Origin: Escherichia coli
GTDB lineage: Bacteria; Pseudomonadota; Gammaproteobacteria; Enterobacterales; Enterobacteriaceae
NCBI RefSeq assembly: GCF_003018255.1
Contig: NZ_CP027440.1
Reading direction: 5' to 3' (one strand)
DNA: 64,000 nucleotides
Part shown: positions 1-64,000 of the stretch, one piece after another
Layout: the number at the start of each line of letters is the position of its first letter
Numbering within the stretch: position 1 is the stretch's first letter
Position numbers and translations under genes: made by a program
Notes under the pieces: generated by a model
The model's input: the letters and a program-made list of their open reading frames with translations, nothing else
Told to the model about the DNA's origin: nothing
The model's database searches: none

Positions 1-1
1 G

Positions 2-2158
2 CAGGGCCATGAAACGCGGTATGAATACAACGCCGCCGGTGACCTGACCGCCGTCATTGCCCCGGACGGCAGCAGAAACGGGACACAGTACGATACGTGG
101 GGAAAGGCCATCCGTACCACGCAGGGTGGTCTGACGCGCAGTATGGAATACGATGCTGCCGGACGGGTCATCCGCCTGACCAGTGAAAACGGCAGCCACA
201 CCACCTTCCGTTACGATGTACTCGACCGGCTGATACAGGAAACCGGTTTTGACGGCCGCACACAGCGTTATCATCACGACCTGACCGGTAAACTTATCCG
301 CAGCGAGGATGAGGGGCTGGTCACCCACTGGCACTATGACGAAGCAGACCGCATCACGCACCGCACCGTGAAGGGTGAAACCGCAGAACAGTGGCGGTAC
401 GACGAACGCGGCTGGCTGACAGGCATCAGCCATCTCAGCGAAGGGCACCGGGTGACGGTGCATTACAGGTATGATGAGAAAGGCCGCCTGACCGGTGAGC
501 GCCAGACGGTGCATCACCCGCAGACGGAAGCACTGCTCTGGCAGCATGAGACCAGACATGCGTACAACGCGCAGGGGCTGGCGAACCGCTGTATACCGGA
601 CAGCCTGCCCGCCGTGGAATGGCTGACTTACGGCAGCGGCTGGCTGGCAGGCATGAAACTCGGCGACACACCGCTGGTGGATTTCACCCGTGACCGCCTG
701 CACCGGGAAACGCTGCGCAGCTTCGGCCGTTATGAACTCACCACCGCTTATACCTCTGCCGGGCAGTTACAGAGCCAGCACCTGAACAGCCTGCAGTATG
801 ACCGCGATTACACCTGGAACGACAACGGCGAACTCATCCGCATCAGCAGCCCGCGACAGACCCGGAGTTACAGCTACAGCGACTCCGGCAGGCTGACCGG
901 CGTCCACACCACCACCTCAAATCTGGATATCCGCATCCCGTATGCCACGGACCCGGCAGGTAACCGCCTGCCCGACCCGGAGCTGCACCCGGACAGCACC
1001 CTCAGCATGTGGCCGGATAACCGTATCGCCCGTGACGCGCACTATCTTTACCGGTATGACCGTCACGGCAGGCTGACAGAGAAAACCGACCTCATCCCGG
1101 AAGGGGTTATCCGCACGGATGATGAGCGGACTCACCGGTACCATTACGACAGCCGGCACCGGCTGGTGCACTACACGCGGACACAATATGCAGAGCCGCT
1201 GGTCGAAAGTCGCTATCTTTACGACCCGCTGGGCCGCAGGGTGGCAAAACGGGTATGGCGGCGTGAACGGGACCTGACGGGCTGGATGTCGCTGTCACGG
1301 AAACCGGAAGTGACCTGGTACGGCTGGGACGGCGACCGGCTGACCACGATACAGAACGACAGAACCCGCATCCAGACGGTTTATCAGCCGGGGAGCTTCA
1401 CGCCACTCATCAGGGTCGAAACCGCCACCGGAGAGCTGGCGAAAACGCAGCGCCGCAGCCTGGCGGATGCCCTTCAGCAGTCCGGCGGCGAAGACGGTGG
1501 CAGTGTGGTGTTCCCGCCGGTGCTGGTGCAGATGCTCGACCGGCTGGAAAGTGAAATCCTGGCTGACCGGGTGAGTGAGGAAAGCCGCCGCTGGCTGGCA
1601 TCGTGCGGCCTGACGGTGGAGCAGATACAAAACCAGATGGACCCGGTGTACACGCCGGCGCGAAAAATCCACCTGTACCACTGCGACCATCGCGGCCTGC
1701 CGCTGGCGCTTGTCAGCACGGAAGGGGCAACAGAATGGTGCGCAGAATACGATGAATGGGGCAACCTGCTGAATGAAGAGAACCCGCACCAGCTGCAGCA
1801 GCTCATCCGCCTGCCGGGTCAGCAGTATGATGAGGAGTCCGGCCTCTATTACAACCGCCACCGCTATTATGACCCGCTGCAGGGGCGGTATATCACTCAG
1901 GATCCGATTGGGCTTAAGGGGGGATGGAATTTTTATCAGTATCCGTTGAATCCGATCACTAATATAGATCCTTTAGGATTAGAAACACTAAAATGCATTA
2001 AGCCACTGCATTCAATGGGCGGAACTGGTGAAAGAAGCGGTCCAGATATATGGGGGAATCCGTTCTATCATCAATATCTTTGTGTCCCAGATGGTAAAGG
2101 GGACTATACTTGTGGTGGCCAAGACCAACGGGGAGAATCAAAAGGAGATGGTCTATAG
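2..2158 (+). CDS. rhsB: Rhs family protein, 3' part of core (YD repeats) through the DPxGL boundary plus a 57-aa C-terminal tip; 5' end lies upstream of the window
   Basis: Frame is open from position 2 with no stop until TAG at 2156-2158. Repeated YD/RYxYD motifs and the conserved core end [39 protein letters not shown] are present. Symbol assigned only from locus context (H-rpt yhhI and yhhJ-rbbA downstream). Confidence 0.85.
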
Positions 2159-2434
2159 GGGCCAGGTAAAGCAAGTAATGATACAAAAGAAGCTGCTGGC
2201 CGTTGTGACCTCGTTGAAACCGATAATAGTTGTGTGGAGAACTGTTTAAAAGGGAAGTTTAAAGAGGTAAGGCCGCGTTATTCTGTATTGCCTGATATAT
2301 TCACACCTATAAATTTAGGGCTATTTAAAAACTGCCAAGACTGGTCTAATGATTCTTTAGAAACATGTAAGATGAAGTGCTCCGGAAATAACATTGGACG
2401 TTTTATTAGATTTGTATTTACCGGAGTGATGTAA
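2159..2434 (+). other. In-frame continuation of the Rhs C-terminal region after a single amber codon; cysteine-rich 92-codon segment, possible distal half of a toxin domain
   Basis: Same reading frame as the rhs ORF; only TAG at 2156-2158 separates them, and the frame stays open to TAA at 2432-2434. AT-rich like typical Rhs-CT regions. Confidence 0.45.
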
Positions 2435-2760
2435 TGAAATGTATTATTTTTTTATTCAGAGCTATATGGCTGGCTTTATCGCTTTTAATACTATTCTTTT
2501 CCATGCATAGACTTTCACTATTAGACTCCACTCGTGATGTGAGCGAGTTAATTAGTCTCATGTCTTATGGAATGATGGTAATATGTTTTCCAACAGGCAT
2601 AGTATTCTTTATTGCTCTAATATTTATAGGGACTGTTTCAGACATTATTGGCGTAAGGATTGATAGTAAGTATATTATGGCGATAATAATATGGCTTTAT
2701 TTTCTGTCAGGAGGGTATATTCAATGGTTTGTATTAAGTAAGCGCATTATAAACAAATAA
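2434..2760 (+). CDS. Small predicted membrane protein (about 3 hydrophobic segments), candidate Rhs immunity protein
   Basis: 108-aa ORF whose ATG overlaps the preceding stop (TAATG); strongly hydrophobic stretches; position immediately after the Rhs-CT is typical for rhsI genes. Confidence 0.55.
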   Translation: MKCIIFLFRAIWLALSLLILFFSMHRLSLLDSTRDVSELISLMSYGMMVICFPTGIVFFIALIFIGTVSDIIGVRIDSKYIMAIIIWLYFLSGGYIQWFVLSKRIINK

Positions 2761-2805
2761 ATTAAGTTAATTGCTCTTGTTATTATATGTAACCTGGGCA
2801 TTGAT

Positions 2806-3275
2806 ATCCCGTATGCCACAGACCCGGCAGGCAACCGCCTGCCCGACCCGGAGCTGCACCCGGACAGCACCCTCAGCATGTGGCCGGATAACCGTATCGC
2901 CCGTGACGCGCACTATCTTTACCGGTATGACCGTCACGGCAGGCTGACAGAGAAAACCGACCTCATCCCGGAAGGGGTTATCCGCACGGATGATGAGCGG
3001 ACTCACCGGTACCATTACGACAGCCGGCACCGGCTGGTGCACTACACGCGGACACAATATGCAGAGCCGCTGGTCGAAAGCCGCTATCTTTACGACCCGC
3101 TGGGCCGCAGGGTGGCAAAACGGGTGTGGCGGCGTGAACGGGACCTGACGGGCTGGATGTCGCTGTCACGGAAACCGGAAGTGACCTGGTACGGCTGGGA
3201 CGGCGACCGGCTGACCACGATACAGAACGACAGAACCCGCATCCAGACGGTTTATCAGCCGGGGAGCTTCACGCC
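2806..3275 (+). pseudogene. Orphan rhs core fragment, near-identical duplicate of window positions about 938-1395
   Basis: Translation of 2878-3275 matches the rhs ORF almost residue-for-residue ([26 protein letters not shown]...[10 protein letters not shown]); homology breaks at 3275 where the H-rpt sequence starts. Confidence 0.85.
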
Positions 3276-4567
3276 CAGGGAAAGATCATCAGAAGTACAC
3301 TTTTTGTACTAAGTAATTCGCATTTTATGTTTAAAAATCGAGATATTCCTCATTACCTGAAGCTGTTTTTTATTGCGTATACATGATCAAATACTCCTTA
3401 CATAATTAAGGAGAACAAAATGGAACTTAAAAAATTGATGGAACATATTTCTATTATCCCCGATTACAGACAAGCCTGGAAAGTGGAACATAAATTGTCG
3501 GATATTCTACTGTTGACTATTTGTGCCGTTATTTCTGGTGCAGAAGGCTGGGAAGATATAGAGGATTTTGGGGAAACACATCTCGATTTTTTAAAACAAT
3601 ATGGTGATTTTGAAAATGGTATTCCTGTTCACGATACCATCGCCAGAGTTGTATCCTGTATCAGTCCTTCAAAATTTCACGAGTGCTTTATTAACTGGAT
3701 GCGAGATTGCCATACTTCAGATGATAAAGACGTCATCGCAATTGATGGAAAAACACTCCGGCATTCTTATGGCAAGAGTCGCCGCAGGGGAGCGATTCAT
3801 GTCATTAGTGCGTTCTCAACAATGCACAGTCTGGTCATCGGACAGATCAGGACGGATGAGAAATCCAATGAGATTACAGCTATCCCTGAACTTCTTAACA
3901 TGCTGGATATTAAAGGAAAAATAATCACAACTGATGCAATGGGTTGCCAGAAAGATATTGCAGAGAAGATACAAAAACAGGGCGGTGATTATTTATTCGC
4001 TGTAAAAGGAAATCAGGGGCGGCTAAATAAAGCCTTTGAGGAAAAATTCCCACTGAAAGAATTAAATAATCCAGAGCATGACAGTTACGCAATTAGTGAA
4101 AAGAGTCACGGCAGAGAAGAAATCCGTCTTCACATTGTTTGCGATGTCCCTGATGAACTTATTGATTTCACGTTTGAATGGAAAGGTCTGAAGAAATTAT
4201 GCGTGGCAGTCTCCTTTCGGTCAATAATAGCAGAACAAAAGAAAGAGCCAGAAATGACGGTCAGATATTATATCAGTTCTGCTGATTTAACCGCAGAGAA
4301 GTTCGCCATAGCAATCCGAAACCACTGGCACGTGGAGAATAAGCTGCACTGGCGTCTGGACGTGGTAATGAATGAAGACGACTGCAAAATAAGAAGAGGA
4401 AATGCAGCAGAATTATTTTCAGGGATACGGCACATTGCTATTAATATTTTGACGAATGATAAGGTATTCAAGGCAGGGTTAAGACGTAAGATGCGAAAAG
4501 CAGCCATGGACAGAAACTATCTCGCGTCAGTCCTTGCGGGGAGCGGGCTTTCGTAATCTTGCCCTGA
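3276..4567 (+). mobile_element. H-rpt (H-repeat, ISAs1-family) element, full-length copy
   Basis: About 1.3 kb unit containing a 378-aa transposase-like ORF; its 5' leader (3300-3420) and 3' end recur in the adjacent defective copy; boundaries approximate. Confidence 0.7.
3420..4556 (+). CDS. yhhI: H repeat-associated protein / ISAs1-family transposase
   Basis: 378-aa [35 protein letters not shown]... recognised as the H-rpt ORF; SD-like AAGGAG 8 nt upstream. Confidence 0.85.
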
Positions 4568-4613
4568 TCAGACCACCGTTGATCACCATATCCATGAGTT
4601 TATGAATAAAGGG

Positions 4614-5192
4614 CAGGGAAAGATCACGCAACGCTGCTTTTTTGTACTAAATAATTCGCACTAAATATTCAATAATTGAGATATTCCTTATTACCTAAAG
4701 CTGTTTTCCATTGCTTATACATGATCAAATACTCCTTACATAATTAAGGAGAACAAAATGGAACTTAAAAAATTGATGGAACATATTTCTATTATCCCCG
4801 ATTACAGACAAGCCTGGAAAGTGGAGCATAAATTGTCAGATATTCTACTGTTGACTATTTGTGCCGTTATTTCTGGTGCAGAAGGTTGGGAAGATATAGA
4901 GGATTTTGGGGAAACTCATCTCGATTTTTTGAAGCAATATGGTGATTTTGAAAATGGTATTCCTGTTCACGATACCATTGCCAGAGTTGTATCCTGTATC
5001 AGTCCTGAAAAATTTCACGAGTGCTTTATTAACTGGATGCGTGACTGCCATTCTTCAGATGATAAAGACGTCATTGTAATTGATGGAAAAACGCTCCGGC
5101 ACTCTTATGACAAGAGTCGCCGCAGGGGAGCGATTCATGTCATTTCTCGCGTCAGTCCTTGCGGGGAGCGGGCTTTCGTAATCTTGCCCTGA
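4614..5192 (+). mobile_element. Defective second H-rpt copy with large internal deletion
   Basis: Leader and first about 125 codons nearly identical to copy 1, then jumps directly to the last about 15 codons and 3' end of the element (junction near 5143). Confidence 0.7.
4758..5192 (+). pseudogene. Truncated yhhI-like transposase remnant (internal deletion)
   Basis: 144-aa ORF identical at the N-terminus to the 378-aa H-rpt ORF but lacking about 250 internal codons. Confidence 0.8.
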
Positions 5193-5209
5193 ATACCGGA
5201 CTGAGTATA

Positions 5210-5244
<35 letters not shown>

Positions 5245-5345
5245 TGGTCAGTTCATAAACGCCTTATCCGGCCTAAAAAAAACTAAAATTCAATAAATTG
5301 CACCAATGCGTAGACCCTATAAGCTTACGCATCGGGCAACTGTAA

Positions 5346-6473
5346 TTACGCCATTGTCCCAATTGTCTTCCTGAATCTCAACAGTGCGATGGTGAAAAAC
5401 GCGCCGCCAATTGCCATCAGTGTCAGGAACTGCGGCCAGACGATTTCGAATCCGGCACCACGGTAGAGAATGGCCTGCGCGAGGCTAACAAAGTGTGTCG
5501 TCGGCATGGTCAGCATAATGTCCTGCACCATCTGCGGCATACTTTCGCGCGGCGTGGAACCACCGGAAAGCATTTGCAGCGGCAGCAGCACCAGAATCAC
5601 CAGCAGCCCCAGTTGCGGCATTGAACGCGCTATCGTCCCCATAAAAATACCGATTGACGTGGTGGCAAACAGACTGAGCGCCACGCCCAGCATAAACAGC
5701 GGGATCGAGCCTTCTATCGGTACGCCCAGCACGCCTTTTACCATCAGCACCAGCGATAATCCCGACACCACCAGCACCACCAGCCCCATCGACCAGACCT
5801 TTGCCATCATGATCTCAAACGGCGTTATCGGCATCACCAGTAAGTGTTCCACCGTGCCGTGTTCACGCTCGCGGATCAGCGCCGATCCGGTCAATACAAT
5901 CGCCAGCATGGTAATGTTGTTGATGATCGCCATCACCCCGCCAAACCACGCGGGATCAAGGTTCGGGTTAAAGCGCATCCGTGTTTCCAGCGATACCAAC
6001 GGTTCGCTGTTATCACGGTAGCGCGCGACAAAGCTGTTCACTTCACCGTTGATAATATTCTGGATATACCCATTGCCGGTAAATGCCTGGCTCATGCGCG
6101 TGGCATCGACGTTCACCTGAATATCCGGCTGGCGTCCGGCGAGGACATCACGCTGAAAATTAGGCGGAATATTTATCGCGAAGGTATAACGTCCGGCGTC
6201 CAGCCCGGCATCCATCTCATCGGCGGTGATCATCTCCGGTGGCAAAAACCACGGGCGATAGAAGCTGTTAACGATCCGGTTCGATAACTGCGATTGATCC
6301 ATATCGGCAATGGCGATCGGCGCGAGGTTCAACGATCCTGGCGTAACGGTCGCTGACGAATACACCGACACCGTAAACGAGAAGACAATCAGCGTCAGCA
6401 TCGCTTTATCACCGAGCAGACTGCGCAACTCTTTGATACCCAGATTAAAAATATTACGTAAATGGCGCATCAT
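5346..6473 (-). CDS. yhhJ: ABC-2 type transporter permease
   Basis: Hydrophobic 375-aa product; start chosen at MMRHLRNIF, overlapping the rbbA stop; operon position after rbbA. Confidence 0.85.
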
Positions 6474-9205
6474 CCCTCCTGTTTTTTCAGCAGCAGGATG
6501 CTTAAGCCCATCACCAGCGGTATGGCTATCAGCAACGGGATAAAAAGTTGCCACAAATCAGTCAGATCCAGCGCTTTCGAGAACGTTCCGCGGGCGATAG
6601 TCAGAAAATGACTGGTCGGGTAAACCTCGCCGATCCAACGTCCTGGACCTTCCAGCGAAGCTACCGGATCGATCATCCCGGAAAACTGTGTCGCCGGGAT
6701 CAACGTGATAATTGCCGTACCAAAAATGGCGGCAATCTGGCTTTTCATAAAGGTGGAGATCAGCAGCCCCATTCCGGTGGCGATGATGATATACAGCAGC
6801 GCCGCCAGGGTGAGAGTCAGGAAACTGCCTTTATGCGGTACGCCAAATACAAATACCGACAGGGCGCAGAGCAGGAAAAAGTTCAGCATCCCCAGCGCGA
6901 TGTATGGCAGCTGTTTGCCAAGCAAAAATTCGCTACGGGTGGTGGGGGTCACGTAAAGGTTGATAATCGACCCTAGCTCTTTTTCCCGCACCACGCTAAG
7001 GGCGCTTAGCATTGACGGGATCATCATCAGCAGAAGCGGGATCACCGCCGGAACAATCGCCGGCAGGCTTTTTACGTCCGGGTTATAGCGATAGCGCGTC
7101 TCAATATTCATCAGCCCGCTTTGGCTGGCGGGTGTGGACTGTCGGCTCGCCACATCCTGTAGCCAGCTCTGGTGCATGGCCTGCACGTAGCCTTTTACCG
7201 TTTCGGCGCGGCTCGGCATCGCACCGTCGATCCAGACACCGAGTTCCACGGGCGTACCACGCGCGATATCGCGCCCGAAATTAGGAGGGATCTCAATTGC
7301 CACCGTGATATCGCCCGCACGCATCCGACGATCAAGCTCGTCATAACTGGTGAGCGGCGGCTGTTCGATAAAGTAACGGGAACCGGAGAGATTGAGCGTC
7401 CACGCCTGGCTACTGACGGTTTGATCGCGGTCAAGCACCGCAAAGCGCAGGTTTTCCACATCCATACTGATGCCGTAACCCATTATCAGCATCAGGATCA
7501 CCGTTCCCATCAGCGCCAGCGTCGAACGTACCGGATCGCGTCGCAGTTCCAGCGCTTCGCGGCGGCTGTAGCTAAACAGACGGCGCAGGCTAAATCCCTG
7601 ACGCGCCGCGTGGGTGGTGTCGTGTATCACGGGCGGCGCTTCGGCTTCGTTGCTCTGCCCTGCCGCTTCCTGCAAACAGGCGATAAATGCCTCTTCCAGA
7701 CTTGCGGCTCCGCGTTTCTCAACCAGTTCCTGCGGTGTCCCGCTGGCGAGCACTTTTCCGGCGTGCATCAGTGAGATACGGTCGCAACGTTCCGCTTCGT
7801 TCATAAAGTGGGTGGAGATGAAGATAGTCACTTTGTCCTGGCGCGAGAGATCGACCATCAACTGCCAGAACATATCCCTCGCCACCGGATCGACGCCAGA
7901 AGTAGGCTCATCGAGGATTAACATCTCCGGGCGATGAATCACCGCCACCGCCAGCGAAAGCCGCTGGCGAATGCCGAGCGGCAATGACTCCGGCAGAACA
8001 TCTTCAACGTCGTTGAGCTTAAAACGCTCGCTCATTTCAGCCACTCGCGCGGGAATTTCCGCTTCCGGGATGTGAAACAAACGGGCATGTAACTCAAGGT
8101 TTTGCCGCACGGTGAGTTCGTTATAGAGCGAAAACGCCTGCGACATATAGCCTACCCGACGGCGGGTATCGATATCTTTTGGATCAACCGGTTGCCCAAA
8201 CAGCCACGCCTCACCTTCGCTGGCGGGCAGCAGTCCGGTGAGCATTTTCATGGTGGTGGATTTACCGCAGCCGTTCGAACCGAGGAATCCAAAAATCTCC
8301 CCGCGTGGAATGCGGAAATTGACGTGATCAACGGCAACGAAGGAACCAAAACGCATGGTCAGATCGCGCGCTTCGATGGCAATCTCTGCGTTTTCAGGGT
8401 GATACGGTGGGATCACTACCGCCTGATGCGCCTGGCGTTGCGCTTGCGGTAACAGATTTATAAATGCTTCTTCCAGCGTGGCGCTTTGCGTTTGCTGCCG
8501 CAGCTCTTCGGCGCTGCCGGTTGCCAGCACTTCTCCGGCATTCATCGCTACCAGCCAGTCGAAGCGTTCGGCCTCTTCCATGTAGGCGGTGGCGACCAGC
8601 ACGCTCATATTGCTCTGCCGCTGGCGAATGCTGTCGATCAAATCCCAGAACTGGGCGCGGGAGAGCGGGTCAACCCCCGTTGTTGGCTCATCAAGAATCA
8701 ACAGTTCCGGGTCGTGGATTAACGCACAGCACAGCCCAAGTTTTTGCTTCATCCCGCCGGAGAGTTTCCCTGCCGGACGATCACGAAACGGTGCTAACCC
8801 GGTGCTGGTCAGCAGCTCATTGATTCGCACTTCCCGCTCCGCTTTGTCGTGACCGAACAGGCGAGCGAAAAAATCGACGTTTTCATACACCGACAAGGTG
8901 TGGTAGAGGTTTTTGCCCAGCCCCTGCGGCATCCAGGCGATGCGCGGGCAAACGTCGCGGCGATGCTTCGGGTCGCGCATATCGCCGCCCAGCACCATCA
9001 CGCTGCCCTGCTCAATGACGCGGGCACCGGAAATCAACGACAACAAGCTCGATTTACCGACACCATCCGGTCCAATCAGCCCGACCATGCAACGGGCCGG
9101 AATATCGAGTGTGATATTGTTCAGCGCAACGGTTTTTCCATAATGCTGGCTCACGCCCGCCAGTTGCGCGACAGGCGGGACGGGAACCAGTTCCAGATGC
9201 GTCAT
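6470..9205 (-). CDS. rbbA: Ribosome-associated ATPase, fused tandem ABC ATPase domains plus permease domain
   Basis: 911-aa ORF with two Walker A motifs ([18 protein letters not shown]) and ABC signature LSGGMKQK, C-terminal membrane domain. Confidence 0.9.
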
Positions 9206-10269
9206 TGCGGCAACCTCACCACCAGGTCGTCAGGCCACGGAAGTTCTTCATTCACCCGCACCCACGCTACGCCCGGCAATCCGGTTTTGACATATTCCAG
9301 ATGCTGCTGGAGTAATTCCGGTGGGATACGCGCTTTGACACGGAACATCAATTTCAGCCGCTCATCGCTGGTTTCGACGGTTTTTGGCGTGAACTGGGCG
9401 ACGCTGGCGACAAAACTGATGGTCGCGGGAATACGCAGATCTGGTGCAGCATCAAGAATCAAACGTGCTTCACCGCCCAGTTTCAGCGTGCCCGCCTGTT
9501 CGGTTGGCAGAAAGAAGGTCATATAGACGTCGCTGAGATCGACCATATTCAGCACCCGACCGCCTGCCGCCAGCACTTCGCCTGGCTCGGCAACCCGATA
9601 CTGCACGCGTCCGTCACGCGGGGCTTTCAGTTCGCTGTCATCGATATCTGCGGCAATGCGCCGTTCAGTGGCTTGTGCCGCTTCGACGCGAGTTTGCGCC
9701 TGAATGATATTGGTGCGTGCCGCCTCTATAGCGGCTTTAGAAGCAGAAACCTGAGCTTTTGCCGATTCCAGCGCAGCTCGGGCGCTCTCAGCGGCGGCGC
9801 GGTCGTCATCCAACTGTTGCGCAGAAATTGCCCCCCGTTGTGCCAGTGAGCGGGAACGCGTATGACGTTTTGCTACGGAGTCCAGTTCTGCCTGGCGTTG
9901 ATTAACCAGCGACTGTGCGGCACGAGTTTCGCTTTGGCGTTGCTCCAGCAAAGCCTGCGCGGCGGCAACGGCACTTTGTGCTTCTTTGATTTGCGCGATG
10001 GCTTCCAGTCGCTGTTCCTGCAACACGCGAGTATCCATCTTCGCCAGCACTTCACCTTCTCGAACAAACTGGCCTTCTTTCACCAGAATGGTGTCGATAC
10101 GCCCGGCAATTTTGCTGGCGATATCCACTTCCGTCGCTTCAATGCGCCCATTGCTGACAGCAAAGCCTTCCGGCACACCCGCCGGGCGCAACAGCCACCA
10201 CGCCACGACGGCAGCCACCGCCAGTGCCCCGACAACCCACCACGCCAGATGGCGCTTACTCTTATCCAT
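9202..10269 (-). CDS. yhiI: HlyD-family membrane fusion protein
   Basis: 355-aa ORF with N-terminal TM anchor and long coiled-coil region; stop overlaps the rbbA start (translational coupling). Confidence 0.85.
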
Positions 10270-11002
10270 AATCGATCCGCCATAATCCCTGTAAGCAATC
10301 GACGCGTGTTACAACTGCCACCGAACGATGTTCAGCGGATTCTTCCATCCGGGATAAGAAGGAAATGGCAAATACGACCAGCGCACAGAGCATTGAGCGC
10401 CAATGGGGAAGGCTTAGTGAAAACGGGTAGTAATGTTGTCATCATCAGCATTCCTGGCCGTAAATGAAACACGCATACTCATAAGTGAAATCAATTAAAT
10501 ACTAACAGTTATATTCATGTTGTCTATTTGATTGCCATCAACTTGTGATACATCGCGATGTTCTTCCGTTCGCTGGTGTTTTTTCCAAAAATATTCTGTA
10601 CAGGTTCACAGATTCTGTTGCACAGGTTTCCGTAACAGGGAAACCTGATGACTATCACATAGCGTTATTATCGCCTGATGTGCGAATAAATACCGAATAT
10701 AAAATAATTTATTCTGAAAAGATGATAGATGATAAAGGCTCGTGGGTTTAATAAAATATTCCCTAAAAGACTCATTTAAAACAACAAAATAAGATAAAGA
10801 TATTAATTCAGAGTTTATCTTAGGATAAATATTTATTTAATAGCATTAACTCACAGCTAAAAGTTGATCCCCATAACGCTAAATCCGATTATAGTGAAGT
10901 TACTTTTTTTAATTGATGGCATCTTATAGACATATTTAACTAACTGAAAAGACGAATCATATGTTTTTCGAAGTGTAGCAGAAAATATATATGGGGTTTA
11001 AA

Positions 11003-12055
11003 ATGAATATATATATCGGATGGTTGTTTAAATTAATTCCTTTACTGATGGGTATAATATGCATCGCATTAGGTGAGTTTGTATTAACCGGTTCTGGGCA
11101 AAGTGAATATTTCGTTGCAGGGCATGTTCTGATTTCTCTTTCTGCGATATGTCTGGCATTGTTCACTACCGCATTTATTATTATATCTCAGTTAACTCAC
11201 GGCATGAATAAATTCTACAACAGGTTATTTCCCGTTATTGGTTATGCCGGTTCTGCTACAACTATGATTTGGGGATGGTCACTGTTGGCAAGCAATAATG
11301 TGATGGCAGATGAATTTGTCGCCGGTCATGTTATTTTCGGCGTTGGCATGATTGCCGCTTGTGTATCAACCGTAGCGGCATCTTCCGGACATTTTCTGTT
11401 GATCCCCAAAAACGCCTCGGGCAGTAAGAGTGACGGTACGCCATTGCAGGCCTATTCTTCAACAATCGGTAATTGCTTAATTGCCGTTCCCGTTCTGCTT
11501 ACTCTCTTTGGTTTCATTTGGTCAGTCATACTGTTACGTAGTGCAGATATCACACCACATTATGTTGCAGGTCACGTACTAATGGGGTTAACGGCAATTT
11601 GCGCTTGTCTTATTGGCCTTGTCGCCACTATTGTCCATCAAACGCGGAATACGTTCTCAGTGAAAGAACATTGGCTGTGGTGCTATTGGGTTATTTTGCT
11701 TGGCTCACTTACCATTATTTTTGGTATCTACGTATTAATCAGTTCAGATGCAAGCGCCCGCCTGGCCCCCGGCATTATTCTCATTTGCCTGGGGATGATC
11801 TGCTACAGTATTTTCTCCAAAGTGTGGTTGTTAGCGCTGGTATGGCGACGCACCTGTTCGTTAGCCAACAGAATACCCATGATTCCGGTATTTACCTGTC
11901 TGTTTTGTCTGTTCCTTGCTGCGTTCCTGGCTGAAATTGCGCAAACCGATATGGCTTACTTTATTCCTTCGCGAGTTCTGGTTGGCTTAGGTGCAGTTTG
12001 TTTTACACTGTTTTCCATCGTTTCTATATTAGAAGCGGGTTCAGCGAAAAAATAA
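11003..12055 (+). CDS. yhiM: Inner membrane protein YhiM (acid resistance associated)
   Basis: Polytopic membrane protein with repeated FVAGHV motifs; start taken at MNIYIGWLF (ORF track begins 4 codons earlier). Confidence 0.8.
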   Translation: MNIYIGWLFKLIPLLMGIICIALGEFVLTGSGQSEYFVAGHVLISLSAICLALFTTAFIIISQLTHGMNKFYNRLFPVIGYAGSATTMIWGWSLLASNNVMADEFVAGHVIFGVGMIAACVSTVAASSGHFLLIPKNASGSKSDGTPLQAYSSTIGNCLIAVPVLLTLFGFIWSVILLRSADITPHYVAGHVLMGLTAICACLIGLVATIVHQTRNTFSVKEHWLWCYWVILLGSLTIIFGIYVLISSDASARLAPGIILICLGMICYSIFSKVWLLALVWRRTCSLANRIPMIPVFTCLFCLFLAAFLAEIAQTDMAYFIPSRVLVGLGAVCFTLFSIVSILEAGSAKK

Positions 12056-12067
12056 TAAAAAAGGCTT

Positions 12068-12099
12068 CAGATAAGGCGTTGGACGCCTTATCTGGTTTT
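12068..12099 (+). terminator. Intrinsic terminator hairpin between convergent yhiM and yhiN
   Basis: Perfect 11-bp stem CAGATAAGGCG/CGCCTTATCTG with 5-nt loop followed by GTTTT. Confidence 0.6.
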
Positions 12100-12141
12100 A
12101 TTCAGGTTAATCCCTCTGGTATCGAGAGCACATTTTGCTTC

Positions 12142-13335
12142 TTATTCTGCCACCAAATCCTGCGCACAAGCCCATGCACTCGACCACGCCCACTGGAAGT
12201 TATAGCCCCCCAGCCAGCCGGTGACGTCCATCACTTCGCCGATGAAGTACAGCCCAGGCACTTTGCGCGCTTCCATCGTCCGTGAAGAGAGTTCGTTGGT
12301 GTCCACGCCGCCGAGCGTCACTTCGGCAGTGCGATAGCCTTCAGTGCCGTTGGGTTGTACGCGCCAGTCGGTCAATGTGCTAATCAGTGCCTGTTGGTCA
12401 CGCACGTTGAGCTGTTTTAGCGAAACATCCGGGATTTGCCCGAGTTGTTGTAAACGTTCAACCAACCGCTTCGGTAGATGAACCGCCAGTGTGTTTTTCA
12501 GGCTCTGATTCGGATGTGCATTACGCTGCTCATTCAGGAAGGTTTCGAGGTCCACATCCGGTAGCAGATTGATACTGACAAATTCACCCGGTTGCCAGTA
12601 GCTGGAAATTTGCAACACCGCCGGTCCAGATAAGCCGCGGTGGGTGAAGAGTAAGTTCTCACGGAAAACGATGCCGTTTTCAGCGGTAATCACGGAAGGC
12701 ACCGCCACGCCCGCCAGCACCTGTAACTCTTCGAGCAACGGTTTATGCAGAGTGAATGGCACCAGGCCCGCGCGGGTCGGCAGCACGTTGAGGCCAAATT
12801 GTTCGGCAATCTTATAACCAAACGGCGACGCGCCCAGCCCTGGCATTGACAGTCCACCGGTCGCGATGACCAGCTTTTCGCAACCGGCAGTCATGCCGTT
12901 CAGTTCAAGCGTGAAGCCTGTTTCATCCTTCGCCACACTCAGCACTTCGCTACGCAATCTGAAGGTCACATTGCCCTTCTCGCACTCATCCACCAGCATG
13001 TCGACAATCTGCTGCGCGGAGTCATCGCAGAAGAGTTGCCCTAACGTTTTCTCGTGCCAGGTGATGCCGTGTTTATTGACCAGATCAATGAAATCCCACT
13101 GGGTAAAACGCGCGAGTGCAGACTTACAAAAATGCGGATTCTGGCTCAGATAAGCGCCCGGTTCGACATAAAGGTTGGTAAAGTTGCAGCGCCCACCGCC
13201 AGACATGAGGATTTTGCGCCCTGGTTTTTTACCATTATCGATCAGCAGAACCCGGCGTCCTGCCTGACCTGCCAGCGCAGAACAGAACATACCCGCCGCA
13301 CCAGCGCCTATAATAATGGCATCAAACCTTTCCAC
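12142..13335 (-). CDS. yhiN: FAD/NAD(P)-binding flavoprotein of the HI0933-like family
   Basis: N-terminal Rossmann motif IIGAGAAG; 397-aa ORF. Confidence 0.85.
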   Translation of the reverse strand: MERFDAIIIGAGAAGMFCSALAGQAGRRVLLIDNGKKPGRKILMSGGGRCNFTNLYVEPGAYLSQNPHFCKSALARFTQWDFIDLVNKHGITWHEKTLGQLFCDDSAQQIVDMLVDECEKGNVTFRLRSEVLSVAKDETGFTLELNGMTAGCEKLVIATGGLSMPGLGASPFGYKIAEQFGLNVLPTRAGLVPFTLHKPLLEELQVLAGVAVPSVITAENGIVFRENLLFTHRGLSGPAVLQISSYWQPGEFVSINLLPDVDLETFLNEQRNAHPNQSLKNTLAVHLPKRLVERLQQLGQIPDVSLKQLNVRDQQALISTLTDWRVQPNGTEGYRTAEVTLGGVDTNELSSRTMEARKVPGLYFIGEVMDVTGWLGGYNFQWAWSSAWACAQDLVAE

Positions 13336-13566
13336 GTTGCGCTCCTCTAAGAAAAAACGGGCGTGAATTGTAAAGATTCCTCAGTGGTCGCACCAGCATC
13401 AATATTACTAAAAGGAAGTATTTACCTGAATTATATAAGATAATTATTTTTTGAGTGAAATCCATACAGGAGGCAAATCAAAAAAAGTCTATATTTCACT
13501 TTGCCCGCGCCGCGAAAGTCACTGATAATGCGCCGCGTTCATGTCCTCAAAATGGCGTAACGTCCT

Positions 13567-15066
13567 ATGCTACATTTGTTTGCTGGCCTGGATTTGCATA
13601 CCGGGCTGTTATTATTGCTTGCACTGGCTTTTGTGCTGTTCTACGAAGCCATCAATGGTTTCCATGACACAGCCAACGCCGTGGCAACCGTTATCTATAC
13701 CCGCGCGATGCGTTCTCAGCTCGCCGTGGTTATGGCGGCGGTGTTCAACTTTTTGGGTGTTTTGCTGGGTGGTCTGAGTGTTGCCTATGCCATTGTGCAT
13801 ATGCTGCCGACGGATCTGCTGCTTAATATGGGATCGTCTCATGGCCTTGCCATGGTGTTCTCTATGTTGCTGGCGGCGATTATCTGGAACCTGGGTACCT
13901 GGTACTTTGGTTTACCTGCATCCAGCTCTCATACGCTGATTGGCGCGATCATCGGGATTGGTTTAACCAATGCGTTGATGACCGGGACGTCAGTGGTGGA
14001 TGCACTCAATATCCCGAAAGTATTAAGTATTTTCGGTTCTCTGATCGTTTCCCCTATTGTCGGCCTGGTGTTTGCTGGCGGTCTGATTTTCTTGCTGCGT
14101 CGCTACTGGAGCGGCACCAAGAAACGCGCCCGTATCCACCTGACCCCAGCGGAGCGTGAAAAGAAAGACGGCAAGAAAAAGCCGCCGTTCTGGACGCGTA
14201 TTGCGCTGATCCTTTCCGCTATCGGCGTGGCGTTTTCGCATGGCGCGAACGATGGTCAGAAAGGCATTGGTCTGGTTATGTTGGTATTGATTGGTGTCGC
14301 ACCAGCAGGCTTCGTGGTGAACATGAATGCCACTGGCTACGAAATCACCCGTACCCGTGATGCCATCAACAACGTCGAAGCTTACTTTGAGCAGCATCCT
14401 GCGCTGCTGAAACAAGCGACCGGTGCTGATCAGTTAGTACCGGCTCCGGAAGCTGGCGCAACGCAACCTGCGGAGTTCCATTGCCATCCGTCGAATACCA
14501 TTAACGCGCTCAACCGCCTGAAAGGCATGTTGACTACCGATGTGGAAAGCTACGATAAGCTGTCGCTTGATCAACGTAGCCAGATGCGCCGCATTATGCT
14601 GTGCGTTTCTGACACTATCGACAAAGTGGTGAAGATGCCTGGCGTGAGTGCTGACGATCAGCGCCTGTTGAAGAAACTGAAGTCTGACATGCTTAGCACC
14701 ATCGAGTATGCACCGGTGTGGATCATCATGGCGGTCGCGCTGGCGTTAGGTATCGGTACGATGATTGGCTGGCGTCGTGTGGCAACGACTATCGGTGAGA
14801 AAATCGGTAAGAAAGGCATGACCTACGCTCAGGGAATGTCTGCCCAGATGACGGCGGCAGTGTCTATCGGCCTGGCAAGTTATACCGGGATGCCGGTTTC
14901 CACTACTCACGTACTCTCCTCTTCTGTCGCGGGGACGATGGTGGTAGATGGCGGCGGCTTACAGCGTAAAACCGTAACCAGTATTCTGATGGCCTGGGTG
15001 TTTACCCTTCCGGCTGCGGTACTGCTTTCCGGCGGGCTGTACTGGCTCTCCTTGCAGTTCCTGTAA
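13567..15066 (+). CDS. pitA: Low-affinity inorganic phosphate transporter
   Basis: 499-aa polytopic membrane protein recognised as PitA. Confidence 0.9.
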
Positions 15067-15084
15067 TTGTACGCACCAAAACGA

Positions 15085-15113
15085 GCGGGTCAGTTTACTG
15101 GCCCGCTTTTTTT
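15085..15113 (+). terminator. Intrinsic terminator after pitA
   Basis: GCGGG...CCCGC stem followed by a run of 7 T. Confidence 0.7.
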
Positions 15114-15136
15114 ATGCGTCATTATTGCTGAAGTGC

Positions 15137-15472
15137 TTAATGCCAAATCATCAATGCAATCAGGCTGACCACCACCAGACCACACAATGCGCTGGTCAGA
15201 ATAAACTGCCGACGCACCCGCTCACAGCGGCGAATAAACTCATCATCGTGATGATCGCGATAACGTTGGGCATAGATATACCAAACGAGACGCACCTGTT
15301 TGTTGGGTTGGCCATGTGAGGTAAAAAAGCCCCCTCCATCAACATATTGATAGAGCAATGGATCGCAGTTACGCAGTACCACTAACAACGCGCGTAGTGA
15401 TGAGAAATAGCGCGCCATGTTAACAATGCAAACGACACATAAAGCCCAAAATAATGCGACGGTGCTTATCAT
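15137..15472 (-). CDS. uspB: Universal stress protein B
   Basis: 111-aa two-TM protein, divergent from uspA. Confidence 0.9.
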
Positions 15473-15862
15473 ACCTCCTCCCCGGCGACCTGCCCGCGGA
15501 GTTCCACCCCGGGGCTACCGCTCCCGATACGCTGCCAATCAGTTAACACCAGGTCCTGGAGAAACCGCTTTTGTGGTGACCAACATCCGAGCGGCTCTAT
15601 AGATAGTGTAGGAGATCAGGTTGTTTTTTTTCCAGAAGGTTAACCACTATCAATATATTCATGTCGAAAATTTGTTTATCTAACGAGTAAGCAAGGCGGA
15701 TTGACGGATCATCCGGGTCGCTATAAGGTAAGGATGGTCTTAACACTGAATCTTTACGGCTGGGTTAGCCCCGCGCACGTAGTTCGCAGGACGCGGGTGA
15801 CGTAACGGCACAAGAAACGCTAGCTGGCCAGTCATCGACAACTTTATGGAAGGAGTAACACT

Positions 15863-16297
15863 ATGGCTTATAAACACATTCTCATCGCGGTCGACCTCTC
15901 CCCGGAAAGCAAAGTTCTGGTAGAGAAAGCAGTCTCTATGGCTCGCCCCTATAATGCGAAAGTTTCTCTGATCCACGTAGATGTAAACTACTCTGACCTA
16001 TACACCGGGCTTATTGATGTGAATCTGGGTGATATGCAGAAACGCATCTCTGAAGAGACACATCATGCGCTGACCGAGCTTTCCACTAATGCAGGCTACC
16101 CAATCACTGAAACCCTGAGCGGCAGCGGCGACCTGGGCCAGGTTCTGGTCGATGCAATCAAGAAATACGATATGGATTTGGTGGTTTGTGGTCACCACCA
16201 GGACTTCTGGAGCAAACTGATGTCTTCCGCACGTCAGCTGATCAACACCGTTCACGTTGATATGCTGATTGTTCCGCTGCGCGACGAAGAAGAATAA
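15863..16297 (+). CDS. uspA: Universal stress protein A
   Basis: 144-aa [27 protein letters not shown]...; SD GGAG upstream. Confidence 0.95.
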
Positions 16298-16322
16298 TCT
16301 TCCCTCTACGACGTGTTCCTGA

Positions 16323-16346
16323 ACGCCCGCATATGCGGGCGTTTTG
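16323..16346 (+). terminator. Intrinsic terminator after uspA
   Basis: ACGCCCGC-ATAT-GCGGGCGT hairpin followed by TTTT. Confidence 0.7.
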
Positions 16347-16612
16347 CTTTTTGGCGCGCCTTGTTACCTTGCAGCGTAAACACCTTATCTGGCCTACGGT
16401 CTGCGTACGCAATCAAAATCCCCTGCCAATACAACATTTAACACCATCATATTTTCCATCATTAGTGTGATCAGCTGGTTATTTTCTGTTGTAATAGTGT
16501 ATCAATCTATTCACCGCATCAATATTAAGAATCTCTGACAGATGTAAACTTTTTCGCGCGTTATCCCTTACGCGTTCATACTTTTCAGGATGGTATTGGA
16601 AGGTTAATAAAT

Positions 16613-18082
16613 ATGAATACAACAACACCCATGGGGATGCTGCAGCAACCTCGCCCATTTTTCATGATCTTTTTTGTCGAGTTATGGGAGCGATTCGGCT
16701 ACTACGGCGTGCAGGGCGTACTGGCGGTTTTCTTCGTTAAGCAGCTTGGATTCTCGCAAGAACAGGCTTTTGTCACTTTTGGTGCTTTTGCTGCGCTGGT
16801 CTATGGCCTCATTTCCATTGGCGGCTATGTCGGCGACCACCTGCTGGGGACCAAACGCACCATTGTTCTCGGAGCACTTGTGCTGGCGATTGGCTACTTC
16901 ATGACCGGCCTGTCGCTACTTAAGCCTGACCTGATTTTCATCGCCCTGGGGACTATCGCTGTCGGTAACGGCCTGTTTAAAGCTAACCCAGCCAGCTTGC
17001 TTTCGAAGTGCTATCCGCCGAAAGATCCGCGGCTTGATGGCGCATTTACCCTGTTCTATATGTCGATCAACATCGGCTCGTTGATAGCGTTATCGCTGGC
17101 CCCTGTGATCGCTGATAGATTCGGCTATTCAGTCACCTACAACCTGTGCGGTGCGGGATTAATTATCGCGCTATTGGTTTACATCGCCTGTCGCGGAATG
17201 GTGAAAGACATTGGTTCTGAACCCGACTTCCGGCCGATGAGCTTCAGCAAACTGTTGTACGTGTTACTTGGCAGCGTGGTGATGATCTTCGTCTGTGCAT
17301 GGCTGATGCACAACGTAGAAGTCGCCAATCTGGTGCTGATTGTTCTCTCCATCGTCGTCACCATCATTTTCTTTCGTCAGGCATTCAAGCTGGATAAAAC
17401 CGGGCGCAATAAAATGTTTGTCGCCTTTGTCCTGATGCTCGAAGCGGTGGTGTTTTACATTCTCTACGCCCAGATGCCAACGTCGCTGAACTTCTTTGCT
17501 ATCAACAACGTGCATCATGAAATTCTCGGTTTTTCCATCAACCCAGTCAGCTTCCAGGCGCTTAACCCGTTCTGGGTGGTACTCGCCAGCCCAATACTGG
17601 CAGGCATTTACACGCATCTGGGTAACAAAGGCAAAGACCTCTCGATGCCGATGAAATTTACTCTCGGCATGTTTATGTGCTCGCTGGGCTTTCTTACAGC
17701 CGCCGCTGCGGGAATGTGGTTTGCGGATGCACAAGGACTGACATCGCCGTGGTTTATCGTGCTGGTTTACTTGTTCCAGAGCCTGGGTGAATTGTTTATT
17801 AGCGCCCTGGGTCTGGCGATGATTGCTGCCCTGGTGCCGCAGCATTTGATGGGCTTTATTCTCGGGATGTGGTTCCTGACGCAGGCTGCCGCGTTCTTGC
17901 TGGGCGGCTATGTGGCAACATTTACCGCAGTACCAGACAACATTACCGATCCGCTTGAGACGTTGCCCGTCTATACCAACGTGTTTGGTAAGATTGGCCT
18001 GGTTACGCTGGGCGTTGCGGTGGTGATGCTGCTGATGGTGCCGTGGCTGAAACGCATGATTGCGACGCCCGAAAGCCATTAA
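16613..18082 (+). CDS. dtpB: Proton-dependent di/tripeptide transporter (POT family)
   Basis: 489-aa MFS/POT transporter sequence. Confidence 0.9.
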
Positions 18083-18130
18083 TTATTCTTGCAGAAAGCA
18101 GGGTAGCGATAACGCTACCCTGCTTTACTT

Positions 18131-18883
18131 TTACACCGGCGTTCCGGCATAAATATCAAAGCGATGCCCTTTGGTCACTACCGCGTTTGGCGTGGCGACA
18201 TTCGCCAGCGGCGGCGCGTAGTCCGGGCGCTTTACCACCACGCGTTTGGTCGCCAGCAAGCGTGCAGGCTCCAGCAATCCATCGGCATCAAGATCCGGCC
18301 CCACCAGCGACTGAAAGACACGCATCTCTTTTTTCACCAACGCGCTTTTCTGCTTATGCGGGAACATCGGATCGAGATAGACAACCTGCGGGCGCGGAGT
18401 AATATCGGTCAGCGCCGTCAGGCTGGAAGCGTGAATTAACTGCAACCGCTCCTGCAACCAGCCGCCGATTTCCGCATCCGCATAACCACGCGCCAGGCCG
18501 TCGTCGAGCAATGCAGCAACCACCGGATTACGCTCCAGCATCCGCACGCGGCAGCCGACCGAAGCCAGCACAAAGGCATCGCGCCCCAGCCCTGCGGTGG
18601 CGTCCACCACATCCGGCAAATAATCGCCTTTAATGCCCACCGCTTTCGCCACCGCCTCTCCGCGACCACCGCCGAATTTGCGTCGGTGCGCCATCGCCCC
18701 GCCAACAAAATCAACAAAGATGCCGCCCAGCTTCGGCTCATCACGCTTGCGCAGTTCCAGGTGCTCCGGTGTTAACACCAGCGCCATCAGGTTGTCTTCA
18801 TCGTGCTCCAGCCCCCAGCGGGCCGCCAGAACAGATAAGGCGCCGTCTCCGGCGCCTGTTTCATCAATTAAGCAGATTTTCAC
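18131..18883 (-). CDS. rsmJ: 16S rRNA m2G1516 methyltransferase
   Basis: Start set at GTG giving (M)[24 protein letters not shown]..., 250 aa; the ORF track's longer ATG extension would overlap prlC. Confidence 0.8.
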
Positions 18884-18890
18884 TGAATGT

Positions 18891-20933
18891 TCAGCCCTTA
18901 ATGCCGTAATGCTCCAGCATCGCATCCAGCTGTGGTTCACGACCACGGAAGCGTTTGAACAGCTCCATCGGCTCTTCTGAACCGCCACGGATCAGAATGT
19001 TGTCGAGGAACGACTGCCCAGTTTCACGGTTGAAAATGCCCTCTTCCTCAAAACGCGAGAAGGCATCTGCCGCCAGCACGTCGGCCCACAGGTAGCTGTA
19101 GTAACCTGCGGCATAACCACCGGCGAAAATATGGCTGAAAGCGTGCGGGAAACGGCCCCAGGATGGAGACGGTACTACGGCAACCAGTTTCTTGATTTCT
19201 GCCAGAGTTTCGAGGATTTTCGCTCCCTGATCCGGGCGGAACTCGGCATGGAGGCGGAAATCAAACAGGCCGAACTCCAGTTGGCGCAGAATAAACAGCG
19301 CCGCCTGGTAGTTCTTAGCCGCCAGCATTTTATCCAGCAGCTCCTTCGGCAGCGGTTCGCCGGTTTCATAGTGACCGGAGATAAACGCCAGCGCCTCCGG
19401 CTCCCAGCACCAGTTTTCCATAAACTGACTCGGCAGTTCGACCGCATCCCACGGCACCCCGCTGATACCAGATACACCAGCAGTTTCAATGCGGGTCAGC
19501 ATATGGTGCAGGCCGTGACCGAATTCATGGAACAGGGTGATCACTTCGTCATGGGTAAACAGTGCCGGTTTACCATTTACCGGGCGGTTGAAGTTACAGG
19601 TCAGATACGCGACCGGTTTTTGCAGCGAACCGTCGGCTTTACGCATCTGGCCTACGCAGTCATCCATCCACGCCCCGCCGCGCTTGTTTTCACGGGCATA
19701 CAGGTCGAGGTAGAAGCTGCCGCGCAGTTCGTTGTTCTCGTCATACAGTTCGAAGAAACGTACATCCGGATGCCAGACATCAACATCTTTACGCTCTTTA
19801 GCGGTGATGCCGTAAATACGTTTCACCACTTCAAACAAGCCGTTAACCGCTTTGTTTTCCGGGAAGTACGGACGCAGCTGTTCGTCACTGATGCTGTAGA
19901 GATGCTGTTTTTGTTTTTCGCTGTAGTAAGCGATATCCCACGGCTGCAACTCATCGACGCCAAATTCGGCTTTAGCGAAGGCACGCAGTTGCGCCAGCTC
20001 TTTTTCACCTTGCGGACGCGCGCGTTTTGCCAGATCGGTTAAGAAATCAAGCACCTGCTGCGGATTTTCTGCCATTTTAGTGGCAAGGGATTTAAAGGCG
20101 TAGTTTTCAAAACCCAGCAGTTGCGCCAGTTCGTGACGCAGCGCGAGGATCTCTTCCATCACCTTGCTGTTGTCCCACTTACCGGCGTTCGGGCCTTGAT
20201 CGGAAGCGCGGGTGCTGTAAGCACGATACATCTCTTCACGCAAGGCCTGGTTGTCGCAGTAAGTCATTACCGGCAAGTAGCTTGGGATATCCAGCGTCAG
20301 CAAATAACCTTCCAGCTCTTTCGCTTCAGCCTGGGCTTTTGCCGCAGCCAGTGCGCTTTCTGGCATTCCTGCCAGTTCCGCTTCGTCGGTAACGAGTTTG
20401 GTCCAGCCCATTGTCGCATCGAGGACGTTGTTGCTGTACTGGTTGCCCAGCTCGGAAAGACGGGTGGCAATCTCACCGTAGCGTTGTTGTTTCTCTTTTG
20501 GCAGACCGATGCCAGAGAGTTCGAAGTCGCGCAGTGCGTTATCAACCGCTTTTTTCTGCGCCGTGTTCAGCGTGGCGTAATGATCGCCATCGCGCAGGTC
20601 GCGATACGCTTTATACAGCCCTTCATGTTGCCCTACCCAGGTGCTGTATTCTGACAGCAGCGGCAGGGTTTGTTCGTACGCTTCACGCAGTTCCGGGCTA
20701 TTTTTCACCGAGTTCAGGTGGCTGACCGGGGAGAAGATACGCCCCAGCACATCGTCTACTTCTGCCAACGGCTGGCAGAGATTTTCCCAGGTGTACGGTG
20801 CCCCTTGCGCTACTACGCGCTCCACGTTTTCGCGGCAGTCATTCAGCGCCTTAGTCACGGCTGGAACGACATGTTCCGGGAGAATTTTAGAAAACGGAGG
20901 CAATTCAAAGGGAGTCAGTAACGGATTCGTCAT
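18891..20933 (-). CDS. prlC: Oligopeptidase A (M3 metallopeptidase)
   Basis: HEFGH zinc motif present; start set at [17 protein letters not shown] (680 aa). Confidence 0.9.
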
Positions 20934-21135
20934 TAGCGCAGTCCTGGTTAAAGAGGTTAAGGAAGCGCTCAACAGGCGCTTTACATAATGTGTGTAGCAT
21001 GGGGTTAAGTGTAGTGAATTTCAATGAGAAACGTTACGCTTTCGCGGCGGCGGCCTCTTTTCGGTATACTGTCCTGATAGGCTTTTGTGCGCCCCGAATA
21101 CGGGCCGATTTTTACTTACCGGAACACCTTTACCC

Positions 21136-21978
21136 ATGCTCAGTTATCGCCACAGCTTTCACGCTGGCAACCACGCCGACGTCCTTAAACATACCGTTCA
21201 GAGCCTGATCATCGAGTCGCTGAAAGAGAAAGATAAACCGTTTCTCTATCTCGACACCCACGCAGGGGCCGGGCGTTATCAGTTAAGCAGCGAACATGCC
21301 GAGCGTACCGGCGAATATCTCGAAGGTATCGCCCGTATCTGGCAGCAGGACGATTTGCCTGCGGAGCTGGAGGCGTACATCAATGTGGTAAAACACTTCA
21401 ACCGTAGCGGGCAGTTGCGTTATTACCCCGGTTCGCCGTTGATTGCTCGCCAGCTACTGCGTGAACAGGACAGCCTGCAACTGACCGAGCTGCACCCGAG
21501 CGATTACCCGTTGCTGCGTTCTGAATTTCAGAAAGACAGCCGTGCGCGCGTCGAAAAAGCCGACGGTTTCCAGCAGCTTAAGGCCAAGCTGCCGCCGGTT
21601 TCCCGCCGTGGTTTAATCCTTATCGACCCGCCGTATGAAATGAAAACCGACTATCAGGCGGTGGTCAGCGGGATAGCAGAAGGTTACAAACGTTTCGCCA
21701 CTGGCACTTACGCATTGTGGTATCCAGTGGTGCTGCGCCAGCAAATTAAGCGCATGATCCACGACCTGGAAGCGACCGGCATTCGCAAAATTCTGCAAAT
21801 TGAACTGGCGGTGCTGCCAGACAGCGATCGCCGTGGCATGACCGCTTCCGGCATGATTGTGATTAATCCGCCGTGGAAGCTGGAACAGCAGATGAATAAC
21901 GTGCTGCCGTGGCTGCACAGCAAACTGGTTCCAGCTGGCACTGGGCACGCCACCGTAAGCTGGATCGTGCCGGAGTAA
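21136..21978 (+). CDS. rlmJ: 23S rRNA m6A2030 methyltransferase
   Basis: Start set at MLSYRHSFHAGNHADVLKH (280 aa); ORF track starts 17 codons upstream. Confidence 0.85.
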   Translation: MLSYRHSFHAGNHADVLKHTVQSLIIESLKEKDKPFLYLDTHAGAGRYQLSSEHAERTGEYLEGIARIWQQDDLPAELEAYINVVKHFNRSGQLRYYPGSPLIARQLLREQDSLQLTELHPSDYPLLRSEFQKDSRARVEKADGFQQLKAKLPPVSRRGLILIDPPYEMKTDYQAVVSGIAEGYKRFATGTYALWYPVVLRQQIKRMIHDLEATGIRKILQIELAVLPDSDRRGMTASGMIVINPPWKLEQQMNNVLPWLHSKLVPAGTGHATVSWIVPE

Positions 21979-22049
21979 TTGCAGCCATCGCTGGCACCTA
22001 TTACGTCTCGCGCTACAATCGCGGTAATCAACGATAAGGACAATATGTC

Positions 22050-23402
22050 ATGACTAAACACTATGATTACATCGCCATCGGCGGCGGCAGCGGCGGTATC
22101 GCCTCCATCAACCGCGCGGCTATGTACGGTCAGAAATGCGCGCTGATTGAAGCCAAAGAACTGGGCGGCACCTGCGTGAACGTCGGCTGCGTGCCGAAAA
22201 AAGTGATGTGGCACGCGGCGCAAATCCGTGAAGCGATCCACATGTACGGTCCGGATTATGGTTTCGATACCACTATCAATAAATTCAACTGGGAAACGTT
22301 GATCGCCAGCCGTACCGCCTATATCGACCGTATTCATACTTCCTATGAAAACGTGCTCGGTAAAAATAACGTTGATGTAATCAAAGGCTTTGCCCGCTTC
22401 GTTGATGCCAAAACGCTGGAGGTAAACGGCGAAACCATCACGGCCGATCATATTCTGATCGCCACCGGCGGTCGTCCGAGCCACCCGGATATTCCAGGCG
22501 TGGAATACGGTATTGATTCTGATGGCTTCTTCGCCCTTCCTGCTTTGCCAGAGCGCGTGGCGGTTGTTGGCGCAGGTTACATCGCCGTGGAACTGGCGGG
22601 CGTGATTAACGGCCTCGGCGCGAAAACGCATCTGTTTGTGCGTAAACATGCGCCGCTGCGCAGCTTCGACCCGATGATCTCTGAAACGCTGGTCGAAGTG
22701 ATGAACGCCGAAGGCCCGCAGTTGCATACCAACGCCATCCCGAAAGCAGTAGTGAAAAATGCTGATGGTAGCCTGACGCTGGAGCTGGAAGATGGGCGCA
22801 GTGAAACGGTGGATTGCCTGATTTGGGCGATTGGTCGCGAGCCTGCCAATGACAACATCAACCTGGAAGCCGCTGGCGTTAAAACTAACGAAAAAGGCTA
22901 TATCGTCGTCGATAAATATCAAAATACCAACGTTGAAGGTATTTACGCGGTGGGCGATAACACGGGTGCAGTGGAACTGACACCGGTGGCAGTTGCAGCG
23001 GGTCGCCGTCTCTCTGAACGCCTGTTTAATAACAAGCCGGATGAGCATCTGGATTACAGCAACATTCCGACCGTGGTCTTCAGCCATCCGCCGATTGGGA
23101 CTGTTGGTTTAACGGAACCGCAGGCGCGCGAGCAGTACGGCGACGATCAGGTGAAAGTGTATAAATCCTCTTTCACCGCGATGTATACCGCCGTCACCAC
23201 TCACCGCCAGCCGTGCCGCATGAAACTGGTATGCGTTGGACCGGAAGAGAAGATTGTCGGAATTCACGGCATTGGTTTTGGTATGGATGAAATGTTGCAG
23301 GGCTTCGCGGTGGCGCTGAAGATGGGCGCAACCAAAAAAGACTTCGACAACACGGTTGCCATTCACCCGACAGCGGCAGAAGAGTTCGTGACAATGCGTT
23401 AA
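22050..23402 (+). CDS. gor: Glutathione reductase
   Basis: 450 aa, FAD motif GGGSGG and redox-active CVNVGC. Confidence 0.95.
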
Positions 23403-23408
23403 ATGTTA

Positions 23409-23439
23409 AAGGGCTAAGAGTAGTGTGCTCTTAGCCCTT
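23409..23439. terminator. Hairpin between convergent gor and dinQ, possibly a bidirectional terminator
   Basis: 12-bp stem AAGGGCTAAGAG/CTCTTAGCCCTT with 7-nt loop; no strong T-run. Confidence 0.5.
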
Positions 23440-23455
23440 AGCTACGTTTCCGCTA

Positions 23456-23539
23456 TCAGTTCAGAAGCTGAAGCAGAAAGCGGATCAGTTCCAGCAGCGC
23501 AATTAACGCCCCAAGAACGATGATTGCTTTATCAATCAC
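23456..23539 (-). CDS. dinQ: DinQ membrane toxin peptide (27 aa, GTG start), type I toxin
   Basis: Reverse-strand translation gives (V/M)IDKAIIVLGALIALLELIRFLLQLLN with SD GGAG 8 nt upstream of GTG; a LexA box lies upstream. Confidence 0.8.
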   Translation of the reverse strand: MIDKAIIVLGALIALLELIRFLLQLLN

Positions 23540-23730
23540 CCGTTTTCTCCATGCGATGGAGTGAGAATGCATCCGCTTACTCATCCACTGCCTGTCACGG
23601 CGCATGCCCCATTGTTAGATGTGGGCATTCTCACTCCGGCCAGAGCATCAGTTAACGGCACCACCCGTACTTCTGACCAGGACTTTGAAAGCGTTTATGC
23701 GCATTGCCAGAGTGAAAATGTCTCAGAGCT

Positions 23731-23750
23731 AACTGGATAATCATACAGTA
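23731..23750 (-). promoter_or_regulatory. LexA box (SOS box) in the dinQ promoter region
   Basis: aaCTGgataatcataCAGta fits CTG-N10-CAG with an AT-rich spacer. Confidence 0.7.
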
Positions 23751-23809
23751 CTTGCGGGTTATAAAACCAGCATGTCCTTGCAATAGTTTCAGTATGGTAT
23801 TAGCATTGA

Positions 23810-23894
23810 TGCGTTAGATGATGGCTATCTCACTCCAGTCAGAGCCACCAACTCAGGGCTGGAAAGTAAAAAACCGACGCAAAGTCGGTTTTTT
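23810..23894 (+). ncRNA. agrA: agrA-like small RNA (dinQ-homologous antisense repeat)
   Basis: Repeat unit sharing GCTATCTCACTCC with dinQ (antisense) and ending in terminator CCGACGCAAAGTCGG plus TTTTTT; ends approximate. Confidence 0.65.
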
Positions 23895-24043
23895 ACATCC
23901 GGATTCGGACAAGGCCTGGTACGGCAGCGACCCGATGAAAGTATATAAATCCTCTTTCACCAACATGTATAGCAAACTGTCCCTCCGCCAGCTGAAGAAA
24001 TCGCTAACGCTTGCAATGTTAGCCACTGGCTAATAGTATTGAA

Positions 24044-24128
24044 CCGTTAGATGTGGGCATTCTCACTCCAGCCAGAGCCACCAACTCAGGGCTGGAAAGT
24101 AAAAAACCGACGCAAAGTCGGTTTTTTT
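24044..24128 (+). ncRNA. agrB: agrB-like small RNA (antisense regulator of dinQ)
   Basis: Second repeat unit; carries GCATTCTCACTCC exactly complementary to dinQ 23558-23570; same terminator hairpin plus T7. Confidence 0.65.
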
Positions 24129-24201
24129 ACGTCCTGATTCAGACCTCCTTTCAAATGAATACCCAACTCAAAATTCACACCTATTACCTTCCTCTGCACT
24201 T

Positions 24202-24233
24202 ACACATTCGTTAAACCATATGTGTTTTTGACT
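24202..24233 (+). promoter_or_regulatory. Putative ArsR operator (inverted repeat ACACAT-N12-ATGTGT) overlapping a -35-like TTGACT of the ars promoter
   Basis: Inverted repeat at 24202-24225 immediately followed by TTGACT at 24228-24233, about 50 bp upstream of arsR. Confidence 0.5.
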
Positions 24234-24280
24234 TATCCGCTTCGAAGAGAGACACTACCTGCAACAATCAGGAGCGCAAT

Positions 24281-24634
24281 ATGTCATTTCTGTTACCCAT
24301 TCAACTGTTCAAAATTCTTGCTGATGAGACCCGTCTGGGCATCGTTTTACTGCTTAGCGAACTGGGAGAGTTATGCGTCTGCGATCTCTGCACTGCCCTC
24401 GATCAGTCGCAGCCCAAGATATCCCGCCATCTGTCATTGCTGCGTGAAAGTGGGCTATTGCTGGATCGCAAGCAAGGTAAGTGGGTTCATTACCGCTTAT
24501 CACCGCATATTCCAGCATGGGCGGCGAAAATTATTGATGAGGCCTGGCGATGTGAACAGGAAAAGGTTCAGGTGATTGTCCGCAACCTGGCTCGACAAAA
24601 TTGTTCCGCAGACAGTAAGAACATTTGCAGTTAA
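24281..24634 (+). CDS. arsR: Arsenical resistance operon repressor
   Basis: 117 aa, metal-binding ELCVCDLC motif in the HTH region. Confidence 0.95.
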   Translation: MSFLLPIQLFKILADETRLGIVLLLSELGELCVCDLCTALDQSQPKISRHLSLLRESGLLLDRKQGKWVHYRLSPHIPAWAAKIIDEAWRCEQEKVQVIVRNLARQNCSADSKNICS

Positions 24635-24688
24635 AAAATTTAGCTAAACACATATGTATTTTCGCATGTGTTTTATCCGGGAGGCATT

Positions 24689-25978
24689 ATGTTACTGGCA
24701 GGCGCTATCTTTGTCCTGACCATTGTATTGGTTATCTGGCAGCCGAAAGGTTTAGGCATCGGCTGGAGTGCAACGCTCGGCGCAGTACTGGCGTTAGTTA
24801 CGGGCGTGGTCCATCCGGGTGATATTCCGGTGGTGTGGAATATCGTCTGGAACGCGACGGCGGCGTTTATTGCCGTCATTATCATCAGCCTGCTGCTGGA
24901 TGAGTCCGGCTTTTTTGAATGGGCGGCGCTGCACGTCTCACGCTGGGGCAATGGACGCGGTCGCTTGCTGTTCACCTGGATTGTCCTGCTCGGTGCTGCC
25001 GTTGCAGCTCTGTTTGCCAATGATGGCGCGGCGCTTATTTTGACACCGATTGTCATCGCCATGTTGCTGGCTTTAGGGTTCAGTAAAGGCACTACGCTGG
25101 CGTTCGTGATGGCGGCCGGATTCATTGCCGATACCGCCAGCCTGCCGCTTATTGTCTCCAACCTGGTGAATATCGTTTCCGCAGATTTCTTTGGCCTCGG
25201 CTTTCGCGAATACGCATCGGTGATGGTGCCGGTGGATATCGCCGCAATTGTTGCCACGCTGGTGATTTTGCATCTCTATTTCCGCAAAGATATTCCGCAG
25301 AACTACGATATGGCGCTGCTGAAATCTCCCGCAGAAGCGATTAAAGATCCTGCCACCTTCAAAACTGGCTGGGTTGTTTTACTGTTTCTGCTGGTGGGAT
25401 TTTTCGTCCTGGAACCGCTCGGCATTCCGGTCAGCGCCATTGCGGCAGTGGGCGCGTTGATATTATTTGTCGTCGCTAAACGCGGTCATGCGATTAATAC
25501 GAGTAAGGTGCTACGCGGTGCGCCCTGGCAGATTGTCATCTTCTCGCTCGGCATGTATCTGGTGGTTTATGGCCTGCGCAATGCCGGACTAACGGAATAT
25601 CTTTCTGGCGTACTCAACGTGCTGGCGGATAATGGCCTGTGGGCCGCGACGCTCGGCACCGGATTCCTCACCGCCTTCCTCTCTTCTATTATGAACAATA
25701 TGCCGACGGTACTGGTTGGCGCGTTGTCCATTGATGGCAGCACGGCATCTGGCGTTATCAAAGAAGCGATGGTTTATGCCAACGTAATTGGCTGCGATTT
25801 GGGGCCGAAAATTACCCCGATTGGTAGCCTGGCGACGCTGCTCTGGCTGCACGTACTTTCGCAGAAGAATATGACTATCAGCTGGGGATATTACTTCCGT
25901 ACAGGGATTATCATGACCCTGCCTGTGCTGTTTGTGACGCTGACTGCGCTGGCGCTACGTCTCTCTTTCACTTTGTAA
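24689..25978 (+). CDS. arsB: Arsenite/antimonite efflux pump
   Basis: Start set at [22 protein letters not shown] (429 aa); polytopic membrane protein. Confidence 0.9.
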
Positions 25979-25990
25979 TGAGATATTGAT

Positions 25991-26416
25991 ATGAGCAACA
26001 TTACCATTTATCACAACCCGGCCTGCGGCACGTCGCGTAACACGCTGGAGATGATCCGCAACAGCGGCACAGAACCGACCATTGTCTATTATCTGGAAAC
26101 CCCACCGACGCGTGATGAACTGGTCAAACTCATTGCCGATATGGGGATTTCCGTACGCGCGCTGCTGCGTAAAAACGTCGAGCCGTATGAGGAACTGGGC
26201 CTTGCAGAAGATAAATTTACTGACGATCGGTTAATCGACTTTATGCTTCAGCACCCGATTCTGATTAATCGCCCGATTGTGGTGACGCCGTTGGGAACTC
26301 GCCTGTGCCGCCCTTCAGAAGTCGTGCTGGAAATTCTGCCAGATGCGCAACAAGGCGCGTTCACCAAGGAAGATGGCGAGAAAGTGGTTGATGAAGCGGG
26401 TAAACGCTTGAAATAA
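25991..26416 (+). CDS. arsC: Arsenate reductase (glutaredoxin-coupled)
   Basis: 141 aa, MSNITIYHNPACGTSRNTLEMIR catalytic Cys12 motif. Confidence 0.95.
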   Translation: MSNITIYHNPACGTSRNTLEMIRNSGTEPTIVYYLETPPTRDELVKLIADMGISVRALLRKNVEPYEELGLAEDKFTDDRLIDFMLQHPILINRPIVVTPLGTRLCRPSEVVLEILPDAQQGAFTKEDGEKVVDEAGKRLK

Positions 26417-26462
26417 AGCGGCGATATCCACTGCCCATAGTTGGTAAAGTGCGCTTTGTTTA

Positions 26463-26500
26463 TGTCGGATGCGACGCTAACGCGTCTTATCCGACCTACA
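26463..26500. repeat. REP-like palindromic element downstream of arsC
   Basis: GTCGGATGCGACGCTAACGCGTCTTATCCGACCTAC resembles the REP consensus. Confidence 0.5.
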
Positions 26501-26538
26501 AAACCGTGCATGGCATGAAATCTGTAGCGCGTAGCGCA

Positions 26539-26835
26539 TCAGGCAATTTTGCTATTTACGCAGCACTCCTCGCGTAAGAATTCAATTATCGCTTCCAGCA
26601 TTGCGTATTGCGAAACACACATCAGCGTTCGACTCTCACGGTTTTGTTTGACCAGCCCTACCGATACCAGTGCTGAAATATGGTGACTGAGTGTAGAGCC
26701 GGGTATCCCAAGCTGCTTTTGCAACTCACCGACCGGCAACCCTTGTTCCCCGGCTTTGACAAGATGTTTAAATATGAACAAACGGGTCGGGTGACCTAGC
26801 TCTTTCAGCGCTTTAGCGACTTCTTCCAACTGCAT
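26539..26835 (-). CDS. ArsR/SmtB-family transcriptional regulator with C-terminal vicinal cysteines
   Basis: wHTH signature GIPGSTLSHHISALVSVGLVK; C-terminus ...EFLREECCVNSKIA; start set at MQLEEVAKALKEL with SD GAGGGGG about 6 nt upstream (ORF track gives a longer 119-aa form). Confidence 0.75.
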   Translation of the reverse strand: MQLEEVAKALKELGHPTRLFIFKHLVKAGEQGLPVGELQKQLGIPGSTLSHHISALVSVGLVKQNRESRTLMCVSQYAMLEAIIEFLREECCVNSKIA

Positions 26836-26941
26836 ATGATCCCCCTCTGTCTGGTTGATATTTCGATAATACCAGAAATATCTTGATCTGAATTTCATTT
26901 CGATTATTCTGGAAATATAGATTTATTCAATGAGGTTATGT

Positions 26942-27943
26942 ATGAGTAGTTGGCTTGCGATGCTGCAAGATGCCACAGAGATGTTTGTGTTTCTCGCCGT
27001 CGAGCTTTCTTTGCTGTTTATAGTGATTAGTGCCGGTGTGAGCCTGATAAGACAAAAGGTGCCAGACCATAAAATCCAGCAGATGATGGGGGCAAGAAAA
27101 GGGAAAGGCTATCTCCTGGCTGCTCTGTTGGGAGCCGTCACCCCGTTCTGTAGTTGCTCGACAATCCCTATGTTACGTGGATTGTTATCAGCGAAAGCCG
27201 GGTTTGGTCCGACCCTCACTTTTTTATTTGTTTCCCCATTACTTAATCCCATTATCGTCGGGTTAATGTGGGTGACCTTTGGCTGGAAAGTTACCTTGTT
27301 GTATGCGATTATCGCCGCCGGCGTCTCCGTACTTGCCAGTATTATCCTCGATTCTCTGGGATTTGAACGTCATATCATTGCCAGTAAAAGCTCATCAGCA
27401 AATTGTTGTGCTCCAGCCAAAACTTCGCCGGGGACGACATATACGCCAATAAAAGTGAGTTGCTGTAGTCCAGCGGCTAAAGCCATTGAGAAACCTGTAG
27501 TAAACTGTTGCAGTACCAAAGCTGTGGTAAGTATTAATCCCATAAAACTAGCCACCAAAGATGCGTTGCAACAGTTTAAAGATGTACTGCCATATCTTTT
27601 GTTAGGGGTATTAATAGGCTCTTTTATTTATGGCTTTATTCCCTCAGAGTGGATTGCCGCTCATGCAGGGGCAGATAATCCCTTCGCCATCCCATTGAGC
27701 GCCGTTGTCGGTATTCCGCTATATATCCGGGCAGAGGCGGTTATCCCTCTGGCATCTGTTCTGATGACAAAAGGAATGGGTCTGGGAGCATTAATGGCAT
27801 TAATCATCGGCAGTGCCGGCGCAAGCCTGACGGAAGTGATATTACTTAAATCAATGTTCAGAATACCGATGATAGTTGCATTCCTGACGGTTATATTAGG
27901 TATGGCTATCTTGATGGGCTATTTGACTCAAATGCTATTTTAA
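26942..27943 (+). CDS. ArsP-like permease (DUF318/COG0701 family) with TPFCSCS motif and a cysteine-rich central loop
   Basis: Polytopic membrane protein; motif GAVTPFCSCSTIP; central loop with three CC pairs (NCCAPAK, SCCSPAAK, NCCSTK); start set at MSSWLAML preceded by GAGGT (ORF track starts 4 codons earlier). Confidence 0.7.
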   Translation: MSSWLAMLQDATEMFVFLAVELSLLFIVISAGVSLIRQKVPDHKIQQMMGARKGKGYLLAALLGAVTPFCSCSTIPMLRGLLSAKAGFGPTLTFLFVSPLLNPIIVGLMWVTFGWKVTLLYAIIAAGVSVLASIILDSLGFERHIIASKSSSANCCAPAKTSPGTTYTPIKVSCCSPAAKAIEKPVVNCCSTKAVVSINPIKLATKDALQQFKDVLPYLLLGVLIGSFIYGFIPSEWIAAHAGADNPFAIPLSAVVGIPLYIRAEAVIPLASVLMTKGMGLGALMALIIGSAGASLTEVILLKSMFRIPMIVAFLTVILGMAILMGYLTQMLF

Positions 27944-28523
27944 ATAGATGCCAGCAGTAAACTATAAGGAGCATTGTGAGTGCCTTATCCTTCTGAGTAG
28001 AAAATCATAGATAGGATAATCCTTAAAAATCACAAATAACTTAACTAATGCTTTGAGAATGATGACGGATCCGTCAGTAAGTTATCAATCGACAATCACC
28101 ACGCAATCATGCTTCTCTGACATTTTATCGGAGAAGCAATGTCTCTTTGTTTCAGTGCTATCCCCCCTTTTAAAGGGCAGATTTCAGTCGCCAATACAAC
28201 ACATTTTTAAATACACTTTAACCTGGTTCATTATTACACATCTAAAACATCACAAAAATATCACTTCACACACTATCGGTGAACATCATAACTTTTTAAA
28301 ATGAGCGCTTTTTGATAGTTGTTAACGTTTTCCTTTACGATACTATCACTGCCCTTTTTTTATACACAAATATTACCGGGTGGAAATGAAAGGGAAGTTA
28401 AAGGTAATTATATCAGGAAGATATGACGCATTGTGTTTATTTCCGCGTAGAAGAAAATCCATTCCTGCTCTAATTCTCCGATTTACAAAAATTTAGCGAA
28501 ATAGATGAACAATAAGGAATGTT

Positions 28524-29747
28524 ATGTCAATTGACTTTACCCCATGTATGATAAATACATATCACGGCGATATTTATAACCGCACAACAGATACCGACAA
28601 TGTTAAAACACCAGACACACCGAAGTGGCCTTGCGATAATTGGGAAGAACAACAACCCATTAATTCCACATTCTCTGGAGAAGGATATACCTCTGATCAA
28701 TATGATTTAGCGCAATACCAACTTCAACAAATTAATGCGTGCCACACGAACACTACATATACAAATGCAGACTACTCAAAAGTTGTGGCTCAACTTGTAA
28801 GTCTTATTACTAACATTGAAACGATAAGTTCGACACAACTTACGCAACAGACACAATCAATACTTAATCAGATTAATAACATTAGATACGAAAAAAACAA
28901 AAGTGCTGAATATCGAATCATTGTTGTCGCTAATCCTAAACCCGACAAGGCAATCATAACTAAAATTAGCGTAGAAGAGGGAATACCAGTAAGATTCAGT
29001 GTCCAAACCATGTTTTCAGATACTAATTTTATTACTGAACAACGAGCTGACTTACCGACTAATATAAAAGATATTCAAAGCCTGTATCAAAAAATGACGA
29101 AGTTATATATTGAACACAGTGAAAATAAAAACAGGATGAAAGTCTTTGCTGGAACCAACTTTATTGATTTCAATGTGACAGGACAGGACCTTTCCGGGTT
29201 CGTTCTAACCTTGTCAAGGTTTTATTTCGAAGATCTACTTAATATAAATTTCACTGACGCAAATTTAGGTGACACTATTTTTTCACATAAAGAACACCCT
29301 ACCCCAAAATTATATAAAGACGAACAATATCTTGACAAACAAATCGAAGGTTTATTTTCAACATTATTAACCATTAATGACAACTTTTTACGAGCAAAAG
29401 CGGAAATTGCTTCGACAATAATTAAATTCTTAGAGGCCAGGATAACCAATATTTCATACAATGACATATTAAAATATCAGCAAGAATTCAAAAAACAATG
29501 TTATAAGCAAGTTAAAGCCTTTACGACACTCTCCCGATACAATAAAATTCAAACATGGGCAGAAATGTCTGAATATCAATTCGAAGTATTTCAATACGAG
29601 ACGCTTAACCCAAAAAAAATGTCATACGCACCTTATTTAAAGAGATCGCTACCTGATGAAAAAACTATAAATTATGGGGTGGAAATAGAAACACCAACTG
29701 GCAAAAGAATTCGCTTATTAAATCATTACCAGAATATAATCCCATAA
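28524..29747 (+). CDS. yhiS: YhiS-like hypothetical protein, intact
   Basis: 407-aa AT-rich ORF immediately upstream of slp; call rests on position and product size, not on motif recognition. Confidence 0.6.
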
Positions 29748-29992
29748 TATTGAACATTAGCACTTTATAATCATTGAATAAAAATAGATTTTATGTACCT
29801 TTAAAAAAAGGCTATTTTATGGGGCGATGGATACTCATGTCACGCCCCAAAATTAACAGAATTAAACTAAACAGAAGGGATATAAACATCAGACAGGTTT
29901 ACGTTACTATCAGGCATATCGCCTCAGAATCAGATGAAAACTATAAAGAAATATCTATTATGGTTTTAATATTTGTTGATAAGGATAGTAAC

Positions 29993-30559
29993 ATGAACAT
30001 GACAAAAGGTGCACTCATCCTCAGCCTTTCATTTTTGCTTGCCGCATGTAGTTCAATTCCGCAAAATATCAAAGGCAATAACCAACCTGATATTCAAAAA
30101 AGTTTTGTTGCTGTTCATAACCAGCCGGGGTTATATGTTGGTCAACAAGCGCGCTTTGGCGGGAAGGTTATCAACGTTATCAATGGCAAAACGGATACGT
30201 TGTTAGAAATCGCTGTATTACCGTTGGATAGCTATGCGAAGCCTGATATTGAAGCCAACTATCAGGGCCGACTGCTCGCCAGACAAAGCGGCTTCCTTGA
30301 TCCAGTGAACTATCGTAATCACTTTGTTACCATCCTCGGTACCATTCAGGGTGAACAACCTGGCTTTATCAATAAAGTCCCGTATAACTTCCTGGAAGTG
30401 AATATGCAGGGCATCCAGGTGTGGCATTTGAGAGAAGTGGTTAATACCACCTATAACCTGTGGGATTACGGCTATGGTGCATTCTGGCCGGAACCGGGCT
30501 GGGGCGCGCCTTACTACACCAATGCGGTGAGTCAAGTAACACCTGAGCTGGTCAAATAA
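29993..30559 (+). CDS. slp: Outer membrane starvation lipoprotein
   Basis: Start set at MNMTKGALILSLSFLLAACSS (lipobox LAAC), 188 aa; the ORF track's 261-aa form has an implausible N-terminal extension. Confidence 0.9.
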   Translation: MNMTKGALILSLSFLLAACSSIPQNIKGNNQPDIQKSFVAVHNQPGLYVGQQARFGGKVINVINGKTDTLLEIAVLPLDSYAKPDIEANYQGRLLARQSGFLDPVNYRNHFVTILGTIQGEQPGFINKVPYNFLEVNMQGIQVWHLREVVNTTYNLWDYGYGAFWPEPGWGAPYYTNAVSQVTPELVK

Positions 30560-30711
30560 CACCACCGAGAGATGCAGATGCTTTCTCAGCATCTGCATCA
30601 TGCATTACATCAAATTAATACACAGCCAGCTAACTATTATTATAAGCCCTGTCCTGTTAATTACCTTTGGCAAACTGATTATAAAGTTAATGTCCGCACC
30701 AGGAGTCGGTT

Positions 30712-31242
30712 ATGTTTCTTATAATTACCAGGGATACGATGTTCTTCACTGCGATGAAAAACATTCTGAGTAAAGGTAATGTCGTTCATATACAGAACGA
30801 AGAAGAGATCGACGTAATGTTGCATCAGCATGCCTTCGTCATTATTGATACATTAATGAATAATGTATTTCATTCTAATTTGCTCACTCAGATTGAACGA
30901 TTAAAACCTGTCCATGTGATTATTTTCTCTCCCTTTAATATTAAACGCTGCCTGGGGAAAGTACCGGTGACCTTTGTTCCGCGAACTATCACCATCATCG
31001 ACTTTGTCGCACTCATCAATGGCAGTTACTGCTCTGTGCCTGAAGCGGATGTGTCCCTTTCGCGCAAGCAGCATCAGGTTCTGAGCTGCATTGCGAATCA
31101 AATGACAACGGAAGATATTCTGGAGAAACTGAAAATATCGCTAAAAACGTTCTACTGCCATAAACACAATATCATGATGATCCTCAATCTTAAGCGGATC
31201 AATGAGTTGGTACGCCATCAGCATATTGATTATCTGGTGTGA
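30712..31242 (+). CDS. dctR: LuxR-family transcriptional regulator
   Basis: 176 aa with C-terminal HTH; position after slp. Confidence 0.85.
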   Translation: MFLIITRDTMFFTAMKNILSKGNVVHIQNEEEIDVMLHQHAFVIIDTLMNNVFHSNLLTQIERLKPVHVIIFSPFNIKRCLGKVPVTFVPRTITIIDFVALINGSYCSVPEADVSLSRKQHQVLSCIANQMTTEDILEKLKISLKTFYCHKHNIMMILNLKRINELVRHQHIDYLV

Positions 31243-31302
31243 ACGATTGATCAATATAAAGAGGCCCAGCAATAAATAGCCAGACCTCCCGTTAATTATA
31301 CG

Positions 31303-32331
31303 TTATGCAGTAACGACTTCCGGTATCAGCGAAGCAATTTGCTTACGCCATTGCGCTTGCTCCTGTTCGCCTTCTGTACGTTGACCATAAAGTTGCGCTA
31401 TCTGCGTACCATCATGGGCAAACAATTCCAGACTGGTTACGTAGCCATCGCTGGTCGGTTTACGGGTAACCCAGGCTTCAGCAATGCTCTCTTCTAATAG
31501 ATGAAGAGTAAACGTCGGGTTGAAAATATTCAGCCAACCTTTCATTGGCACCACTTTTTCTACCACACCAGTGAAAATCTGTACGCAGCCACGGTTGCCA
31601 ACAAACACCATGATTTCATTGCCATCCTGCTGTGCAGATTCAAGAATTTGCGCCAACGCACTGTTGGATACTTTGCAGGCCAAATCATCTGCCACCAGAT
31701 TGAACGCCTGTTGGCGCGTCAGGTTGTGGCGCTTGAGCAACGTAAAAAACTGATGAACGTCGGTCATCGCCCGCCACTCTTGCTCGACCACACTGGCATC
31801 GGCTCGCGTTTGAACAACTGGCGCATCAACGGCTTTTAACTCAAGCGGCATATTCTCATCGGCGATAAACCGTGCCAGAAGCTCACTCCATGCCGCCATA
31901 TCGGTATTGTCGGTGGCATAAACTTTTAGTAATGCATCGCCCTGATGATCAAAGAACTGAATACTCTGGCGTTCGCCACGAGTCGTATTTTCTTTAATGT
32001 GAAAAACACTGGCCCATTGATTGAGAAACAGACGCAAATCCAGCGCGCGTGGATTGAGGATCAATCCGGCATGTCCGTTCAAATGCTGGTTTGTGAACGC
32101 ACCAACTTGCTCATGGACTGCATATTCATTACGACAAATACATTTGGTCTCGCCAACACTTTCGAGCGCCGCCAGAATTTCACGGATATCGCCGCGCATC
32201 CGCCACGCATCGTGCGTGACGCGCGCAAATGCCAGTTCTGCTTCGCTAATATTCATTAAACCTGCGATGTCACGCGCGTACTTTCCGGGATTTTGTTCTT
32301 TTAACTCAAGCCAGCGTGTGTAGTGGTTCAT
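31303..32331 (-). CDS. chuS: Haem oxygenase / haem-degrading protein
   Basis: 342-aa ORF recognised as ChuS/HemS family; downstream of chuA on the same strand. Confidence 0.85.
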   Translation of the reverse strand: MNHYTRWLELKEQNPGKYARDIAGLMNISEAELAFARVTHDAWRMRGDIREILAALESVGETKCICRNEYAVHEQVGAFTNQHLNGHAGLILNPRALDLRLFLNQWASVFHIKENTTRGERQSIQFFDHQGDALLKVYATDNTDMAAWSELLARFIADENMPLELKAVDAPVVQTRADASVVEQEWRAMTDVHQFFTLLKRHNLTRQQAFNLVADDLACKVSNSALAQILESAQQDGNEIMVFVGNRGCVQIFTGVVEKVVPMKGWLNIFNPTFTLHLLEESIAEAWVTRKPTSDGYVTSLELFAHDGTQIAQLYGQRTEGEQEQAQWRKQIASLIPEVVTA

Positions 32332-32379
32332 TGTCTCTCTTCCTTCCAGATAAATGCCCCGAAATATCGGGGCAGATGA

Positions 32380-34362
32380 TTACCATTGATAACTCACGAA
32401 AATTTTTCCATTACGACCATCCTGTGGGATGCCTTGTGGCGACCAGTACTCTTTGTCGAAAGCGTTACCCAACACCAAAGTAGTGGTCATACCTTTGAGC
32501 GCCTGTTGTCCTTGATAACTGACGTAGAAATCATTCACGCCATAGCCTGGTTGTTTGCTGTAACTGCTGCTGATATGTGTTGAGCGATCGGCAAACGTAC
32601 CAACCCACCCAACAGAGAAGCCACTGTGAGCGATCGGAATATTCAGGGTGCTGGTAACGGTATCCGGGTTAATACTGGAGATATATTCGCCGGTATCGGT
32701 GTCTTTGCCGCGGGTACGGTTATAGGCCACATCAAGGCTAAACAGATCAGTGGTATATTTCGTCATCACATCCCAACCCCAGATTTTGGCGTTCGGGACG
32801 TTATACGACATAGTTGTCGCCGCCGCGAAATCGACGGTCGTGGAGATGTAATCCTTCGCTTTGGTATCAAAGTAGCTGGCTTTAAATTCCAGAGCATCAT
32901 TGGACAACATCAGGTCATCAAAACGCAGCCCAAAACCGTACTCCTGAGTTTCGTTAGTTTCCGGACGTAAGTTCGGGTTTGGCACCCAATAGTTGGTATA
33001 GAAGCGACCAATCGAGAAGTGCTTAGAATCGTTATACATTTCGCCCATCGTCGGGGCGCGGAATGCCTGAGCATATGAGCCAAATAACATCAGCCAGTTA
33101 GTCGGGTTGATAGTCATCCCCGCGCGAGATGACCATTTGTCGGCATCAACATCTTTGTAGCCGTCGCTGCTACCGCGATAACTGTCATAGCGGGTTCCGC
33201 CAAGCAGGGTAATCGGCAGATCGCGTAAGGTGATCTCATCTTGTAGCCAGCCAGAGCTAAAATCGATTTTTGCTTGCGGGAAGCCCGTCGTCGCGCCACC
33301 CGGATGTTGTTCCTGACGATAATACTCACCGCCATATGTCAGTAAGTGAGAAGCGAAACTGTCGGCAAATAGAGTGGAACGGTTCTCCAGCCTTGCTCCT
33401 TTTGTTATCTGTTCACGATACTCGCCGGAACTCCCCGTGTTTTGCGCATTAATACGGACTTCCGACCAGTAAATTTTTGCATCTGCATTTAACCAGTCGT
33501 TACCCTGCGGGGCGAGTTTATAAGAAAGCTGCGCATCGCGTTGAATTGTTGAACGATCGACCATCGGGTTGCTGCTATCAGAAGCTTCAACGGTCTGCGG
33601 ATTTTTTGGTTCACGCGCGTCGTTGTTGTAGTAACGCACTAAACCGCTCAGAGACTGAGCTGAATCAATTTGCCAGGTCCCTTTCGCCAGCATGTTATTA
33701 ATGGATTCGTCATTCGGCGCGGTTTCACCATTGCTCTGGCGTAAATCACCCCGATCGCGACTGGACCAGGCCACAATACCATCCAGATTTTCAGTTCGCC
33801 CAAACGCGCTCGCGCCTAATCCCAGGCTATGGTCCCCCGTGCCGCCAGTACCAAAGACACGAAAACCACTGCTTTGTCCTTCCTGCAATAAATCTTTTGC
33901 ATCGACCGTATCGTAGGAGATCACTCCACCCAGCGCGCCACTGCCATACAGTAATGCTGAAGGTCCGCGAACAATCTCAACACGCTTGATCAGCGCCGGA
34001 TCGAGAAAAGTGCCATTCAGGTGTCCGGTATCCGTTCCCTGGCGAACACCATCGACAAGAACCAGCACGCCGCGATGATCATAGCCACGCATATTTACAT
34101 CCTGACCGTTGGTTCGTCCGGTACCATCAAGAGTAATTCCAGGAACATGACGCAGCAGATCGGTGGCTGAAGTAGCCGTTTGATTTTCAGGAGCGGAAGT
34201 GTCGATGACGCTGACCATCATAGGCGCTTCGAAGGAACTACGGGCATTCCCCGTTGCCGTAACGGTCATGGTTTCAGTAGCAAAAGCAAACGTTGGCAAG
34301 GTGGCAGAAACAGCCAAAGCCAACAAACTCAAACGCAACGAGGTAAATTGCGGACGTGACAT
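32380..34362 (-). CDS. chuA: TonB-dependent outer membrane haem/haemoglobin receptor
   Basis: 660 aa; signal peptide, plug domain, C-terminal beta-barrel ending in aromatic residue (...YQW); SD GGAG 8 nt upstream of ATG. Confidence 0.9.
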   Translation of the reverse strand: MSRPQFTSLRLSLLALAVSATLPTFAFATETMTVTATGNARSSFEAPMMVSVIDTSAPENQTATSATDLLRHVPGITLDGTGRTNGQDVNMRGYDHRGVLVLVDGVRQGTDTGHLNGTFLDPALIKRVEIVRGPSALLYGSGALGGVISYDTVDAKDLLQEGQSSGFRVFGTGGTGDHSLGLGASAFGRTENLDGIVAWSSRDRGDLRQSNGETAPNDESINNMLAKGTWQIDSAQSLSGLVRYYNNDAREPKNPQTVEASDSSNPMVDRSTIQRDAQLSYKLAPQGNDWLNADAKIYWSEVRINAQNTGSSGEYREQITKGARLENRSTLFADSFASHLLTYGGEYYRQEQHPGGATTGFPQAKIDFSSGWLQDEITLRDLPITLLGGTRYDSYRGSSDGYKDVDADKWSSRAGMTINPTNWLMLFGSYAQAFRAPTMGEMYNDSKHFSIGRFYTNYWVPNPNLRPETNETQEYGFGLRFDDLMLSNDALEFKASYFDTKAKDYISTTVDFAAATTMSYNVPNAKIWGWDVMTKYTTDLFSLDVAYNRTRGKDTDTGEYISSINPDTVTSTLNIPIAHSGFSVGWVGTFADRSTHISSSYSKQPGYGVNDFYVSYQGQQALKGMTTTLVLGNAFDKEYWSPQGIPQDGRNGKIFVSYQW

Positions 34363-34651
34363 AGCGATTCTCCATGAGGAAAATAAAAAATGCTGGCTGC
34401 CTGGGTTAATACCGGGGTGGCTGGCGAAAAATAAATTTATTTAAAATTCAGAGCGATAATATTCGCCGGGTGAGTTTACAGGCGTTTATATCCCATGAAA
34501 TTGCCTGGTATCTCGGCAAATACGCAAAAGCACGCCCTCTTTGTCAGGCAAACCGATATGCCCCATCAGGAGTGAAGAGCGCTGTGCGTTACCCCTTGTA
34601 AATGATATGGCTTTGTTATCCATATGGCCGTATTTTGTTAAATGCAAACGT

Positions 34652-34670
34652 GATAATGAGAATTATTATC
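34652..34670 (-). promoter_or_regulatory. Fur box upstream of chuA
   Basis: GATAATGAGAATTATTATC, close match to the Fur consensus GATAATGATAATCATTATC; about 290 bp upstream of the chuA ATG, implying a long 5' UTR. Confidence 0.7.
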
Positions 34671-35003
34671 GATCAATTTTTTATGATCAAGCTTTTTTTT
34701 AACCGCCATTAACACAATAAACAGGGGGTTATGAAACTTATCCTGCGCCCTGGAAACCACTTTGCTTTTATGGTTATTCCCCCATGACCTCATCACTAAA
34801 CTTTGTCGTTAACAGTGATAATTTTCTCTTCTCTTTGCTCTGCAAGCCGCGATATCTCTGGGTTCTCAGCTTTTTCCCGCGCTGAAATTTAGTCGGTAAC
34901 AAGAACGTTAGCTGACGAAGCATCTTGATAAAAATCAAAAATAAATACGCTTGTAACGCCGTGCGTATTGAATCGACGGTTGTATTTCATATATAACTCA
35001 AAT

Positions 35004-35022
35004 GATAATCATGATCATTCTC
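35004..35022 (+). promoter_or_regulatory. Fur box upstream of chuT
   Basis: GATAATCATGATCATTCTC immediately upstream of the proposed chuT start. Confidence 0.65.
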
Positions 35023-35045
35023 AATTTGATAAGAGTTCTCATATT

Positions 35046-35960
35046 ATGCCAAGGATCATCACCAGGCCGTTTCTTTTTTCCCCACTGACGTTATGTATTT
35101 CAGCCGTGGCCTCTGCCGCGAAGACCGCGGTAAAACGAAAAAAATTGTTTACGGCAGTACTGGCTCTTAGCTGGGCTTTTAGCGTAACGGCTACCGAACG
35201 TATCGTGGTCGCAGGAGGATCGCTGACGGAGCTAATCTACGCGATGGGCGCTGGCGAACGCGTGGTTGGTGTCGATGAAACGACATCTTATCCACCAGAA
35301 ACCGCCAAACTGCCGCATATTGGTTACTGGAAACAACTCAGCAGCGAAGGCATTTTGTCACTTCGCCCGGATAGCGTAATTACCTGGCAGGATGCAGGAC
35401 CGCAAATTGTGCTCGACCAACTGCGGGCGCAAAAAGTCAACGTCGTCACTCTGCCGCGTGTACCAGCCACCCTTGAGCAGATGTACGCCAACATTCGCCA
35501 ACTGGCAAAAACGTTACAGGTTCCTGAACAAGGCGAGGCGCTGGTGACACAGATCAACCAACGCCTGGAGCGAGTACAGCAAAACGTGGCGGCCAAAAAA
35601 GCCCCGGTTAAAGCCATGTTTATTCTCTCCGCAGGCGGAAGTGCGCCACAGGTTGCCGGTAAAGGCAGCGTCGCGGACGCCATTCTTTCGCTTGCCGGAG
35701 CAGAAAACGTCGCTACCCACCAGCAGTACAAAAGCTACAGCGCGGAATCGCTGATTGCGGCTAACCCTGAAGTGATTGTCGTCACCTCACAAATGGTCGA
35801 TGGCGATATTAATCGGCTACGTTCTATTGCCGGAATTACCCACACTGCCGCATGGAAAAACCAGCGCATTATCACCGTTGATCAAAACCTGATTCTGGGA
35901 ATGGGTCCGCGTATTGCTGATGTCGTTGAGTCTTTACACCAGCAGCTTTGGCCGCAATAA
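35046..35960 (+). CDS. chuT: Periplasmic haem-binding protein
   Basis: Class III periplasmic binding protein sequence; start is uncertain. The ORF track begins at 34968, but that ATG lies upstream of the Fur box, so the second ATG at 35046 is chosen. Confidence 0.7.
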   Translation: MPRIITRPFLFSPLTLCISAVASAAKTAVKRKKLFTAVLALSWAFSVTATERIVVAGGSLTELIYAMGAGERVVGVDETTSYPPETAKLPHIGYWKQLSSEGILSLRPDSVITWQDAGPQIVLDQLRAQKVNVVTLPRVPATLEQMYANIRQLAKTLQVPEQGEALVTQINQRLERVQQNVAAKKAPVKAMFILSAGGSAPQVAGKGSVADAILSLAGAENVATHQQYKSYSAESLIAANPEVIVVTSQMVDGDINRLRSIAGITHTAAWKNQRIITVDQNLILGMGPRIADVVESLHQQLWPQ

Positions 35961-35979
35961 ATGGATTTAAATCAGACGA

Positions 35980-37317
35980 ATGAACACAAATAACACCCTG
36001 GATCTCACGCCACATTTTGCTTTAGACGGTGATCAGCCATTTAAAGACAGGCGCGCCATGATGCCGTTTCGTGGGGCCATTCCAGTTGCCAAAGAGCAAC
36101 TGACACAGACCTGGCAAGAGATGCTCAATCAAACGGTATCACCACGTAAGCGACTGGTTTATCTACACATTCCTTTTTGTGCGACACACTGCACGTTTTG
36201 TGGTTTTTATCAGAACCGTTTTAATGACGATGCGTGTGCTCATTATACCGACGCCCTGATTCGTGAAATAGAAATGGAAGCAGACAGCGTATTGCATCAG
36301 TCTGCCCCCATCCACGCGGTCTATTTCGGTGGCGGTACGCCTTCCGCGCTTTCAGCACACGATTTGGCCAGAATCATCACCACATTACGAGAAAAGCTGC
36401 CACTGGCCCCTGATTGTGAAATCACTATTGAAGGCCGGGTACTGAATTTTGACGCTGAGCGAATCGATGCTTGCCTTGATGCTGGAGCAAACCGCTTCTC
36501 AATTGGTATTCAGTCGTTTAACAGCAAAATCCGCAAGAAAATGGCCCGCACCTCGGATGGCCCAACCGCTATTGCGTTTATGGAAAGCCTGGTCAAACGC
36601 GACCGTGCCGCGGTGGTCTGTGACCTGCTGTTTGGTCTGCCGGGTCAGGATGCGCAAACCTGGGGAGAAGATCTGGCTATTGCCCGCGATATCGGTCTCG
36701 ACGGCGTCGATCTCTATGCGCTCAATGTCCTGCCCAATACACCGCTGGGCAAAGCCGTGGAAAATGGGCGTACTACCGTGCCCTCTCCGGCAGAACGTCG
36801 CGATCTTTACCTGCAAGGGTGTGATTTTATGGACGATGCCGGTTGGCGCTGCATCAGTAACAGCCACTGGGGCCGTACCACACGCGAACGCAATCTCTAT
36901 AACCTGCTGATTAAACAAGGTGCCGATTGTCTGGCCTTTGGTTCCGGAGCCGGCGGTTCGATTAATGGTTACTCCTGGATGAACGAACGCAATCTTCAGA
37001 CCTGGCATGAATCCGTCGCAGCAGGTAAAAAACCGCTGATGATGATCATGCGTAACGCCGAACGTAACGCGCAGTGGCGTCATACCTTGCAGTCGGGCAT
37101 TGAAACGGCGCGTGTACCGCTGGACGAACTTACGCCACATGCCGAAAAACTCGCGCCGTTACTGGCCCAGTGGCACCAAAAAGGCTTAAGCCGCGATGCG
37201 TCAACGTGTCTGCGGTTGACCAATGAAGGTCGTTTCTGGGCAAGCAACATTTTGCAGTCTCTTAATGAACTGATTCAGGTACTTAATGCGCCAGCAATTG
37301 CGCTTGAAAAACCATAA
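35980..37317 (+). CDS. chuW: Radical SAM haem-degrading methyltransferase (anaerobilin synthase)
   Basis: 445 aa with radical SAM motif CATHCTFC. Confidence 0.85.
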   Translation: MNTNNTLDLTPHFALDGDQPFKDRRAMMPFRGAIPVAKEQLTQTWQEMLNQTVSPRKRLVYLHIPFCATHCTFCGFYQNRFNDDACAHYTDALIREIEMEADSVLHQSAPIHAVYFGGGTPSALSAHDLARIITTLREKLPLAPDCEITIEGRVLNFDAERIDACLDAGANRFSIGIQSFNSKIRKKMARTSDGPTAIAFMESLVKRDRAAVVCDLLFGLPGQDAQTWGEDLAIARDIGLDGVDLYALNVLPNTPLGKAVENGRTTVPSPAERRDLYLQGCDFMDDAGWRCISNSHWGRTTRERNLYNLLIKQGADCLAFGSGAGGSINGYSWMNERNLQTWHESVAAGKKPLMMIMRNAERNAQWRHTLQSGIETARVPLDELTPHAEKLAPLLAQWHQKGLSRDASTCLRLTNEGRFWASNILQSLNELIQVLNAPAIALEKP

Positions 37318-37329
37318 CAGGAGTGATTT

Positions 37330-37824
37330 ATGAGCCATGTCTCGTTACAGGAATTTTTGAAAACGGAGCCAGACGGTACGCTGGAGGCGATCGCCGAACA
37401 ATACAACACCACGCTGCTGGAGGTAGTGAAAAATCTGCCCTCTCCGACTGTTGTGTCAGGTGATAAATTCGATACTGTCTGGGATACCGTCTGCGAATGG
37501 GGCAACGTCACCACGTTAGTACATACTACCGATGTAATACTCGAATTTAGCGGCGAACTGCCTTCGGGTTTCCATCGCCACGGCTATTTCAACCTACGCG
37601 GAAAGCACGGCATGTCCGGGCATATCAAAGCAGAAAACTGCACGCATATTGCCTTGATCGAACGTAAATTTATGGGCATGGATACCGCCTCTATTCTCTT
37701 TTTCAATAAGGAAGGCAGCGCAATGCTGAAAATCTTCCTCGGTAGGGATGATCATCGTCAGCTCCTGAGCGAACAAGTCAGTGCCTTCCATGCTCTGGCA
37801 GCATCGTTAAAGGAACACGCCTGA
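37330..37824 (+). CDS. chuX: Haem utilisation protein ChuX
   Basis: 164-aa ORF in the chuTWXY cluster. Confidence 0.8.
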   Translation: MSHVSLQEFLKTEPDGTLEAIAEQYNTTLLEVVKNLPSPTVVSGDKFDTVWDTVCEWGNVTTLVHTTDVILEFSGELPSGFHRHGYFNLRGKHGMSGHIKAENCTHIALIERKFMGMDTASILFFNKEGSAMLKIFLGRDDHRQLLSEQVSAFHALAASLKEHA

Positions 37825-38447
37825 TGACACCGTGGCTACTCTTTGGCGCAGGCGGAAAAGGTGTGGGTGCCAGAACGCTTGAACTGGCGCTGGCGGAACA
37901 ACGTCCGGTCGTTGCTGTCATTCGTCATGCCGATGCCGCCACGAAACTGGCGCAACAAGGCGTACAGGTTTTTACAGGCGACGCCTGTGATGCCAGCGTA
38001 GTCGCGGCTGCTTGCCGCGCAGCTGGCCCGGATGCGCTTATCATCTCAACAATGGGCGGAGCTCAGGATTATCTGGCGCACAGAACAGTGATTGACGAGG
38101 CCGAGAAAGCAGGCATCACACGCATGATTCTGGTGACGTCACTGGGATGCGGCGATAGCTGGCCGTTTTTATCAGAGCGGGCAAAGGCTGCGTTTGGTCA
38201 GGCGGTACGGGAAAAAACGCTGGCGGAAAGCTGGTTGCAAACCAGCCAGCTTGATTATGCCATTCTCCGCCCTGGCGGTCTGCTTGATGGTGCGGCAACG
38301 GGCAAAGCACAACGGATACAAAATCAGGAGTGTCATGGTTTTATTAACCGTGCTGATGTCGCCGCACATATCCATGAACTGGCAAATGCGCCAGCACTTA
38401 ACCAGCAGGTCTACAGTCTGATTGAACCGGACCTGAAACCGGCGTGA
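37824..38447 (+). CDS. chuY: NAD(P)H-dependent anaerobilin reductase
   Basis: 207 aa with N-terminal Rossmann-like glycine motif; start overlaps the chuX stop. Confidence 0.8.
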   Translation: MTPWLLFGAGGKGVGARTLELALAEQRPVVAVIRHADAATKLAQQGVQVFTGDACDASVVAAACRAAGPDALIISTMGGAQDYLAHRTVIDEAEKAGITRMILVTSLGCGDSWPFLSERAKAAFGQAVREKTLAESWLQTSQLDYAILRPGGLLDGAATGKAQRIQNQECHGFINRADVAAHIHELANAPALNQQVYSLIEPDLKPA

Positions 38448-38495
38448 TCCCCCGGCGCGGCATGTCCGCGCCGTAATGTCGTAACGGAGTTTTGC

Positions 38496-39488
38496 GTGCT
38501 CAAGGATTCACTCTCTTCCGCCAGGGTCTTTATGGGGCTATCACTATTATTGCTAGCTCTGGTGCTGTTTGGTGCCAGTCAGGGAGCGTTAAAGATCAGT
38601 TTTGATGCCCTTTTTGATGAGGAATACCGCGATATCTGGCTCAATATTCGTCTACCACGGGTTTTGCTGGCGGTGCTGGTAGGTGCAGCGTTGGCAACCG
38701 CCGGGGTAATTATGCAGGGGCTTTTTCGCAACCCAATGGCTGACCCTGGATTACTTGGCGTCAGTAGCGGTTCTGCATTAATGGTTGGCGTTGCTATTGT
38801 GCTGCCCTTCTCCTTCCCAGTGGTGCTGGTGCTCTATGAGCAAATGGTGTTTGCCATTGCCGGAAGTTTAGTGGTCTGCACCATCATTTTTCTCATCACG
38901 CAGCGCCATCGCGATGGCAGCATGATGCAATTATTACTCGCCGGTATCGCCATCAATGCCCTGTGCGGCGCAGCGATCGGCATCCTGAGCTATATCGGCG
39001 ATGAGCAGCAGCTACGACAACTCACATTGTGGATGATGGGCAATCTTGGACAGGCGCAATGGCCGACGTTATTGGTTGCCAGTTCATTCATCCTACCGGC
39101 CATTATCGCAACAACTTGTCTCGCCGGAACGCTGAATTTACTGCAGCTCGGTGATGAAGAAGCCCATTACCTCGGCGTGAACGTTAAGCGTAAACGCCAG
39201 CAATTACTGTTAGTGAGCTCACTGCTCGTTGGTGCCGCCGTATCGGTAAGCGGCATTATCGGCTTTATTGGCCTGGTGATCCCGCATCTGATTCGCATGA
39301 CTACCGGAGCAAATCACCGCTGGCTAATCCCTTGCTCCGCCCTCGCCGGAGCCTGTTTATTGCTGATGGCAGACACGCTTGCCCGCACGCTGGTACAGCC
39401 AGCAGAAATGCCCGTGGGATTATTAACCAGCCTGCTTGGTGGTCCTTATTTTATGTGGTTGATTCTGCGCAACCGGAGGATCACATGA
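38496..39488 (+). CDS. chuU: Haem ABC transporter permease (FecCD family)
   Basis: 330 aa, GTG start, polytopic. Confidence 0.85.
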
Positions 39489-40255
39489 TCAGCGCCCAGA
39501 ATCTGGTTTATAGCCTTCAGGGGCGGCGTCTGACTGATAATGTCTCGCTGACTTTTCCCGGTGGGGAAATTGTTGCCATTCTCGGCCCTAATGGTGCGGG
39601 AAAATCTACGCTGCTTCGCCAGTTAACCGGCTATCTTCAACCTGATAGCGGCGAATGTCGGTTGTTTAATAAGCCATTAAATGAATGGTCGATTACTGAA
39701 CTGGCGAAACACCGGGCCGTGATGCGTCAAAATAGCCACATGGCGTTTCCATTCAGCGTACAAGAAGTTATCCAGATGGGGCGGCATCCGCATCGCACTG
39801 GTAATCAGGATAATGAAACAGCACAAATAATGGCGTTATGTGACTGTCAGGCGTTAGCAAACCGCGACTATCGGCAATTATCCGGTGGTGAACAACAGCG
39901 CGTACAATTAGCGCGCCTGCTGGTGCAACTCTGGGAACCAACTCCCTCACCGAAATGGTTATTTCTTGATGAACCAACTTCGGCGCTGGATATTCACCAT
40001 CAGCAGCACTTGTTCCGTTTATTACGCCAGTTAGTTCACGAACGGCAGTTCAATGTTTGCTGCGTATTGCACGATCTAAATCTTGCCGCGCGTTATGCAG
40101 ACCGTATTGTATTAATGCAAAAAGGAAAGGTTATCGCAAATGGTAAACCACAGGACGTATTGACACAGCAGGCGCTGACCATGCTTTACGGCGCGGATAT
40201 TACCGTACTTAAAGATCCTGCCAACCATTCACCCCTGATCGTCCTCGATCATTAA
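39485..40255 (+). CDS. chuV: Haem ABC transporter ATP-binding protein
   Basis: Start set at [16 protein letters not shown] overlapping the chuU stop (ATGA); Walker [10 protein letters not shown] and signature LSGGEQQR. Confidence 0.85.
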
Positions 40256-40306
40256 AACCAACAGGAGTACCGCACTGGTACTCCTGCGAATAAATAACTA
40301 TACAGA

Positions 40307-40954
40307 TTAGCTAATTGAAACGCCTTTCACCCCTGCCATACCTTTTAATAATCGCAACAGATCTTCTATCGACGTCGTGGCATGAAGCTGGATATCAATG
40401 GCGACCACTTCATGATCTTCATTTTCCTGCAACGAAACTAAATCCGTTTTTATTTTTTGCTGCTTAAACCAGTCGAGCATTGATACCGTATTACCGTTCA
40501 CTAATGTCAGCTGTAAATGGTAATTTTTGTTCATCAGGCGGAAGGTTAATTGATGGAAGACTTCCAGCACCAGCAAGGTCATCACTGAACCATAAATACC
40601 CAGTTCGTACATACCGCTGCCAATAACCATACCAATGGCGGCGGTCACCCAGATATCCGCTGCCGTCGTCAGACCTACAATATTTTGGTTACGAACGAGA
40701 ATGTTACCTGCACCGATAAACCCGACGCCCGTCACAACCTGAGCAGCAATACGGCTGGGGTCCAGTCCGACGTGACCTAAAGACAGCACGTCAGCAAAAC
40801 CATATTTCGAAACAATCATAAACAGGGCGCTTCCCATGCCAATTAATACATGTGTGCGTAACCCTGCTCCTTTGCCGCGCATTTGCCTTTCCATGCCAAT
40901 AGCGCCACAGGCAATTACCGCAAGTATAAGTCGTATAATAAATTCTGCTGTCAT
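40307..40954 (-). CDS. yhiD: MgtC-family inner membrane protein
   Basis: Start set at MTAEFIIRLILAVIACGAIGMERQ (215 aa). Confidence 0.85.
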   Translation of the reverse strand: MTAEFIIRLILAVIACGAIGMERQMRGKGAGLRTHVLIGMGSALFMIVSKYGFADVLSLGHVGLDPSRIAAQVVTGVGFIGAGNILVRNQNIVGLTTAADIWVTAAIGMVIGSGMYELGIYGSVMTLLVLEVFHQLTFRLMNKNYHLQLTLVNGNTVSMLDWFKQQKIKTDLVSLQENEDHEVVAIDIQLHATTSIEDLLRLLKGMAGVKGVSIS

Positions 40955-41017
40955 ATAAAAATGCAAAAAGGAGCAGCAAGATGGCTCAACTTGCTACTCC
41001 TTTTTACTTGTACCTCA

Positions 41018-41344
41018 TTAATTCGGCAAGTCATTAGATGCTTGATTTTTGAAGGTATACAAATTTTTCTGCGGGTTTTTCTTGCAGTATTCGATCACTT
41101 TAGGAATTTGAGTGAGATCGGTTTCATTTAAAGTAACGGTATCGCCACCTTTATATACTGTTTCTTCATGCAGCATCCACCACGCAACTGGTGTCATTGC
41201 TTTTGGATTCAGATCAATAAATTCCTGGCAGGTCATATCTTTAGCGGATTCATTGGCTGCCAGCGCAGATTGTGCGTTCACCAGTGACAAAGCCGCTACA
41301 GCGCCCATAAAAATAAACGCTTTACGGAGAGATGAAATGTTCAT
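41018..41344 (-). CDS. hdeB: Acid stress periplasmic chaperone HdeB
   Basis: Start set at MNISSLRKAFIFMGAVAALSLVNA (108 aa). Confidence 0.9.
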   Translation of the reverse strand: MNISSLRKAFIFMGAVAALSLVNAQSALAANESAKDMTCQEFIDLNPKAMTPVAWWMLHEETVYKGGDTVTLNETDLTQIPKVIEYCKKNPQKNLYTFKNQASNDLPN

Positions 41345-41459
41345 TTTGTAACCCATTCAATATAGAGATTATATACAAACAGGAGGAATAGCTGCTTTTA
41401 AAGAAGATATTCCGGCCTGTTCAATATGCAAGGAAATACGATGTAACGCATTCCCGGAA

Positions 41460-41792
41460 TTACATATCTTTCTTAATTTTGTCCCATTCGCCTTTAACTT
41501 TATCTTTAAAGCTGGCTTTTTTATCCTGAGTACAAGCCTGAACGATAGCTGGGGTTACGGTTGCAATACCCTGAACATCTAAAACCGCATCTTCTGGTTT
41601 ATCTTTGTTGTTCAGTGCTTCAGCAAAACCAACTGCAGTTGGCTGGAAGGATTCGTCCACAGCCAGGAAATCTTCACAGGTCCAGGAGTTGACCGGTTTT
41701 TTGTTATCAGCTGCTTTTTGTGCATCCGCTGCATTGCTCACTACTGGCAGAAGAAGCAGACCACCAAGAATAACGCCTAATACTTTTTTCAT
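41460..41792 (-). CDS. hdeA: Acid stress periplasmic chaperone HdeA
   Basis: 110 aa, signal peptide then ADAQKAADNKKPVNSWTCEDFL. Confidence 0.95.
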   Translation of the reverse strand: MKKVLGVILGGLLLLPVVSNAADAQKAADNKKPVNSWTCEDFLAVDESFQPTAVGFAEALNNKDKPEDAVLDVQGIATVTPAIVQACTQDKKASFKDKVKGEWDKIKKDM

Positions 41793-42046
41793 CGTAATAT
41801 CCTCAACTATAAAGTGAAAGAGCCGTCACGAATCAATTTCGACACTGAGGTTATAACCTGGTTTTCTGTATATGTCATGTTGATGGAAAATATCAAAATC
41901 AGATATTTTTATTTCAATACAATGAGTTACAGACGCATCAGATACTGTAATTAGGAAATTTTTATTAAATCGACTGCATTCTTACACGCGTTTTTGGCAT
42001 AGATTGATAGCAGGGGATTTTCTTCTTAATTTTATAGGGTGGTTCT

Positions 42047-42619
42047 ATGTTATATATAGATAAGGCAACAATTTTGAAGTTTGATCTGGAGATGCTTAAA
42101 AAACATCGCAGAGCAATCCAGTTTATTGCCGTGCTGCTGTTTATCGTCGGGTTGCTGTGTATCAGTTTTCCGTTCGTCTCTGGCGACATTTTAAGCACAG
42201 TAGTGGGTGCATTATTAATCTGCTCGGGCATTGCGCTTATTGTCGGGCTATTCAGCAACCGCAGTCATAATTTCTGGCCGGTATTATCCGGTTTCCTCGT
42301 CGCAGTCGCCTATTTATTGATCGGCTATTTCTTCATCCGCGCACCAGAGCTGGGCATTTTTGCCATTGCGGCATTTATTGCCGGTTTGTTCTGTGTGGCA
42401 GGGGTTATTCGCCTGATGAGTTGGTATCGTCAGCGTTCAATGAAAGGCAGTTGGCTACAGCTCGTTATTGGTGTGCTGGATATCGTCATTGCCTGGATAT
42501 TCCTTGGTGCTACGCCGATGGTGTCGGTAACGCTGGTTTCCACACTGGTGGGAATTGAACTGATATTTAGCGCCGCCAGTCTGTTCAGCTTCGCCAGTTT
42601 GTTCGTTAAAAAGCAATAA
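42047..42619 (+). CDS. hdeD: Acid-resistance membrane protein HdeD
   Basis: 190 aa multi-TM protein divergent from hdeAB. Confidence 0.9.
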   Translation: MLYIDKATILKFDLEMLKKHRRAIQFIAVLLFIVGLLCISFPFVSGDILSTVVGALLICSGIALIVGLFSNRSHNFWPVLSGFLVAVAYLLIGYFFIRAPELGIFAIAAFIAGLFCVAGVIRLMSWYRQRSMKGSWLQLVIGVLDIVIAWIFLGATPMVSVTLVSTLVGIELIFSAASLFSFASLFVKKQ

Positions 42620-43417
42620 TTATCCCTATTTCCACCTGGATCATAGTCACATTAAGTGACTATGATCCAGTTAATACTCTCTTAGCTATACAGTGTTTCA
42701 GTTCAATTACGCACTATCATTGAAACAATTGCCTGCTGTTGATTATTTCAACCTACTGAATTTAATCTGATTTTTTTCGTTCCATGGCAAATTAGCCATT
42801 TCAAACATTATCATGGCTGATATTTTCCGTGGTCAGGTTTAATGTTTTAAAAGTGCTGTGGGAAAGTGAACAAAGAGTTCCGTAAGCGTTGATGCTATGG
42901 GCGGTTAAATAAGTAATCCGGGTTCATTTTTTTGCAACTGGCGTTGATTACATTGCATAAATATCCGTGTCTCCAGACGCTATATAAAAACCTGAAGACA
43001 TGAATGAGTTATTTAATCAGGTAATTTCAATGCGTTAAAAGAAAGCTGGCAATCCAATTGCCAGCCTAAGTCGAAACAAGGAGACTCGATATTTAAATCG
43101 GATTACATTTTAACTTTAGTAATATTCTTCAGAGATCACAAACTGGTTATTGATAACTTATTCTTGGGCAGTAATCCGCAAAAGTTAACCTTTTGTTTAC
43201 TAGTTACAAACTGATAACAACCAGGAATCTTACTTAGGACCAATATATGGAGTGCGTGATGGATAAATCTGAAGTATTGATTAGTGTTAATAGACGTATT
43301 AGTTCACGAAGGGCAAAGTTCTTATAGGCGTTTACTATATTGAACAACGATTCGGACAAGGATGTAAATAATGAAAAGGATGACATGTTCGAAACGATAA
43401 CGGCTAAGGAGCAAGTT

Positions 43418-43945
43418 ATGATTTTTCTCATGACGAAAGATTCTTTTCTTTTACAGGGCTTTTGGCAGTTGAAAGATAATCACGAAATGATAAAAATCAA
43501 TTCCCTGTCAGAGATCAAAAAAGTAGGCAATAACCCCTTCAAGGTTATCATTGATACCTATCACAATCATATCCTTGATGAAGAAGCGATTAAATTTCTG
43601 GAGAAATTAGATGCCGAGAGAATTATTGTTTTGGCACCTTATCACATCAGTAAACTAAAAGCTAAAGCGCCTATTTATTTTGTCAGCCGCAAAGAAAGTA
43701 TCAAAAATCTTCTTGAGATTACTTATGGTAAACACTTGCCCCATAAGAATTCACAATTATGTTTTTCACATAATCAGTTCAAAATTATGCAACTGATTCT
43801 GAAAAATAAAAATGAAAGCAATATCACGTCGACGCTCAATATTTCGCAACAAACATTAAAGATTCAGAAATTCAACATTATGTACAAACTGAAACTAAGA
43901 CGTATGAGCGACATCGTCACCCTGGGTATCACATCTTATTTTTAG
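43418..43945 (+). CDS. gadE: LuxR-family acid resistance activator GadE
   Basis: Start set at MIFLMTKDSFLLQGFWQL (175 aa); the ORF track's 201-aa form carries a 26-codon extension. Confidence 0.9.
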   Translation: MIFLMTKDSFLLQGFWQLKDNHEMIKINSLSEIKKVGNNPFKVIIDTYHNHILDEEAIKFLEKLDAERIIVLAPYHISKLKAKAPIYFVSRKESIKNLLEITYGKHLPHKNSQLCFSHNQFKIMQLILKNKNESNITSTLNISQQTLKIQKFNIMYKLKLRRMSDIVTLGITSYF

Positions 43946-44283
43946 TCAGGACATAAGCAACTGAAATTGATGGCTGGCATGACGAGGGATGCAGATGCTG
44001 ATTTCATTACCCCCGGTGATTACTAAAGGAGAGGCGAAAACGACTTTATTCCCCTGGTATATGTATCCACCAGTAGAACCCTTCGTTGCCCGAATGCTGG
44101 CAGGAACTGTTGGCAGAACGGCAACATTTTTTTTGTCGTTGACCTCACCATGTCGATCACTGTGCCTGTATCCCACCTTACTGGCTGACAACCCCACTAT
44201 GCCGCTGGTCTGTAAATCCCTCATATCTCTCCTCGCGCGCAATTTAAAGAACCGTTATTTCTCAAGAATTTTCAGGGACTAAA

Positions 44284-45441
44284 ATGAACAGAAGAAGAAA
44301 GCTGTTAATACCGTTGTTATTCTGCGGCGCGATGCTCACCGCCTGCGATGACAAATCGGCGGAAAACGCCGCCGCCATGACGCCTGAGGTCGGTGTCGTC
44401 ACACTCTCCCCCGGTTCGGTCAATGTGTTGAGCGAATTGCCTGGTAGAACCGTTCCTTATGAAGTTGCCGAGATACGTCCCCAGGTGGGCGGTATTATCA
44501 TTAAACGCAACTTTATCGAAGGCGATAAAGTGAACCAGGGCGATTCGCTGTATCAGATTGATCCTGCGCCTTTACAGGCAGAGCTGAACTCCGCCAAAGG
44601 CTCGCTGGCGAAAGCGCTCTCTACCGCCAGCAATGCCCGCATCACCTTTAACCGCCAGGCATCGTTGCTGAAGACCAACTACGTTAGCCGTCAGGATTAC
44701 GACACCGCGCGCACCCAGTTGAATGAAGCAGAAGCCAATGTCACCGTCGCCAAAGCGGCTGTTGAACAGGCGACTATCAACCTGCAATACGCAAATGTCA
44801 CCTCGCCGATTACGGGCGTCAGCGGGAAATCGTCGGTGACCGTCGGCGCACTCGTTACCGCTAATCAGGCAGATTCGCTGGTTACCGTACAACGTCTGGA
44901 CCCGATTTATGTCGATCTCACGCAGTCGGTGCAGGATTTCTTGCGCATGAAAGAAGAGGTCGCCAGTGGGCAAATCAAACAGGTTCAGGGCAGTACGCCA
45001 GTACAGCTCAATCTGGAAAATGGTAAACGTTACAGCCAGACCGGCACGCTGAAATTCTCCGACCCGACGGTGGATGAAACCACGGGCTCCGTGACGTTAC
45101 GGGCGATTTTCCCCAACCCAAATGGTGACTTGCTGCCTGGCATGTACGTCACGGCATTAGTGGATGAAGGTAGCCGCCAGAATGTATTACTGGTGCCGCA
45201 GGAAGGCGTCACCCACAACGCCCAGGGTAAAGCAACGGCGCTCATTCTGGATAAAGACGATGTTGTGCAGCTACGCGAAATTGAAGCCAGCAAAGCCATC
45301 GGCGACCAGTGGGTTGTCACCTCTGGCTTGCAGGCTGGCGATCGGGTGATCGTTTCCGGTTTGCAACGCATTCGTCCGGGTATCAAAGCACGAGCAATTT
45401 CCTCCAGCCAGGAAAACGCCAGCACCGAATCGAAACAATAA
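44284..45441 (+). CDS. mdtE: RND efflux membrane fusion protein
   Basis: 385 aa, lipoprotein signal (LTAC). Confidence 0.9.
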   Translation: MNRRRKLLIPLLFCGAMLTACDDKSAENAAAMTPEVGVVTLSPGSVNVLSELPGRTVPYEVAEIRPQVGGIIIKRNFIEGDKVNQGDSLYQIDPAPLQAELNSAKGSLAKALSTASNARITFNRQASLLKTNYVSRQDYDTARTQLNEAEANVTVAKAAVEQATINLQYANVTSPITGVSGKSSVTVGALVTANQADSLVTVQRLDPIYVDLTQSVQDFLRMKEEVASGQIKQVQGSTPVQLNLENGKRYSQTGTLKFSDPTVDETTGSVTLRAIFPNPNGDLLPGMYVTALVDEGSRQNVLLVPQEGVTHNAQGKATALILDKDDVVQLREIEASKAIGDQWVVTSGLQAGDRVIVSGLQRIRPGIKARAISSSQENASTESKQ

Positions 45442-45465
45442 CGTTGCAGGCTTAAGGGGACTTTC

Positions 45466-48400
45466 ATGGCTAACTATTTTATTGATCGCCCGGTTTTTGC
45501 CTGGGTACTTGCCATTATTATGATGCTTGCAGGTGGTCTGGCGATCATGAACTTACCGGTTGCGCAGTATCCGCAGATTGCGCCACCGACCATTACCGTC
45601 AGCGCAACCTATCCGGGTGCCGATGCGCAAACGGTAGAAGACTCGGTCACTCAGGTGATTGAGCAAAATATGAATGGGCTTGATGGCCTGATGTACATGT
45701 CTTCAACCAGTGATGCGGCGGGTAATGCCTCTATCACTCTGACCTTCGAGACTGGGACATCTCCTGATATCGCACAGGTTCAGGTGCAAAATAAACTGCA
45801 GCTCGCTATGCCTTCATTACCTGAAGCGGTGCAGCAGCAGGGGATTAGCGTCGATAAGTCGAGCAGTAATATCCTGATGGTAGCGGCATTTATTTCTGAT
45901 AACGGCAGCCTCAACCAGTACGATATCGCGGACTATGTAGCGTCTAATATCAAAGACCCGCTAAGCCGTACCGCGGGCGTTGGTAGCGTACAGCTCTTTG
46001 GTTCCGAGTACGCCATGCGTATCTGGCTGGACCCGCAAAAACTCAATAAATATAACCTGGTACCTTCCGATGTTATTTCCCAGATTAAGGTGCAAAATAA
46101 CCAGATTTCCGGTGGTCAACTGGGTGGCATGCCACAGGCGGCAGACCAGCAACTGAACGCCTCGATCATTGTGCAGACGCGTCTGCAAACGCCGGAAGAA
46201 TTTGGCAAAATCCTGTTGAAAGTTCAGCAAGATGGTTCGCAAGTACTGCTGCGTGATGTCGCCCGCGTCGAACTTGGGGCGGAAGATTATTCCACCGTGG
46301 CGCGCTATAACGGCAAACCTGCTGCCGGGATCGCCATCAAACTGGCTACCGGAGCAAACGCCCTGGATACCTCGCGAGCGGTGAAAGAGGAGCTGAACCG
46401 TTTATCGGCTTATTTCCCTGCAAGCCTGAAGACGGTTTATCCTTACGACACCACACCGTTTATCAAAATTTCTATTCAGGAAGTTTTCAAAACGCTGGTT
46501 GAGGCTATCATCCTCGTCTTCCTGGTCATGTATCTGTTTTTGCAGAATTTCCGCGCCACAATCATCCCGACGATTGCCGTACCGGTGGTTATTCTCGGGA
46601 CGTTTGCGATCTTGTCGGCGGTCGGTTTCACCATCAACACGTTAACTATGTTCGGGATGGTGCTGGCGATAGGGTTACTGGTGGATGACGCCATCGTGGT
46701 GGTGGAGAACGTCGAGCGTGTCATTGCGGAAGATAAGCTACCGCCGAAGGAAGCGACGCATAAATCGATGGGGCAGATCCAACGTGCGCTGGTCGGGATT
46801 GCCGTTGTTCTTTCCGCAGTGTTTATGCCGATGGCCTTTATGAGCGGTGCAACCGGGGAGATCTACCGCCAGTTCTCCATCACGCTGATCTCCTCCATGC
46901 TGCTTTCAGTATTTGTGGCAATGAGCCTGACCCCTGCCCTGTGCGCCACCATTCTGAAAGCCGCGCCGGAAGGCGGTCACAAACCTAACGCCCTGTTCGC
47001 ACGCTTCAACACGCTGTTTGAAAAATCAACTCAGCACTATACCGATAGCACCCGCTCGCTGTTGCGTTGTACCGGTCGCTACATGGTGGTCTACCTGCTG
47101 ATTTGCGCCGGGATGGCGGTGCTGTTCCTGCGTACGCCGACCTCTTTCTTACCAGAAGAGGATCAGGGGGTATTTATGACCACCGCGCAGTTACCTTCCG
47201 GTGCCACCATGGTTAACACCACGAAAGTGCTGCAACAGGTGACGGATTATTATCTGACTAAAGAGAAAGATAATGTTCAGTCGGTGTTTACCGTTGGCGG
47301 CTTTGGCTTCAGCGGCCAGGGGCAAAACAACGGCCTGGCGTTTATCAGTCTCAAGCCGTGGTCTGAACGTGTCGGTGAGGAAAACTCGGTTACCGCGATC
47401 ATTCAGCGGGCAATGATTGCGTTAAGCAGTATCAATAAAGCCGTCGTCTTCCCGTTCAACTTACCCGCGGTGGCTGAACTGGGTACCGCGTCAGGTTTTG
47501 ATATGGAACTGCTGGACAACGGCAATCTGGGGCACGAAAAACTGACCCAGGCGCGAAACGAGCTGTTATCACTGGCAGCGCAATCACCGAATCAGGTCAT
47601 CGGGGTACGCCCGAACGGCCTGGAAGATACGCCGATGTTCAAAGTGAACGTCAACGCTGCGAAAGCCGAGGCTATGGGGGTGGCGCTGTCTGATATCAAC
47701 CAGACAATTTCCACCGCCTTCGGCAGCAGCTACGTGAACGACTTCCTCAACCAGGGGCGGGTGAAAAAAGTGTATGTCCAGGCAGGCACGCCGTTCCGTA
47801 TGTTGCCGGATAACATCAACCAATGGTATGTACGCAACGCCTCTGGCACGATGGCACCGCTTTCTGCCTATTCGTCTACCGAATGGACCTATGGTTCACC
47901 GCGACTGGAACGCTACAACGGCATCCCGTCAATGGAGATTTTAGGTGAAGCGGCGGCCGGGAAAAGTACCGGTGACGCCATGAAATTTATGGCAGACCTG
48001 GTCGCTAAACTTCCGGCAGGCGTCGGCTACTCATGGACCGGACTGTCGTATCAGGAAGCGTTATCCTCAAATCAGGCTCCCGCGCTGTATGCCATTTCAC
48101 TGGTCGTGGTGTTCCTCGCCCTCGCCGCACTTTATGAGAGCTGGTCAATTCCGTTCTCGGTGATGTTGGTTGTACCGTTAGGCGTCGTTGGCGCATTAAT
48201 GGCCACCGATCTACGCGGCTTAAGTAATGACGTCTACTTCCAGGTTGGTTTGCTGACCACCATCGGGCTTTCCGCCAAAAACGCCATCCTGATTGTCGAA
48301 TTTGCCGTTGAGATGATGCAGAAAGAAGGGAAAACGCCGATAGAGGCAATCATCGAAGCGGCGCGGATGCGTTTACGCCCAATCCTGATGACCTCTCTGG

Positions 48401-48579
48401 CCTTTATTCTCGGCGTGCTGCCGCTGGTTATCAGTCATGGTGCCGGTTCTGGCGCGCAAAACGCGGTAGGTACCGGCGTGATGGGCGGGATGTTTGCCGC
48501 AACAGTGCTGGCAATTTACTTCGTTCCGGTCTTTTTCGTTGTAGTGGAACATCTCTTTGCCCGCTTTAAAAAAGCGTAA
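45466..48579 (+). CDS. mdtF: RND multidrug efflux transporter
   Basis: 1037 aa, AcrB-like 12-TM protein. Confidence 0.95.
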
Positions 48580-48591
48580 CGTGTAAATGAG

Positions 48592-48623
48592 AGTAAGGTT
48601 GAACGTGAGGGTTCAGCCTTACT
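48592..48623 (+). terminator. Hairpin terminator after mdtF
   Basis: 13-bp stem AGTAAGGTTGAAC / GTTCAGCCTTACT with one G-U pair, followed by a T-rich stretch. Confidence 0.55.
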
Positions 48624-48941
48624 CTTTCCTGCTAACCATTCACCACTCAACAACCAGCTAACCGTCAGGAATACCAGGCTTAGTACACAGCACTGAAAGT
48701 AGAAACCACTCCAGCCATTCGTCATCAATTTAAACAACACAATACTGACCCACATTCCCGTAATCGTATGAATTGTCAGCTTAATAATCCCAAACATGCC
48801 GAGTCTTTTCCTCCTGAAAATACCTATACCGCCTGGCAAACTGCGAAAGAGAACTAGCCGGTAGCCCGGCAGAAATCATCAGGGAAGAGTTTCACATGAA
48901 GCAGGTGTGAGATCCTGACCAATATTCAAATGCAAAATATG

Positions 48942-49670
48942 TCAGGAAAAGGTACCTGGCGAATGTTGCGCAAACTGATGTGGCGTTACACCATAATATT
49001 GTCGAAATGTGTTTATAAAGTACGACGTACTGCTATAGCCACATTTTTCCGCAATAGTATGCAGAGGAATTTGACGTAACTCGAGTAATCGTCTGGCCAT
49101 CGACATCCTGGAGGCGAGTAATATTTTACTGAAACAGGTATTTTCATCCTGCAACTTTTTTTTGATGAGACTCTCGCTGGTATACATTCTTTCCGCAATA
49201 TCGCGCAGATACCAACGTTTGGCGATATCAAAGCTAATAAGGCGTTCAACTTTTCCTGAAACAGTACTGATACTATTGAAAAGTAAGGGGATCAGTTCTT
49301 TCTTATGAGAAAACATCGATAAACAGGAAAGATAGAGCATTTTGCTCAATATCGGCGAATTTACCCCGGAGTCATTGAAACTATCAAAAATCGCCGTCAC
49401 CAGCGGCATGGGGGGTGACTGGTTAATTAACAGACGGTCTTTGCTATGTAACCCTAAATTGCGTGGTATCTGACGAATATTTTGTAAGTAATGGCAAACT
49501 GTCAGCTCATCGATATCCAGTCGTCGTGTATCCGGTGAACAAAACGCAAAATCGTCTGCCAAATTTTTATCCAGTAACAGGATACTCTCGTTATGCAACG
49601 ATATTTTTTGCTGTTCATGATGAATATCGAATGAACGACGAACGAGGATCACCGAGCAGACATGAGTCAT
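48942..49670 (-). CDS. gadW: AraC-family regulator GadW
   Basis: 242 aa, C-terminal AraC-type HTH. Confidence 0.9.
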   Translation of the reverse strand: MTHVCSVILVRRSFDIHHEQQKISLHNESILLLDKNLADDFAFCSPDTRRLDIDELTVCHYLQNIRQIPRNLGLHSKDRLLINQSPPMPLVTAIFDSFNDSGVNSPILSKMLYLSCLSMFSHKKELIPLLFNSISTVSGKVERLISFDIAKRWYLRDIAERMYTSESLIKKKLQDENTCFSKILLASRMSMARRLLELRQIPLHTIAEKCGYSSTSYFINTFRQYYGVTPHQFAQHSPGTFS

Positions 49671-49916
49671 GACTATCCCTTATATTTCATTGCTGCGATT
49701 ATTTCAATTTCAGTATACTAATGAAATGATGCCTGACTGTTTCTTAGCGCAAAAACTGCCAGATTTGGTAGGACCAAAATTTATCCACAAAGTAGTTTTG
49801 CATAACAGTTAATTGATAATAAGTAAATGCAACACGAATATATTTTCGCACAGCGTATAGCTTATGTTTATAAAAAAATGGCTGATCTTATTTCCAGTAA
49901 AAGTTATATTTAACTT

Positions 49917-50021
49917 ACTGAGAGCACAAAGTTTCCCGTGCCAACAGGGAGTGTTATAACGGTTTATTAGTCTGGAGACGGCAGACTATCCTCTTCCCGG
50001 TCCCCTATGCCGGGTTTTTTT
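49917..50021 (+). ncRNA. gadY: GadY small RNA, cis-antisense to the gadX 3' UTR
   Basis: Sequence ACTGAGAGCACAAAGTTTCCCGTGCCAACAGGGAG... matches GadY as recalled and ends in terminator CCCGG-N10-CCGGG plus TTTTTTT. Confidence 0.8.
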
Positions 50022-50037
50022 ATGTCTGAGTAAAACT

Positions 50038-50862
50038 CTATAATCTTATTCCTTCCGCAGAACGGTCAGTGCCGTAAAAATTCCCTTGCGCAGCCATACT
50101 TGCCGCCGGGCCACAGTTCGGTAATTCCTGCGCCGATCGCTCCTGATACTCTGTGGGCGTCATCCCATAATAATTTCGAAAAACGTAAATGAAATACGAC
50201 ACGCTGTGATATCCACAGGATACTGCAACTCGCTTAATTGAAACCCCATATATAACAATAAGTTGTAAAGCACGCTGCATCCTACACTCAGTAAGCAACT
50301 GTGAATATGACGTACCTTCTTCGCGCAATTTTTTCTTTAACAGGCTTGGACTCATCAACAATTCGCTAGCGATTCGGGCTAATGTCCACTCATGGGCGAT
50401 ATTATTATTGATGACCGTACAAACTCGTGTTCGCATATTCGGTTGCAACACGTTCAGAAGTAACGGTATAAACTGCGTATCCTCAAGAAAAACAGATAAC
50501 AACGCAAAGATTAATGCCCTTTTACGTAGCATTTCTGCATAGCGAAGATTCTTATTCTGCGACAGTTGCGCAACTTCCTGAAAAACAGGAATATCTCTGG
50601 TACAGTGATGAACGAGTAATGAAGGAACTTTTTTATGTGCATGAAGTTTTAATGCCTCCTCCTTGAGCATCGGGAGAAATAATGAAAGCGTGTCTCTTGA
50701 AACTAATACGAAATTCTCAACACACTTATCCACTTGAATTTGGCTTGCATCCGCAAAAACCAGATCACCGCCATTAAAATAGCGATATTCACCATTAACC
50801 ATGGTGAGAATATATTTATGTCTTGCGTACGCAATTAGACAATTACCATGTAGTGGTTGCAT
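50038..50862 (-). CDS. gadX: AraC-family regulator GadX
   Basis: 274 aa, paralog of GadW, position upstream of gadA on the same strand. Confidence 0.9.
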   Translation of the reverse strand: MQPLHGNCLIAYARHKYILTMVNGEYRYFNGGDLVFADASQIQVDKCVENFVLVSRDTLSLFLPMLKEEALKLHAHKKVPSLLVHHCTRDIPVFQEVAQLSQNKNLRYAEMLRKRALIFALLSVFLEDTQFIPLLLNVLQPNMRTRVCTVINNNIAHEWTLARIASELLMSPSLLKKKLREEGTSYSQLLTECRMQRALQLIVIYGVSIKRVAVSCGYHSVSYFIYVFRNYYGMTPTEYQERSAQELPNCGPAASMAAQGNFYGTDRSAEGIRL

Positions 50863-51230
50863 AGTTGACTTAATATTACATAAACATATTACTGTTTATT
50901 AATGTAGCACGCCGCCCTCTTAAGTCAAATTGATTGATAAATAAATTTAAACGAAGCGGGAGAACAGGATGATAATGTGTGATGTTCTACGGGCAGGATG
51001 ACTGGATTTATAATACAAAAACGCGTTTAAGAACGCAGGGAAATTAATAGTAAGCAAATAATCCCTTTTCGTTACATTAAATATAATCGCTACATTTAAT
51101 AAACATTCATATAACATATATCTTATCAACACGATGAATAGACAGCCAATATATTATTGCGATTAATAAGCAACCGAATGCCCAGCTGTTTTTTAAAGGT
51201 TGGGCATTCGGTTTTTACAACGTTATGTTA

Positions 51231-52631
51231 TCAGGTATGTTTAAAGCTGTTCTGCTGGGCAATACCCTGCAGTTTCGGGTGGTCGCTGAGATATTTCAGG
51301 GAGGCTTTGTAGTCTTCCAGCAACAGTTCAGCAAAGTCCATTTCGAAGCCGCGACGACACATAATGCGCATCACCACGATGTCAGTGGCTTCACCGCCGA
51401 GAGTGAAGGCCGGAACCTGCCAGCCGCGCAGACGCAGACGTTCAGAGAGGTCGTAGAGGGTGTATCCTGGATCTTCACCATCTTTCAGTTTGAAGCAAAC
51501 CGCCGGGATGCCTTCGTCCGGGCGACCGGTACAGATGAACTCATACGGCCCCAGTTTGGCGATTTCATCCGCCAGATAAGCGGCAACCTGGTAGGAAGCG
51601 TTCTGTACTTTGGTATAGCCTTCACGACCGAGGCGCAGGAATTCATAGTACTGTGCAATCACCTGACCCGCCGGGCGGGAGAAGTTGATGGCGAAAGTAC
51701 CAATCTGACCGCCGAGGTAGTCAACGTTGAACACCAGTTCCTGCGGCAGCGCTTCTTCATCACGCCAGATAACCCAGCCGCAGCCCAGCGGAGCCAGACC
51801 GAATTTATGGCCTGAAGCACTGATCGATTTCACACGCGGCAGGCGGAAGTCCCAGACGATATCCGGGGCGACGAACGGTGCCAGGAAGCCACCGCTGGCG
51901 GCGTCGATGTGCATGTCGATGTCGATACCGGTGTCGGCCTGGAATTTATCCAGCGCATCGTGCAGCGGCTGCGGGAACTCATAGTTACCGGTGTAGGTCA
52001 CGCCGAAAGTCGGCACCACGCCGATGGTATTTTCGTCGCAGGCTTCAATCATGCGTTTCGGGTCCATAAACAACTGACCGGGGCGCATAGGGATCTCACG
52101 CAACTCCACATCCCAGTAGCGGGCGAATTTATGCCAGCAGATTTGTACCGGACCGCACACCAGGTTTGGTTTATCCGTTGGTTTGCCTGCGGCTTCCATA
52201 CGCTTGCGCCAACGCCATTTCATCGCCATCCCGCCGAGCATACAGGCCTCGGAAGAACCAATGGTGTTGGTGCCAACGGCCTGACCATTTTTCGGTGCAG
52301 GCGCATGCCACAGATCGGCAACCATGTTTACGCAACGCAGGTCGATTGCAGCGGATTGCGGATATTCTTCTTTGTCGATCCAGTTTTTATTGATCGACAA
52401 ATCCATCAATTTATGGACGTTTTCGTCGTCCCAGGTCTGGCAGAAAGTGGCCAGGTTCTGACGAGCGTTGCCATCAAGATATAATTCATCATTGATAATC
52501 TGAAATGCAACATCATCGCGCATTTCGTGCAGCGGAAATCGTTTTGACTCCGCGATAGTAGAAATGGCCTTTGCACCAAAACGTGAATCGAGTAGTTCTG
52601 AGCGGAAATCCGTTAACAGCTTCTGGTCCAT
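51231..52631 (-). CDS. gadA: Glutamate decarboxylase alpha
   Basis: Start set at [20 protein letters not shown] (466 aa); PLP-binding [10 protein letters not shown] motif. Confidence 0.9.
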
Positions 52632-52710
52632 TTCGAACTCCTTAAATTTATTTGAAGGCAATAAAAAAGTAGGATTTATCCGCAATGGAAGCAAGGCATT
52701 ACAGGCTTAA

Positions 52711-52730
52711 TTTAAATAACAAAATCCTAA
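52711..52730 (-). promoter_or_regulatory. GAD box (GadE/GadX binding site) upstream of gadA
   Basis: Plus strand reads TTTAAATAACAAAATCCTAA, the reverse complement of the 20-bp GAD box TTAGGATTTTGTTATTTAAA, 80-100 bp upstream of the gadA ATG. Confidence 0.85.
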
Positions 52731-52805
52731 GCAGAAAAACGACCTTTTATAATATAAACATTTAATATGATAATATTAAAAACAGACTTTATTATCGTAA
52801 TAAAA

Positions 52806-52833
52806 ATCGCCCAAACACTCCTGTTCGGGCGAT
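52806..52833 (-). terminator. Intrinsic terminator after ccp (yhjA)
   Basis: ATCGCCC...GGGCGAT stem followed on the minus strand by TTTTT. Confidence 0.6.
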
Positions 52834-52841
52834 CAAATTAA

Positions 52842-54239
52842 TTATTGTTTATCCTGCATATACGGCGTGTAAACCCCGTTCAGACTGTGCAGGAAAGCTA
52901 CGATATCATCCACATCCTCCTGCGGCAGCTCTTTGCCTACCTGATAGCGCAGCATCAGTTTCACCGCCCCGTCCAGCGTCGGCACGTCACCGCGATGGAA
53001 GTACGGTGCCGTTAAAGCAACGTTACGTAAACCGGGTACTTTCTGACGCAATTTATCACGCTCTTCTTTAGTAACATTCATACGACCAATATCCGCCGCC
53101 GTAATTTCACCAAAGTTAAAGTCTTTTTTCAGCCCCAACGGTTCAAAGGAACGTCCGCCGAGAATAATACCACCATGACAAGTTGCACATTTATTATCTT
53201 TAAATAATTGATAGCCTTTTTTCTGTTGCGCCGTCAGAGCATTCTCATCTCCACGCAACCATTTATCAAATGGGGAATCCGGCGTAATTAATGTTTTCTC
53301 AAATTCAGCAATGGCATCAGTAATATTTTCGCCACTGAAACCTTGCGGATAGACTTCGAGGAACTGCGCTTTAAGCTGCGGATCTTTTTCCAGCTTAGCA
53401 ATAATTTCGTCCCAGGATTTCGACGCCATTTCAATCGGGTTCAACGGCGGTCCACCAGCCTGATCCTGCAATGTTGCCGCACGACCATCCCAGAACTGCT
53501 CAACGTTAAATACTGAGTTAAATACCGTCGGCGCGTTAATCGGCCCCACTGCGCCACCAACACCAATCGATGTTTTTCTGCCATCGACGCCCCCCGCATT
53601 CAACGCATGGCAATGAGCGCATGAAATGGTGCTATCAGCCGATAAACGGGGATCGTGATACAGCGCAAAACCCAACGCCACTTTTTGCGCATCGGTAGGC
53701 AGTTTTTGCGGGATGGGCTGCACCGGTTCATTGCGATGCTCCGGAGCAGTATCATTGCTGGCGTAATATTCCGCGCGCTGTTTTGCAATCCAGGCCAGTA
53801 TTTCCGCCCGCTCTTCATCACTCACCTTACCCGCCCAGTGTAGCGCGGTATAACGCGTTGGCGGCATAGTTTCATACTGCATCACCCATTCAATCTTATT
53901 CAGATCGCTTTGCGAAACGGGTTTATTAGCCAGCAGAGCCGCACGCACGGCCTCGAGGTTAAAAGATTTATATCCAAGCTTTATGTCGTAATCCATCAAC
54001 TGTTTCGCGCCGGGAATATAATAATAGGCGGGTAATTCTGCCGAAGGTGTATGGCAATAGTCGCATCCTTTTTCACGGAGAAAGCCTAAAACCTTATTAT
54101 TTTCACTGACAGCAGATGCCTGAACATCGGCCTGTTTACTGCGTTTATTATCGTGGTACCACACATAACCAGATAACCCTAAATAGCAAATCGCGACGCC
54201 AGCCAGGCCGATCGCGGTAATACGTGAGACCATTTTCAT
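52842..54239 (-). CDS. ccp: Cytochrome c peroxidase (di/tri-haem)
   Basis: 465 aa with CxxCH haem-binding motifs (CDYCH, CAHCH, CATCH). Confidence 0.9.
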   Translation of the reverse strand: MKMVSRITAIGLAGVAICYLGLSGYVWYHDNKRSKQADVQASAVSENNKVLGFLREKGCDYCHTPSAELPAYYYIPGAKQLMDYDIKLGYKSFNLEAVRAALLANKPVSQSDLNKIEWVMQYETMPPTRYTALHWAGKVSDEERAEILAWIAKQRAEYYASNDTAPEHRNEPVQPIPQKLPTDAQKVALGFALYHDPRLSADSTISCAHCHALNAGGVDGRKTSIGVGGAVGPINAPTVFNSVFNVEQFWDGRAATLQDQAGGPPLNPIEMASKSWDEIIAKLEKDPQLKAQFLEVYPQGFSGENITDAIAEFEKTLITPDSPFDKWLRGDENALTAQQKKGYQLFKDNKCATCHGGIILGGRSFEPLGLKKDFNFGEITAADIGRMNVTKEERDKLRQKVPGLRNVALTAPYFHRGDVPTLDGAVKLMLRYQVGKELPQEDVDDIVAFLHSLNGVYTPYMQDKQ

Positions 54240-54613
54240 TATTCTTCCCTCACGGTGGTGAGTTATTGTGACCCAGAAAATTTTCCAGAATGCTGCAAAC
54301 GTCTCTGCGAGACAAAGCCATCATAAAAAACAGGGAGATATGCTTTTTGATAGGAATCAATCAATTACATGAATATAAACTATCAATAAGATAGCCAGTG
54401 CCTATTACCCAGATCAGGAATGGCATATCATGATTGCGGCGAGAGCAGGATTGAATGTTCTGAAAATGAAAAACAACACGAAATCCGTATTTTTATAAAT
54501 TCCATTGATATTAGTGCGTTATATTTTTTGGCAGGTTAATAAACGTGATCCACCGCACGCTTTGTCGCCCACCAGGCGGAGCGAATGACTACCCTTAAAG
54601 AAAAGCCCGATAA

Positions 54614-56293
<1,680 letters not shown>

Positions 56294-56300
56294 TATTTTT

Positions 56301-56330
56301 ACAGCCAGCCGCTAACTTCCTGCTGGCTGT
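56301..56330. terminator. Bidirectional hairpin between convergent treF and yhjB
   Basis: ACAGCCAGC...GCTGGCTGT stem with T-runs on both sides. Confidence 0.6.
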
Positions 56331-56343
56331 AAAATTATCCTCT

Positions 56344-56946
56344 TCAGGAGGAGATATTTAACATCATTGCCGCCTGGGTGCGATTTTTCACTTCCAGACG
56401 GCGATACAGGGATTCCAGATGCGCTTTTACCGTTCCGGTACTGATATTCAGCGCCCTGCCGATCTCCTTATTTGATTCGCCCGCCGCTAACATGGTTAAA
56501 ATCTCCCGCTGGCGGGCGCTTAACGATTTGAGATCTTTAATGTCCTTTTCCGGCGTCGTCCGCCAGTCTCCAGGCAGAAACATCATCCCCATCGCCGCAC
56601 TATTTACCGCCAACGCAAATGTCTCGACGGTTGAATCACGAGGCACAATGGCCAGCACATTAAAATGGATAACTTCCTGTAACCACCGTTTATTGCAATC
56701 CGTCGCCGTAATTAACACCTTAACCTCAGGAAATTGCACCACGGTTTTTTGCAGCAACCAGTAACAAAACTCACCATCCTGATCGCCATCGAGCATCACT
56801 AAGGCTTCAGGGTAACTTTCCAGCTTTTGCCATAACTCGTCTGCCTGACTGGCCCCCTGAATACTCACTCCTGGAATACGTTGCTGTAAACTGATTTTCA
56901 TTCCATGAATAAATATTGACTGCCTGTCAAACATGACTATTTGCAT
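56344..56946 (-). CDS. yhjB: LuxR-family response-regulator-like protein
   Basis: 200 aa, C-terminal LuxR HTH. Confidence 0.85.
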   Translation of the reverse strand: MQIVMFDRQSIFIHGMKISLQQRIPGVSIQGASQADELWQKLESYPEALVMLDGDQDGEFCYWLLQKTVVQFPEVKVLITATDCNKRWLQEVIHFNVLAIVPRDSTVETFALAVNSAAMGMMFLPGDWRTTPEKDIKDLKSLSARQREILTMLAAGESNKEIGRALNISTGTVKAHLESLYRRLEVKNRTQAAMMLNISS

Positions 56947-57465
56947 AACTGAATCTCCACCTGAATACGTTAAAAAGACTTAAGTAGTGGAAGGGTATTA
57001 CCCGCGAGAAAAAATAAGAATTCGCCATTTGGCGGTGGCCATTCTACAGAGATGACGCGTAGAAAATAGTTACCGATATAAATAGTTACAGCTAAACGCC
57101 TGAAATTACATGTCGAGGGCACTATTTAAAACAATTTTGAGGATTTCCTTATATTAGTGGTTAGTACGCATGCAATTAAAAATGAAATTCCGCGACCACA
57201 AGCCAAAATAACAAATGGCAATGAGACAAAAATAAGCACAAATAGCCAATACGTCCTCTATTCACTTTAAAGGGAATCGCTGAAAAATACGCTCTGTTTA
57301 AGGGGATTCACCTTTCTAAGAAAGCTATTCCTCCCTTTTCCTACTGAGAAATCGCCACATTCGTCATGACAACATTGTGAAACCCGGCTTTAGGTGTTAG
57401 AAAAAACAATAAACAATGCGATATGCGCGTTACTGTTTCGTTGTGAACAACAATCGGTCAAAGAA

Positions 57466-58365
57466 ATGGATAAAATTCACGCAATGCAGTTGTTCATCAA
57501 AGTCGCGGAGCTGGAAAGTTTTTCTCGCGCGGCGGATTTCTTTGCTTTGCCAAAGGGAAGTGTTTCGCGCCAGATACAGGCACTGGAACATCAACTTGGC
57601 ATCCAGCTTCTCCAGCGCACCACGCGGCGAGTCAAACTCACGCCAGAAGGCATGACCTATTATCAACGGGCAAAAGATGTGTTGAGTAATCTCAACGAAC
57701 TGGACGGTCTGTTTCAACAGGATGCCACCAGTATCAGCGGTAAATTACGCATCGACATCCCGCCAGGAATCGCGAAAAGCCTGTTACTGCCGCGTCTGTC
57801 GGAATTTCTCTATCAGCATCCGGGAATTGAGCTGGAGCTGAGTAGCCATGACCGTCCGGTAGATATTCTTCACGATGGTTTTGATTGCGTGATACGCACT
57901 GGCGCGTTACCGGAAAATGGCGTTATCGCCCGTCCCCTCGGCAAACTGACCATGGTCAACTGTGCCAGTCCGCACTATCTGACGCGCTTTGGTTATCCGC
58001 AAAGCCCCGACGATCTGACTTCGCACGCAATAGTGCGTTACACACCGCACCTGGGTGTACATCCGTTAGGTTTTGAGGTTGCCAGCGTTAATGGCGTCCA
58101 GTGGTTTAAGTCTGGCGGCATGTTGACGGTAAACAGTCGCGAAAACTATCTCGCCGCCGGTCTTGCCGGTCTGGGGATTATTCAGATCCCGCGCATTGCC
58201 GTGCGCGAAGCCCTGCGTGCCGGGAGGCTTATTGAAGTATTACCTGGCTACCGTGCCGAGCCGCTCTCCCTTTCGCTGATTTATCCGCAGCGTCGGGAGC
58301 TTTCCCGGCGTGTAAACCTGTTTATGCAGTGGCTGGCTGGCGTAATGAAAGAGTACCTGGACTGA
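57466..58365 (+). CDS. yhjC: LysR-family transcriptional regulator
   Basis: N-terminal HTH MDKIHAMQLFIKVAELESFSRAAD; start chosen at MDKIH (the ORF track's 323-aa form begins 24 codons upstream). Confidence 0.8.
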   Translation: MDKIHAMQLFIKVAELESFSRAADFFALPKGSVSRQIQALEHQLGIQLLQRTTRRVKLTPEGMTYYQRAKDVLSNLNELDGLFQQDATSISGKLRIDIPPGIAKSLLLPRLSEFLYQHPGIELELSSHDRPVDILHDGFDCVIRTGALPENGVIARPLGKLTMVNCASPHYLTRFGYPQSPDDLTSHAIVRYTPHLGVHPLGFEVASVNGVQWFKSGGMLTVNSRENYLAAGLAGLGIIQIPRIAVREALRAGRLIEVLPGYRAEPLSLSLIYPQRRELSRRVNLFMQWLAGVMKEYLD

Positions 58366-58413
58366 CCGACTATACTTTTTAAGAATGACCACGACAGAAG
58401 GACAAAAGAGCGG

Positions 58414-59427
58414 ATGACGCAGGAAAACGAGATCAAACGTCCCACCCAGGATCTGGAGCACGAGCCGATTAAGCAGTTGGATAATAGCGAGAAAGGCGGC
58501 AAAGTTAGCCAGGCGCTGGAAACCGTCACCACCACGGCCGAGAAAGTCCAACGCCAACCGGTTATTGCGCACCTGATTCGCGCAACAGAGCGCTTTAACG
58601 ATCGGCTGGGTAACCAGTTTGGTGCGGCTATCACCTATTTCTCATTTTTATCGATGATCCCGATTTTGATGGTGTCGTTTGCCGCAGGGGGCTTTGTGCT
58701 GGCCTCCCATCCGATGTTGCTACAGGATATCTTCGACAAAATTCTGCAAAACATCAGCGATCCGACGCTAGCCGCCACGTTGAAAAACACCATCAACACC
58801 GCCGTTCAGCAGCGTACGACTGTAGGGCTTGTCGGCCTGGCGGTGGCGCTTTATTCCGGCATCAACTGGATGGGTAACCTGCGTGAAGCGATTCGCGCCC
58901 AGTCGCGCGATGTCTGGGAACGCTCGCCGCAAGATCAGGAGAAGTTCTGGGTAAAATATCTGCGTGATTTTATTTCGCTGATTGGTTTGTTGATTGCACT
59001 GATTGTGACGCTTTCGATCACCTCGGTTGCCGGTTCGGCGCAGCAAATGATTATTAGCGCCCTGCACCTGAACAGCATTGAGTGGCTGAAACCGACGTGG
59101 CGGTTGATTGGCCTGGCGATTTCCATCTTCGCCAACTATCTGCTTTTCTTTTGGATCTTCTGGCGCTTGCCGCGCCACCGTCCGCGCAAAAAAGCCCTGA
59201 TTCGCGGAACATTTCTGGCTGCGATTGGTTTTGAAGTGATTAAAATCGTGATGACCTACACCCTGCCATCGCTGATGAAATCCCCCTCTGGCGCAGCATT
59301 TGGTTCCGTGCTGGGACTGATGGCATTTTTCTACTTCTTCGCCCGTTTGACGCTGTTTTGCGCGGCGTGGATTGCCACCGCCGAATATAAAGACGACCCG
59401 CGAATGCCGGGGAAAACGCAGCCTTAA
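58414..59427 (+). CDS. yhjD: Inner membrane protein YhjD (YihY/virulence factor BrkB family)
   Basis: 337-aa polytopic membrane protein. Confidence 0.85.
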   Translation: MTQENEIKRPTQDLEHEPIKQLDNSEKGGKVSQALETVTTTAEKVQRQPVIAHLIRATERFNDRLGNQFGAAITYFSFLSMIPILMVSFAAGGFVLASHPMLLQDIFDKILQNISDPTLAATLKNTINTAVQQRTTVGLVGLAVALYSGINWMGNLREAIRAQSRDVWERSPQDQEKFWVKYLRDFISLIGLLIALIVTLSITSVAGSAQQMIISALHLNSIEWLKPTWRLIGLAISIFANYLLFFWIFWRLPRHRPRKKALIRGTFLAAIGFEVIKIVMTYTLPSLMKSPSGAAFGSVLGLMAFFYFFARLTLFCAAWIATAEYKDDPRMPGKTQP

Positions 59428-59431
59428 AATA

Positions 59432-59507
59432 GGCCGGATGCGGCGTACGAATTTATTCGGCCTGGCTCCCCGTAGGCCGGATAAGATGCGCCAGCATCGC
59501 ATCCGGC
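59432..59507. repeat. BIME: two inverted REP elements between yhjD and yhjE
   Basis: GGCCGGATGCGGCGTA... and ...AGGCCGGATAAGATGCGCCAGCATCGCATCCGGC are REP-like palindromes in opposite orientation. Confidence 0.7.
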
Positions 59508-59819
59508 TATAATGCGCACATAACCTCTTGAAACTCTTTCCCAGAGCCTCTTTAGCCATCTATTCAGGAGCAAACAATTTCATACCAACTCATAACCCCA
59601 GCATATAAATCCAGTTGGTAACTTTTATTTAACCTGAAACCAGTTTTATCCACTATTTATAAAATTATGTGAAGCATTTCATAGAAGAAAAATCACTGGC
59701 CTAAACATTATCCCCTTTTTGCCTGGTTTTTGACCATTTCCGCGATTTGTTACACATTGAAATATCACTTTTGCTGTGCGTAATATGGCTATTCGTTAGC
59801 CAAAAAATAAGAAAAGATT

Positions 59820-61142
59820 ATGCAAGCAACAGCCACAACACTCGACCACGAGCAAGAATACACGCCGATCAACTCGCGTAATAAAGTCCTTGTCGCCTCT
59901 CTCATTGGCACGGCCATTGAGTTCTTCGACTTTTACATTTACGCCACTGCGGCCGTTATTGTGTTTCCGCATATCTTCTTCCCGCAGGGCGATCCTACGG
60001 CAGCAACGCTACAGTCGCTCGCCACCTTTGCCATCGCCTTCGTCGCGCGCCCCATTGGCTCTGCCGTTTTTGGTCATTTTGGCGATCGCGTTGGGCGTAA
60101 AGCGACGCTGGTCGCCTCGTTGCTAACGATGGGGATTTCGACCGTGGTGATTGGCCTGCTGCCAGGCTATGCCACGATTGGTATTTTCGCCCCGCTGCTG
60201 CTGGCGCTGGCTCGATTTGGTCAGGGTCTGGGCTTAGGTGGTGAATGGGGCGGCGCGGCTCTGCTGGCGACTGAAAACGCCCCACCGCGCAAACGTGCAT
60301 TGTACGGCTCCTTCCCGCAGCTGGGCGCACCGATTGGCTTCTTCTTTGCCAACGGCACTTTCTTGCTGCTTTCCTGGCTACTGACCGACGAGCAGTTTAT
60401 GAGCTGGGGCTGGCGTGTGCCATTTATCTTCTCGGCGGTGCTGGTCATTATCGGCCTGTATGTTCGCGTGTCGCTGCATGAGTCGCCGGTGTTTGAGAAA
60501 GTCGCTAAAGCGAAAAAACAGGTGAAGATCCCGCTGGGTACGCTGCTGACCAAACATGTTCGCGTAACCGTACTGGGTACGTTCATTATGCTGGCAACCT
60601 ATACGCTGTTTTACATCATGACGGTCTACTCTATGACCTTTAGTACCGCCGCCGCGCCCGTTGGGCTTGGCCTGCCGCGTAACGAAGTGTTGTGGATGCT
60701 GATGATGGCAGTTATTGGTTTTGGCGTGATGGTGCCAGTCGCCGGATTACTGGCTGATGCCTTTGGTCGCCGTAAAAGCATGGTAATCATCACCACGCTG
60801 ATCATCCTGTTCGCGCTGTTCGCCTTTAACCCGTTGCTCGGTTCTGGCAACCCGATTCTGGTTTTTGCCTTCCTGCTGCTGGGGTTAAGTCTGATGGGGC
60901 TGACCTTCGGTCCGATGGGCGCGCTGTTACCAGAGCTGTTCCCGACAGAAGTGCGTTACACCGGAGCATCGTTCTCTTACAACGTAGCGTCGATTCTCGG
61001 GGCTTCCGTTGCGCCGTATATCGCAGCCTGGTTGCAGACTAACTACGGGTTAGGTGCGGTGGGGTTATATCTGGCGGCGATGGCTGGCTTGACGTTAATC
61101 GCCCTGCTGCTGACCCATGAGACGCGACATCAGTCGTTGTAA
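59820..61142 (+). CDS. yhjE: MFS transporter (metabolite:H+ symporter family)
   Basis: 440-aa 12-TM protein. Confidence 0.85.
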   Translation: MQATATTLDHEQEYTPINSRNKVLVASLIGTAIEFFDFYIYATAAVIVFPHIFFPQGDPTAATLQSLATFAIAFVARPIGSAVFGHFGDRVGRKATLVASLLTMGISTVVIGLLPGYATIGIFAPLLLALARFGQGLGLGGEWGGAALLATENAPPRKRALYGSFPQLGAPIGFFFANGTFLLLSWLLTDEQFMSWGWRVPFIFSAVLVIIGLYVRVSLHESPVFEKVAKAKKQVKIPLGTLLTKHVRVTVLGTFIMLATYTLFYIMTVYSMTFSTAAAPVGLGLPRNEVLWMLMMAVIGFGVMVPVAGLLADAFGRRKSMVIITTLIILFALFAFNPLLGSGNPILVFAFLLLGLSLMGLTFGPMGALLPELFPTEVRYTGASFSYNVASILGASVAPYIAAWLQTNYGLGAVGLYLAAMAGLTLIALLLTHETRHQSL

Positions 61143-61154
61143 TAAGAGTGAAAA

Positions 61155-61316
61155 GCCTGATGCGCTACGCTTATCAGGCCAGAATTTCCATACAATATAT
61201 TGAATTAGCAAGGATTTGTAAGCCGGAGGCGTTCACGCCGCATCCGGCATGAACAAAGCACACTTTGCCAACAATCTAAATCTGTTTAATTGCCGGATGT
61301 CAGACATCCGGCAATT
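61155..61316. repeat. REP-like palindromes and hairpin between convergent yhjE and yhjG
   Basis: GCCTGATGCGCTACGCTTATCAGGC, GGCGTTCACGCCGCATCCGGC and GCCGGATGTCAGACATCCGGC palindromes. Confidence 0.55.
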
Positions 61317-61320
61317 ATCA

Positions 61321-63381
61321 TCACTTCTTCATCTGCGACAAAATTGTCCTGCACTGATTAGCCTCCCCTTCGGAAGGTGAGATCAGCGCCAGTAACGCCG
61401 CCGCCGGTGTTACCAGCGTTGCCAGTGCCGCCGCAACGGCTCCGCGAGCAATCAACGGCCCGGCTTTCACCCCAGCCTGCGGATTTTTAAACGTCCCACG
61501 TACATACAGCGGCGAACGCAATGTGATAATCCGAATCCCTTTACTCTCCGGATCAATAGTCAAATCCAGCTGTTCCGAAGCAAAACTTGCCGTACCGGTA
61601 ACGTTAATCAACGCGTTCTCAGTATCGAAAGCAAAAATCTGCGGGCGCGCCACGCCGTTGGCAATATCCAGATTCGCCGCCGCACAGTTCACCCGCACCT
61701 CATCATCACCAAATATCGCACCGACAATGTAGTTACCGACATTCAGCCCGACAATCTCCATCAGGTTGCGGCTCACCAGCCCGTCATTCATCAGCAGTTT
61801 CAGGTTGCCGTTACTGTTGCCTAAAAGCGCCGCCACCGAGTTACCGCTACCGCGTAGTTCCGCGTCACCGTTCATTTCCCCCAGCGTCTTCTGCATCAGT
61901 TCTACATCGGGCATCAGTTCTTTCAGTTTCAGTCGACGAGCCTGAATATCTGCCCGCCCTTGCATCGGTTTTTTATCACCTTCCAGATGAATATTCGCCG
62001 CAATGCTGCCGCCTGCCATGCCAAATTTCAGCGGTTGCAGGCGCAGGTCAGCATTTTTGAGGATGATATGAGTAGAAAGATCGCTAATCGGCAGGCTACT
62101 GCCATGCTCAATGCGCCGCCCTTTGAAGCGAACATCGGCATCCATGACGTCCCATTTATCGGTTTCGAAGCGGTCATAAGGCAGCACTTTGCCCGCAGGC
62201 TGAACGCTTTTTTCACCCTTCTTCTGTTCAGACCGTTTCGACTTTTCAGCTCCTTTCCCGGAATCAACGCCAATTAACGGCCCTAAATCTGCCAGCCGCA
62301 ATTGCCGCGACTCAACATCACCTTCCAGTTTTGGTCGTGGCTTGCCGGTGGTGTAGACCAGAGAACCGTGGATATCGCTATCGCCAATTCGCCCATTAAA
62401 ACCGCGATAATCAAAGACCGACGATTTTTCAGTGTCGATTTTCGCTACCAGCCGACCATCCGTTTCAAACGGCGGGGTATCGGGCAGCAGAACGCCCGTC
62501 AGTTCATAGAGATCACCCAGCGAATCGCCAGAAAATTTAAGCCGTAAATCGACACCACCCATCTTCATTGGGTCATTCACAACGCCATCAAAAGCAACAC
62601 GGGTGTTACCAGAGCGAAAATCAGCCTGTACAGGAAATGGCGTCCCTTCGCCACGCAGCGCCAGCATACCGCCTATTTTTCCCGTACCAGTGAGCGGCTC
62701 TCCGTTATAACGTCCCTGCGCCTTCAGGCCAAAAACGTAATCGCCCACCTTTTCTTTATCCGCTTTACCTTTCGATCCAGTAACTTCGCTGAACGGCAGC
62801 GGCTTGCCTAACGGATCGACAAAAATTTCTAGATCCGCTTTGCTTACTTTGTCATCAATGGCGATCCGCCCTTGATCGAACAGAATATTATCCAGCCGAA
62901 ACGACCATGCCGACGGCTTTGCATTCGTGTCTTTGTTGTCATCGCTGGCGAGATTAAATGTCCAGTTGTTGTTCTTTTCTGAGAGGCGAATCAGGCGTGC
63001 GTCGGGCTTTTCGAGCTTGATCCACGGCAACCAGACCGTTTTGGTCAGCAGCGCCAGCGGGGCCAGCGTCGCTTCTACTCGCGGCAAATGCACCATTGTG
63101 ACTTCGGGAATATCCGGTGGATTGCCAAGAATGATGTCTTCCGCGTGTACATGGGGCCACGGCACCCAGCTGCGCCAGCCAGTTTCTTGTTTTTGCCGCT
63201 CCCACACCACGCCCAGATCGCCACGGATAGCGAACGGACGATTCAACTCCGCAGAGACTTTCTGGTTGATGGTCGGTTTGAGTCGATTCCAGTCAAAAGT
63301 TGCAATCAAAATGATCGCCACGACAATCAACAACAAGAAAGCCCCTGAAATCGCAGCGGTTATTTTGCCTGCCTTGCTCAT
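61321..63381 (-). CDS. yhjG: AsmA-family protein
   Basis: Start set at MSKAGKITAAISGAFLLLIV (686 aa), N-terminal TM anchor. Confidence 0.85.
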   Translation of the reverse strand: MSKAGKITAAISGAFLLLIVVAIILIATFDWNRLKPTINQKVSAELNRPFAIRGDLGVVWERQKQETGWRSWVPWPHVHAEDIILGNPPDIPEVTMVHLPRVEATLAPLALLTKTVWLPWIKLEKPDARLIRLSEKNNNWTFNLASDDNKDTNAKPSAWSFRLDNILFDQGRIAIDDKVSKADLEIFVDPLGKPLPFSEVTGSKGKADKEKVGDYVFGLKAQGRYNGEPLTGTGKIGGMLALRGEGTPFPVQADFRSGNTRVAFDGVVNDPMKMGGVDLRLKFSGDSLGDLYELTGVLLPDTPPFETDGRLVAKIDTEKSSVFDYRGFNGRIGDSDIHGSLVYTTGKPRPKLEGDVESRQLRLADLGPLIGVDSGKGAEKSKRSEQKKGEKSVQPAGKVLPYDRFETDKWDVMDADVRFKGRRIEHGSSLPISDLSTHIILKNADLRLQPLKFGMAGGSIAANIHLEGDKKPMQGRADIQARRLKLKELMPDVELMQKTLGEMNGDAELRGSGNSVAALLGNSNGNLKLLMNDGLVSRNLMEIVGLNVGNYIVGAIFGDDEVRVNCAAANLDIANGVARPQIFAFDTENALINVTGTASFASEQLDLTIDPESKGIRIITLRSPLYVRGTFKNPQAGVKAGPLIARGAVAAALATLVTPAAALLALISPSEGEANQCRTILSQMKK

Positions 63382-63450
63382 CGTTCGCTTCCTCATATTC
63401 TTCCTGTGCCAGTCCTAAAGATAGTCCAGCCAGGCGGAAAATGAGGCAGC

Positions 63451-64000
63451 TTATAGCGCCAGAACCGCCGTATTCAGCGTTTCTATCGGTGCCGGGCGTG
63501 AAAGAAACCAGCCTTGTGCGGCGAATGCGGGCGAGTTCTGAACATCACGCCACTCTTCTGGTGTTTCTACGCCCTCGACAATCACCCCGCGACAATAGCG
63601 ATTCATTAGATGTAAAAGCTGAGAAAAGAGTGTGCGTCCTTCCGGTGACTGACGCAGCATCACAAACAGTTCTCGCGCGATTTTGATGTAGTCATAACGC
63701 ACTTCACTTAGTGCAGAGAAATTTGCCATCCCGGTACCAAAATCATCCAGCCACAGCGGGCCAAATTCACACATCGAGGCAAAGGTTGAATCTTTCGGCA
63801 GACGGATATGCTCCACCAGTTCGAAACGCAGCCAGGGAAGACGCTCAATCTGGCGCAGGATTTTTGGTTGCTGACGCAGGGCGATGAGCGTAGGGCCGTC
63901 AATATTGACCGATGCCAACAGGCCGTGCTCTACAAAGAAGTCGGCTTTTTGCGCCAGCAAATCAATCTGCTCTTTCACAACCTCCATCCGATGGCTAACG
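63451..64000 (-). CDS. pdeH: c-di-GMP phosphodiesterase (EAL domain), 3' part only; start lies beyond the window
   Basis: Partial ORF open to the window edge; sequence recognised as the EAL-domain protein YhjH/PdeH. Confidence 0.8.
   Translation of the reverse strand, partial: VSHRMEVVKEQIDLLAQKADFFVEHGLLASVNIDGPTLIALRQQPKILRQIERLPWLRFELVEHIRLPKDSTFASMCEFGPLWLDDFGTGMANFSALSEVRYDYIKIARELFVMLRQSPEGRTLFSQLLHLMNRYCRGVIVEGVETPEEWRDVQNSPAFAAQGWFLSRPAPIETLNTAVLAL

Follow-up and report, generated by a model that had tools for sequence, protein, structure and literature searches.

The closest described system is GadY (IS183) of Escherichia coli K-12, an antisense small RNA whose gene lies between gadW and gadX and on the opposite strand from both. 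The gadY gene yields RNAs of 105, 90 and 59 nt that share their 3' end (PMC3050690), and in K-12 its transcripts are sigma-S dependent and bind Hfq (PMC3050690, PMC11300174). In the model of 2004, as outlined in two papers, GadY overlaps the 3' end of the gadX mRNA by at least 30 nt and the gadX mRNA is stabilised (PMC3050690, PMC10057817). A result of 2011, as cited in two papers, is that GadY directs cleavage of the bicistronic gadX-gadW mRNA, with RNase III taking part; in an rnc mutant the mRNA is still cleaved, at shifted sites (PMC3919570, PMC10783499). Reported trans activities of GadY are titration of CsrA, with an effect on biofilm (PMC10057817), and pairing with sdiA mRNA (PMC11300174).

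Three other antisense systems–OOP RNA and cII-O of phage lambda, Sok/hok, and OrzO/zorO–resemble GadY in that the antisense RNA pairs with an overlapping transcript, the duplex is cut by RNase III, and residual cleavage is seen in rnc mutants (PMC3919570). GadY differs from all three in raising the level of its target mRNA instead of repressing it, in binding Hfq, and in overlapping a 3' UTR and intercistronic region rather than a 5' region or coding sequence.

We analysed a stretch of 64,000 nucleotides of E. coli DNA, referred to here as the window. In a scan with all Rfam families, plus-strand positions 49914-50026 match the GadY model RF00122 with 145.6 bits (gathering score 45). The match spans the full length of the model (positions 1-114 of 114), with E = 1.6e-31 in a scan of 10 kb and 1e-30 in the whole 64-kb window. 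As the K-12 reference we used the curated MG1655 gadY gene (b4452; NC_000913.3, 3664864-3664969, +), whose neighbours are gadW (3663890-3664618, -) and gadX (3664986-3665810, -), and we placed gadY in the window by aligning the entire gadW-gadX intergenic region to MG1655. By this alignment gadY is located at 49917-50021 (+), with 0 substitutions from +1 through the terminator stem; relative to b4452 only the tail differs, having 7 T rather than 8 T, and the gene is 105 nt long here and 106 nt as annotated in K-12. K-12 also has the same bases throughout the promoter (-50 to -1) and the 16-nt spacer that separates gadY from the gadX stop codon. The features of the locus are as follows.

49917-50021, + strand: gadY small RNA gene, full-length form (RF00122 match and b4452 alignment).
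49905-49910, + strand: -10 hexamer TATATT, 6 nt upstream of +1, read from the sequence, confirmed by script and identical to K-12.
49882-49887, + strand: weak -35 element CTGATC, with a 17-bp spacer.
49878-49885, + strand: octamer ATGGCTGA, which fits the AppY motif ATGSCWGM (regular-expression match) and overlaps the -35 element.
49917-49963, + strand: SL1, the 5' stem-loop, present only in the longest GadY form and containing one GGA (minimum free energy fold and Rfam structure; -10.3 kcal/mol).
49968-49988, + strand: SL2, the central stem-loop, with a GGA where the stem meets the loop (minimum free energy fold and Rfam structure; -8.7 kcal/mol).
49996-50014, + strand: intrinsic terminator hairpin with a 6-bp stem, 5 G-C pairs and a 7-nt loop (terminator scan; -8.8 kcal/mol).
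50015-50021, + strand: 7-T tract forming the terminator tail (count of the T run; K-12 and most E. coli have 8 T).
50022-50037, no strand assigned: 16-nt spacer ATGTCTGAGTAAAACT, identical to K-12, outside the RNA; the gadX 3' UTR begins with it on the minus strand.
50038-50862, - strand: gadX coding sequence, 274 amino acids, with its TAG stop codon at 50038-50040, the cis target (from the list of open reading frames; 100% identical to the annotated gadX of strain FDAARGOS_497).
48942-49670, - strand: gadW coding sequence, 242 amino acids, the downstream cistron of the gadX-gadW transcript (from the list of open reading frames and annotation transfer).

Further out, the locus is flanked by mdtF upstream and by gadA, ccp and treF downstream. 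The model score, the orthology to b4452, the position and strand, and the presence of the gene's own promoter and Rho-independent terminator all agree with membership of RF00122, and we are highly confident that 49917-50021 (+) is orthologous to gadY of E. coli K-12, a gene of the acid fitness island for a cis-encoded antisense small RNA. A small protein is not a plausible reading of the interval: six-frame translation of 49900-50040 gave no plausible open reading frame on either strand, all frames being interrupted by stop codons. Compared with K-12 GadY, the window has the same sequence, promoter, three hairpins, terminator, strand, flanking genes and 16-nt distance from gadX, but it has 7 T where K-12 has 8, and it carries the other major class of gadX allele, which is 6.1% of nucleotides and 18 amino acid changes away. 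The gadY gene is left unannotated by PGAP in every RefSeq genome listed and is annotated only in the curated MG1655 record; this reflects the annotation pipeline and not the absence of the gene.

A sequence-only reading of this DNA had proposed a plus-strand unit with the GadY sequence and a strong terminator, lying between gadW and gadX in the K-12 cis-antisense arrangement. It had named alignment to K-12 gadY as the check; we ran this alignment, and the RNA, promoter and spacer came through it with 0 substitutions. The RF00122 score and the b4452 alignment bear out the plus-strand GadY unit, the proposed start (49917) is exact, and gene order, strands (gadW -, gadY +, gadX -) and the 16-nt gap are those of K-12. 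The proposed end (50037) has to be moved, since the next base already belongs to the gadX stop codon and the RNA ends 16 nt earlier, at about 50021; the same reading's distance of 17 bp from the gadX stop fits an RNA end at 50021, with 16 bases between as in K-12. The terminator has the canonical hairpin and T7 tail but, at -8.8 kcal/mol with a 6-bp stem, is not exceptionally strong. The proposed overlap with the gadX 3' end holds at the level of transcripts (the 3' UTR and gadX-gadW readthrough RNA) but does not extend into the gadX coding sequence. The proposed stabilisation of gadX mRNA matches the 2004 model for K-12 but needs to be updated with the 2011 cleavage result (cited in PMC3919570, PMC10783499).

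We placed the gadY promoter from the -10 hexamer and from the sequence it shares with K-12. A generic sigma-70 scan did not call it, the -35 element being weak, and this is unsurprising because the promoter is reported to be sigma-S dependent. An AppY motif ATGSCWGM has been reported over the gadY -35 element, and AppY binds the gadY promoter (PMC10057817). The three hairpins of the minimum free energy fold agree with the Rfam consensus structure. The folding energy of the whole RNA (-28.6 kcal/mol) is not better than that of shuffled sequences (z = -0.64), and is no evidence either way. The gadX-sense strand can form the same hairpins with no U-tract after them, an arrangement that appears consistent with readthrough into gadW.

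If the locus works as in K-12, then in stationary phase or acid the sigma-S-dependent promoter, which would also be activated by AppY, would produce an RNA of about 105 nt, to be processed into forms of about 90 and 59 nt with one shared 3' end. Calculated from the lengths reported, the 5' ends of the processed forms would lie near 49932 and 49963. The GadY forms would bind Hfq and form a perfect duplex with the gadX 3' UTR and with the intercistronic RNA of gadX-gadW; as in any cis-antisense arrangement, complementarity to the gadX 3' UTR and to gadX-gadW readthrough RNA is perfect by construction. Cleavage of the duplex, partly by RNase III, would then let gadX (and gadW) transcripts accumulate and GadX rise, which would induce the glutamate-dependent acid-resistance genes gadA, gadBC and gadE.

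The gadY region is more conserved than its surroundings. Relative to K-12, none of the 171 nucleotides of the promoter, RNA and spacer is substituted, compared with 4.3% in the flanking gadW, intergenic and gadX sequence; at that flanking rate the probability of 0 in 171 is about 5e-4. Over individual genes the divergence from K-12 is 22/729 in gadW (3.0%), 50/825 in gadX (6.1%, with 18 amino acid changes), 27/1401 in gadA, and 1.3% in the 3' part of mdtF. The block of zero substitutions relative to K-12 runs from 49833 to 50092, and so exceeds the RNA on both sides. Such an extent could be read as conservation of DNA-level elements of the gadW-gadX intergenic region (gadW promoters and GadX/GadW boxes) with no functional RNA in this strain, and divergent gadY-gadW promoters with 42-bp GadX/GadW sites have been described (Tramonti 2008, cited in PMC11300174). 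We regard this explanation as extremely improbable, because across species the conserved block narrows to the interval from +1 through the terminator, because the terminator hairpin and T-tract are features that act at the level of RNA, and because the covariance model matches over its full length.

That narrowing is seen among the Escherichia loci recovered by an exact-pattern scan of 100,044 species-representative genomes. The scan found gadY in five records from this genus (two under the name E. coli, along with E. whittamii, sp. E1V33 and sp. MOD1-EC7003), with scores of 123-150 bits against the Rfam GadY model; it forces 28 positions, and missing matches in E. albertii, E. fergusonii and other genera do not mean that gadY is absent from them. 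In the alignment of four Escherichia lineages, the variable columns amount to 5 of 73 in gadY and 42 of 103 in the flanks (Fisher p = 2.5e-7; the counts exclude the 28 forced positions, and two of the 5 variable gadY columns are gap columns of the T run). The variable flanking columns number 15 of 63 upstream and 27 of 40 downstream, and divergence starts directly after the T-tract. We take this comparison, together with the lack of substitutions relative to K-12 and the near-identity of gadY across the E. coli genomes described below, to indicate strong purifying selection on exactly the gadY interval. One substitution, G49947T, found in E. whittamii and strain E1V33, breaks a pair of SL1 with no compensation. 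Covariation support for the three hairpins is not assessable among the Escherichia homologues, which are too similar and differ by only two substitutions.

Within E. coli we surveyed 5,426 complete genomes. The gadY gene and its promoter (49867-50014) are at least 99% identical to the window in 5380 of the 5412 genomes that have them, and 24 of 25 evenly spaced rows of the survey are 100% identical. In about 14 of the 5426 genomes, among them the B-strain derivative B95.deltaA and strain KFu015, gadY is missing or the region is incomplete; a few genomes have gadY in two copies. This near-invariance of gadY and its promoter across E. coli, almost unchanged in three other Escherichia lineages, is a new but minor observation.

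A different account of the conservation is that the main selected function of GadY is exerted in trans, by titration of CsrA and by Hfq-dependent pairing with unlinked mRNAs such as sdiA, with the cis effect on gadX being secondary. Near-invariance extends over all 105 nt and takes in the 5' hairpin, which the shorter forms lack and which is not within the minimal 30-nt overlap (PMC3050690), and gadY is far more conserved than the gadX gene that it regulates. The RNA also contains two GGA motifs, one of them at the loop of SL2, and both CsrA titration with biofilm effects (PMC10057817) and sdiA targeting (PMC11300174) have been described. Against a mainly trans-acting role, the antisense position beside gadX is kept in every Escherichia locus recovered, and the entire RNA is complementary to gadX-gadW readthrough RNA, so cis pairing alone could constrain its sequence. 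The trans roles have, moreover, been shown mostly by overexpression in K-12, and they are compatible with a cis role rather than exclusive of it. We consider it possible but doubtful that trans action is the main selected function; beside the cis-antisense pairing with gadX that we prefer, trans roles may contribute to the conservation of full-length GadY.

The single difference from K-12, the 7-T tract, is rare: the exact 76-mer containing it is present in only 41 of 5410 complete E. coli genomes, about 99% of complete E. coli genomes having 8 T and strain E1V33 having 9 T. We considered the 7-T tract as a lineage marker and rejected it, as the 41 carriers are spread over unrelated strains (APEC O1, ATCC 25922, porcine ETEC and K-12-sized strains). 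The rarity of the tract might be thought to mean that the 7-T form is functionally different, with weaker termination or Hfq binding and altered GadY activity in this strain, but we find this very unlikely: the phylogenetic scatter of the carriers fits slippage or sequencing error, another ATCC 25922 assembly appears among the gadX matches, and a 9-T version exists too. Seven U residues should still make a normal terminator and Hfq tail. The likeliest origin of the 7 T is homopolymer slippage or sequencing error rather than a lineage-specific functional allele, and a tail shorter by one T would be expected to leave termination and Hfq binding intact.

The gadX coding sequence is, by its identity to the window allele, bimodal in E. 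coli: 1446 genomes are at least 99% identical, 174 are at 95-99%, and 3795 are at 90-95%. The window allele is also found in ATCC 25922 and FDAARGOS_497, and the K-12 type (93.9%) falls within the 90-95% class. Between the window and K-12, gadX has dN/dS of 0.18, and its dS of 0.18 compares with 0.09 for gadA. Nine substitutions cluster in the 35 nt at 50093-50127 and alter 7 of the 12 residues of GadX 246-257; there are no indels, and the last 55 nt of the gadX coding sequence, adjoining gadY, are the same as in K-12. To explain a frozen gadY beside gadX alleles that diverge only 55 nt inside the coding sequence, one could propose that selection comes mainly from CsrA titration and trans targets, or that a recombination boundary keeps two GadX variants under common RNA control, with the 7-T tail perhaps additionally tuning the 3' end; we give this proposal little credence.

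Several other elements were seen in the window. An Rfam match to the ES205 small RNA is located at 44063-44134 (+; 105 bits, gathering score 86), between gadE and mdtE and on the gadE strand. This match, we presume, may correspond to GadF, the small RNA derived from the gadE 3' UTR. In FDAARGOS_497, PGAP annotates a "hypothetical protein" across the ES205 region on the opposite strand (43946-44224), and ES205 is also upstream of gadY in loci L004 and L005. Two matches to the Rfam family of AgrB antisense RNAs, at 23814-23897 and 24047-24130 (+; 101 and 108 bits), adjoin the site of the dinQ type I toxin gene of a related strain (23538-23621, -), which is the known dinQ-agrA/agrB locus.

The window also contains a whole chu heme-uptake cluster (chuS, chuA, chuT, W, X, Y, U and V) at about 31300-40260, between dctR and yhiD in the acid fitness island; K-12 is without this insertion, which is typical of chuA-positive phylogroups. 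At the start of chuA there is an Rfam match to the shuA/chuA 5' UTR thermoregulator (34360-34391, -; 60.1 bits, gathering score 58). The start of the window (1-5345) is inside an Rhs element, with an Rhs core C-terminus and tip at 143-2158, an orphan Rhs fragment at 2878-3312, a DDE H-repeat transposase at 3420-4556 and a truncated copy at 4758-5192. In FDAARGOS_497, the best match at the gad locus, nikR and a hicAB pair occupy this place and the Rhs region is missing; the identity of the window to that strain is 97-98% from about 5.3 kb to 49.9 kb, where the compared locus ends.

The gadY gene described here is an already-known gene in its canonical place and brings nothing new for small RNA biology, and the pairing of a near-invariant gadY with a dimorphic gadX is only a mildly informative by-product. 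The identification is useful for annotation, PGAP leaving gadY out. For the acid fitness island, it means that the sequence of the GadY-gadX antisense module has been kept intact despite a non-K-12 gadX allele and the insertion of the chu heme-uptake cluster.
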